Positions 1 to 57,461 of a stretch of DNA of 57,461 nt are shown piece by piece. Source of the stretch: a virus (lineage: Duplodnaviria; Caudoviricetes); IMG/VR virus record IMGVR_UViG_3300017788_000030, positions 1 through 57,461 of that record. The stretch is one strand, 5' to 3'. Numbering within the stretch: the first letter of the stretch is position 1; every line of letters begins with the position of its first letter. The notes below the pieces were generated by a model. It made no database searches. It worked only from the letters and a program-made list of their open reading frames with translations, and had not been told where the DNA came from. The position numbers and the translations under genes were made by a program.

Positions 1-1
1 G

Positions 2-220
2 ACAAGAATCGGACAAAATAGTAAAATGGTGCTTACCGGCGATGTTTCTCAATCGGATTTGAGTAGACATTTACAGGGAGGCTTTTATGATCTAATACAA
101 ACACTAGACAAAATAGAAAATATCGGAATTTCTACTCTTACAGATAGCGATATTATTCGTAATCCTATAATAGCAAAAATTTTAGCAAGACTAGACAATT
201 ATGAACAAGGCAGAAAATAG
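2..220 (+). CDS. phoH: PhoH-family ATPase, C-terminal part (5' truncated by window edge)
   Basis: The frame is open from nt 2 and reads TRIGQNSKMVLTGDVSQSDL...DIIRNPIIAKIL, matching the PhoH motifs TRxGxxSKxxxxGDxxQxD and DIxRxxxx. Confidence 0.9.
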   Translation, partial: TRIGQNSKMVLTGDVSQSDLSRHLQGGFYDLIQTLDKIENIGISTLTDSDIIRNPIIAKILARLDNYEQGRK

Positions 221-800
221 TAAATGCTTATTGCTAAATGCTGACTATTCGCCTTTAAGAATTATTAGTTGGCAAAAGGCCATAGTATGGTCTATCAAAT
301 ACGAAAATAATCCTACTTTTAAAATTGAAATCATCGAATATTATAAGGACAAATATATACAAGCAGCAAATGGGAAAAAATTACCAGTTCCTATGGTTGC
401 GAAGACATCGAGATATTTCAATATATATAATCGATCACTAAAATTTTCTCGTAAAAATCTCTTTATAAGAGATAATTATACTTGTCAATATTGTGGTAAA
501 AAATTTCCATATAATGAATTAACATATGACCATGTGATTCCTAAGAGTAAATTTCATACAAATAAAAGTTATGCTACTAATTGGTGCAATATAACAACCG
601 CTTGTACTAGCTGTAATCGTAAAAAATCTAATAAAACACCTGAACAAGCTAATATGCAAATAATTAGTACTCCTACTACACCATTTTATGAATTTAGATA
701 CTTGCCTCTAGCAAAAGAGCTAACTACTATATACAGTAGCGAGGATTACGAGGAGTGGAAGAAATACATTGATTCTTATCTTGAATTATTAAAACCATAA
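201..800 (+). CDS. HNH endonuclease (McrA-like, Zn-binding)
   Basis: LLLNADYSPL N-terminus; RDNYTCQYCG...LTYDHVIPKS...WxNITTACTSCNRKK. Confidence 0.9.
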   Translation: MNKAENSKCLLLNADYSPLRIISWQKAIVWSIKYENNPTFKIEIIEYYKDKYIQAANGKKLPVPMVAKTSRYFNIYNRSLKFSRKNLFIRDNYTCQYCGKKFPYNELTYDHVIPKSKFHTNKSYATNWCNITTACTSCNRKKSNKTPEQANMQIISTPTTPFYEFRYLPLAKELTTIYSSEDYEEWKKYIDSYLELLKP

Positions 801-1144
801 TGCCAACATATACATATCGCTGTAGTAAGTGCTGTAAAAAATTTGAACTATTTTTTCATATAACAGACTATGTTGATTGTCCATCTTGTGTATTTTGTAG
901 TTCACAAAAAACAGAAAGAAGTTATCATGATGATATATGCTCTGTTGCATCGTCGATAAAGAAGCATGATTCTGAGTTACGAACCATTGGAGATTTAGCT
1001 AATCGTAATAGAGACAGACTCACCGATGACCATAAACAATATCTATCCCACAAGCATAATGAATATAAACAAACAGAGAATAATAAACCACTACCAAAAG
1101 GTATGTCTAGAATAAAGAAACCCCCGAAACCGAAATGGATATAA
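800..1144 (+). CDS. FmdB-like zinc-ribbon protein
   Basis: MPTYTYRCSKC...FELF...CPSCVFC N-terminal zinc-ribbon signature; TAATG coupling with the upstream gene. Confidence 0.75.
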   Translation: MPTYTYRCSKCCKKFELFFHITDYVDCPSCVFCSSQKTERSYHDDICSVASSIKKHDSELRTIGDLANRNRDRLTDDHKQYLSHKHNEYKQTENNKPLPKGMSRIKKPPKPKWI

Positions 1145-1536
1145 TTATGGACTTTTTCCAGTCAAACAATAGCATTTTTGATAAACAAAATACTCCAGAA
1201 GCTCATCATACTATTTTCTATACTCTTGATGGATCTCAAGAAACATATACTAATAATATTCCACTAAGAAACCAAGAAGATAATCTAGTGTATGCTAAAA
1301 AATACAAAAAAATTGATGGGTCATATAAATATATGATAAAACTTGCCAATAATGGAAAACTATATAATCCTATTTCTATATATGGCGAAGAAAAAACTAA
1401 TCATTTTTTAGACAGCGTATGTAAATCATCTAATAAATTTAAGACAGTTAATGAAAAGGCTTTTAATTTTTATATACAGTTTTTGACTTCAAAAAATATA
1501 TCCTATTATCATAATGCAGAAAGAGAGATAGACTAA
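1135..1536 (+). CDS. hypothetical protein
   Basis: 133-aa ORF in a tightly packed operon; no recognisable motif. Confidence 0.7.
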   Translation: MDIIMDFFQSNNSIFDKQNTPEAHHTIFYTLDGSQETYTNNIPLRNQEDNLVYAKKYKKIDGSYKYMIKLANNGKLYNPISIYGEEKTNHFLDSVCKSSNKFKTVNEKAFNFYIQFLTSKNISYYHNAEREID

Positions 1537-1866
1537 ATGTCTAGAATTACCAAAATACAAAAGTATGCTATATTATGGTTACAATCTCAAAATATGTCCA
1601 TAGAAAATATTGAGAAAGAACTTAAATTAGATTCTAAGCAGATAATGAATGTACTAAAAAATAGTACCTCAAAAGAAGAGAGTTCAACAGTAGCACAAAA
1701 TAAGATTACATCAAAAGATCTCATGATAAGAAATAGTCAATCCGGTAATAGGAATGTATCTATTATGACAAAAGCAGCTTCTGAAATGAACGATGAAAAT
1801 AAAAAACTAAACTATTCCAATAATATTAAATCCTCCCCACATATATATAGACCACATGGATCATAA
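1537..1866 (+). CDS. hypothetical protein, possible N-terminal HTH
   Basis: SQNMSIENIEKELKLDSKQIMNVLK resembles a helix-turn-helix; abuts the upstream stop codon. Confidence 0.6.
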   Translation: MSRITKIQKYAILWLQSQNMSIENIEKELKLDSKQIMNVLKNSTSKEESSTVAQNKITSKDLMIRNSQSGNRNVSIMTKAASEMNDENKKLNYSNNIKSSPHIYRPHGS

Positions 1867-2284
1867 AAATATTAAACTAGATCTGTCGCCAGAAGAACAA
1901 GAACTCTTCGACAAAATTAAAAAACAGATCAAAGAACAACTAAATGCACAACAGCCTCAAGGCGAGGTAAAGTTAGATGATAGTGCTATTTCGGGATTGT
2001 ATGATCCTAATATTCTTCTCGACGATCCTATACACCCTAGGCACATTACTACCTATGATAGAGAAATTTATGTAGAACTAAGAATGGAGATGTCAGCTAT
2101 AAATGAGCAAGGACAATTTAAAGAAATATTTCAGATACTAGAAAGTTTTTATCATATACCTGTACCGTCCGGTGCGGATTATCTACCCAAAGTGTCGGGA
2201 TTTATTGATTATTTTGATGCTAACCTACTAGATTGCGCGCAAAAAATACATAAAAATAATGGAATCAAAGAAGTACATATCTAA
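1856..2284 (+). CDS. hypothetical protein
   Basis: 142-aa ORF overlapping both neighbours. Confidence 0.65.
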   Translation: MDHKNIKLDLSPEEQELFDKIKKQIKEQLNAQQPQGEVKLDDSAISGLYDPNILLDDPIHPRHITTYDREIYVELRMEMSAINEQGQFKEIFQILESFYHIPVPSGADYLPKVSGFIDYFDANLLDCAQKIHKNNGIKEVHI

Positions 2285-2684
2285 ATACTCCAACAATAAG
2301 CCAGTCTCTTCTGCACAATATATCACAGAAATTATATGTGAAAGAAAAGCAGCAAAAGATAAACAAGATTTACACTATAGATTTTGGATAAGCAAAGAAT
2401 GGAGCAAATTTTTTCGAAATCAAATAGGCTCAGCAAATAAGCTGCTTAAGCAATACTCCGATAAAGCTATCGTAGCAGCTCTTTTAAGCACTGACGGGCA
2501 AAAAATTTATTCTTTGCGAGCCCCACATCTACCTGATATGATAGTGAGGGAGCAGACTAGACTGGACCAGCAAAATCAAACTATGACAAAACATGTTGAT
2601 AGAAAAAATGATATTATTTTTGGTTCCAAAAATACACAATCTCATAAAAACATTATTTCTAGAATTAAGGACTTAGACAAATGA
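2259..2684 (+). CDS. hypothetical protein
   Basis: 141-aa ORF, ATGA-coupled to recA. Confidence 0.7.
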   Translation: MESKKYISKYSNNKPVSSAQYITEIICERKAAKDKQDLHYRFWISKEWSKFFRNQIGSANKLLKQYSDKAIVAALLSTDGQKIYSLRAPHLPDMIVREQTRLDQQNQTMTKHVDRKNDIIFGSKNTQSHKNIISRIKDLDK

Positions 2685-3706
2685 GTATCAAAGAAGATGT
2701 AAAAAAAGATTTTGGTTCAGATATACTATTGTCTGCTAATTCAATCATAGACAGAGATCTAGTTACAATTCCAGTTAGTCCCGCCCTGGATATTATTCTT
2801 AATGGAGGTATACCAGAAGGTAGTTTCGTAATTCTAACAGGACATCCTAAATGTGGAAAAACCGTAACATCTTTAGATTTTGCCGCAACCGCACAAAGGG
2901 AAGAATACCAAGGAACACTAAAAAATCCTAGAGAAGTGTTCTATCTAAACATAGAAGGTAGAATTAAGAAAAGAGACTTAGAAGGAATAAAAAATTTAGA
3001 TTGTAATAGACTCAATATTATAGGCAGTCAACAAGGTAAAATACTACACGCCGAAGAATATTTGCAAATTGCAGAAAGAATCATAAACGAAGAACCAGGA
3101 TCAGTTATGATTATAGACTCATATTCTGCTCTATGTACAGAAGCTGAAATAACTAGCGAAATGGATAAAATGCAAAGAGCAGACGGAGCTAAATTATTAG
3201 CTAAGTTTTGTCGTAAAGTAGCAAATGTAATACCAGTTAATAAAAATATAGTAATAGGTATTACTCATTTAATGGGTAATCCTGGATATGGAAATGTAGA
3301 GTGGAAAGAAAAAAGTGGACAGGCTATAGCATATCAAACGGATATAAAAATTAAGGCTAAAATGTTTAAGCCATGGTTAAGTGGGGCCGACGGTCCTCAG
3401 ATAGGTCAAGAGGTGGATTGGCAAACCATATGCTCGGCTCTCGGTCCTCCTGGCGGCTCTATAAAAAGTTTCATAAGGTATGGAGAGGGTATAGATAAAC
3501 CAATGGAACTGGCTACTTTATGTATAGATTTTGGACTAATTAATAAAAGCGGAGCATGGTACACTATCAGCTGTCTAGGAGACAAGCAAAAATACCAAGG
3601 AACAGAAAAACTCAGACAATATATAGCAGAAAATGAAAGTGTATATAATGAATTATATGAAAAGTTAAACGAGACAATTGGCACACCATGCAAGTCAAAG
3701 ACCTAG
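2681..3706 (+). CDS. recA: RecA/UvsX-like recombinase
   Basis: SPALDIILNGGIPEG, Walker A GHPKCGKT, Walker B MIIDSYSAL, C-terminal GID...LINKSGAWY. Confidence 0.93.
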   Translation: MSIKEDVKKDFGSDILLSANSIIDRDLVTIPVSPALDIILNGGIPEGSFVILTGHPKCGKTVTSLDFAATAQREEYQGTLKNPREVFYLNIEGRIKKRDLEGIKNLDCNRLNIIGSQQGKILHAEEYLQIAERIINEEPGSVMIIDSYSALCTEAEITSEMDKMQRADGAKLLAKFCRKVANVIPVNKNIVIGITHLMGNPGYGNVEWKEKSGQAIAYQTDIKIKAKMFKPWLSGADGPQIGQEVDWQTICSALGPPGGSIKSFIRYGEGIDKPMELATLCIDFGLINKSGAWYTISCLGDKQKYQGTEKLRQYIAENESVYNELYEKLNETIGTPCKSKT

Positions 3707-4098
3707 ATGGAAATATACATTATTGGAAATTAATTGGAGGTATTTCTAATGGTTATGATGAACAGAAATCTTCTTATCATCTATTGGCCAGACAACTCAT
3801 TAAAGAGTGTTTTCCAACACTACAAATTTTAGAAGAAATTCCTATACATATTAGAAAAACAGAAATACTTTTTTTGGATTTTTACTTACCATTAAATAGA
3901 AAATGTATAGAAGTACATGGAGAACAACATTATGCGTTTTCTAGATTTTATCATAAGGATAAGATTGGGTTCCTAAAGCACAAAAAAAGAGATAAGGATA
4001 AACAAGAGTGGTGTGATGTTAATAATATAGAATATGTCGAATTGCCGTACAATGAATCATTATTAGAATGGAAAAAGAGAATACTAAATGAATACTAA
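3688..4098 (+). CDS. Vsr/DUF559-like PD-(D/E)xK endonuclease
   Basis: FLDFYLP...CIEVHGEQHY...RDKDKQEWC..NNIEYVELPY. Confidence 0.75.
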   Translation: MQVKDLDGNIHYWKLIGGISNGYDEQKSSYHLLARQLIKECFPTLQILEEIPIHIRKTEILFLDFYLPLNRKCIEVHGEQHYAFSRFYHKDKIGFLKHKKRDKDKQEWCDVNNIEYVELPYNESLLEWKKRILNEY

Positions 4099-4579
4099 AA
4101 CAGCAAAAGAAGAGATAGAGCACTGGGATTCTATATTAGATGAGTACGAAAAGAATATTGGTTTACCAACATATGTATCAGACAGTTTACCGGAACAGGA
4201 ACTACAATCCTATTTAACGATGAACAGAGATGTACTAGAAAAACTTACGCCAGAACAATGCGGAGAAATAAGTTATAGACTAGGACAATTTTCTTTTCAT
4301 ATACAAAGAACTTTGAACAGGGAAATAGCTAGATATAATTGGTCAGAAGAGACCATCAAAGATATTATAGCCGATGATATCAATTCGTATAAAGGATATG
4401 GATATATAGAAAAGTCATCACAAGCTATTAAACACAACGACAGAGCATCTGCGCTAAATAAAATTAAAAAATATGCCAAACAAAGATCGGACAGACTAAC
4501 ATATATAGCAACATCTATCAAAAATCTATCGGATATACTTATTTCTATTCTAAAATCTAAGGCATCAAAACATGGATAA
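4088..4579 (+). CDS. helical hypothetical protein (weakly UvsY-like recombination mediator)
   Basis: 163-aa all-helical/coiled-coil composition near recA; the function is inferred from context only. Confidence 0.45.
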   Translation: MNTKTAKEEIEHWDSILDEYEKNIGLPTYVSDSLPEQELQSYLTMNRDVLEKLTPEQCGEISYRLGQFSFHIQRTLNREIARYNWSEETIKDIIADDINSYKGYGYIEKSSQAIKHNDRASALNKIKKYAKQRSDRLTYIATSIKNLSDILISILKSKASKHG

Positions 4580-4955
4580 CTTAACGCAAGAACAAATAAA
4601 AGAAATGATCAGTTTATTGCAGGGTATGTTGACAAAGAATCAGTCGGATGGTACGATATCAACTGATACCGCTAAGACTACAGGCTCGGATTCTTCCATG
4701 AAGACTCATAATAAAAAACCAAGAGTATCTTCTACAAATAAATTTGACACAATGATGGAGTCTAATTTGCATAAAGACGATATAGAAATCGATAAAAAAT
4801 TAGCCAAGTATGCACCTACTCCGAGACTTAGAAAATTTCAGCCCATAACCGTTGTGTGTAGAATTTGTGGTAAAAAAGAAACTATAAGTCCAGCTTTACT
4901 TCACGATAACATCGAGCGATATAAGTGTAATAAATGTTCTCAGGGAGCTGGTTGA
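4572..4955 (+). CDS. hypothetical protein with C-terminal zinc ribbon
   Basis: VCRICG...YKCNKC. Confidence 0.65.
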   Translation: MDNLTQEQIKEMISLLQGMLTKNQSDGTISTDTAKTTGSDSSMKTHNKKPRVSSTNKFDTMMESNLHKDDIEIDKKLAKYAPTPRLRKFQPITVVCRICGKKETISPALLHDNIERYKCNKCSQGAG

Positions 4956-4956
4956 T

Positions 4957-6420
4957 ATGATTTTATGTGATACCTCTGCCGAAAGAGCTGTTCTGGCAGG
5001 AATATGTAAGTATGCCGAAGATGCATATCTAGACATTTCTGACATTATTCAAGAATCTTCTTTTACTGTAGATAGTAATAAGTTTATATTTAAGTGTCTC
5101 AAAACTCTTCTAGATAGAGATATAAAAATATCTATAGATGTGGCCTCGATATTCTCTGTAGCAGAAGAACTTGGTCTATCTCATATTTTATCGAAAAAAG
5201 AAGAAATACAACATCTAAAAGCCATATTAGATTTTCCGGTTAATATTTCTAATATTAGAAAATTTGCATCTAAAATTCGCAAGCTAGAAATAGCTAGATT
5301 ATTAAGACAACAACTTGAGCAAGCGCGAGACAAAATATTAGATATTACTGGTAATGAAAGCATAGGTTCTATTCTTGGCATAGCAGAAGATAGTATCTTT
5401 GATTTTAGTAATCTATTAAATGATGTAGACAACAATGCCGAATGTATTGGTGCAAATCTAGATGAATATATTAATAATCTACTCGAACACAAAATCGATC
5501 AAGTTGGAATACCAACAGGATTTCCTGTTTATGATCAAGCTATAGGTGGTGGCCTCAGAAAAGGCACCATAAATGTTATAGCGGCCAGACCCAAAGTTGG
5601 TAAAACTCTTTTATCCGATAATATGGGATTTTACATAGCAAATAAACTTAAAATTCCTGTATTGAACATGGACACAGAAATGTCCAAAGAAGACCATTTA
5701 AATAGAGTGCTGGCTATGATGACCGAGATAGAAATTAATCATATTGAAACAGGTAAATTCACAGACACGCCAAATAAACTATCAAAGATTAAGTCTGCTG
5801 TAGAGGATCTAAAAGAGACCAAGTTATTTTACAAATCAATAGCCGGAAAACCATTCGAAGACCAATTATCTATTATGAGAAGATGGCTTATTAAAGATGT
5901 TGGACTAAATGATGATGGAACAGCAAAAGATTGTGTAATTTTTTATGATTATCTGAAACTTATGGATTCGGCAGGTATTTCTCAGGACATGAAAGAATAC
6001 CAAGTGTTGGGTTTTATGATGACTTCGTTACATAATTTTGCCACGAAATACAAAATTCCCATAGTGGCATTCATACAATTAAATAGAGATGGCATAACTA
6101 AAGAAAGCACCGACACTGCCAGTGGCTCGGATAGAATCATCTGGCTATGCAGTAATTTCAGTATTTTTAAGAGAAAAACTCCAGAAGAAATATCCGAAGA
6201 TGGTCCAGAAAATGGCAATAGAAAACTTGTTCCATTAATCAGTCGTCACGGAGGAGGATTAGACGATAATGACTATATTAATTGTCATATGAAAGGCTGG
6301 TGTGCAAAAATTACAGAAGGCAAAACAAGATTAGAATTGGTTACGAATACAAAAAATAATACCGACGGATTTATAATGGAGGATGTTCATGCAAATGATG
6401 AAGAAATCCCTTTCCAATGA
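4957..6420 (+). CDS. dnaB: DnaB-like replicative helicase
   Basis: AERAVLAGI N-domain, GIPTGFPVYDQAIGGGLRKG, Walker A AARPKVGKT, DTEMS, FYDYLKLM, IQLNR. Confidence 0.95.
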   Translation: MILCDTSAERAVLAGICKYAEDAYLDISDIIQESSFTVDSNKFIFKCLKTLLDRDIKISIDVASIFSVAEELGLSHILSKKEEIQHLKAILDFPVNISNIRKFASKIRKLEIARLLRQQLEQARDKILDITGNESIGSILGIAEDSIFDFSNLLNDVDNNAECIGANLDEYINNLLEHKIDQVGIPTGFPVYDQAIGGGLRKGTINVIAARPKVGKTLLSDNMGFYIANKLKIPVLNMDTEMSKEDHLNRVLAMMTEIEINHIETGKFTDTPNKLSKIKSAVEDLKETKLFYKSIAGKPFEDQLSIMRRWLIKDVGLNDDGTAKDCVIFYDYLKLMDSAGISQDMKEYQVLGFMMTSLHNFATKYKIPIVAFIQLNRDGITKESTDTASGSDRIIWLCSNFSIFKRKTPEEISEDGPENGNRKLVPLISRHGGGLDDNDYINCHMKGWCAKITEGKTRLELVTNTKNNTDGFIMEDVHANDEEIPFQ

Positions 6421-7549
6421 TCAAGATAAGTATAAAATACTCTGTGATTTATTGTGTGATAATATAGATGATCTGTTATCTCATTTCGAAATAACATATA
6501 AACACTCCGGCAAGATGGTGTCGATGGCATGTCCCATACATCAGGGGGATAATAGTAGTGCATTAAATCTATATGTAGAAGGAGACTCATATAGAGGAAA
6601 TTGGAAATGTAGAACACACCAATGCGAAAAAACATTCAAAGGATCTATTATTGGTTTTATTAGAGGCTTGTTATCATATCAAAAACATAATTGGTCTAAA
6701 GACGGAGACAAGATGGTATCCTTTGAAGAAACCATACAGTTTGTGTCTAAATTTCTAAATAAAGATTTAAGCACTATAAAAATATGCAAAGTTTCTAAAA
6801 ACAAAAATACTTTTACAAATGCTATTAATCAAATAGCTATACAAAATAATCAGCTAAATATAGAAAAAACCCTAAACAGAGAAAAGGCAAGATCTTTATT
6901 AGATATACCGTCCGAGTACTATCTTAATAGAGGATTTAGCAAATCTATATTAGATAAGTATGACGTTGGCTTATGTACAAATCCGAAAAGAGAAATGTAT
7001 AATCGAACAGTTGTACCAATTTACGATCTAGATCATGAGTATGTTATAGGCTGTACTGGAAGAAGTATCTTTGAAAAATGTCCGAAGTGTTCATATTTTC
7101 ATAATCACCAAGACGAATGTCCATCGCAGGATAAGCTATATTTATATTCTAAGTGGAAACATAGTTTAAATTTTAAAAGCCAAAACTCTCTTTATAATAT
7201 ATGGTTTGCCAAAAAACATATTCAAGAAACCGGTATTGTGATACTTGTTGAAAGTCCAGGTAATGTATGGAAATTAGAAGAAAATAATATTCATAACAGC
7301 GTTGGGATTTTTGGTTGTTCTTTGAGCGATAAGCAAAAAATGATCTTGGATTCAACCGGTGCTATGACTATAATACTGTTGATGGATAATGACGAAGCTG
7401 GTCGCAAAGCATCCGCACAAATCAAAGAAAAGTGCGAAAATACATATAAAGTATATTGTCCAGAAATTTCTAAAAACGATATCGCGGAAATGACTCCTGT
7501 GGAAATAGAACAACAAATCAAAACTTTTATTAGGAATATTATACTATGA
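6383..7549 (+). CDS. dnaG: DnaG-like primase (CHC2 Zn finger + TOPRIM)
   Basis: CPIHQGDN...WKCRTHQC zinc finger; RTVVPIYD...GCTGR; VILVESPGN and MDNDEAG TOPRIM motifs. The true start may be 6389 (GGAGG at 6378-6382). Confidence 0.92.
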   Translation: MFMQMMKKSLSNDQDKYKILCDLLCDNIDDLLSHFEITYKHSGKMVSMACPIHQGDNSSALNLYVEGDSYRGNWKCRTHQCEKTFKGSIIGFIRGLLSYQKHNWSKDGDKMVSFEETIQFVSKFLNKDLSTIKICKVSKNKNTFTNAINQIAIQNNQLNIEKTLNREKARSLLDIPSEYYLNRGFSKSILDKYDVGLCTNPKREMYNRTVVPIYDLDHEYVIGCTGRSIFEKCPKCSYFHNHQDECPSQDKLYLYSKWKHSLNFKSQNSLYNIWFAKKHIQETGIVILVESPGNVWKLEENNIHNSVGIFGCSLSDKQKMILDSTGAMTIILLMDNDEAGRKASAQIKEKCENTYKVYCPEISKNDIAEMTPVEIEQQIKTFIRNIIL

Positions 7550-8145
7550 TTATAGGATTGTCTGGACGTAAACAATCTGGAAAAACTATTTGTTGCGAGT
7601 TCCTAAAAGGATTATTACTTAGTAATGGATATAATGATGTACACATATATAATTTTGCAGACCCATTAAAAGAAGACATCTGCATGAATATGTTTGGATT
7701 AACCTACACTCAGTGTTATGGCGAAGATGATAACAAAAATGAATTAGTTGACGCATACTGGGAAGACAAACAACTAACTGCACGAGATTTAATGCAATTA
7801 ATAGGCACCGATATATTTAGAAAATTAAATAATAACGTCTGGGTAAATGCTTTGATCAATAAAATTAAGAAAAACAAACACGAAATTGTTATAGTATCTG
7901 ACTGCAGATTTCCTAATGAAATAGATGCTATACAAAACCAAAACGGTATTGTTATACGTCTAAATAGAAATCCTCACAACTCTAATCATAGTAGCGAAAC
8001 AATATTGGATCCCGTTAGTTATAATTGGCAAAAATTTGATTTCATAATTAATAACGCTAACATGACAGTTAGAGAACAATTTGAGACTATCAAAAAAATT
8101 ATGATTCAGAAAAACATTTTGCCGAAACAGAAACAATCCCTATGA
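7546..8145 (+). CDS. deoxynucleoside monophosphate kinase
   Basis: IIGLSGRKQSGKT P-loop, FADPLK, RDLMQLIGTDIFR, IVSDCRFPNE, HSSE: the phage dNMP kinase pattern. Confidence 0.88.
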   Translation: MIIGLSGRKQSGKTICCEFLKGLLLSNGYNDVHIYNFADPLKEDICMNMFGLTYTQCYGEDDNKNELVDAYWEDKQLTARDLMQLIGTDIFRKLNNNVWVNALINKIKKNKHEIVIVSDCRFPNEIDAIQNQNGIVIRLNRNPHNSNHSSETILDPVSYNWQKFDFIINNANMTVREQFETIKKIMIQKNILPKQKQSL

Positions 8146-9188
8146 TTATAACCTATCTAAGAAGTTCTAGTTATGGCACACACTCTATGTGTCCTATGCA
8201 ATATACATTTGAGTATGTACTAGGCATAAAATCAAAGTCGAATAAAAAAGCAGATAAGGGTACTATATGTCATAAGGTTTTTGAAATTTTGGCACATATA
8301 AAACTGTGTCATCAAAATAATGAACAATACTATAATGATATAGAAATATTGGGATCGATAGATATTAACAACTATGATATAGATCTAATGATAGAAAAAG
8401 TATATCATTACTATATAACAAAATTTAATCACCACGACTGGTCCGTTTCCGATTATAACGAATGTAAAAAATGGATTTTTAAAGCCCTCAATTATTCTGA
8501 TGGTATATTTGATCCTCGAAATAAACATATTGTACAGCCTGAGCAGCATTTTGATATAGAAATTAGAAAAAATTGGGCTAAATATGACTATAATACCAAG
8601 CTTGGACAAATTAGCGGATATTTAGCTATCAAAGGAACTATGGATCTTATAGTAAAAGTAAATGATGATACTCTAGAGATCATAGATTACAAGACAGGTA
8701 AAAGATTAGACTGGGCAACCGGTCAAGAAAAAACTCTAGCAAAATTGCATGAAGATCCACAATTAATGCTATATTATTATGCTGTACATAAGTTGTATCC
8801 AAATATTAAGCATGTTATAGTTTCGATATATTTTATCAATGATGGGGGTATGTTTTCTATATGTTTCGATAAGTCTCATATATCGAAAATAGAAAATATG
8901 CTAAGAAATAAGTTCGAAACAATAAAAAATACTACCAATCCACAATTAAATAAAAGCTGGAAATGCACAAAATTATGTCATTTTGGAAAAAATACATTCG
9001 AAAATACTTCTCATCTTCCCATCATAGAATATAGAGAAAATCAGGTTACACCAATTGGTAAATGTATGACAATGTGCGAACAGGTTCATCATGACATCTT
9101 AGTAAAAGGTATAGATGCCGTGGTTGACGAATACCAAACACCAGGTTATAATGTAGGACAGTACAAAGCGCCCGGAAGTGCTGAATAA
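8142..9188 (+). CDS. PD-(D/E)xK exonuclease, Cas4/RecB/AddB-like
   Basis: SSY...CPMQY, GTICHKVFE, GTMDL...IIDYKTG, QLMLYYYA and C-terminal CTKLC cysteines. Confidence 0.85.
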   Translation: MIITYLRSSSYGTHSMCPMQYTFEYVLGIKSKSNKKADKGTICHKVFEILAHIKLCHQNNEQYYNDIEILGSIDINNYDIDLMIEKVYHYYITKFNHHDWSVSDYNECKKWIFKALNYSDGIFDPRNKHIVQPEQHFDIEIRKNWAKYDYNTKLGQISGYLAIKGTMDLIVKVNDDTLEIIDYKTGKRLDWATGQEKTLAKLHEDPQLMLYYYAVHKLYPNIKHVIVSIYFINDGGMFSICFDKSHISKIENMLRNKFETIKNTTNPQLNKSWKCTKLCHFGKNTFENTSHLPIIEYRENQVTPIGKCMTMCEQVHHDILVKGIDAVVDEYQTPGYNVGQYKAPGSAE

Positions 9189-9228
9189 TTATTACTGACT
9201 CTATTAATTACGAAAGGATAAAAATAAA

Positions 9229-9273
9229 ATGGATATGAGAAGAACATATGTTCCTCTTCATGTCCATTCCTAG
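9229..9273 (+). CDS. 14-codon ORF encoding the true N-terminus of DnaE (MDMRRTYVPLHVHS*), out of frame with the rest of the gene
   Basis: AAAGGA at 9213-9218 and ATG at 9229. YVPLHVHS is the first PHP strand with the HxH ligands; it is followed by TAG TGA, and HYSLLDG continues in the -1 frame. Confidence 0.75.
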   Translation: MDMRRTYVPLHVHS

Positions 9274-18906: not shown

Positions 18907-19692
18907 ATGAAACAAACTATACTGCTTCACGATTCGCAAAGTAATTGTAGCAAAGGCATGAACAAGTTTTTGATAGAAGGCATAAACGCTATGTCTAATA
19001 CCGAGGTTTTATTTAGCAAATTTCACGGAAAACTATTTGGAACATACCAGAAGTATAAATTTTCCAGTTTAGTTTGGCATATATCAGAATATACTCAAGA
19101 ATTATATGATTTTATCAGAGACTATGATAATTCTGTAAAAATTTACTTAGTTGTTGATGGTTCTTTAGACTCCGAATTTATTTCTTATATAAACAAAACC
19201 AATATAAATGTGATTCTTAAATCTAATATAGAGAACAACTATACTAAAGTAGTATGTACTTTCGATAACTTGTATGATGATACTATTTTCTTTAATGCGA
19301 ATCTGGTTAGAAATAATAAAATAGTTGTACTGCTATCTAAAAATAACCAAAAAAACACAGAGTTGTTATCAGACATTATATATCCAAAAACAAACAGACC
19401 TATAGTATTAATGAATAATCCAGAATACCAATCAGAAGTTAATATTGGTGTTTTTAACTATCCTGATCTAGCGGATATTTTAAATACTTACGGTGGTGTT
19501 GTTGATTTGGACCAAAACTATATTCTAGAAAGCCAAGCTACAGGAATCGATCATTACGACACAATAAATAATTCTATAGTCGATGCTATAGACAATTCTA
19601 GATTAACAGAAAAAATAACAAATATACAAAATAAAACATACAAATATTTTATTGACAAGTATTTAATACCACATATTATGGGTGATAGATGA
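18907..19692 (+). CDS. hypothetical protein, possible GT-B-like fragment
   Basis: DLADILNTYGGVVDLDQNYILESQATG resembles the GT-B nucleotide-sugar helix; lies in the GT cluster. Confidence 0.45.
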   Translation: MKQTILLHDSQSNCSKGMNKFLIEGINAMSNTEVLFSKFHGKLFGTYQKYKFSSLVWHISEYTQELYDFIRDYDNSVKIYLVVDGSLDSEFISYINKTNINVILKSNIENNYTKVVCTFDNLYDDTIFFNANLVRNNKIVVLLSKNNQKNTELLSDIIYPKTNRPIVLMNNPEYQSEVNIGVFNYPDLADILNTYGGVVDLDQNYILESQATGIDHYDTINNSIVDAIDNSRLTEKITNIQNKTYKYFIDKYLIPHIMGDR

Positions 19693-20156
19693 ATATAGGA
19701 TTCTACCTACTAGATATTAATTCTAAAAATGAACACCAAACACAAATTCTTCAATTAATTAATAATCTATGCAAATTAAGACCATATGACAACATTGTTC
19801 TATTTAATAATAGATATAATAATGTGGATTTAGATCACAAGTATTATATATTACATATTAATCAAGCAAAATATTTTGATGGTATACTATTCCTATTTGA
19901 TATTAAAAGCGCATTGTTAACAAGAACTTTTCCATGTCCCAAAAAACAAGTACTGTATCTTACTTCAAATGACTGGGCAGTTAATAATAAAGCTCCATAT
20001 ATATTTTGGAGAGATCTTTTTATGAACAAAGATTTTGAAATTATAGTTTCTGACCAAAAATTATATACCGAATATGATATATGTTGGAGAAAACCAATAG
20101 CTATTATAGAACAGTATAATACGGAGGATCTTAGCAATGTTATACAAAAACTATAA
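19689..20156 (+). CDS. hypothetical protein (GT-cluster associated)
   Basis: 155-aa Rossmann-like alternation starting MNIGFYL; ATGA-coupled. Confidence 0.55.
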   Translation: MNIGFYLLDINSKNEHQTQILQLINNLCKLRPYDNIVLFNNRYNNVDLDHKYYILHINQAKYFDGILFLFDIKSALLTRTFPCPKKQVLYLTSNDWAVNNKAPYIFWRDLFMNKDFEIIVSDQKLYTEYDICWRKPIAIIEQYNTEDLSNVIQKL

Positions 20157-20928
20157 AAACTATTCCGATACAGATAAAAAACGTATTATTCACACTCTAT
20201 ATGTAGAAGAAAAAAAGAGCTTCTCCGATATTGCTGAACTACTTAATACTTATTCTAACAAAATCAGAAGAGATGCTATAAAATATAAAATCCCCATCAG
20301 AAATAAAAGCGAAGCACAATCTAATGCTATACAAACAGGTGTTCACAAACATCCAACCAAAGGAACATCCAGGTCCGAAGACACAAAAACAAAAATAGGA
20401 TTGTCGGTAATGAAATCTTGGGAAGAACTAGATGATCAAGAACTAGAAAAAAGAAAACAAACGGCTAAAGAGCTATGGGATAACTTAACAGATGATGAGA
20501 AGCAATATCGTTTAAGTTTAGCAAATAAGGCTGTTAGAGATACTAGTAAAAAGGGATCGAAACTAGAAATCTATCTGCTTAATAGACTACTATCTGACGG
20601 GATAAAAGTAGACTTTCATAAAGAACAAATGTTGTTAACCACAAAGCTACAAATAGATTTATTTTTACCAACAATGAATATTGCTATAGAAATAGATGGC
20701 CCTTCTCACTTTTTGCCAGTATGGGGTGATGATACTCTAGCAAGAAATCAAAAATATGATGATAAAAAATCTGGTCTAATTTTAGGTAAAGGACTAAAAC
20801 TTATACGAATCAAACAACTAAAAGATTTTTCAAAAAGTAGAGCAGATAAGTTATATGATCGTTTAATATCTATACTAAATAATAGTAAATCATTCGATAA
20901 CACTAAAATTCTAGAAATAGAGGACTAA
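20137..20928 (+). CDS. homing-endonuclease-like protein: HTH + NUMOD3-like + Vsr-type nuclease
   Basis: LYVEEKKSFSDIAELL HTH; KGTSRSEDTKTKIG; QIDLFLP...IAIEIDGPSHF...QKYDDKK. Confidence 0.75.
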   Translation: MLYKNYKNYSDTDKKRIIHTLYVEEKKSFSDIAELLNTYSNKIRRDAIKYKIPIRNKSEAQSNAIQTGVHKHPTKGTSRSEDTKTKIGLSVMKSWEELDDQELEKRKQTAKELWDNLTDDEKQYRLSLANKAVRDTSKKGSKLEIYLLNRLLSDGIKVDFHKEQMLLTTKLQIDLFLPTMNIAIEIDGPSHFLPVWGDDTLARNQKYDDKKSGLILGKGLKLIRIKQLKDFSKSRADKLYDRLISILNNSKSFDNTKILEIED

Positions 20929-20929
20929 T

Positions 20930-21637
20930 ATGGTTAAGGAATCCAAAGAATCTAAAGAGAATAAAGAGATCGTATTAAAATCAACCGACTTAGGATGGAC
21001 AGATCATGTGTTAGGACTATTGTCTGATGATGAAAAAATTTCAGGAAATCCAACAACAGATGGTTTGCGCAGAATATTTGAGATAGTTCTTAATTGCAGA
21101 TTATTGTTGTCAACATCCAGTGTGGTTCAGTCTCCGAGTCCGGATAACGAGAAAAGAGCCACAGTTATCCACTCTCTTACCTATCGTTTAAATCCTGAGT
21201 CTGACGACCCATATGGTATTAATACTTTGACTGTGGACGGATCTGCGGACGTTTATTGGGGTAACTGCGACAAGGTATATCGTAACCATCCTGTTGCGGT
21301 AGCAGAAACCAGAGCCGAAGGACGAGCATTAAGACGAGCATTAAGACTACGAAAAGTAGTAGCGGCAGAAGAAATATCATCAAATATCGAGGATGATCCA
21401 AATGGAGAAAATGTATCCAAGATTAGCGTTAATCAAATAAATTTCTTAGATGTTCTAGCACAAAGACTAAATGTTAATGTGACTAAACTCCTCAAACATC
21501 TTGACATAACATGTGATTCTGTTTATAATATAAAACACCATGAGGCAGTTTCTATTATACAAAATCTAAATACACTACAACAGAATACTGCTTCAATTCC
21601 AGAAAATATCAAAGGCTATGAAACAGAATGGAAGTGA
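20930..21637 (+). CDS. putative Rad52/Sak-like ssDNA-annealing protein
   Basis: VAVAETRAEGRALRRAL follows a GxAD strand, then AEE; the C-terminal ISVNQINFL module is typical of phage annealing proteins. Confidence 0.5.
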   Translation: MVKESKESKENKEIVLKSTDLGWTDHVLGLLSDDEKISGNPTTDGLRRIFEIVLNCRLLLSTSSVVQSPSPDNEKRATVIHSLTYRLNPESDDPYGINTLTVDGSADVYWGNCDKVYRNHPVAVAETRAEGRALRRALRLRKVVAAEEISSNIEDDPNGENVSKISVNQINFLDVLAQRLNVNVTKLLKHLDITCDSVYNIKHHEAVSIIQNLNTLQQNTASIPENIKGYETEWK

Positions 21638-21640
21638 CAT

Positions 21641-21964
21641 ATGAAAGTACTATATAAGGCTAATGACAAATTACAATTTGAGTTAGAAGGAAGTGGACAG
21701 AAAGAAGTTTTTAAAGAAATAGCTCTTATACAGGAAATTTTTGGAGAAACAAAATGTGGACTATGCGGAAGCACCAATCTAAGATTTATTGTGCGAAATG
21801 TAGAAGGAAATGATTACTATGAACTTAGATGTATGGATTGTGGAGCTATACTAGCTTTCGGTCAGCATAAAAAGGGTGGCACACTATTTCCGAAACGAAA
21901 AGACGACGAAGGCAATTGGTTACCTAACAATGGTTGGCACAAATGGAAAAAAGAACAAGAATAA
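21641..21964 (+). CDS. zinc-ribbon hypothetical protein
   Basis: KCGLCGS...LRCMDCG. Confidence 0.7.
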   Translation: MKVLYKANDKLQFELEGSGQKEVFKEIALIQEIFGETKCGLCGSTNLRFIVRNVEGNDYYELRCMDCGAILAFGQHKKGGTLFPKRKDDEGNWLPNNGWHKWKKEQE

Positions 21965-22911
21965 TTGACGATTTTGTAGTTTATGGTTACGAAAACGGGT
22001 TTTGGCAAAGTTTAATAATACATTGTACTGTATTATTAATAATGTCATTTTTGTTTATTGTTATAGAAAAAAGAAAACCTCCTATAGTTATACAATTATC
22101 TTCATTATCTGATGTTGTAGAGTATAATAATGCTAATACGGAAGATCTGGAACTAGAAGTTGATGTGTCACATTTTAATGTTAGCAATACTAACAATGAA
22201 ATTGATAATCAGCTAGATATAATTAGCGATGTGATATTTCAAGAGGAAGAGCCTGTCGCGGATTCGTCTGATGCTTCTGATATTGTATCAATAGAGGAAT
22301 CTTTGTTATTGGACTCTATTGATAACAAAAAATCCGATATGAACCAAATGTTTTCAGAAGCGGAGACCCCTCAAAAGATACCAAGTACAGAACCAATGGA
22401 TGATAATCCTTTAAAAAAACTTGTGTCTCAGGGCGTCTCACTAGGCCAAGGACAAGGCAAAGCGGTGTCTGCTAGAACTACTTCTGCTAGCACTTCTCCA
22501 AAATCTATAGAGGAAAAAATACAAATGTACGGAGCCGGAACAGGAGATGTGCAAATATCGTTGTCATGGTCAACTGCCGACGACATAGATTTACATGTTC
22601 AGTATATAGGATATGGTATCAACGAAGTTATTTTCTGGAGAAGGAGACTTGGTTCGTCTGGAGCTATTCTAGACATAGATATGAATGCTAGAGGACCACA
22701 AAATCGCAATCCTATTGAAAATATTTTTTGGCCATACAATAGCGCTCCTCGCGGCCGATTTATGGTGGGCGTACACTTTTTCAGAAGCTGGACCAGAAAT
22801 ACTAAAGTTCCGGTAATCATTCGTATCAAAACTCTAAAAGGTACTTATACCAAAGAGTCTGTTGCTATTCTAGGGCAGGATATACAAGTTATAGAAACTT
22901 TTACTAACTAA
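21934..22911 (+). CDS. single-pass membrane protein with acidic linker and YfaP/DUF2135-like C-terminal domain
   Basis: TM segment WQSLIIHCTVLLIMSFLFIVI; GDVQISLSW...DDIDLHV...LDIDMN...ENIFWP...GRFMVGVHFF. Confidence 0.7.
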   Translation: MAQMEKRTRIIDDFVVYGYENGFWQSLIIHCTVLLIMSFLFIVIEKRKPPIVIQLSSLSDVVEYNNANTEDLELEVDVSHFNVSNTNNEIDNQLDIISDVIFQEEEPVADSSDASDIVSIEESLLLDSIDNKKSDMNQMFSEAETPQKIPSTEPMDDNPLKKLVSQGVSLGQGQGKAVSARTTSASTSPKSIEEKIQMYGAGTGDVQISLSWSTADDIDLHVQYIGYGINEVIFWRRRLGSSGAILDIDMNARGPQNRNPIENIFWPYNSAPRGRFMVGVHFFRSWTRNTKVPVIIRIKTLKGTYTKESVAILGQDIQVIETFTN

Positions 22912-23368
22912 CGGGACCCCATTTTTGGGCTGGACAACTTGCTTGTTTATTAGCGAGTTTATTATGGTAATTTTTATCTCTAGTAATAGTACATCCACAT
23001 AAATTACATGAATTATTCTGAAAATGTTCACACATTTTACAAATATTCATTCTGTCTTTAATCTGATCTTCCGAGCATAATAAGTCTTTCGGGTCGAATG
23101 TTGGAGTAGTATGATCTTTACCCATTTTTAACATTTGATTTTCTGCTTGCTGTCTTATAAATGCTGTAGGGTCACCTACTGCCCCATGATATACTGGTGG
23201 CGCAAAGTCACTTGCCGCTAAAGAAGTTTCCATATCTTGTCTAGCAAAATGAAAACAAATAATTTTAGTTAGTGGATTTTCCAAAGCCACTTCTAGTTTA
23301 CAGTTTTTACACTTATAAATTCTTTTATTATTGTATATTTTTTTAGTATCTTCAAATTCACAAAACAT
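22904..23368 (-). CDS. Cys-rich protein (C-terminal DUF6171-like module)
   Basis: RMNICKMCEHF...CNLCGC...KLA...CPAQKW, plus N-terminal YKCKNC. Confidence 0.65.
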   Translation of the reverse strand: MFCEFEDTKKIYNNKRIYKCKNCKLEVALENPLTKIICFHFARQDMETSLAASDFAPPVYHGAVGDPTAFIRQQAENQMLKMGKDHTTPTFDPKDLLCSEDQIKDRMNICKMCEHFQNNSCNLCGCTITRDKNYHNKLANKQASCPAQKWGPVS

Positions 23369-23374
23369 AATTTA

Positions 23375-26300
23375 TTAAGTCCATATATTACCGCCTGTAG
23401 GATCCCTAAATATTCTGTTTAAAAATATAGCGCTCATAGAGCGACTTAAGGTTGACCAACATATCCAGTCCGCATAATTACAAGGTGACTGCTTGTTATC
23501 TAGCTCCGTATCATAATAACAAGTAGGAGCAGAGTCGCAAGATGTTCTTCTATAAATAGGTGGTGTTAATTTAAAAGTATTATACAATACGCTCTCTCCA
23601 CCACCCGCTGTTAATCTAGGAGGAAATCCTAGTTCTTTACAGTTACCAATACCATTTGTAGTAGCCATATATGGAACAAAAGAATTTGGATAATATTCTA
23701 CAACAACGTCATTATTAAGATTACCACCACCCGTACCCGATATTAAATGATCTTGTATAGTTTTAGCTTTTCTATAAGTATATGTGATATAAGCAATAGA
23801 TGTTGTTACCGTCCATGATCCTGTGGCATATTCATGGTAGCTAATATCCTTATATTTTGGTTGCTCTATGCTGATATCCTGAAAATTTAAAGAACAAGTA
23901 CCAGGAATAATTCCCTCTATTATATCTTCTGTTGGTATGGCTGGACTTACTTTACATGGAAATTGAGCATTATTGTATAAATTTTCCATTTTTTGCCTCC
24001 ATCCAGCCGCATTGTCAGATGCTGTCCATCCTCCATATGTTAAATGTCCTTCGCTTACTGCTCCACAGTTAAACCATAATGCTCCTCCTCCACACAAAGA
24101 CATTATAAATCCGGCAGCTCTTCCACATGGCATGAACCCTTTCCCAAAATCATCTACGCCATCAGGTTCTCTATATCCATTAACAACAACAGCATCTCCT
24201 TGTAGATCTCCATAAGATATTCGTCCTATTTCACAAACTACGGTATAATCCTGGTAGGTAAAATTAAAATCATTATTTTCTTCTTGGATTTCTATAGCAA
24301 CAGGATCCCCGCAATTACTAGCACATTCACTAGTTATATTTTCTGTAACGGTATACTTTCTTGGCATGTCTATATTTATAATAGGACAACTATTATTAGA
24401 ATTAACTCTCAAACAATATGTTTTACCAACACTGGGAATATTTACTGTAACCTTATCTTTTGTATACGATATATTTATGAACGGAATAGCGCATGTTGGA
24501 GGTGTATACGGACCATAATCTACTGTTTTTGTTCTTTTAAAAACTTTTCTTGTTGTTGTGGTTGTTGTACTAGTTGATACTTTAGTACAATTGTAAGGAT
24601 TTCCAAAAGTTGGAAGAGGTAAATAATATGCACCGGGATTAACGCACGATGTTGCTCTAGGAAGATGAAAACCGGGATTACCGATGATCGACGGACAGTC
24701 AGCCCAACAACCAGCTATATTCCCCAATATTGCTGTTACTGGACCCGGTCCTATTTCTGCGCCTAAACCCGCACTATATGTAATGCAGCTAGTGGAGGGT
24801 CTTTGAGTATGCGGAGTAAATTTAAGTCTATATAAATGTCCTTTTAATCTAAAAGTAGTAGAACACTGTTGAAATTCATAATCAAACTCTGGTCCTCCTT
24901 CAATCCCATCATAGTTATCAAAATCAATGATATTTGTACCTAGATCGCAGTTTACGCACTTGGGTTTAAATTCCGGATTCTCTTTTATAGAATCAGCATC
25001 TATGTGTCTACAATATCCATATCTAAAAGGATCATACCAATTAGATTTTCCACATGCTCTTGGAGCATATGTTATACCCGGATACCACCACCGCATATCT
25101 GTTTGCATTTGAGGACCAGGTGGACATGGATCTTGACATTCCGGCGGATCTTCTTCCATAGGTGCTTCGCCACCCATTTGAGGGGGACAATCTGAAGGTC
25201 TGACCCATGGCTCCCTCCATGGATCGCAAGCTCCTTCTCTTATACTAATATCTACATATGCCCCAACAGTAGTATCAGAAGTAGTACGAGTAGCTATTAG
25301 TGTTATACTTTCATTATCGCTAGTAGGCTGTGGATCTGAAGGAATAATATCTGGTGTTGTTACAGGATCTGGAAATATCTCGGATCCTGGCCTATATCCA
25401 GCCATTTCCGCCGCTGTAGGGCCCGATGATGTTGTAGTAGAATATTCTACCGTTATTAAACTATTTTGTATTTCTGTTCGTCTATATATTGTTTCATTAA
25501 TATTATTATTACCAACATTACCAACTAATACAACATTGCCCCCATCTACTTGTACAACGCTTAGTTGTATACTTACATTATATATATTAACACTAATAAA
25601 ATCTCCGATATTTCTTGTGCCATTAATATTTAATGTACCATTAATATTAGATCCTGGATTAATAGCACTATCATAGTTATATAAAATTTGACTATATATT
25701 TCTTTGGCTGTAATTTCTGGTTCTACAAAATTAACTAGCTCATTTTGTGTTAATATATAATTTTTCTTGAATAGTTGTTTTCTATTTATTTTTTGATTTT
25801 CGCCATATAATAATCTAAATAACATTTCATTAGCATTATCATCTAAAATATCTAATTCTGGTGATACAGAAGCATTACCTTCTGCATATTTATTATTCAA
25901 ATACTCTTGAGCATCTATATCATTTAACAATCGATAAAATGGCATTTTTGGTTTTGGAGTAGATGTTAAACAATTGTTGTCAAAAAAGACAGGATTATCT
26001 GGATCCATCATTGTTCTAATTATTGTTTTAGAAGTCCTTGGGTCCAAACCAATAAGATTAACTGTACCAGCATCATGAGTTAATTCAATTGCTAGGGTTG
26101 CTCCCATTTGTTCGTATGTGATATATTTGCTTAAAAATGTGGTATAATTTGCTTTTAATGTAATATTTCCAGCGGTTGTTATTTCACATTTTTCTGACCC
26201 ACAACCAATAGTGTTGTCAACAGGCTTGTCGATATCTGCATAAATAGTTCTGATAATAAAAGGACTTGATCTCTCTACCGAGCCTAATGTAAAACCATTA

Positions 26301-29300
26301 CTATTTATATTTGTGTTAATTAATGATGTATTATCTATAATATTAAGATTAGTTGGTCTAAAAATTTGTCTAACATCATCTCTTGAACTTTGATTATCTG
26401 TCAAAATAGTTCTAGATAAAGCATATCTGGGAGTTTGAACTTTTAGAGATTCTACCCAGTCCGCTCTAGGATTAGAAAAATTAATAGTGCTTTTGAATAC
26501 TTTTGGAATTTTAATAAAAGCCAAAGGCCCAGGAAAGTAATCTTGTAAAAACCCCGGTCTTAAACGCTGAATTTCCGCTAGTCTGTTAGTTCTTCTTAAC
26601 ATTTCTTTTTCATCTGAAACAAGCAGTATGTTGGCATCCTTACGATTTGCGAAGTGACTGTCCGCAAGTACCAAAAAATCATCATCTGTTCCTAAAGTTG
26701 GAATTATATAACCTGGAGGGAAATCTATAAAAGTATTTTTTCTATATAATGCAGACGATTGTAAAATTCCACTAGTCATAACATCGGGTATTTGTGATGA
26801 AAAATTTATTTCCATCATAGGAATATAATTTTGGTATTGATCTAATCCAACACTCCATGATCTAGAATGATCTAAATCATATTTATGATATATACAAAAG
26901 TATGGTCTCTCATCAGTTGAAAAATATCTTAAATCTACAGGTAAAGATGTACAATTTTCTCTACTTAGTTCATTAGAGTCTTTTCTGTTTATATCTAATT
27001 TAAAAATACTTGACGATAAATGATCATTAACAATTTGCTTTAAGAATAAATTATCATATATGCTTTTTGGTATTTGTTTGTACGAAACCAGATGTGGATT
27101 ATTTAGTATAGCATTATCGTATTTTACTAAATCCCCCCACTTAGTCATATATTTTTTATTAGACAGCAAAATATCTTTATCGGTAGAAATCATTCTTCCG
27201 TCGTATATAACAACTGATGATCTATTTGGTTCTACGGGCCATACTAAATCAAAATTATTATCTAGTATCTTATCTCTAAATTTAAATTCTGTATAAATTT
27301 TGATATACATATTCTCTTCTGACGATCCAAAAATAGGTTTTCCTTCTTTATCTGTAATTTGTACCATAATTTTTTTACTAACTATAATATTAGATCCTAA
27401 TACCCTAAGTAGTCTATTGCCGTTAGCATCAGTACTCATTAAGAATGGACCAGACAAAGGAGACACTCTGTATAATTCAACAGGAGTATCACATTCGGTT
27501 TCGCTGTTATAAACATATCCTGTGGAAGAAAAATTTTTGTAATCTATATCTAAATTACTATATTTGGTTAGTATACTAATATCATTTCCAACAAAAATAT
27601 AACTAGTAGTAGCTGTCACATCCGGTCCAGCATAAAAATAATATCCATTTTTTAATTTTAGAATAGAATTAGAAACTAAGTTTGATGATTGAGCCGTAGA
27701 CTCTATAAAATCATCTAAAGATATAATAGTAGAATAATCTGCTATTGTTCTTTTCTCTGGAATTCTAAAGTATGGTCTTGACCCATAGAATCTTACTACT
27801 CTAGGATCTGAGGTGATAATAGGATTCCAAAATCTATTATTATCTGGCCATTTTATATTTTGATCCCATAGATTAGCAATGTTTACTGGAAAACCGTCAA
27901 CACCTCCCACGGGCAGATCCGAATTCTCGCATTCTTCCAAGCCCGGCTGAGTATGTAATATATAATCCAAAGAAAGATTTGATTTGGGACGAGCTGGTAC
28001 AAGTAAAGGGGCGTTAATACGAGCATTAATCTCAGAAATAAGCGTTAAATAACCGTACAAGATTGTGGGATCGTTTTGTTGTATGTCTTTTACTATATAA
28101 GGATCAACTTGGCGTGTAATAGTTGGATCCTCATAATTAAATAATTTAGGACTTCCTATATAATCAATATTATTTAACCTATATCCGCCTCTGTTGCTAT
28201 AAAATGGCTGCCAAAAATATGATGTTCCCCATTCTTTATACGGTCGAAACAAAACTCTTGGTTTTCTATGAATATCAAAATTACTAATTTTTTCTAATGC
28301 ATTTAACATACCTTGATCTAATATAAACGCATATATTTTTTCTCCTGATCCAGGAACATCTAATAAACTAAAATCGTATTGTATTTTACCGTCGTTACTA
28401 ATAGATGGTTGCGGAGAAGCAGACAGTTGTTCTGGGCCAGGTCCGACTGCAGCCTGTGTCGTAGCAATACCAAAATTAGGATGATATAGTGCTTTGTTTG
28501 CCGACGTCGCTACCGGGACACCTTCCCCGATCCTGCGCCCCTGCGCACCCACGACCTCAACGCCACGACTTATTCTATATGACAAAAATTGTTTTCTTGG
28601 TTTTTGTTTGATAGTAATATTAACTTCTGATATCTCATCACCTCTGTTTCTACCTGTTCTAGTTCTAGTCTCCGGAGGAATATATCCCTTAAAAGGATCA
28701 CAAGGATCAGAATATGCTAGTACTTGTTGTGTTACATCGTCTATTATCATTCTTGGAATAGATAATCTTTCATTAGAATTACCTAACATAGCATTAATAA
28801 AAGGATTTGTGATGGTAATAACTAATGGATCCGGTATAGCAGATCCTTTTTGAAATAATATTTTTTCTTGTTGATTATAAACTGTAACATTATTAGATGT
28901 TACTTTATTTAAATATCGTTTCCAGGCCGTATTCTCAATCCATATATCGTCATCACCATCTGTTGCTACATAAATCCATTGTTGTCCCAACAAATCAGCT
29001 GGTTCATTTATAGAAATATAAATATCGCTATATCTTGTGCTAAAATTTTTAAGCGTTACATGATAATCCATAGTAGAATAATTAGTAAGCTTTATAGTTG
29101 CTGATTGTTCACACTCGTACGGATATTCCGGATCTAGCTTTCTATTAATGATCGGCAAAAAAGGAGTAGAATTAAGATCAGCCTCAGAACCAAATAATAG
29201 ACCTGCTTTGCCGGGCGTATATCCCCCATATCTTTTTAGTCTAGGACTATATCTAGTAGATAATCCTGGTACAAAAAATGGCGAAGAACTTAATTGTATA

Positions 29301-31501
29301 CGACTTGTGTTACAACTAATAGGATGACTATTGTAATGATTTATATTTAAACCATAACACCTACACTTTGATTCATCGGCCGGAAATCTTAAACATGATT
29401 CCGTACCAGCAGTATCCGACTGTAGTTTTGCAGCATATACTTTGTATAGTTTTATTCCTACATCTTTAGTTGTAAAAGTAATAGCAATGTTACTTGATCT
29501 AGCCGATCTAATATTAGTATTAAATACTACTGTTTCATTCTCTCCAAAAGAGCTAGCATTAAAATATATTCCTCCGTTAGGGTGTGTGGCTAATAAATCT
29601 AGGTGAGGATTAAAAGCTATAGCTTTATATGATCTATCTAAAGTATTATTGATATATTTATTACTAAAACTAGTAACGCCACTAAATACTGGTTTGCTTT
29701 TTAAGACCACATCATTATATAATATATTACCATAAATCGAATAATTATCATTATCAGAACCGCAATTGTTACTGGATCTTAAAGTAGTATCAACACTAGT
29801 TCCAATATTCAGATTTCCAAATTGTATAGACTGATCGTAGTAAAATTTTTTGTTGATTCTTTCATCATCCATTGGCGACGATTCGCATACTCTATATGGT
29901 CGAGAATTAATATTTCTAAACTTAACTTTGCTTATATCCATTACCATATCAAAATCTAAATCAACATATACAGAATTACTTCTATTATTGATAGTCAAAT
30001 TTTTTGTAACGGATGATCTAGGAGGAATCCATTCGTATCCTCCATATTTAGAGTATAATGTTCTAACTAATTCTTCTTTATTAGAAATATAGTTCAAATT
30101 ATTAGCAGAATCATACTTTGTGCCTCTTAACATATTTTTATTTAACAAATCTATTTGTTCAAAATCATTAAAATCTGTATATAAATTTCTTCCTTCTTTA
30201 TCTAATAAGTTAGTAGTAATTCCATCATACAGCGGAGAAGTACACATGAGCGCAGATAAACTAAATGCTTTTGTATGACCAAGTCCTATCTCGCTATATG
30301 TAGCATATAGATTATAAAATCTTTCATATAAATTTTGAGATATATAAATAAAATTAGAGCTCGGAGGTATGATTCCCAAGAATGTTGTACCGTCTACCAC
30401 TTTTAATCCAGACGGACATTGTGGTAAATCTCCTTCGCTAGGATGAGACGGCTCGGGACGTTCATTGAAATTAAAATCCGGATTTGCTGGCTCTGGCCCA
30501 TCATTCTTTGCAAAAAAAACATCCCCTGGACTAATGTAGAAATCTACCCCTGGAATTGGTCTTTGATCATTTCTTCTGCCGATATCAAAATACCTATACC
30601 ATCCCATAACACCACTAGTATATTGCCATTTCCAATAAGAAGCCCGTTTTTGTCTGCTTAAAAATACATTTTTGAAATTACTTTCCGAAAAACCATATGG
30701 TTTTGTAAAACTTTCTACAGTAGGAATAATAGCTGGAGTACCAAATTGCTGGTTAGGCAGCAAGCCACTAAATATACTAGGATAGGCTGTTCTGTAATTA
30801 TCTGAACCCGAAGGTAAAGATAATAATATAAAGTTACCACATGTGCTACTTAGTAATTCAGATTTTTCATAGGATTTCTTGTGGGTATACTCGTTGATAT
30901 GGTAAGAACTAGTAGCATCATATGGGATTTCGGAAATTGTTTCTTTAAGTTTCCAATCTATGCAAAAACCACTATGGGTAATAAATCTCTCTATTCCTAA
31001 GCCAGGATTATTACATGCTGGAAATTGTTTAAGATGTTTCCAGTCATAAAATCCAGATATATAAGATTGATTAAGAACAGGAACTTTTGCTAAAAAATCA
31101 TCAGAATGAAATTGAACATCGCAAGAAGTTGTTAGTTGTTCATCATCAGGATTTTCTGGATCAGGATCCAATATTCCTGTACATGGATTACAACAATATA
31201 AACAATTAAAATCAGTTTCATTATAAATACCATAATAGTTATTTGTTATTTCTGTAATTTGACCGTTATCACAATTGCATGGTTTAAAAGAGCTACTGAA
31301 GTCTTTTTTAACCTGTATTAAAGGATCACAATACTCTGCATTTGATTGAGAATTCTGAATAATTATAGGTAGCCATAATCCCGAAATATTGTTGTTGTAT
31401 AGTTGGAACGAGGGAATCAGTCTTAATGCTTCTATATTAATACTAGCATTACTAATATTTACATCATCTATAAAATATTTAGTATATATTCCACATCCCA
31501 T
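23375..31501 (-). CDS. giant (2708 aa) putative virion/tail protein with Cys-rich termini
   Basis: Long uninterrupted ORF in the tail block; beta-rich composition; no family recognised. Confidence 0.7.
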   Translation of the reverse strand: MGCGIYTKYFIDDVNISNASINIEALRLIPSFQLYNNNISGLWLPIIIQNSQSNAEYCDPLIQVKKDFSSSFKPCNCDNGQITEITNNYYGIYNETDFNCLYCCNPCTGILDPDPENPDDEQLTTSCDVQFHSDDFLAKVPVLNQSYISGFYDWKHLKQFPACNNPGLGIERFITHSGFCIDWKLKETISEIPYDATSSYHINEYTHKKSYEKSELLSSTCGNFILLSLPSGSDNYRTAYPSIFSGLLPNQQFGTPAIIPTVESFTKPYGFSESNFKNVFLSRQKRASYWKWQYTSGVMGWYRYFDIGRRNDQRPIPGVDFYISPGDVFFAKNDGPEPANPDFNFNERPEPSHPSEGDLPQCPSGLKVVDGTTFLGIIPPSSNFIYISQNLYERFYNLYATYSEIGLGHTKAFSLSALMCTSPLYDGITTNLLDKEGRNLYTDFNDFEQIDLLNKNMLRGTKYDSANNLNYISNKEELVRTLYSKYGGYEWIPPRSSVTKNLTINNRSNSVYVDLDFDMVMDISKVKFRNINSRPYRVCESSPMDDERINKKFYYDQSIQFGNLNIGTSVDTTLRSSNNCGSDNDNYSIYGNILYNDVVLKSKPVFSGVTSFSNKYINNTLDRSYKAIAFNPHLDLLATHPNGGIYFNASSFGENETVVFNTNIRSARSSNIAITFTTKDVGIKLYKVYAAKLQSDTAGTESCLRFPADESKCRCYGLNINHYNSHPISCNTSRIQLSSSPFFVPGLSTRYSPRLKRYGGYTPGKAGLLFGSEADLNSTPFLPIINRKLDPEYPYECEQSATIKLTNYSTMDYHVTLKNFSTRYSDIYISINEPADLLGQQWIYVATDGDDDIWIENTAWKRYLNKVTSNNVTVYNQQEKILFQKGSAIPDPLVITITNPFINAMLGNSNERLSIPRMIIDDVTQQVLAYSDPCDPFKGYIPPETRTRTGRNRGDEISEVNITIKQKPRKQFLSYRISRGVEVVGAQGRRIGEGVPVATSANKALYHPNFGIATTQAAVGPGPEQLSASPQPSISNDGKIQYDFSLLDVPGSGEKIYAFILDQGMLNALEKISNFDIHRKPRVLFRPYKEWGTSYFWQPFYSNRGGYRLNNIDYIGSPKLFNYEDPTITRQVDPYIVKDIQQNDPTILYGYLTLISEINARINAPLLVPARPKSNLSLDYILHTQPGLEECENSDLPVGGVDGFPVNIANLWDQNIKWPDNNRFWNPIITSDPRVVRFYGSRPYFRIPEKRTIADYSTIISLDDFIESTAQSSNLVSNSILKLKNGYYFYAGPDVTATTSYIFVGNDISILTKYSNLDIDYKNFSSTGYVYNSETECDTPVELYRVSPLSGPFLMSTDANGNRLLRVLGSNIIVSKKIMVQITDKEGKPIFGSSEENMYIKIYTEFKFRDKILDNNFDLVWPVEPNRSSVVIYDGRMISTDKDILLSNKKYMTKWGDLVKYDNAILNNPHLVSYKQIPKSIYDNLFLKQIVNDHLSSSIFKLDINRKDSNELSRENCTSLPVDLRYFSTDERPYFCIYHKYDLDHSRSWSVGLDQYQNYIPMMEINFSSQIPDVMTSGILQSSALYRKNTFIDFPPGYIIPTLGTDDDFLVLADSHFANRKDANILLVSDEKEMLRRTNRLAEIQRLRPGFLQDYFPGPLAFIKIPKVFKSTINFSNPRADWVESLKVQTPRYALSRTILTDNQSSRDDVRQIFRPTNLNIIDNTSLINTNINSNGFTLGSVERSSPFIIRTIYADIDKPVDNTIGCGSEKCEITTAGNITLKANYTTFLSKYITYEQMGATLAIELTHDAGTVNLIGLDPRTSKTIIRTMMDPDNPVFFDNNCLTSTPKPKMPFYRLLNDIDAQEYLNNKYAEGNASVSPELDILDDNANEMLFRLLYGENQKINRKQLFKKNYILTQNELVNFVEPEITAKEIYSQILYNYDSAINPGSNINGTLNINGTRNIGDFISVNIYNVSIQLSVVQVDGGNVVLVGNVGNNNINETIYRRTEIQNSLITVEYSTTTSSGPTAAEMAGYRPGSEIFPDPVTTPDIIPSDPQPTSDNESITLIATRTTSDTTVGAYVDISIREGACDPWREPWVRPSDCPPQMGGEAPMEEDPPECQDPCPPGPQMQTDMRWWYPGITYAPRACGKSNWYDPFRYGYCRHIDADSIKENPEFKPKCVNCDLGTNIIDFDNYDGIEGGPEFDYEFQQCSTTFRLKGHLYRLKFTPHTQRPSTSCITYSAGLGAEIGPGPVTAILGNIAGCWADCPSIIGNPGFHLPRATSCVNPGAYYLPLPTFGNPYNCTKVSTSTTTTTTRKVFKRTKTVDYGPYTPPTCAIPFINISYTKDKVTVNIPSVGKTYCLRVNSNNSCPIINIDMPRKYTVTENITSECASNCGDPVAIEIQEENNDFNFTYQDYTVVCEIGRISYGDLQGDAVVVNGYREPDGVDDFGKGFMPCGRAAGFIMSLCGGGALWFNCGAVSEGHLTYGGWTASDNAAGWRQKMENLYNNAQFPCKVSPAIPTEDIIEGIIPGTCSLNFQDISIEQPKYKDISYHEYATGSWTVTTSIAYITYTYRKAKTIQDHLISGTGGGNLNNDVVVEYYPNSFVPYMATTNGIGNCKELGFPPRLTAGGGESVLYNTFKLTPPIYRRTSCDSAPTCYYDTELDNKQSPCNYADWICWSTLSRSMSAIFLNRIFRDPTGGNIWT

Positions 31502-31503
31502 AT

Positions 31504-33108
31504 TTAATCATTTATACTTGTTAGAGTCCACTTACCATTGATAAAATTAAAAATACCCCGAGTATTACTACTTACAGAAAATTGTAAAGGATTACCATAT
31601 AAAGTCATGTAGCTTTCTATGAGTGTAATACCCAGAGCAGAGTCCCTAGCCGCTTTAATAGTATAAGCTTTTTCTATAGACGCCTGTTGGCTATTTATAA
31701 TAGTTCCGATAGCAACAAACGGACGATTATAGATAGGTTCATAAAAACCATTATCAGGATTATATTTACAATATAAAGCAGCTTCTCTTGGAGATCTAAA
31801 GAGTAGAGAACTATCTTTGACGAAAGCTACTTTTCTCAAACCTTCTGGTAGCGGAGTAGAGTCTGTCATACCATCTTCTATTACTCCCCTAACAGGATTT
31901 TCGTCTACCAGATCATGTTCGATAGTGATCCAAACCGGCTTATAAGGGGCTCCTACTGTCCAAACCTCAGCATCTTCGTCCCATCTTAGATCTACTGGAC
32001 CAACAGGCCAGGTATTTGGTAATGCTGCCCACCCTTTGTAAAATGTTTTTTCTTTGTAAGGAGCAGAATATTCTCCATTTTCTAAAAGCTGTTGATTTTT
32101 AAATATGGCATTGCCGCTGCCATCTGTAACTATTTCTCCTTGTGCAGTATACTTGTATTCTCCGGAAGAATTCGGCACAGGATATCCCTCTTTATCATAT
32201 CCCCACCCGTGAACTATTAGTGGTCCTCTTAAACCAAAAAACCTTTGATTATTTTGTCTCAAACCATCTGTATAATCAATATCATTCTCAGTAAAATTTT
32301 TATTCATTTCTAATGAACGAGTACTACATATTGATCCTGCTTCTCTCGGCACATTCATGCCGAATCCCACAACACTAACATTATGAGTACAATTATCGTC
32401 TGTTTGTTTGGCTCCAGAATTAGCAAATTCTCCATTTAGCATAATCAAAGGATTTAGTGTGAATTTATTAATAACATTATTAGTACCAGCAAATAAATTT
32501 GCTCTATTATCTATAATCTCTAAATCATTACCGCTTCCTATGATATAAGGAGGCGTGGTTTCCGAAGGAACAGAACTTTTGTTTCTTTTTATAGCCTTAT
32601 CAGAATCTGGTACACAAAATTTACACTCTCTATTATCTAGAGTTCTTCCCGGAAATATACTGTTAAGCAAAGCGTTTCTAAAAGTCGCTATCTGTCCACT
32701 GCCGATAGGCACTGCTCCCAATAGGGGTAAATTACTGAAATCAGTAATAAAAGTAGTATATCTTCCTGTCCCATTACAATAAGGACATTTGCTTCTAGAA
32801 TAAGGAACCATACTATATGTTGTATTATACGGAGTTGGATAAAAAGATACCGGAGAAAAAATTCCGTCTAGGCTCATAACAGAAACCTTATTATATGATG
32901 CTCCATGGAATACTGGTGTTAATTGAGTTTCCGGCACCATAGCCACCTCCGAAATAGTTCTTATTCCATTTAATAGGTGTGGACCATTAGCATTTGGTCT
33001 AATCATACTATCAGGAAGTTTAATATTTTCTGGAATAAGTCTGATATCTCTGATTGTATTACTTGCCGGAGTTATATTTGCATTATTACCGACCAATATA
33101 AAATTCAT
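31504..33108 (-). CDS. putative tail/baseplate protein
   Basis: 534 aa with CPYC...CKFC, GLRGPLIVHGWGYD and GPVDLRWD; role inferred from context. Confidence 0.55.
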   Translation of the reverse strand: MNFILVGNNANITPASNTIRDIRLIPENIKLPDSMIRPNANGPHLLNGIRTISEVAMVPETQLTPVFHGASYNKVSVMSLDGIFSPVSFYPTPYNTTYSMVPYSRSKCPYCNGTGRYTTFITDFSNLPLLGAVPIGSGQIATFRNALLNSIFPGRTLDNRECKFCVPDSDKAIKRNKSSVPSETTPPYIIGSGNDLEIIDNRANLFAGTNNVINKFTLNPLIMLNGEFANSGAKQTDDNCTHNVSVVGFGMNVPREAGSICSTRSLEMNKNFTENDIDYTDGLRQNNQRFFGLRGPLIVHGWGYDKEGYPVPNSSGEYKYTAQGEIVTDGSGNAIFKNQQLLENGEYSAPYKEKTFYKGWAALPNTWPVGPVDLRWDEDAEVWTVGAPYKPVWITIEHDLVDENPVRGVIEDGMTDSTPLPEGLRKVAFVKDSSLLFRSPREAALYCKYNPDNGFYEPIYNRPFVAIGTIINSQQASIEKAYTIKAARDSALGITLIESYMTLYGNPLQFSVSSNTRGIFNFINGKWTLTSIND

Positions 33109-33123
33109 ATATAAAATTCCTTA

Positions 33124-36100
33124 TTAATATGGTCTTGTTCCCATAGGTTTTGATGCAAATTGTATAAGTCTTGTCTGCATCTCTTTAATTGATTCTGCAA
33201 ATCTACGATTTTGTATTCTTATCGCATTATTAATATTTTTGATATTATCTGCTTGTTCTTTGTTATAAAAACCAATTTTTCTACTAAAAGTTCTAAGACT
33301 ATATTGTGTTGTAATACCACTATCTCCGATACTTATTTTTATGCTATTAACTATAGGACCAAGATAATCATTTAAATAACTTCCTAGAGTCCAATTTCTC
33401 AACATAATACCAGCTAATGTAATATCTCCGGTTTCTAATACTTGTTGATAACCATTATTTGTACCCACCATAGCTAGTGCTGCTTGATCAAGAGGAATCA
33501 TTCCTCCATATTCCCAAGGCACAAGAGTAGGATCAATTTTTATCTCAACTCCTCCTACTAGATTATTAATAAGTGCCACTAAACCTAAATTTGTTACAGC
33601 TTGACCAGGAAAAATATCACCAGCTATAGTACCGGGATGAGATACCCATGGTCCGTATGTCATAAGATTATTTCTTAAAGGAATAGCAGCAAATACGGGT
33701 TTGGCTGCTCTAGGATGCATATTTTGATCACCGTCTTTATTTACTAATCCAGCATACTCTCCATCCGGGCTGCTAATCCTTAAAAAGGCATTATCCGCAG
33801 CAAAAAATTGATTTAAATCAGGTCCTATTATCACATCAGCTTCTGCGGGTTCTTCGTCACCCAAAACCATTGCTGCTATAGCTGTACTAACGCCATTATC
33901 GTACATTCCGGATTTGATAAATACAGGACTAGGAAGTGCTAAAATAGCTCTTGGTGTACCTTTGGAAAAAGTAATTTGTGGATTACTACTACCTTCTTCT
34001 ACTGGTAATATTTGAGCTTTAGCATATATCTTATATAAATGACTAGTTGCGTTTCTAGGTACTCCATGAGCTGTTAAGCTTGGTAATATTGGACTAAAAC
34101 TGATTCTTCCTCCTGGCGGACCCTGGTCAGTTATTAAAGCCGTATACGGTATCATTATATAAGCATCTTGTGGTAAATTGTGTATCAAAGGAAAATAATA
34201 TCTATTAGCTAATGCTGGAGTAATACCAACAATTTGTAATGGATTTCTCAAACTAGTTCCTAGTATGGTTCTATTTTGCAAAGCCCATGGGGACAACGAA
34301 CTACTGTGCATTAAATTATTATTTTCAAAATACCTATAAGTGCCATTTCTGGTGGGTGGAACATCATATTCTGCTGAGTTATCAAAACCTAATAATGGTG
34401 GAATTTTACCATTCTCGCTTGCCAAAGACTGTGCTGCTAAACTATCAACTTCCATAACATCATCTATCATATTTCCAGGCTCTTCCCATCCATCTCCTAC
34501 TATACTATAATTATAAAGAGTATCTCCATTACTATTATTAGTATATTTAAGTAATTGTGGTAATCTTACAGCAAAATTTTTACCATAGTGTGTATCTCCA
34601 ATACTTTTAATAAACATTCTAATATTTTCTAATAAGTTACTTGTAGACTCCATACTCTGTTGGTATTGTCTTTCATTAAGTTCTGGATGCATTAGAGCAA
34701 AAGAAGATCCGGTATGATCCAATCCATAATTAAGAATTCTATTTTCGGGTATTAAAAATGTTACTAAAAATGCACTATAAAAGTTCATTACGGTCTGTAC
34801 ATAAGAAGCGTAAAATCCTTTACTTTTTAGCGTTAAATTCTCGCCGAAATAAGACTTAGCAAACAAATCAGAGACTGTTCTGCTTAGATAGTTAAATACT
34901 ATTTTGGATGTTGCAGTAGGTTTTCCTGACTCTATCATTACTTGCAAATGAAGATACCAAGCTTCATCACTAGCCATTGCTGCTCTTATTTCATCTTCTT
35001 CTATTACAAATTTCCCAGATGTAATGGATCCTCCAGTAGTATCACCTGCTAGTCCTCCTGGAGCTACAACAATACCAGGAAAAAGATTTCTAGCAACTTG
35101 TCCAGCAGCAGACCAGTTTCCGTCAGTTATATCATATTGTGTTGGAAAAAATGCTTGAATATCTCTAAAATCAACTACAATTTGTAAATTTCCTGTTTTT
35201 CTATCAAGATAAACTCGTCTATATTCGTTATTATTACTTTTACCAAAATATGGAGAAATAATATCTAGATATAAAGGATAACTATTTTGTGGAGCAATAG
35301 GCTCAATATTTAGTGCTGGTTTTATAGTATTAAGATAGGATCCTTTATTAATATTAGTACCATAAACAGTGGTTTGAATAGTATTAAAAGTATTATTTTC
35401 TTGAGCAAAAGCGGCGCCATAACCCCTACCCCATGGTTGCGCTCTATTACCTATGGGTCTTTGATTAGCGTGGTCGGGCATTCTATATGTATTATACAAA
35501 CTATTCTGTTGCGTAGAATTATTAGCAAAACTAGTGATCGGTACAAAACTGTCTAAAGCGGGCTCGTAAATTCTGTACCATCCCATTGATCCACCGGTAT
35601 ATGTATTAAACTGATGTATCCTTTCTTGAGCACCACCAACTAATACTGATCTAGTTTTTACATCTTGATATTCTTCTCCAAAGTTATAACTAACAACATT
35701 TTGTTGAAAAGTACTACCTAATATAAAACTTCTAATTGTATTAGGTTTGGGTTGTACATTTCGCGTAACTGTACGAATTTTTATAACTCCGCTATAACCT
35801 CCATTTTTTCCTTTCTCTAAAGGAATAAAATCTATAATAAAATCTAAACCAGCATTAGTACAACAATATTCAATAAAATTCATTATTGGCATTGTCTCTT
35901 CTGATATGTATATGCCAGGCGGAGGAGCAGGAACTTCTGATAAATCTAGTGCTAATAAAGATCTTGGTAAACCATCTACAGCAATAGGAGCATGTATTAA
36001 ACCCATTTCCGTAAATAGTAATGATGAGCCGTCCATATCAAAATTTATATTATGTGGATCTAGTAAACTTTGTGAGGTACGATCAAAAGGAGTTCTTGCT

Positions 36101-37140
36101 ACTATAGCTCCATACGGATTAAATGATGACTCTGCATCGATGCGACTTGCTTTTCCCCGACCGATCTGGTTTCCGTCTGGTGAGATAACAGCAGGCAAAG
36201 GTTCCAGCATTTCTACTAGTGCATAATATATATTACGAGCCAATACTCCTCGACCCTCAACAAATCCGCTACTACCAAGATTATTATTTTCTAGATGACC
36301 AAAAACATTAAATAGATTAGGTATATTTCCTTGGTAAACTGATCCATTATATCTTGAATTATATTTTGGCCAAGTAACATTAGGACAAGGATTAGGTCCG
36401 CACGGATATTTTAAATCTCCATATGGTACAGCTAAATTTTGTCTAGTCAAAGGTAATGCATTACTTGTGTTATCTATAATAGTACTAATACTACCATAGT
36501 ATTTTCCTAAAATTAGTTGACATCCATTCAGCAAAGAACTATAGCTGTTAATATCTACTTCATATTTTCCATTACTAAATGACCATTTTTTTATCATGCC
36601 GCCAAACCAAATATCCATAAATCTAAAAAATACAGGACAACCTATAATATCTAGATCAACAGAAGCCTCATTATTGCTATAGTCTCCTAAAAAACCAGGA
36701 TCATTACTGAACCAATGTTTTAAGGCAGGATTAGCCGGATCATCAAATCTATATCGTATATTTGATTTATGTGTTCTCCAACAATGTTTGCCAATATCTT
36801 TAAGAAATTGTGGTAATCTAAGATTATCACTCGATATTTTATCCCACTTTTCTTTTTCTTTTTGAAATACAGTTTGATGAAATGGAAGATCCACACTTTC
36901 ATTTACGTTAGGATTTTCAGTGTTAAGAACATTACTACTAGCTTTATTGTTAATATGAATTTTGTATGCTGCTATAGCAGGATGATTATGATGTCTATAT
37001 AAATCTTTGATCAAACTCACCCTGCAAGATGACACTTCTGATCCCCAACCCATATTCATATCGATATTAGTAACACTACACCCTAAAAAAAGTGTTTGGT
37101 TAAATGGTCCAGCTAATTGATAAGGATTATTACATGTCAT
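33124..37140 (-). CDS. putative tail-tip/baseplate hub protein
   Basis: 1338 aa; the N-terminus (FLGCSVTNIDMNMGWG...) and C-terminus (ETGDITLAG...IVNSIKISIGDSGITTQYSLRTF) resemble hub-type beta architecture; role inferred from context. Confidence 0.55.
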   Translation of the reverse strand: MTCNNPYQLAGPFNQTLFLGCSVTNIDMNMGWGSEVSSCRVSLIKDLYRHHNHPAIAAYKIHINNKASSNVLNTENPNVNESVDLPFHQTVFQKEKEKWDKISSDNLRLPQFLKDIGKHCWRTHKSNIRYRFDDPANPALKHWFSNDPGFLGDYSNNEASVDLDIIGCPVFFRFMDIWFGGMIKKWSFSNGKYEVDINSYSSLLNGCQLILGKYYGSISTIIDNTSNALPLTRQNLAVPYGDLKYPCGPNPCPNVTWPKYNSRYNGSVYQGNIPNLFNVFGHLENNNLGSSGFVEGRGVLARNIYYALVEMLEPLPAVISPDGNQIGRGKASRIDAESSFNPYGAIVARTPFDRTSQSLLDPHNINFDMDGSSLLFTEMGLIHAPIAVDGLPRSLLALDLSEVPAPPPGIYISEETMPIMNFIEYCCTNAGLDFIIDFIPLEKGKNGGYSGVIKIRTVTRNVQPKPNTIRSFILGSTFQQNVVSYNFGEEYQDVKTRSVLVGGAQERIHQFNTYTGGSMGWYRIYEPALDSFVPITSFANNSTQQNSLYNTYRMPDHANQRPIGNRAQPWGRGYGAAFAQENNTFNTIQTTVYGTNINKGSYLNTIKPALNIEPIAPQNSYPLYLDIISPYFGKSNNNEYRRVYLDRKTGNLQIVVDFRDIQAFFPTQYDITDGNWSAAGQVARNLFPGIVVAPGGLAGDTTGGSITSGKFVIEEDEIRAAMASDEAWYLHLQVMIESGKPTATSKIVFNYLSRTVSDLFAKSYFGENLTLKSKGFYASYVQTVMNFYSAFLVTFLIPENRILNYGLDHTGSSFALMHPELNERQYQQSMESTSNLLENIRMFIKSIGDTHYGKNFAVRLPQLLKYTNNSNGDTLYNYSIVGDGWEEPGNMIDDVMEVDSLAAQSLASENGKIPPLLGFDNSAEYDVPPTRNGTYRYFENNNLMHSSSLSPWALQNRTILGTSLRNPLQIVGITPALANRYYFPLIHNLPQDAYIMIPYTALITDQGPPGGRISFSPILPSLTAHGVPRNATSHLYKIYAKAQILPVEEGSSNPQITFSKGTPRAILALPSPVFIKSGMYDNGVSTAIAAMVLGDEEPAEADVIIGPDLNQFFAADNAFLRISSPDGEYAGLVNKDGDQNMHPRAAKPVFAAIPLRNNLMTYGPWVSHPGTIAGDIFPGQAVTNLGLVALINNLVGGVEIKIDPTLVPWEYGGMIPLDQAALAMVGTNNGYQQVLETGDITLAGIMLRNWTLGSYLNDYLGPIVNSIKISIGDSGITTQYSLRTFSRKIGFYNKEQADNIKNINNAIRIQNRRFAESIKEMQTRLIQFASKPMGTRPY

Positions 37141-37158
37141 GATTATTCTCTATTTAAA

Positions 37159-38781
37159 TTAACACGCTGAATATTCCCAAGTTATATTGTATGAAAAAGT
37201 ATTAGTATTAATATCTATATCTTGATTTTCTGATTTAACATATATATCATATACTAATGCAGAAGATAGTCCTAGTGAGGCTGGAGTTGGTTTATATCCA
37301 CTAATTTTTGCATTAATATCCTTTAGTATATTATTAGGAAATGAATATTTAGCAAGGCCGGTTGGCATGGGAAATGTGCCTACATAACTTAATGTTCTAC
37401 TACCAACACTAAAACTATTAGTAAAACCATATACTACTGGCCCTAGTCTACGACCAATAACTTTGGTCTCCTGATACCGTATAACAGGTAAAGTATCTTC
37501 TATAGATAAGGTTTCTACTAATGTTCCAGTAATTAATGGTCTGGGTCTAGTATCAAATTTTCTATTATATGTAATTTTACCATCATAGGGAAATAACTGT
37601 TCGGATGTAGATATTGGAAAATTGTTTAATAGCGCCGAATTAAAATTATTTCTAAATCTCAATGGTATCATACTTATGGCTTGTACCATATGCCCACTAG
37701 CTCTATTATATAGTAATGGTTCTATAATTTTCCATCCACTAACCGCATTTCTATATTTTGTAGTAGTTCTATAACTATCTACAACCCCATTATTAGTACC
37801 ATACCCAGCTTCAAAAAACCCTGATACGGGATTTTTAATATCATTTTGTCCACTAACGCCGATAGGGGGATTGGCATAATTTACAAAAGCAGCATATATT
37901 CCGGTTGCTGGTTCTAACCCTTGTATAGTACCATCCATATCTATAGTAATTTTATATTGTTTATCTAACGATACAGTAGCTTTAAAAGTGTCTAACCAAG
38001 CATCGTTTCCACTTTTGGCTATAAATGTATCTGTAATTTGATACGATCCATTAATTTCACTAACATCAAGAGATCTTTCTTGATTATATAATGTGAAAGT
38101 ACTTGGCGGAAACATACCTGTTAATGTTGCGTAGTTATCTCTATCATTTACCCACTTTTTAGCCCAATATAGAGACCCGCTAGATGATCCTATATTTATC
38201 CCGACAGCTCCTATTGTATGAGATATTTTGTATGTAGGCACAGGAACATTTTCATTCCTATCCCAAAACTGATTATCGAACAAAGATTCTAGTACATAGT
38301 TGTCTGTAACGGACTCTACAAAAGATCCTCTGCTATCATTTATCAACTGACTGCCACTACCAGAAACTGGTATTTTAAATATTATTGTATAATCAATAGT
38401 ATCTGCCCAATTATTTTGATTCTCAGAAAATACAATACTATCCACAATAGCAACAGAACCACTCACTAATGGTGGAGCACCCTTACATTGTACTATTAAT
38501 GACTTATAGTTATTAATTAATATTTGCTCTTTAAGATTACTAGCAGCCTCAAAAAGACCATTAATAGTATCATCACCCTGCGATGTTGATGATTTAGGAT
38601 CGTCTAATTCTGCTTTTCTTTTAACATAGCATATACCTTCTAAAGTAACAGTTCTTTCTGATGTTAAAAAGTCTCCCGCCGACGTGCGAGATCTAGATAG
38701 ATCAAATGATACTTTGGGAGTAGGATATCCGTCTTTTCCTTTGAAATTAAAATTTCCGTATCTAATCTCTACTTCTGCCAT
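37159..38781 (-). CDS. putative tail protein, paralogue of 38791-40407
   Basis: Shares the blocks IxYxNFxF, IGAVG, NGSYxITDxF, GTIQGL, DxRP and NITWxY with its neighbour. Confidence 0.65.
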   Translation of the reverse strand: MAEVEIRYGNFNFKGKDGYPTPKVSFDLSRSRTSAGDFLTSERTVTLEGICYVKRKAELDDPKSSTSQGDDTINGLFEAASNLKEQILINNYKSLIVQCKGAPPLVSGSVAIVDSIVFSENQNNWADTIDYTIIFKIPVSGSGSQLINDSRGSFVESVTDNYVLESLFDNQFWDRNENVPVPTYKISHTIGAVGINIGSSSGSLYWAKKWVNDRDNYATLTGMFPPSTFTLYNQERSLDVSEINGSYQITDTFIAKSGNDAWLDTFKATVSLDKQYKITIDMDGTIQGLEPATGIYAAFVNYANPPIGVSGQNDIKNPVSGFFEAGYGTNNGVVDSYRTTTKYRNAVSGWKIIEPLLYNRASGHMVQAISMIPLRFRNNFNSALLNNFPISTSEQLFPYDGKITYNRKFDTRPRPLITGTLVETLSIEDTLPVIRYQETKVIGRRLGPVVYGFTNSFSVGSRTLSYVGTFPMPTGLAKYSFPNNILKDINAKISGYKPTPASLGLSSALVYDIYVKSENQDIDINTNTFSYNITWEYSAC

Positions 38782-38790
38782 ATTATATTC

Positions 38791-40407
38791 CTAGGATCTA
38801 GAATGCCGAGATTGTATCTCATAAGCCCATGTTATGTTTTTTTTAAAACTACCAGCAAAAGGATCATGAGTTTCTTTGTTAGTTATTTCCCAACTGACTA
38901 TGCGAGCTGCAGTTGATGAATATAATTTGTTAGGATTAAATTTTTCAATTATATTAATCATATTTGTTCTAATACTACTAGGTATATGCGCTATTGCCGA
39001 TCCTGTTACAGGCAATGTTACTGTATAATTGACTGTTCTTGTTGGCAAACTATATGTGGATATATCTTGTATAATAGGCATGCGTCGAAAAACTGTTTGA
39101 GCAACTCTTTCCCTAATCCCATAGTTGTCACTAATAGTAATTTGCTCTTCTATGGAATTAGGAAATAGATTAAGTGGCCTAGAATCATAAACAAATGTAT
39201 AAACAATACTACCATCTACTTTATTATGTTCTACGTTCGCACTAATCGGATCGGGATGAAGCCATGTTGTTCTTCCTCCAAGATTATTATTGCTATTAAA
39301 ATTTTGAAAAGTTGGTATTGGTAAAAAATTTCCACTAGAAAATGATGCAACCAAAGCTCTCTGATAAAAAGTATTATCTGTTAATAAAGTATTAAATTGT
39401 CCCGAAGCATTAACATATGCTATATTTCCAGTATGATTATTTGTTTGGAAAAAAAATGGTCTAAACGATGAACTAATATCCCAATACAAATTATCACTAT
39501 TAGTTGGTAGAGTTTTTAAGCCTTGTATTGTTCCATTAATTGTAATATTTCTATTGAATTTATCATCTAGTACACTAGCCACACTAAATGTTTCTGTAAA
39601 AAGAGGAGCGCCGACTCCGCTATATGACTTAAAAATATCTGTAATCGAATAAGATCCGTTGATGCTATCAGCTTCTATTGTACTAGATCTATCAGTTATA
39701 GATAAATTATTTAATACATTAAAAAAGGCTATATCTCTATATAGAAGACCAGTAACACAACTTTTAGCATTGTTTAATGCTCCTTCGTGTGTGGCTTTTC
39801 CAACTGCGCCAATTTTACGAGTAATAGTATATGGAATCCTAGAGTTCCCACTAGGAAACAGTCCACTTAATCCTGGGTCTCTTAGATATTCGCTAGAATC
39901 AGATGATTTTATTGTATACGAATTTTCTATACTAGAAACATAAACATCTGTTAAACCAGCATATCTGTGCTCGCCAGTAGGAGGTTTTTCAATTTGCAAG
40001 TCTATAGAATAATCTATTATTTGAACTAAATATTCGTCGGTTCTATTACTAAATTCTATTTTGTTAACTTTAGTTTTATCTTTAGCCTTATCGTCTAATA
40101 TATTAGAAAATAATGGATCACTACCACATAAAATCTCTAACTCTTTATAGTCCTCACTAAAAGATTTTTCCATACCACTAACCAAACTAGACATACTGCT
40201 CCAATTGGTCGGATTAGTGTTTTTCCAATTTCCGGTATCATTTAAGTTTCCGCTACCCCTAATCTGTCCCCTAAGAGATATATTTATTGTTTCTCCAATT
40301 ATTGCTCCGCCGTCCGTAAAATTAAAGGTACTATTTATCGATAGTGTTGGAGTAGCAAGCCCACTCGCTCTAAAATCAAAATTATTATACTTAATATTTG
40401 TTCCCAT
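38791..40407 (-). CDS. putative tail protein, paralogue of 37159-38781
   Basis: Same collinear motif series and near-identical length (538 vs 540 aa). Confidence 0.65.
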   Translation of the reverse strand: MGTNIKYNNFDFRASGLATPTLSINSTFNFTDGGAIIGETINISLRGQIRGSGNLNDTGNWKNTNPTNWSSMSSLVSGMEKSFSEDYKELEILCGSDPLFSNILDDKAKDKTKVNKIEFSNRTDEYLVQIIDYSIDLQIEKPPTGEHRYAGLTDVYVSSIENSYTIKSSDSSEYLRDPGLSGLFPSGNSRIPYTITRKIGAVGKATHEGALNNAKSCVTGLLYRDIAFFNVLNNLSITDRSSTIEADSINGSYSITDIFKSYSGVGAPLFTETFSVASVLDDKFNRNITINGTIQGLKTLPTNSDNLYWDISSSFRPFFFQTNNHTGNIAYVNASGQFNTLLTDNTFYQRALVASFSSGNFLPIPTFQNFNSNNNLGGRTTWLHPDPISANVEHNKVDGSIVYTFVYDSRPLNLFPNSIEEQITISDNYGIRERVAQTVFRRMPIIQDISTYSLPTRTVNYTVTLPVTGSAIAHIPSSIRTNMINIIEKFNPNKLYSSTAARIVSWEITNKETHDPFAGSFKKNITWAYEIQSRHSRS

Positions 40408-40431
40408 ATAAAATTATTCCTAATACAAAAA

Positions 40432-43400
40432 TTATACATCACTATTGTCGAAACTAATTCCGGAAGGCACAAAAACTTGATTAATATCAACTTCCACTGA
40501 CCATAGACCATTGTTCTCTGGTACACCGCTAGCAAAAACTCCTAATCTTTGAACATTAATGTTATTTCCATCATTCAAAATAGATACACCAATAGGATCT
40601 TTAGTGCTATAATCAACACCATAATATCTTTTTTGTGTAACAGTGTCACTACCTAGTTTTACTGTTGTACGAGTACCATTAGTATTTCTATAGCTGAGAA
40701 TAGCTCCTTTTAATTCTCCAGCAACAGCCCCATAACCATTTGGTGTACCATTACTAAATACTGCGCTATAATTAACTGTATAATTCCAAACAAAAGTTCT
40801 ATTATGATCTATAGGAACATTAGGATTAGCATCAGACAAATACTGTAAACTAATAGTATTATTTATATTAGCTGTACTATTTGCATTTTTGTGCCAATCT
40901 GCTAATAGTTCGCTACTAACATCTGCAAGAGTTCTTCCTCTCAGATAAAACTTGCTATGTTGTGAAGACCCTTTCCAATTATTAGTATTTCTTACCAACG
41001 ATCCGCCAGCGCTTACATGATTATTTCTACAAGAATTAAGTGATACATCATTACCAAATTCCATACCCAAAGTATTATCAGTATTATCTACAGATTGAGG
41101 AAAACGAAAACCTTTATTATGAATCCATTTTGCTCCGTCCCAAACTATCATTAACCCATTATCTGAAGCTCCTAAATTAATATTAGTACTAGTTGTGGTT
41201 GCTAATCTGATAGTCACAATTTCGTCGGAACTATTAGTTACTATATTAAGAGGATGTATACCACTAAATTGGTAATCTAAATCAATAGTATCCAAGCCTA
41301 CATTGCCCGCATTATCTATAATTTTTAGATATTTATTTATGCTATTGGCGCCTGGTATTGTTTTGCCAGGCGGAGTTAGTTGTAGTTCTTTGGCTCTAAT
41401 TTTTCCATCAATAACTAACTTTCCAGCCTCATACCAATACTTAGAATCTGATACAGATGATACTTGCCAATCATTTGTAACAGTATCAACACCAACACCC
41501 AAAGCGCCGCTATTAACAAAATATTGCAAACCCTTTTTACCAACTGCCTGACCGCTTTCTGCTATTATAAAATAATTACCACCAGCACCAGCATTATTAA
41601 ATACCGTATTTATATTTGTTGATGAACCAAGAATAATATTGTTAAAAGTATTGTTAGGCCCTTGCTGCAACACAGTTTCTGCCTGAGATGGAGGTTCTCC
41701 TGTTGTTCCAATAGTTATAGCTTGACTAATAGGATAATATCTTAAACTATTATTACCAGTAGAAGCATAAGATGAATGAGTAAATAATAAGCTATGTCTA
41801 TCAAAACTTTGACTCGACACGGCACCGTTGTTATTGACTTTTAAAATTGTACCAGTAAGATTAACAGGAAAAATTAAGCCACTAGCAACCGTTAGCCTGT
41901 TTAAGAATCCGGAAACTCCAGTCACGTTATGGATTCTGATTGAATTCTGGTCCACAATAGTTTTGATTAGATACACAGACTCATCTCCGTCAACCGGAGC
42001 TTGAACACCACTACCCTTAACAACAAAATCATAGCCATAATCACTACTCGGATTATTCAAAAACATTCCGCTAGGGCTAATAATAAGAATACGCTCTTCG
42101 ATAGAATCATCGTCTAAAATAAATGTTTGTTGAGAATCTCTGTCAGCTCTTAGATATACTATTTCTCTGGTATTGGTATTAAAATTAATATCTCTTATAC
42201 CACTACCGATTTTATCTGTTACTTTAAACAACAAGCCACTATTTTGACCCGATAAATTAACTGGAAATTGCCATGTAGCCTCTCCAGAAGCGTCTGCTAT
42301 TAAAGAGTAGCCAGAAACCGTAGATAATTTTACTCGTAGTCTATCTGTTGTTAATACTCCGCTCACATCTAATGTTGATCTCGGGGCTGTAGTATTTACT
42401 CCTACTCTATTAGTTGATAGATTTATCATCAATACTCTATCATTATTAGCTCCTCCAGCATTACTACTATTAAAATATACTCCTTGTTGATAAGTTCCAG
42501 TATTAAAAACTATCTTTTCGTTATCGAAGAATAGTTTGTTTAAATTGCTGCTTCCAATTTGTACAGTATTATTGTAGTAACCCTTAATACCATTTCCTAT
42601 GGCAATATGATTCACTCCAGAAATAATATTACTATATCCTAGAACTAAACCACTACTATGAGTATATCTATTATTATTACCAACTACCGTGGTATAATTT
42701 CCATATAGTGGATTAGTAATAAGATCTGTGGTATCATTACCATCTTGGAAAGCTAATACATATCCAGTATCATAACCAGCGTACAAATCAGCAAAACACT
42801 CATCGCAAGCACTACCATCTCCATGAACAACGTCGTCAAATGTGGTTTTAACATAATAATCAACAGTATTGGATTGTGTAATATCGGCATTTACAACCAA
42901 TGTGGTAATATAATTACTATTTGTATTCTGTTTAATAATACCCAATGGTAATTCTGTTGTTGGATCTACACCATCTAAAATTGTTCGTACATAACAAGCC
43001 GTATTTTTTGATGCAGGAGAGAACAGGCATGTGAGAACTCTGTCTCCTGGCCCAAAATCATTTATATTTCCGATAATAACAATATTTGTTCCTGATACTC
43101 TGCATGGATATCTAACTAAGCCCACAGTATTATTATTACCATAAACACTATTGAGTGGCCCATATACTTCATTATTGTATCCTATACTTATACCACTGAC
43201 TATAACTTCATTAGGACCTATCACAATATTCCCACTACCAAATACCTGATTTCTTTCGCTGGATGTATTTACGGACAATGAATTACTACCTATAATATCA
43301 TTATATGATCCGAGAATAGAAATATTATTTCCTATAACAAAATTACTATTACCTAAATTTTGTATATTATTACCATCCAAATTAGTATATGACCCCAAAG

Positions 43401-44982
43401 TATTGGCATTAAGTCCAATTACTCTGGATTTATTACCAACAATCAAAGCGCCACTAGCATTAGAAATCCAATTATTAATACCAAATACGCTCGTATTAGA
43501 CATGGCGTTGCCAGCAGTTCTAGTATCTGTACCAGAAACAGAACCGTCTGTGCTAATAACTATTCCACTAGTATTATTTAATACGCCAAATATTAAATTA
43601 TTATTACTATCAATTGGTACATGATTACGGGGGCCTATAATAATATTATTAGCTAGATTACCAGATAAATTATTATTATTACCAACAACTAAAGATTGTT
43701 TAATGTTTGATACGGTATTGTTTTGTCCTATAACGATCAAACCAGTTGGAGAAGCATCTAATGTGCTATTATTAATACCTAATAGTATACTGTCTTGTAA
43801 TCCGCTGGTTGTAGATGTTCCTAATCCTACTATCACAGACTTAAAACTATCTGATAAATTAATGTTACTACCAATATAAATACCACTATTAATTTTTGTT
43901 GTAATATTAGATTTGCCTATATTGATAATATCATTTCCGCTAACAGCAGAATTATTACCATATACAATATTATTAGAACCAGATATATTAGCATTTGATC
44001 CTAAAACAATATCATTATTTCCGCTAATATTAATATTGTTGCCGATATAAATATTATTATTTCCAATATTGTCTATATTTGTGCCAAATCCTATACCAGA
44101 ATTACCCACAAGCATAGATTCTGATACTAAAACAACAAGATTATTACCACTAATATTAGTATTATTGCCCAAAAAGATATTGTAGTTACCCGTTGCTTTA
44201 CAAGATGATCCAACCCCTATATTAGATAAGCCAGAAATAAATCCGTCAACAGTAAATGCTATATTATTCAAGCCTGATACTATACTATTATTGGATACTA
44301 TAAGAACTTTATCTCCACGGCCATAATTATTATTACCTATTACTATACCAGTATTATTTACTATATTATTATTATTGCCGAGTAAGATATAAGATAATCC
44401 ACTAATGGTATTATTATATCCTATCACATCATAAAAGTGACCGGTAACATTATTCATTCCTCCCAACACAGTATTAACCAAACTAGATCTAAAAACTTCT
44501 CTGCTAATACCAGTATGATCAACACTAAATATTATTTCACCACTAGTTTGTAGACTAGCAGGATCTAAAATTTTTGCCTTAATTTGAGCATAGTTAATAC
44601 TATTATAGTTGTTGTCCCTTCCTGCTAAATCTATAGTAACAGGATAACTTCCTGTTTCCGGGGGAGTTTGACTATTATGTACAAACAATATTCTCACGCC
44701 TGTTGCGCAATTAGTTTCATTTTCAACTTTTAATCCATCATAAGCACAATCTGTCACAATATGTAGCGCAGCATCGGGATTGGTATTATTAAGACCCAAG
44801 CGACCTTTCGAAGCATCAAAGTATAAAACATCTCCAGCTGTCGTACCAGATACTGCAAAATCTATATTTAGCCTATTCTTATTAAATATCGTAGGATTAC
44901 CAGAGGTATCTGATAGAATAATATCATAAGTTATTCCTGATCCTATATTTAATGTTCCGGAAATTACATTAAGATTTGACAT
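40432..44982 (-). CDS. tail fibre/spike-like protein with Asn/Gly/Ile-rich beta-roll repeats
   Basis: GLNNTNPDAALHIV and GVNTTAPRSTLDVSG fibre motifs; many ~14-residue GxxNxxxG repeats (YadA-head-like). Confidence 0.7.
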   Translation of the reverse strand: MSNLNVISGTLNIGSGITYDIILSDTSGNPTIFNKNRLNIDFAVSGTTAGDVLYFDASKGRLGLNNTNPDAALHIVTDCAYDGLKVENETNCATGVRILFVHNSQTPPETGSYPVTIDLAGRDNNYNSINYAQIKAKILDPASLQTSGEIIFSVDHTGISREVFRSSLVNTVLGGMNNVTGHFYDVIGYNNTISGLSYILLGNNNNIVNNTGIVIGNNNYGRGDKVLIVSNNSIVSGLNNIAFTVDGFISGLSNIGVGSSCKATGNYNIFLGNNTNISGNNLVVLVSESMLVGNSGIGFGTNIDNIGNNNIYIGNNINISGNNDIVLGSNANISGSNNIVYGNNSAVSGNDIINIGKSNITTKINSGIYIGSNINLSDSFKSVIVGLGTSTTSGLQDSILLGINNSTLDASPTGLIVIGQNNTVSNIKQSLVVGNNNNLSGNLANNIIIGPRNHVPIDSNNNLIFGVLNNTSGIVISTDGSVSGTDTRTAGNAMSNTSVFGINNWISNASGALIVGNKSRVIGLNANTLGSYTNLDGNNIQNLGNSNFVIGNNISILGSYNDIIGSNSLSVNTSSERNQVFGSGNIVIGPNEVIVSGISIGYNNEVYGPLNSVYGNNNTVGLVRYPCRVSGTNIVIIGNINDFGPGDRVLTCLFSPASKNTACYVRTILDGVDPTTELPLGIIKQNTNSNYITTLVVNADITQSNTVDYYVKTTFDDVVHGDGSACDECFADLYAGYDTGYVLAFQDGNDTTDLITNPLYGNYTTVVGNNNRYTHSSGLVLGYSNIISGVNHIAIGNGIKGYYNNTVQIGSSNLNKLFFDNEKIVFNTGTYQQGVYFNSSNAGGANNDRVLMINLSTNRVGVNTTAPRSTLDVSGVLTTDRLRVKLSTVSGYSLIADASGEATWQFPVNLSGQNSGLLFKVTDKIGSGIRDINFNTNTREIVYLRADRDSQQTFILDDDSIEERILIISPSGMFLNNPSSDYGYDFVVKGSGVQAPVDGDESVYLIKTIVDQNSIRIHNVTGVSGFLNRLTVASGLIFPVNLTGTILKVNNNGAVSSQSFDRHSLLFTHSSYASTGNNSLRYYPISQAITIGTTGEPPSQAETVLQQGPNNTFNNIILGSSTNINTVFNNAGAGGNYFIIAESGQAVGKKGLQYFVNSGALGVGVDTVTNDWQVSSVSDSKYWYEAGKLVIDGKIRAKELQLTPPGKTIPGANSINKYLKIIDNAGNVGLDTIDLDYQFSGIHPLNIVTNSSDEIVTIRLATTTSTNINLGASDNGLMIVWDGAKWIHNKGFRFPQSVDNTDNTLGMEFGNDVSLNSCRNNHVSAGGSLVRNTNNWKGSSQHSKFYLRGRTLADVSSELLADWHKNANSTANINNTISLQYLSDANPNVPIDHNRTFVWNYTVNYSAVFSNGTPNGYGAVAGELKGAILSYRNTNGTRTTVKLGSDTVTQKRYYGVDYSTKDPIGVSILNDGNNINVQRLGVFASGVPENNGLWSVEVDINQVFVPSGISFDNSDV

Positions 44983-44996
44983 TAAATTTCTCCATC

Positions 44997-47900
44997 TTAT
45001 GCTTGTTGAATATTTATTCCATCAAAATTATTACTAAACGAACTAAGTGCTTCATTTATACGACCACTAATAATTCTTTGTAGTCCCGGCTCTATCGAAG
45101 CCAGCGCTTCTGCTCCGGTGAGAACTATTTGGATTGGTGGTAGTGGGGCTAGTTGCATGGTTATGGTGTCTGGAATCCTAATAGACGATAATTGGTTAAT
45201 AAAAGTATTAAATGTTTGTGTAAAAGCAGATAGTCCGTCAATATTATTTACACCGTTACGATTATTAGTAATATTTGTTTGTGTTGGAGAAATCAAACCT
45301 TTAGTAACTTGACCAAGTAAGCTAGTAAATGTAGTCAATTGTTGATTTACGCTATTAAATATTTGTGTTAGAGTATTTTCTTGTGGAGCAACCACATTTC
45401 GTATCTCCTGTTGTCGTTGTGGAAATCTGGCTTCTTTATTAATTCTTTGTGCCTCAAAATGCTCTTGTATTTTGCGTATAAGAGGGGAATCGAAATCGCT
45501 TCTTAAATATGCTGGGGTTCCTGTCTGTCTATTATAACTTTGAGCTAAATTACCATTACTTTGAATTAAAAATCCTATACTTTTTATTAGTGCGTCATAT
45601 GGCATTTGTTTTAAACTTGTGTGTGTGGACGATCCTGATCCTCGTTGCAAATAAACCACACCTCCATCAGCATAATTGCCGCTATTAATAGCTTGCAATA
45701 GTGGTAAATTAGCTTGAGTAGCAGCACGATTAACCACAAACTCGCCGGGCGTTAGCATAGCAGGGACAGTGTCGGTGCCGCGAGGTTGATAGTTTACATA
45801 TTGACCTTGGCTAGCATATACTATGCCGCCCCTACTTTGATAAATGTTAGGAGTCAAAGACTTTTCTGGATCAAGAGGTGCTAGTCTACTATGTCGTAAT
45901 CTGTCTGCTCCTTGTCCAAAGAATGGTAGACTAATACCTCCCTCGTCCCTAACCAAGGCGCCTTGTGCTTGTGGAAATAATTTTCTAAGAATATTATAAA
46001 CAGAATATTCGTCTGGTCTTCTAAAAGTAAATTCCATGGAATTTTCAAAATCCGCAAAATTTGGTAGATTCATTTCTTCTGGTAGAATTGTTCTACCCTG
46101 AATATTCAATTCTTTTCTAGTAATGCCACTACCTCTAAGCATTCTCTCTAATTGTCCAGATGGGTCTTTTCTTGTTCTAGCGTATTCTTGTAGCGCTGGC
46201 AACAATGTTTTCAAATCGCCGGATGTACTAAAGTTAAATAAGGTCGTGCGGCTCCCCGGAGGGTATTGATTTGGATTCGGTAGATCTACTGAGCCAACAC
46301 CACTAACAGAAGGATCTAGTCCAGCAACTTTTTCACTAGAGCCCAATAAATCATAAGTAGAAAAAGCTTTTCTGGCTATCGTCTTTTCTCTCAATTCGGC
46401 ACTTTCAGGCGAAAATAGCTCTAGAGCAGACTGTATTGTTCTAGACATGATATTTTGTTGTTGAACATAAGCATCTTGAGGAAGATTTGGTTGGGATGCT
46501 AATTCTAAAGGTGCTTTATCAAAAGCGGTATACGCCATTCCTTTGCTTGCTGGTCCAGCATTAACAGCTCTTGGTCCCACCTCTGGTGGCTGTCCAAAGT
46601 TTTTAGCTCCTGGTTGTGCCATTCTAAAGACTGGTAAATCAAGACCCATTTGTGTTGCACGAGATGCTCTGCTATTTGGGTCCATCGGTAGTTGCCCGGA
46701 CTTTACTTTATCTATAGTTGTTTGATCAACACCATAAGACTCTAAAAATCTTAAGTATTCTTCGCTAATAGTACCAGAATCTAATTGTCTAGACAATCTA
46801 TATTCTAATTGTTTTTGTAATGATGCTAATTCTGTTTGTTGTTTAGCTATCTCTACCATTAGTTTAGATTGTTTATTACGAATTGTTGTTGATAGTTTTT
46901 TCCGAGCTGATTCCGATAAGGAACTATCATTCATTTTTGTGTCTCTAGTTTGTGCTAAATCATCTAATACTTTAAAATTATCACTGATTTGTGTCCTAAG
47001 TTCACTAATTCTTTTTATACTGGTTTGTGGTTTAGCTCCTGGTTGTGCAAAACCAACAGCTGCATTAACAACAGCATTTCGTGTCAAACTATTAAGGTCT
47101 GTTGGGATATCAAAAACTTGATTAGAGGCAAGTTCTACTCCTGTGCCTATGGTTGCACTAACTCCAGCAGCAGTTGCTCTTGTTCCCAGGGTTCCGACCA
47201 TAGAACGAACACCTTGTGTTGCTAGTCCATATCCCATTCCTGGAATAGCTCCGGCCACAGCACTAGTTACGGGATATTCTCCCATTAGTTGGTTAGCTTT
47301 TTGATTAGCTTCTGGAGCAACAGCATCTAGTCCTGCTTCTTGAATATAGCCCGCACCCATAGCCCCGACTACTCCACCAGTAAGAACAACTAATGGATAA
47401 GCAGGAGCGAATGGAGTAAGCAGCATCGGAGAAGCTAATTGAGCGGTTGCCGACCCTGCTGCTATACCAGCAGCTGTTGGACCGATAGATTTAGCAGCAG
47501 AAACGCCAGCAGCCTGAACTTGTCTTTCTTCTAAAGCAAATTTTTCCCAGTTGAACGTACTAATAGGACTCTGAGCATTGGTTGAATATGGACCCATACC
47601 AGCCCTATATGCTGCCATACCATTTGGTATTCTCATACCATCCTGAGCATAAACCAATCCACCCTTACTATATCCCATAGTTTGCATACTTTTTCTTAAA
47701 AAAGCCTGACTAGCTGGCATATTATTAAACTCAGGAGTATCTGCTATACTGGCTATTACAGCAAATAATTCATTTGGATTAGCATCTAATTGAGCTATAG
47801 TATAACCAGTATCTGCTAGTTTTTGATAATTATTATCTACTAGTTCTTGTCCTATTTGAAAAACAATACTACTTCTGGCATTTTTTCTATTTCTAAGTTT

Positions 47901-50900
47901 TTGTTGTAGTTGTGTTTTTTCTATATTATATTGTTCTTCAACTTTCTTTGGATCAATTCCTGCATCTAAATATTGTTGTTTTTTTAGTTGTGCTCTTTGT
48001 TCCCAAATTTGCATAGCATCATCCGAAGAAAAGTCTCCCATTTGAGCTGCAAACTGTTGATTTCTGACATTAGGACCCACATGAGTAGTATTGGCTAAGG
48101 CATGAGCCATCTCGTGCTTGGCCATTGCTGATGTTACGACCCTATCACGAAAAATTATATTTCTTGATTGTAAATCAAACGTTGCGGAAGCTCCAGACGG
48201 TAGACCTGATTGTCTAATTCCGGAGATGCCATAATTTTGATTTGTTGCCATTAGTAATTTTTGTTGTCCTTGTGGACTACTAGTATAACCTTGTAGTGAG
48301 TCTGTTAGACTATTCAGAGTATTTTTCATAGCATTCGGATCAAAAATATCTATAGCATTCAACTGCTCATTCTCTGGTAATCCACCATATTGAGCATAAA
48401 CAACTCCTCCTTTGGCATAAGGAAGTGATACGCCAACCTTTGCTCTATCCTGGGGTGTAGCAAATTTTTTCCATGTATTACGATCAATTCTTATATTACT
48501 ATTATTGGGTCTCTTAATTAGTACTCCCTCATTATTCCAACTAACATAGTCACCTACTAGTGGTTTATCACCAATTAAACGGCCATTTAACCAAGTATAT
48601 CCAGCAGATTTTGGCGTGGGTAGTGGAGAAGTTGATGGTTGTTTGCGATTAGTACCAACCGGAGGTCTGGGGGTTGATGGCATGGGCCCAGCCGAAGGTC
48701 TGGGACTTGGTGGAAACGGATCTAATCCGGCCCCTGTTCTTATTTGTCTCTCTCGTTCTGCATTATCTGCTTCTTGTTGTGTTTTAGCTCTTCTTTGTGC
48801 GCCTGGAGTTAATGGGGTTGGTGGACCACTTCCAGGAAAATTATTACCAGGAGGATCTAAAAATATTCCTTTCCCGGTTTCGGATTGATCTTCAGGTGTT
48901 GTTGGACGAGGTTTTATTGGGGGTTTGTAGGGCGGAGGCTCTAAAAATGGACCCGATGGAGTTCTCCGTGTTTTTTCTGCTTCTTCTTGTGCTGTTGTTC
49001 TAGGCTGAGGAAGTTGTTCTGGTTTTTGTCTATGGCAAGCTTCGACATAGTTGCGGTCGATCTCGCTGAGTCGATTGAGCGGCACACGGATGACGCTGCC
49101 GTTGGACTTGCGGATTTCGACCACGTCGTCTTTTAATCCTTGGAACCGACCCACCGTCGCATACTTTCCGCTCGCGTCCACCCAGCGCCGCTCTCGAATC
49201 TCTTTTTCATCACATTTTATTTTTACAGCAGCTTTATCTTTTTCTGTGGCAGCGGAAGGTTGCGATGGTTTGGGAGATTGTGATTGTTTGGCGGGGCGCG
49301 TCTTTAGAATACGTTCCTGATCTGATTTAATCAAGTGGTCAAATAAAAGATCGGTCTCCTGATAACGGGGTTCTCCATTTTCTTCGCCAGTCTGATACTT
49401 TATCAGAAAACGATCATGATCCTTCCAACCTCGAAACTCTCCTTTAAATATGCTTCTGCCTATAGCGTCTGTCTTTGGAGAGCCAAAATTCTGTCGATCA
49501 AATTTGTTTTGAGCGGTCCAGGTTCTAATACCTAACCCCTGTTCCTTTAGTGCTTGTTTTTTCTGATCATCACTACATTCGTATTTTTTTGCCGCATCTA
49601 ACATGTGTCTTAAAAAGTTGTTGAGACCGCTATTATTCAATCCTTCAATTATGCGATCTTGCGCGGCTACATTTTCCTCGTATCTCTTCTTTGCGCCCGC
49701 CGTACGCCCACCCGCGAGCCAATCCTCCATTCTGCGCTCTCGGTTGTTGATTGGAGCGGGATCATTTCGACTAACTGGTGGCACATACCATACACTATCA
49801 TCGTTGTCGGTTATTGGAACAGTCGTAACCTCAATGAAACAATCATTGTTATTCTTATTAAATTTGCCAATCTTATGTCTATATAATGGAGCACTCGTTC
49901 CACTACCTCCTTCTTTTCTATCCCACAGTTCTACTTGAGTTCCATTATAGTAGATTGGGAGCCCTTCGGCATCCCGGCTTTTTGTTGTAAAATAACCTTC
50001 CCTTAGTCCGTTTTGTACAGCATAATAAGTGGCTTCTCCTCCGTGTATACCAATTGTTTCCTTTGCTACACCTCCCTTTTGTAAATAAACAACTCCTCCT
50101 TTCGCATATTTATTTATGGATCCACCCTTACTATTATTAATACTTTGTAATAATGGTAAATTAGCCCTTGTCGCAGATCGGTTAACAACAAATTCTCCGG
50201 GAGTTAACATGGCCGGAACAGTATCAGTACCACGCGGTTCATAAGGAACTAACATACCATTATTAGCATAAACTATTCCTCCTCCAGCGGCAGGGCCGGC
50301 GGCTCGCCGAGGGACGTGCCCCGCGGGTGGAGCGGACCACGGGGGTGGGCTGAAATCTCCGCGCCGCCGACGCTCATGCCGCCGAGGAGGAGGTGGCCGC
50401 CGAGGAGGAGGTGGCCGCCGAGCCGGAGGTGCGGGTGGCTGTTGCCCGGCTCCAGCAGGAGCGGGAGGGGCTGGCATTCCCGGCATCCCTGGTACCAAAG
50501 CAGCTATTAAATTAATTATAGGTTGAAGTTGGTTAATAATTGGATTCCAGACATTCATCATATTTATGATGGCGCCTATACCTCTTTGGGTAGATCTACA
50601 ACATTTATCAATAGCTTCTAAAATAGCATCTAATTTAGCATGAGCACTCTTATCACTTAATGGCACATCATCAGTATTACTTTTTACAATATCTTTAGTA
50701 CTATATCCTAGTTTATTCGTATCTTTGCTAATACTTAAATTTTGTTTAGTCATTGTGTATATTTCACTAGGTTTTGTAATTTTTACGCCATCCTTAGTGG
50801 CAACCTGGGTCATATCTTCGGCTGTTCCTCCTTCTTGTAAGTATTTAACGCTGCCGCCTTTGCTCCTGTTGATAGATTCTAACAAACCTCTATGCCTAGA

Positions 50901-53900
50901 TGTTGCTTGTTTATTAACAACAAATTCTCCCGGTGTAAGCATCGCCGGCACAGTATCAGTTCCTCTTGGTTCGTATGGCACCAACATACCATTATTTGCA
51001 TAAACTATTCCTCCCAAATTTTTAGGATTAGCTATTCTTATAACTTTATTTTGAGCCTGTTTATTAGGAAATAAAAACTGTGCAACATTACTTCCGCCTA
51101 AAGCATTAAGTTTTTCTATGCTAGCATCAGGATTTCTAGGATCAATATATCCTTGTCTTGTTAGCCTTTTTAAGAGATTACCCCTAGCATTATCTTGATT
51201 TCTTTTATCTAATTGATTAAAGCCACCAACCATTTTATTAAAGTTGTTTATGTCGTTAACACTCTTAATAAAAGCTGTTTTAAACTTCTGATTAACTTTA
51301 GGATTTTTGTCTATTATGTTTAATAAATATGGATTATTTTTAGCAGTATTAAGTGCTGTGCTAGATGCTTGAGATAATAGTGATATTTGATTACGTAGGG
51401 CCGGATCGGTTTTTGAACTAACAGGAATCATTGATGCTACAGCAGCTATTTGATTATTATCAAAAGGCCTAAATATTGCTTCGGCTATTTTAGCATCCAA
51501 ACCATATTGTTGCATAGTTTGAATATCTGTTGTAACATCTCCGGATAGTGGAAATTTGCCCTTTAATTTTTCTAGAATATTTGATCTTAGTGTTAAGAAC
51601 CTACCAGGATTCTCAAATTTAGAAGGTAATTGAATATTACTTATTCTGGATAAAGTTTTCCACATTTGAGCTTGTTTTTCAGCTTCTTTATTTGCTAATA
51701 CTTTCTCTCTTCTTTGAGATTCTTGTGCTTTTTTAAGCATACTAGTATCATAGTCATTCCAGAGTTGGTCTGCTAATTCATCAGGAGTAATATTTAAATT
51801 ATTCTTACTTATATAATCTTTTTTAGCTTCTTCATATGATGCCCTAATACTATCATCTAATTCTACCAAAGCTTGATAACCTTTTAATTTAACGCCTGGA
51901 TCTATAGATTTTTGAATTTCATTTTCTTTATTTTTTCTCTCTATTAACAATTTTTGCCAGTCTTTAAATGCTGGGTCAGAATTAATAATATCAGAAGGTA
52001 GGCCTCCATTATCTCTATCAAAAGAAATCTGTCTTAAAGTATCTGTTGAAACAAATCCGAACCCACCACGATTATCAAAAAAAGTTTGTAATTCACCGTT
52101 TTTAGCAGCTAAATCGTCTTGGTCTTGTTTTCTTGTCTGAGCCTGTTTTATATCGAAATCATTCGCCCATGTAGGTAAATTTAGTGTTTTTAATAGATTC
52201 CGTCTATCATTTTCTTTATCTGCCATGTTTTTGCTTCTTTGTATGGCAGCATTTGTTTCTGCATTCAAGATGTCTTCGTCGGTAGCATTATGATTCAAAC
52301 CTAACGCTCTTGTTTTTTCTGTTCTATATCTATAGTCTTGTTGTTGTTGTGCCAACAATTGTTCTTGTGTTCTTTGTTGTCTTTGTGTTATTTCTGTTTT
52401 TCCGGTCTCTATGATTTTTTGAATTATTAGATCAATATCTTGTTGTTTAGCTGTTTTATATACTAAATATACTAAATCATCACCAGTAATTTGAGGTAAA
52501 GACAGTTGTTGTTGGTCTAATATCCGTAAAAGCTTATCTTTTATATCTTGAGACATGCCACTACTATTTATTCTATCTTTTTCTAAAGTAATTCTGATCA
52601 TCTCATCTACATATGTTGCTGCTCTTGGACCCAATCCTGATTTCCACCAATCTCCTTGTTGAGCGGACTCTACTTCTGATGACTGCATTCTTGAAGCCAT
52701 TTGTTCTGATGCTAGTCTTTGTTGTCTAGCTTCGTAAGCTGAAACACTGACATAGCCCATTTGAGCAATTTTATCAACTGGTCTTGTTAGTCCACCAAGA
52801 GCACTACCCAAGTATGTTTGTTGTTGTTCGCTTTCTTCTCTTTTTTTCTTATCGAATGCTTTAGGATCGTAAGCTAATTCGCCAAATGTTTGCACAGTAT
52901 CCAAAACCACATTTGTGCCTAAAGGAGCAGCCTTTGTTAATAATCCGGCTGCTGATCTTGTAGCAGCAGAATAGCCGAACCTTGCTCCTATATCTGCTGT
53001 TAATCCAACTGCTTGCGCAGTTGTTTCATCCGCTCCTAATGCTGTGGCTCCTGTTCGTAAAGCTTGTTGCATTAACACATTGCCAGCTACTGATCTTAAG
53101 TTTGCAAATTGTGTAACTTGCTGCCTAGTTGGAGTAACAGATCCAACCGCAGATTTAACCCCTTGTCCCAATCTTTGTAATGATCCCTCTGGAACTAATG
53201 TCGGATTCGGAACACCAACATCTGCTGCCCAATTATTAATACCTCTTCTTAAAGAAGATAGTCTTGATACTTGAGGAGCGGCCGTTGCTGATTGAGCAGC
53301 GGCCGTTACTGATGGTGCGCCTAAAGTAGCATTGGTTGCTGCGCTTTTAGCTCTAACATCTTTTATGTTTTTCCGAAAAGCATCATCTGTATCCGTGCCA
53401 TCAGCAGCATAAACTACTCCTCCTCTACTATATGTTTTTCCACTTCCATTACTACTATTAATACTTCTTAATAGTCCTAAATTATTTTTGGTAGCTTTAG
53501 CATTAACAACAAATTCCCCTGGTGTTAACATAGCAGGAATAGTATCTGTACCTTTAGGAGCAAAATTAACATAAGTTCCATCACTAGCATATACTACTCC
53601 TCCTTTAGACTGAGTTTGTGGAACTCTGCCTGGAGGAGTTAATCCTAATCCCATACTTCTTAATTGTTCAGTATTAAATCTAACCTCAATACTACTTAGT
53701 GCGTCAATAAATTTTTGATTCGCAGCATCTAACACCGCAGTTTGTTTATCTAAAGTGTTTTGGTTAATTCTTTGTGTAGTATCTATTAATGACCGTTGTT
53801 CTGAAGCTAGTAATGCTTGTAATTCTTTTATTTCTCTACTTTGTTCTGGAGGTTGTTCTAGTCTACTAATAATAGTTTGAAATATAGGATTATTTTGTAA

Positions 53901-56900
53901 TCCGGATCCTTGAGAAGACGCTAAGTTTTTGAATAATTCTGCTCTTACTGGTCTTAATTCGTCTTCTTCTAAACCGCTCATAGAACTAAGTTCATTAAAT
54001 AAAGTTAACACATTTCGCGTTTGTCCAGCAAAAGCTTGTTGAGCAGCAAGCATAGCTTCTTGTTGGGTCTTACCATCTGTTAAAGCTTGTCTATAAGCTA
54101 ATTGAGCAGCTTGGGATTGTTGAATAGTATTTACATTTCCCGACAGGGCGCTGTTTAATACATTAAATGTAGTACCTAATTCTTGTAATTCTTGCGGCGT
54201 ACTACCAAGCAATCGTTCGCCAAAGCCTGTTGATGCCTGAGTAATATTTGCAGATTTTTGTTGTATTCTAGATATTTCTGAAATAATATCATTAATATTT
54301 TGTTCTATATTTTGAGGTAAACTATCTAACGCTTGATTAACCTGTCTAATAGATGACTCTGTTAAACCCAATTCTTTATTTAGTGCAATAAATTGTCTAG
54401 ATGCTGCTAAGTCTCTTTTATCAAAAGATTGCGCCATATTTGCTAAAGATTTTTCAATATTTTGTTTTTGTTGTATTAATGAGTCTCTTCTATCAGATAA
54501 TGTGCCAGCATTTAAATCTTGTGGTCTTACTCCGGCTTTAGTAGCCGCAACCGACGTTCTAGCTTGTCTTCTTTGGTCCAGGGTAATTCTTTTACCCAAA
54601 GCTTCTTGAAAACTTATATTACTTTGAGCAATAATATTTTGAGATGATGCTATATTTTCAGCTAGTTTATCTTGCAAAGATCCATATTCTTTTGCTGCGG
54701 CTCCAACAAAATTTAAAGCATTTTCTAAAAATTTTGCACTAGCATTTAATGCTTCAAATACTTGTTTACTAGCTTGTATTTGTTGGTTTAATCCAGGAAT
54801 ATTTTCTAGTATATCTTGTATGCTAATATCTTCTAACTTATTTCTACCCTTTACAAACTCAGCAATAGCCGGTTTAAATTGGGCTCTAATACTTTCTCCT
54901 AGTTGTGGTCCAAAAATATTATCTAGTTGATTAGTTAATAAACCACTTAATCTATCGCCAATAACATTAGGTTCAGTAACGCCTCCGGCTTTGGCCTGAT
55001 TTAAAGCTGTTGTCATAGAGTCTTCTATATCCAAACTGAATCTAGCAAATTTTTCTACAAATTGTCTATCTTGTCCAGCGAACTGAGCTGACTGAGATAT
55101 TGCAGCATTTTGTTCAGTTCTAGAATATGCTCTAGGATTTTCTAGAATATTAGATGATCTTAATTTAATACTAAAATCAGCAGAATCACTAACTATATTT
55201 TGGATACTTTCAGAAGCCTGATCTAAACTAAAAGATGCCGCATTAATTGATTGATTAAGAGTTTCAAAAGTTCTGGTTAAACTAACGGAAACTAAATTTA
55301 GCTGTTTTGTGAGCATATTATTAGCTTTGGCTCTGGCGATCTCAGAAAATCTGGTCTCAATGCTTGTTCTAATTTCTTGTGTTTTTTGTGCTGTTAATTC
55401 ATTGATTTTTTGATTTTTTGTGTCTTCGGCATCTGTTGATTGTTTAATTTTTTCAACTTCTACAGCATAAGCTGTATCGGCTTCCAAAATAGCAGCATAT
55501 AATTGATCAAAAGATGATCCTCCTTGTTGTAGTTTTTGGGACACTGTTGCATAATCCTGCGTAGCTTGTATCTGAGAGTCTAAAAATTGTTGAGCTACAG
55601 CAGCTGCTTTTTGTTGATTCACAGCTTTTTCACCCCCAACAGTTTCTGCTGTTGGAGACGATAAAATACCTAATCTTCTGCCGATTCCGGTTAGCGTAGA
55701 CGGAGCATTTGCTCTTTCTCTAGAAGCTGCTAGTTTAGTTTCTTCCGTTTGTATTCTTTGGAAATTACCAATAACATCATTAAATGCACCTTTATCATTT
55801 ATATTAACCGACATTCTTTCAAAAGCTTTGCCTGTAGTATCAAAAATTTGATCAATTCTAGCGCTAGTAGTTGTTGCTTCAAAATTTGCAACACTAGCAC
55901 CCCAACTATCTATTGATGTGGCTAATCCAACAAGCAAACCTCCAATAGCACCTATGCCGCCAAACTGAGATCCAATGCTAGTAAATGTAGAAATATTTGA
56001 TGCTACTCCGGCAACCCCTGCTCCTGTTGCTCCTCCTATAGTTTCTCCTAATTGACCAGCTAACATTGGTCCGGTAAAAGCTAATGCTGTACCCAATCCA
56101 GAAAAGTTAAACTTGTTACGTTCTTTACTAGCGGCACCTTGTGTTTGTGACAATTGATCTGATGATTGTTGTAAAACATTTTGACTTTGTGTCGTTTCTT
56201 TAATTTCTTTGTATAGTCCACCCCAAGCATCGGCTACTCTTCTTTCCGCTGCTGCTACAGCATCGGTAAGAGGAATACTATTATTAATTTTTCTAATTTG
56301 TGCAGCAATAGCATTGACTTGTTTTCTTTGTACTTCTGCTACGAGTTTTGCGGCATCTTGGTCACCTGTTTCTGCTGCTCTAAAGGCACCAAAAGAAGCC
56401 GAAGGATTTGCCACCGGATTACTTTTTCCAAATAGAGCAGTAACTGATGTCTGTGTAATAAATTTTTGTAAAGCTTCGGTAGCAGCCTTTGTAACAGTAG
56501 TAAATTTATCTACTGGCCCATAATTAGTTCCACCATCCTTAAAACTTCTTATTCCAACACTACCGCCCTTATTCAATCCTAATGCTTTTGTTGCTTTTTC
56601 TCTTATTATAAAACTACCAACTGGTAAACTTGTAGGAATACTATCACTAGTTCCACTGCCCGGCCCCTTAAATATGCTAATACCACCTTCACTGAATCGC
56701 CCCATACCATTCTTATCAGCTTGATTCATTTTATTTAAAGTACCATATCCAATTCTTTTGGCAACTTTTGGTGGTACATAAGCTTCGCCGTTGCTAACTA
56801 GCGCAGGAACAGTTCCTCCATCAGCAAATGCTAGCCTGCCACCATTTGCTCTTCCAAAATACTCTAAGGCCATTTGTCCAGAAGATTTTGCGGGTTTTTT

Positions 56901-57461: not shown

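Follow-up and report, generated by a model that had tools for sequence, protein, structure and literature searches.

By the ruler rule, the tail tape-measure protein (TMP) of a phage accounts for 0.15 nm of tail per residue, and at infection TMPs leave the tail and enter the host envelope, as is established for lambda, T5 and HK97. The longest TMP genes that we found in print, at ~9 kb, belong to Gordonia phages (PMC4919401, PMC4982279). Polyvalent proteins carry MPTase, GNAT, ART and kinase domains that are injected with the DNA (Iyer et al. 2017, PMC5512222), and are recognized there by several unrelated effector-type domains, commonly with a zincin MPTase in which HExxH is joined by a Glu on the next helix. 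The main text of that article contains no mention of tape measure, TMP, minor tail, PF10145 or linker; its supplements may list members of the family described here, such as an uncultured Mediterranean phage protein of its GNAT section. Glycine zippers are described as common to TMPs (Burkholderia) and the translocated T6SS effector Tde1 (PMC10240207). A preliminary description of the present DNA knew of no account of a modular TMP with a repeated joint between its modules, and our literature search likewise found no description of such an architecture, but modular effectors related to TMPs have been published for contractile injection systems (PMC13277306).

The window, that is, the whole stretch of 57,461 nucleotides that was analysed, belongs to an uncultured freshwater phage and breaks off in a TMP gene of >6,000 codons, of which it retains the last two-thirds. 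As described at the outset, the gene product (P0001, 4154 aa) is read from a single frame that starts with AQGG at the window edge and stays open for 12.4 kb (Table 1). A complete orthologue of 6196 aa (P0122), encoded on the 177.9-kb IMG/VR contig G001, leads us to expect that ~2,100 codons are missing from the 5' part. The N terminus of this orthologue matches PF10145 (PhageMin_Tail; E 1.9e-24, 83.2 bits vs a cut-off of 33.2), and the same family is found in the relatives P0005 and P0004, where a Pfam search of the whole proteins returns nothing else, and in 103 of the 120 relatives listed (counted by hand from the table). A Pfam search of the window protein does not find PF10145, because the 5' end lies off the contig. 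Residues 1-1355 of P0001 are 75% identical to residues 2122-3503 of P0122. On these sequence grounds the ORF is a tail tape-measure protein of the TP901 family, in keeping with its first identification.

The window and G001 are collinear over positions 1-45282 with 75-84% nucleotide identity, and within the gene just four islands align. The N-terminal cargo of P0122 gives Pfam hints of a nucleotidyltransferase, all sub-threshold. Upstream of the TMP gene, G001 has tail-fibre-like and virion genes and then seven ORFs without a family; downstream lie six large ORFs without a family. Unassigned proteins of 349, 104 and 289 aa are encoded immediately upstream of the orthologue, and a protein of 1516 aa downstream. 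Next to the orthologue no gene could be assigned to a sheath, tube or chaperone, and searches of G001 with the Pfam sheath and HK97-capsid families gave no match, which are weak negatives in so highly divergent a phage. Scans of 185,579 species genomes, made separately with the core and the GNAT-like module, returned no relative and hence no clue to the host. In IMG/VR, G001 is labelled 'provirus'.

Table 1. Features of the giant ORF from the N to the C terminus of its product (positions in the window)
Feature	Positions	Strand	Residues (aa)	Remarks
Giant tape-measure ORF	44997..57461	minus		4154 codons + stop; 5' end lost at contig end
GNAT-fold module (predicted)	56847..57389	minus	25-205	
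Two degenerate linker copies	56487..56849	minus	205-325	First by HMM, second by eye
Conserved Ala/Gln/Leu-rich core	53625..56486	minus	326-1279	Family's most widely shared part
Gly-rich hydrophobic stretch within core	55902..56054	minus	~470-520	Glycine-zipper-like; KD peak aa 495-518
Linker L1	53367..53624	minus	1280-1365	
Second long helical region	51036..53366	minus	1366-2142	
Linker L2	50787..51035	minus	2143-2225	
Short module, hydrophobic helix + Pro/Arg-rich tract	50304..50786	minus	2226-2386	
Linker L3	50037..50303	minus	2387-2475	
Orphan module E1	49194..50036	minus	2476-2756	No relative found
SHD1 domain (PF03983)	49026..49193	minus	2757-2812	Pfam E 2e-12, 47.1 bits vs cut-off 23.7
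Pro-rich tract + small unassigned domain	48411..49025	minus	2813-3017	Common to orthologue
Short joint GGVVYAQ	48390..48410	minus	3018-3024	
Zincin module (predicted)	47664..48389	minus	3025-3266	HEMAH aa 3116, distal Glu in PNELFA aa 3229
Short joint GGLVYAQ	47643..47663	minus	3267-3273	
Hydrophobic Gly/Ala module G1	46905..47642	minus	3274-3519	In 32/233 relatives
Orphan module G2 ('ART-like' part)	45855..46904	minus	3520-3869	
Linker L4	45612..45854	minus	3870-3950	
Conserved C-terminal cap	45000..45611	minus	3951-4154	

A frame of this size could in principle have been produced by the assembler, with repeats joining unrelated pieces into a false giant. Repeats are indeed present within the gene, and contigs of co-occurring relatives fork at the linkers, leaving joints and loose ends. 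Against this, the linker copies are no more than 57-72% identical as DNA, the frame is uninterrupted for 12.4 kb, and 305 relatives of 2,284-7,270 aa are known. A second assembler moreover yields a 10,940-nt contig from run X1 that matches the gene with 1 mismatch, and pieces from a second study (X2) span every cargo module with 0-2 mismatches; the order of the cargo is the same in the lake metagenome of that study. The gene is real, and an assembly artefact is so improbable that we set it aside. In runs X3 and X4, bins without cover are present.

The linker is a motif of ~85 aa with the pattern GGxVYA...GTDTVPAMLTPGEFVVN...GGVVY, in which the Gly-Gly, Asp and Glu residues are invariant and whose end piece consists of GG, two hydrophobic residues, then Y/Q and A/K. 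P0001 contains four full copies, a degenerate form towards the N terminus, and two stubs reduced to GGxVYA (aa 3018 and 3267); the full and the short copies lie where they had originally been placed. The two N-terminal linkers claimed earlier fared unequally, in that the iterated linker HMM picks up the first (aa 182-271, E 1e-7), while the second is recognizable only by eye. Between copies, the protein is 63-83% identical but the DNA only 57-72%, so the linkers are ancient copies that selection has maintained. Recent tandem duplication of the linkers is ruled out by the DNA divergence of the copies.

The same motif occurs in ordinary TMPs. PHROG 25241 ('tail length tape measure protein') matches the linkers, and the linker alone, searched at E<=1, matches annotated TMP genes of cultured phages in 624 records at 714 places, mostly once per gene, as the first reading of this DNA had supposed. 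A tblastn search with residues 1-3000 against 50,697 cultured-phage records gave no match at E<=1e-5. The linker profile is without a match among PDB sequences, and therefore no solved TMP chain carries the linker at this sensitivity. The AF2 model of the linker alone (33-row alignment) is a single helix with pLDDT 56 and pTM 0.29, a prediction in which the linker is without a fold of its own. A complex prediction with three linker copies, run without controls, returned a score of 0.00 and no answer, and is evidence neither way. Linkers are present in 121 of 121 proteins, with 1-8 copies per relative and up to 12 in the wider library. At E<=1e-3 the profile matches 10,068 cluster representatives, the best 150 of which have 2-12 copies each and lengths of 604-7872 aa.

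By sequence comparison, the core, the linkers and the C-terminal cap are common to most relatives, and the inter-linker stretches are not. As the blastp cover of P0001 by 120 relatives shows, 102-117 of them reach the core and linkers vs 0-13 at aa 2500-3850. The long helical TMP-like core proposed initially is the most widely shared stretch, 102-116 of these relatives covering aa 700-1350. The C-terminal cap is found in 96 of the 120 and is 48% identical to that of the orthologue. The '~800-aa Ala/Gln-rich cargo' (aa 1383-2132), in turn, is more aptly termed a semi-conserved second helical region, which is present in 35 of 120 relatives and has a variable N half and a C half common to the orthologue (56% identity).

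Tabulation of the content between linker copies gives the picture of variable cargo in a constant scaffold that had been anticipated, with 965 inter-linker segments from 121 proteins falling into 158 clusters, 89 of them singletons. Two relatives, P0002 and P0003, match at 94-98% identity over >4,000 aa but are set apart by a block that has GGQVQRF at one edge and GGEVQRF/GGIIQKF at the other. Across pairs, which are not independent of one another, 38% of the ends of homology blocks (>=200 aa) fall inside a linker vs 9.4% of random positions. The claim that cargo boundaries coincide with the linker holds in part for P0001 and its close orthologue, where four of the six homology breakpoints do so and the remaining two do not. 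These comparisons show that the linker, because it is conserved, also marks the sites of module gain, loss and exchange among related phages.

The first module was described as GNAT-like, and this is borne out at the level of the fold. The AF2 model of the segment has a pLDDT of 87, and the 50 matches listed by VIA-align are all GNAT/acyl-CoA N-acyltransferase folds at Z 5.7-7.6 (best match Z 7.6, rmsd 3.3 Å over 106 residues), values that are middling on the tool's own scale (Z <8). Foldseek gives a best E of 7e-3, and Pfam GNAT models match the module in 0 of 18 members. The segment (K/S)GYGP(R/K)LYD is invariant, including G59, G61 and P62, and lies between strand 48-56 and helix 61-74 of the model; the pyrophosphate-binding loop of GNATs, between beta4 and alpha3, has the motif Q/R-x-x-G-x-G/A. 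These observations support a predicted GNAT fold, the likeness being one of fold only. The module occurs in 57 of 233 relatives and almost exclusively inside giant proteins; the 2 free-standing matches are on ~1-kb contigs and are probably fragments. It may be scaffold rather than cargo, because it is always directly before the core.

Further along, the Pro/Arg-rich tract is present as described, and its module contains a 66% G+C island and an 18-nt repeat in three copies. Two SHD1-like domains had been proposed, of which the one listed in Table 1 is matched by Pfam; the other (aa 2940-3017) has neither a Pfam match nor BLAST similarity to the first. The HExxH zincin signature was correctly recognized, as evidenced by an alignment of 20 sequences (18-69% identity) in which the H, E and H of HEMAH and the distal E are the sole invariant columns. 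In PDB profile searches the module is matched best by serralysins and myroilysin, at the HExxH helix (E 0.06-0.7), and no specific peptidase family reaches threshold, so that the data support a predicted zincin of the HExxH...E type. The signature occurs in 34 of 234 relatives, and the zincin is therefore not a general processing enzyme. A zincin that cuts every linker, as a general rule, was rejected on the same count.

The hydrophobic Gly/Ala helices are likewise as described, with KD peaks at aa 3342-3374. ADP-ribosyltransferases have the ART fold with an R-S-E or H-Y-E catalytic triad. The 'ART-like' assignment of aa 3520-3863 found no support in the searches made, in which the segment has nothing in Pfam up to E 5 save one unrelated match, no homologue in 233 relatives or among proteins of 189-602 aa, no PDB sequence match, and no match of 0.9 or more in an Atlas search. 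A phmmer search of segments A, F and G of the giant ORF against PDB sequences gave nothing meaningful. Modules E1 and G2, ~620 aa of cargo, are without a relative or an assignment.

We propose that the family represents a tape measure that doubles as a polyvalent protein, in which variable modules bounded by joints sit in a constant scaffold and are delivered with the DNA, and we assign this reading a probability of about 0.6. The phage would be an uncultured, long-tailed freshwater phage of ~150-180 kb genome size. Its scaffold would consist of the N-terminal PF10145 domain, the helical core of ~1,000 aa with its Gly-rich stretch, the second helical region and the C-terminal cap, and each inserted module would be bounded by the ~85-aa TMP motif or its end piece. 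The linker would then be an ordinary TMP element, mostly single in cultured phages and here multiplied, that most likely docks the TMP, or sets its register, inside the tail. With TMPs leaving the tail for the host envelope at infection, the modules would reach the host together with the DNA; by analogy, the glycine-rich hydrophobic modules may help translocation. We infer this delivery into the host from TMP biology. Three copies of folded 20-30 kDa domains side by side should not fit into a tail-tube lumen of ~4 nm, and so the modules would have to be unfolded or staggered, or the tail very long (~0.9 micrometre).

The modules could instead belong to the infection apparatus, as tail-length spacers, as elements that penetrate the envelope or act in the periplasm, or as receptor/adhesion elements, and vary as an adaptation to different cell envelopes without acting on host physiology or defence. 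The activities known to be embedded in TMPs are cell-wall hydrolases, as in mycobacteriophage TM4 and T5 pb2, which fits this reading, as do the non-catalytic SHD1, Pro-rich and hydrophobic Gly/Ala modules, a secreted-type zincin that could act on envelope proteins, and the semi-conserved second helical region and GNAT-like module with their fixed positions. However, Pfam searches of P0001, its parts and its relatives detected no peptidoglycan-hydrolase family, and a difference of ~1,460 aa between near-identical scaffolds is hard to square with a pure ruler. A GNAT fold with a conserved GxG loop would, moreover, imply acetyl-CoA, which is absent outside the cytoplasm, so that this module would be expected to act in the host cytoplasm. 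We consider a role confined to the apparatus unlikely.

The ORF may also be read as a polyprotein precursor, with the linkers as processing sites and the products as individual proteins of the virion or of early infection, of which only a part would occupy the tail lumen. Cleavage in the course of assembly is known for some TMPs (lambda H, T5 pb2), and a linker with invariant Gly-Gly, Asp and Glu residues and without an autonomous fold would suit such a site. A zincin is also on board, and autoprocessing of polyvalent proteins by the MPTase has been proposed by Iyer et al. (PMC5512222). The counts speak against it, since the zincin signature is in 34 of 234 relatives vs linkers in 121 of 121, and in the TMPs of ordinary cultured phages the motif occurs mostly once, with nothing there to separate. 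Processing at the linkers as the general explanation is improbable, though it can coexist with a polyvalent protein built into the tape measure.

If the modules are delivered, TMPs would be a further carrier of early-acting phage proteins beside head-packaged proteins and virion RNA polymerases, and hundreds of uncharacterised modules (158 clusters in 121 proteins alone) would be candidates for a role in host take-over or anti-defence. The profile of ~85 positions provides a sequence handle on >10,000 protein clusters, both for the mining of modules and for asking how much protein a tail holds. The family also extends the size of TMP genes from ~9 kb to >23 kb, and so puts to the test the rule by which tail length follows from TMP length. 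With the motif repeated as a joint, and interchangeable enzyme-like modules between its copies, the tail ruler may also carry proteins into the host. More tentatively, and with the odds somewhat against it, the TMP motif may be a general joint that strings up to a dozen unrelated proteins to be shot into the host ahead of the DNA, the lumen being a cargo hold in which recombination at the joints reshuffles the contents among phages; this arrangement would amount to a second, tail-based polyvalent route, widespread in aquatic phages and so far unnoticed.

Among known systems, TMPs of the TP901-1 type (PF10145, PHROG 25241) resemble the giant proteins in the N-terminal PF10145 domain (seen in the orthologue), the helical core and the Gly-rich stretch, and the motif GTD(T/S)(V/I)PAxLxxGEFV is common to the giant TMP and hundreds of TMPs of cultured phages. 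The giant TMPs differ in being two to eight times longer, in having the motif 4-12 times rather than mostly once, and in holding many non-muralytic, mutually unrelated modules between its copies. Sle1-type effectors of actinobacterial contractile injection systems, as described in PMC13277306 and PMC11126660, are also TMP-derived and tube-packaged with an exchangeable functional domain, but belong to a bacterial nanomachine and have one C-terminal functional domain and no repeated joint (PMC13277306). The likeness to Tde1 (PMC10240207) lies in the Gly-rich hydrophobic stretches of the core and G1, and is an analogy rather than the outcome of a sequence comparison. Polyvalent proteins, as presented in PMC5512222, are likewise huge, multidomain and located among virion genes, with a zincin, a GNAT fold, unassignable domains and mosaicism between relatives; P0001 has such a mix of domains in its predicted zincin and GNAT fold, its SHD1 domain and two orphan modules. 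The carriers treated there are MuF/portal proteins in the head, the N4-type vRNAP and a conjugation system, whereas here the carrier is a TMP, and the repeated conserved joint between modules is the giant TMP's own feature. The family is therefore best filed as one that combines tape-measure and polyvalent proteins.

The giant ORF is a single frame of 4154 codons on the minus strand (window positions 44997-57461), and its 5' part runs past the contig end; the genome record consists of this 57,461-bp contig alone (CheckV completeness, 38%). Its product, P0001, is a tape-measure protein (TMP). The sole Pfam domain on the whole protein is one SHD1, and phrog_25241, "tail length tape measure protein", gives four PHROG matches, each at a copy of a recurring linker. 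A word-based search gave 305 relatives, 2,284-7,270 aa long, and PF10145 is present in 103 of the 120 listed (counted from the table). Window positions 1-45282 are collinear with G001, a 177,880-bp IMG/VR contig, at 75-84% nucleotide identity, and gene sizes downstream of the TMP agree between the two. The complete orthologue in G001 has 6196 aa, with an N terminus matching PF10145 (E 1.9e-24). Since residues 1-1355 of P0001 correspond to residues 2122-3503 of the orthologue at 75% identity, ~2,100 residues, the first third of the protein, are missing from the window. The region 5' of the orthologue contains virion and tail-fibre-like genes and then seven ORFs without an explanatory family; no tube, chaperone or sheath gene could be named next to it in G001. 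IMG/VR classes this contig (L001, L003-L011) as "provirus", completeness 100%, yet scans of 185,579 prokaryote species, one genome each, found relatives of neither the core nor the GNAT-like module of P0001.

The window's plus-strand half encodes a phage replication module (UvsX-like recombinase, DnaB-like helicase, primase, exonuclease, DNA polymerase, SSB, dNMP kinase and glycosyltransferases), and the minus-strand half is a series of very large ORFs without PHROG or Pfam family. The DNA polymerase (phrog_405; 9273-13604, +) is split over two ORFs, 9273-11120 and 11988-13604, of which the first matches the front half of the profile and the second the rear half; between them sits an exonuclease of DEDD/RNase_T type in an ORF of its own (11305-11991), and the SSB gene is next. 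Two neighbouring glycosyltransferase-like genes (phrog_2170; 14125-16904, +) inside the replication block may serve DNA or virion glycosylation. At the changeover between the gene blocks, a 154-aa ORF (22904-23368, -) shows weak matches to the Cys-rich zinc-ribbon-like families DUF6171 and CRIPT, as well as to phrog_13558. The six consecutive large ORFs 3' of the tape measure (23375-44982, -; 2708, 534, 1338, 540, 538 and 1516 aa) have no PHROG family and no above-threshold Pfam family. They are syntenic in the 177.9-kb relative and presumably encode tail tip, baseplate and fibres.

The linker follows the pattern GG-x-V-Y-A ... G-T-D-T-x-P-A-M-L-T-P-G-E-F-V-V-N ... L-L-x-x-I-N ... G-x-V-x-Y. 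A profile built from the four full copies, searched against 1.84 billion cluster representatives, matches 10,068 of them at E<=1e-3, of which 531 reach <=1e-30; the best 150 matches all carry 2-12 copies in proteins of 604-7872 aa. That a single copy is common in TMPs, as the preliminary description held, is borne out by cultured phages, where the motif occurs at 714 places in 624 records, thus mostly one per genome, and falls under genes annotated as tape measure (for example, 421 Mycobacterium and 104 Gordonia phage records). The motif also occurs in gene 12 of Synechococcus phage Bellamy, a T4-like cyanomyovirus (locus L012, 6841-9240), an 800-aa "hypothetical protein" directly after the baseplate-hub genes; by analogy with gp29, a gp29-type tape measure would be expected at this position. 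No solved structure carries the motif, as judged with the sequence profile. AF2 modeling of the linker by itself (33-row alignment) gives a single helix at pLDDT 56, so it is not an autonomous domain. We infer that, taken by itself, the linker is unstructured and that it is ancestral to ordinary TMPs.

Features of P0001 and their coverage by the 120 listed relatives (number of relatives that align there)
Feature	Position (aa)	Relatives covering (of 120)	Remark
GNAT-like module	25-205	about 50	
Degenerate linker pair	~205-325		
Core	700-1350	102-116	
Full linker copies (L1-L4)	1280-1365, 2143-2225, 2387-2475, 3870-3950		alignment, 34 invariant columns
Two middle linkers		117	
Last linker		110	
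Region	1400-2100	9-36	
Region	2500-3850	0-13	
Module E1	2487-2756		
Zincin module	3025-3266		
Bare end piece GG(V/L)VYA	3018 and 3267		flanks zincin on both sides
Module G2	3520-3863		
Cap		33-45	

An iterated linker HMM detects the linker in 121 of 121 proteins, with 685 copies in total and most commonly 5-7 per protein. Cutting the proteins at full and short linkers yields 965 segments of at least 60 aa, which group into 158 clusters, including 89 singletons; E1 and G2 have no relatives among 233 proteins. DNA alignment of the window with G001 leaves only four islands inside the TMP gene, namely the zincin, the GNAT-like module, the core, and L2 together with the end of the second helical region. 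G1, G2 and the Pro/Arg tract are absent from the orthologue, which has additional linkers and a second zincin. The cleanest case is a pair of other relatives, P0002 and P0003, whose identity is 98.3% for aa 1-841, 94.3% for a stretch of 3,243 aa and 90.6% for the cap. Yet a 373-aa block in one stands where the other has a 197-aa block; identity ends at residue 836, the final residue of GGQVQRF in both, and restarts at GGEVQRF in one and GGIIQKF in the other. Across all 234 proteins, 38% of the ends of homology blocks at least 200 aa long fall inside a linker, versus 9.4% for random positions, and 53% versus 17% fall within 25 aa of one, percentages that are a description rather than a test since protein pairs are not independent. 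Cargo boundaries had been said to coincide with linkers; against the close orthologue, four of six breakpoints do, and two lie inside inter-linker stretches. These observations show a conserved scaffold and, at conserved joints, turnover of the modules that it carries.

The Pro/Arg-rich tract just before L3 is encoded by a 66% G+C island (window 50200-50499, -) in a ~33% G+C genome, within which an 18-nt unit occurs three times (50378-50431). Relatives have a shorter Pro-rich stretch in the same place.

The giant TMP gene is real. An independent assembly of metagenome run X1, which may be the source run, contains a 10,940-nt contig spanning 45791-56730 with one mismatch, and lake-water run X2, from another study, covers 45116-46511, 46776-47230, 47420-49011, 49069-50434 and 51361-56622 with 0-2 mismatches per piece; from these pieces every module is found in the same order. 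Identity among the four linker copies is 63-83% in protein and 57-72% in DNA, so they are old, maintained by selection and too unlike to fool an assembler. Contig joints and loose ends cluster in linkers (45798 to 53502, L4 to L1; 53555 to 56578, L1 to a degenerate copy; several at 50133-50265 in L3 and 50899-50983 in L2). This pattern would arise if relatives that co-occur had different neighbours at these joints, and cross-matching of the repeats themselves is a possible source of it. In run X4, a more distant relative (90-95% identical) carries a different stretch, 777 letters long, where the window has 56265-56563 (297 bases), directly following the degenerate linker pair. Three runs contain a large part of the gene, and they are freshwater or lake metagenomes from three studies; the family also has marine records, one with a source name starting TARA.

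The GNAT-like module was modeled by AF2 with an 18-row alignment (pLDDT 87, pTM 0.78). The top Foldseek matches are GNAT enzymes, weakly (best E 6.9e-3, TM 0.38/0.44), and among the 50 matches listed in an exhaustive structural comparison only GNAT-fold entries appear (Z 5.7-7.6), including the anti-CRISPR acetyltransferase AcrVA5; GNAT sequence models give no match to the module. Alignment and model place its invariant GYGP at the site where GNATs bind the pyrophosphate of acetyl-CoA. The module is present in 57 of 233 relatives, always immediately before the core, and has no free-standing relatives besides two probable fragments. Over window 56572-57461, which holds this module and the degenerate linkers, summed contig depth in three lake metagenomes is 28-67 versus about 1-14 over most of the gene, with several variant contigs; the module seems common to many co-occurring phages.

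Among 20 zincin modules at 18-69% identity, the only invariant features are HExxH and a distal P-x-E-(I/L/M/V)-(F/L/M); the closest PDB profiles, below threshold, are serralysin-type proteases, and the signature occurs in 34 of 234 relatives. G1, the hydrophobic Gly/Ala module, is found in 32 relatives. Of two SHD1-like domains proposed previously, one copy was confirmed and the second was not; no assignment was found for the ART-like part (G2), and that call is unsupported. In the N-terminal cargo of the orthologue, a Walker-A loop, an HxGH-type nucleotidyltransferase motif and a DxDxT motif are discernible by eye only, and Pfam gives sub-threshold cytidylyltransferase-related matches only (E 0.002 and 0.13).

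TMPs are expelled from the tail upon infection and enter the envelope, so the modules would travel with the TMP as it leaves the tail. The GNAT fold implies a cytoplasmic cofactor, and at least the GNAT-like module should therefore act inside the cell. The most likely role of the linker is docking to a further part of the tail (tube wall, tip or chaperone), which would hold the chain in register; because it is conserved, it would also be a natural recombination and domain boundary. Expulsion into the envelope is cited in PMC10240207, and by analogy with Tde1 as presented there, the Gly-rich hydrophobic stretches may aid membrane crossing.

The preliminary description cast the TMP as a modular effector-delivery array. 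Its architecture and turnover at the joints are well supported, the ART and second SHD1 calls are unsupported, and it is a plausible prediction that the modules are delivered and functional. In the full-text literature searched, which covers few subscription journals, there is no description of a giant, polyvalent, multidomain, cargo-bearing or SHD1-bearing tape measure of such architecture, and the longest TMP genes found in print (PMC4919401 and PMC4982279) are about 9 kb. This family is apparently an undescribed one, a real and widespread TMP turned polyvalent array with a TMP motif as its joint. TMP-related effectors with an exchangeable functional domain are known in actinobacterial contractile injection systems (PMC13277306, PMC11126660). 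Polyvalent proteins, as presented in PMC5512222, follow the same logic and have some of these domains, and the main text of that paper makes zero mention of tape measure, TMP, minor tail, PF10145 or linker. Head proteins, N4-type polymerases or conjugation systems serve as carriers of the polyvalent proteins, whereas the carrier in P0001 is a TMP.
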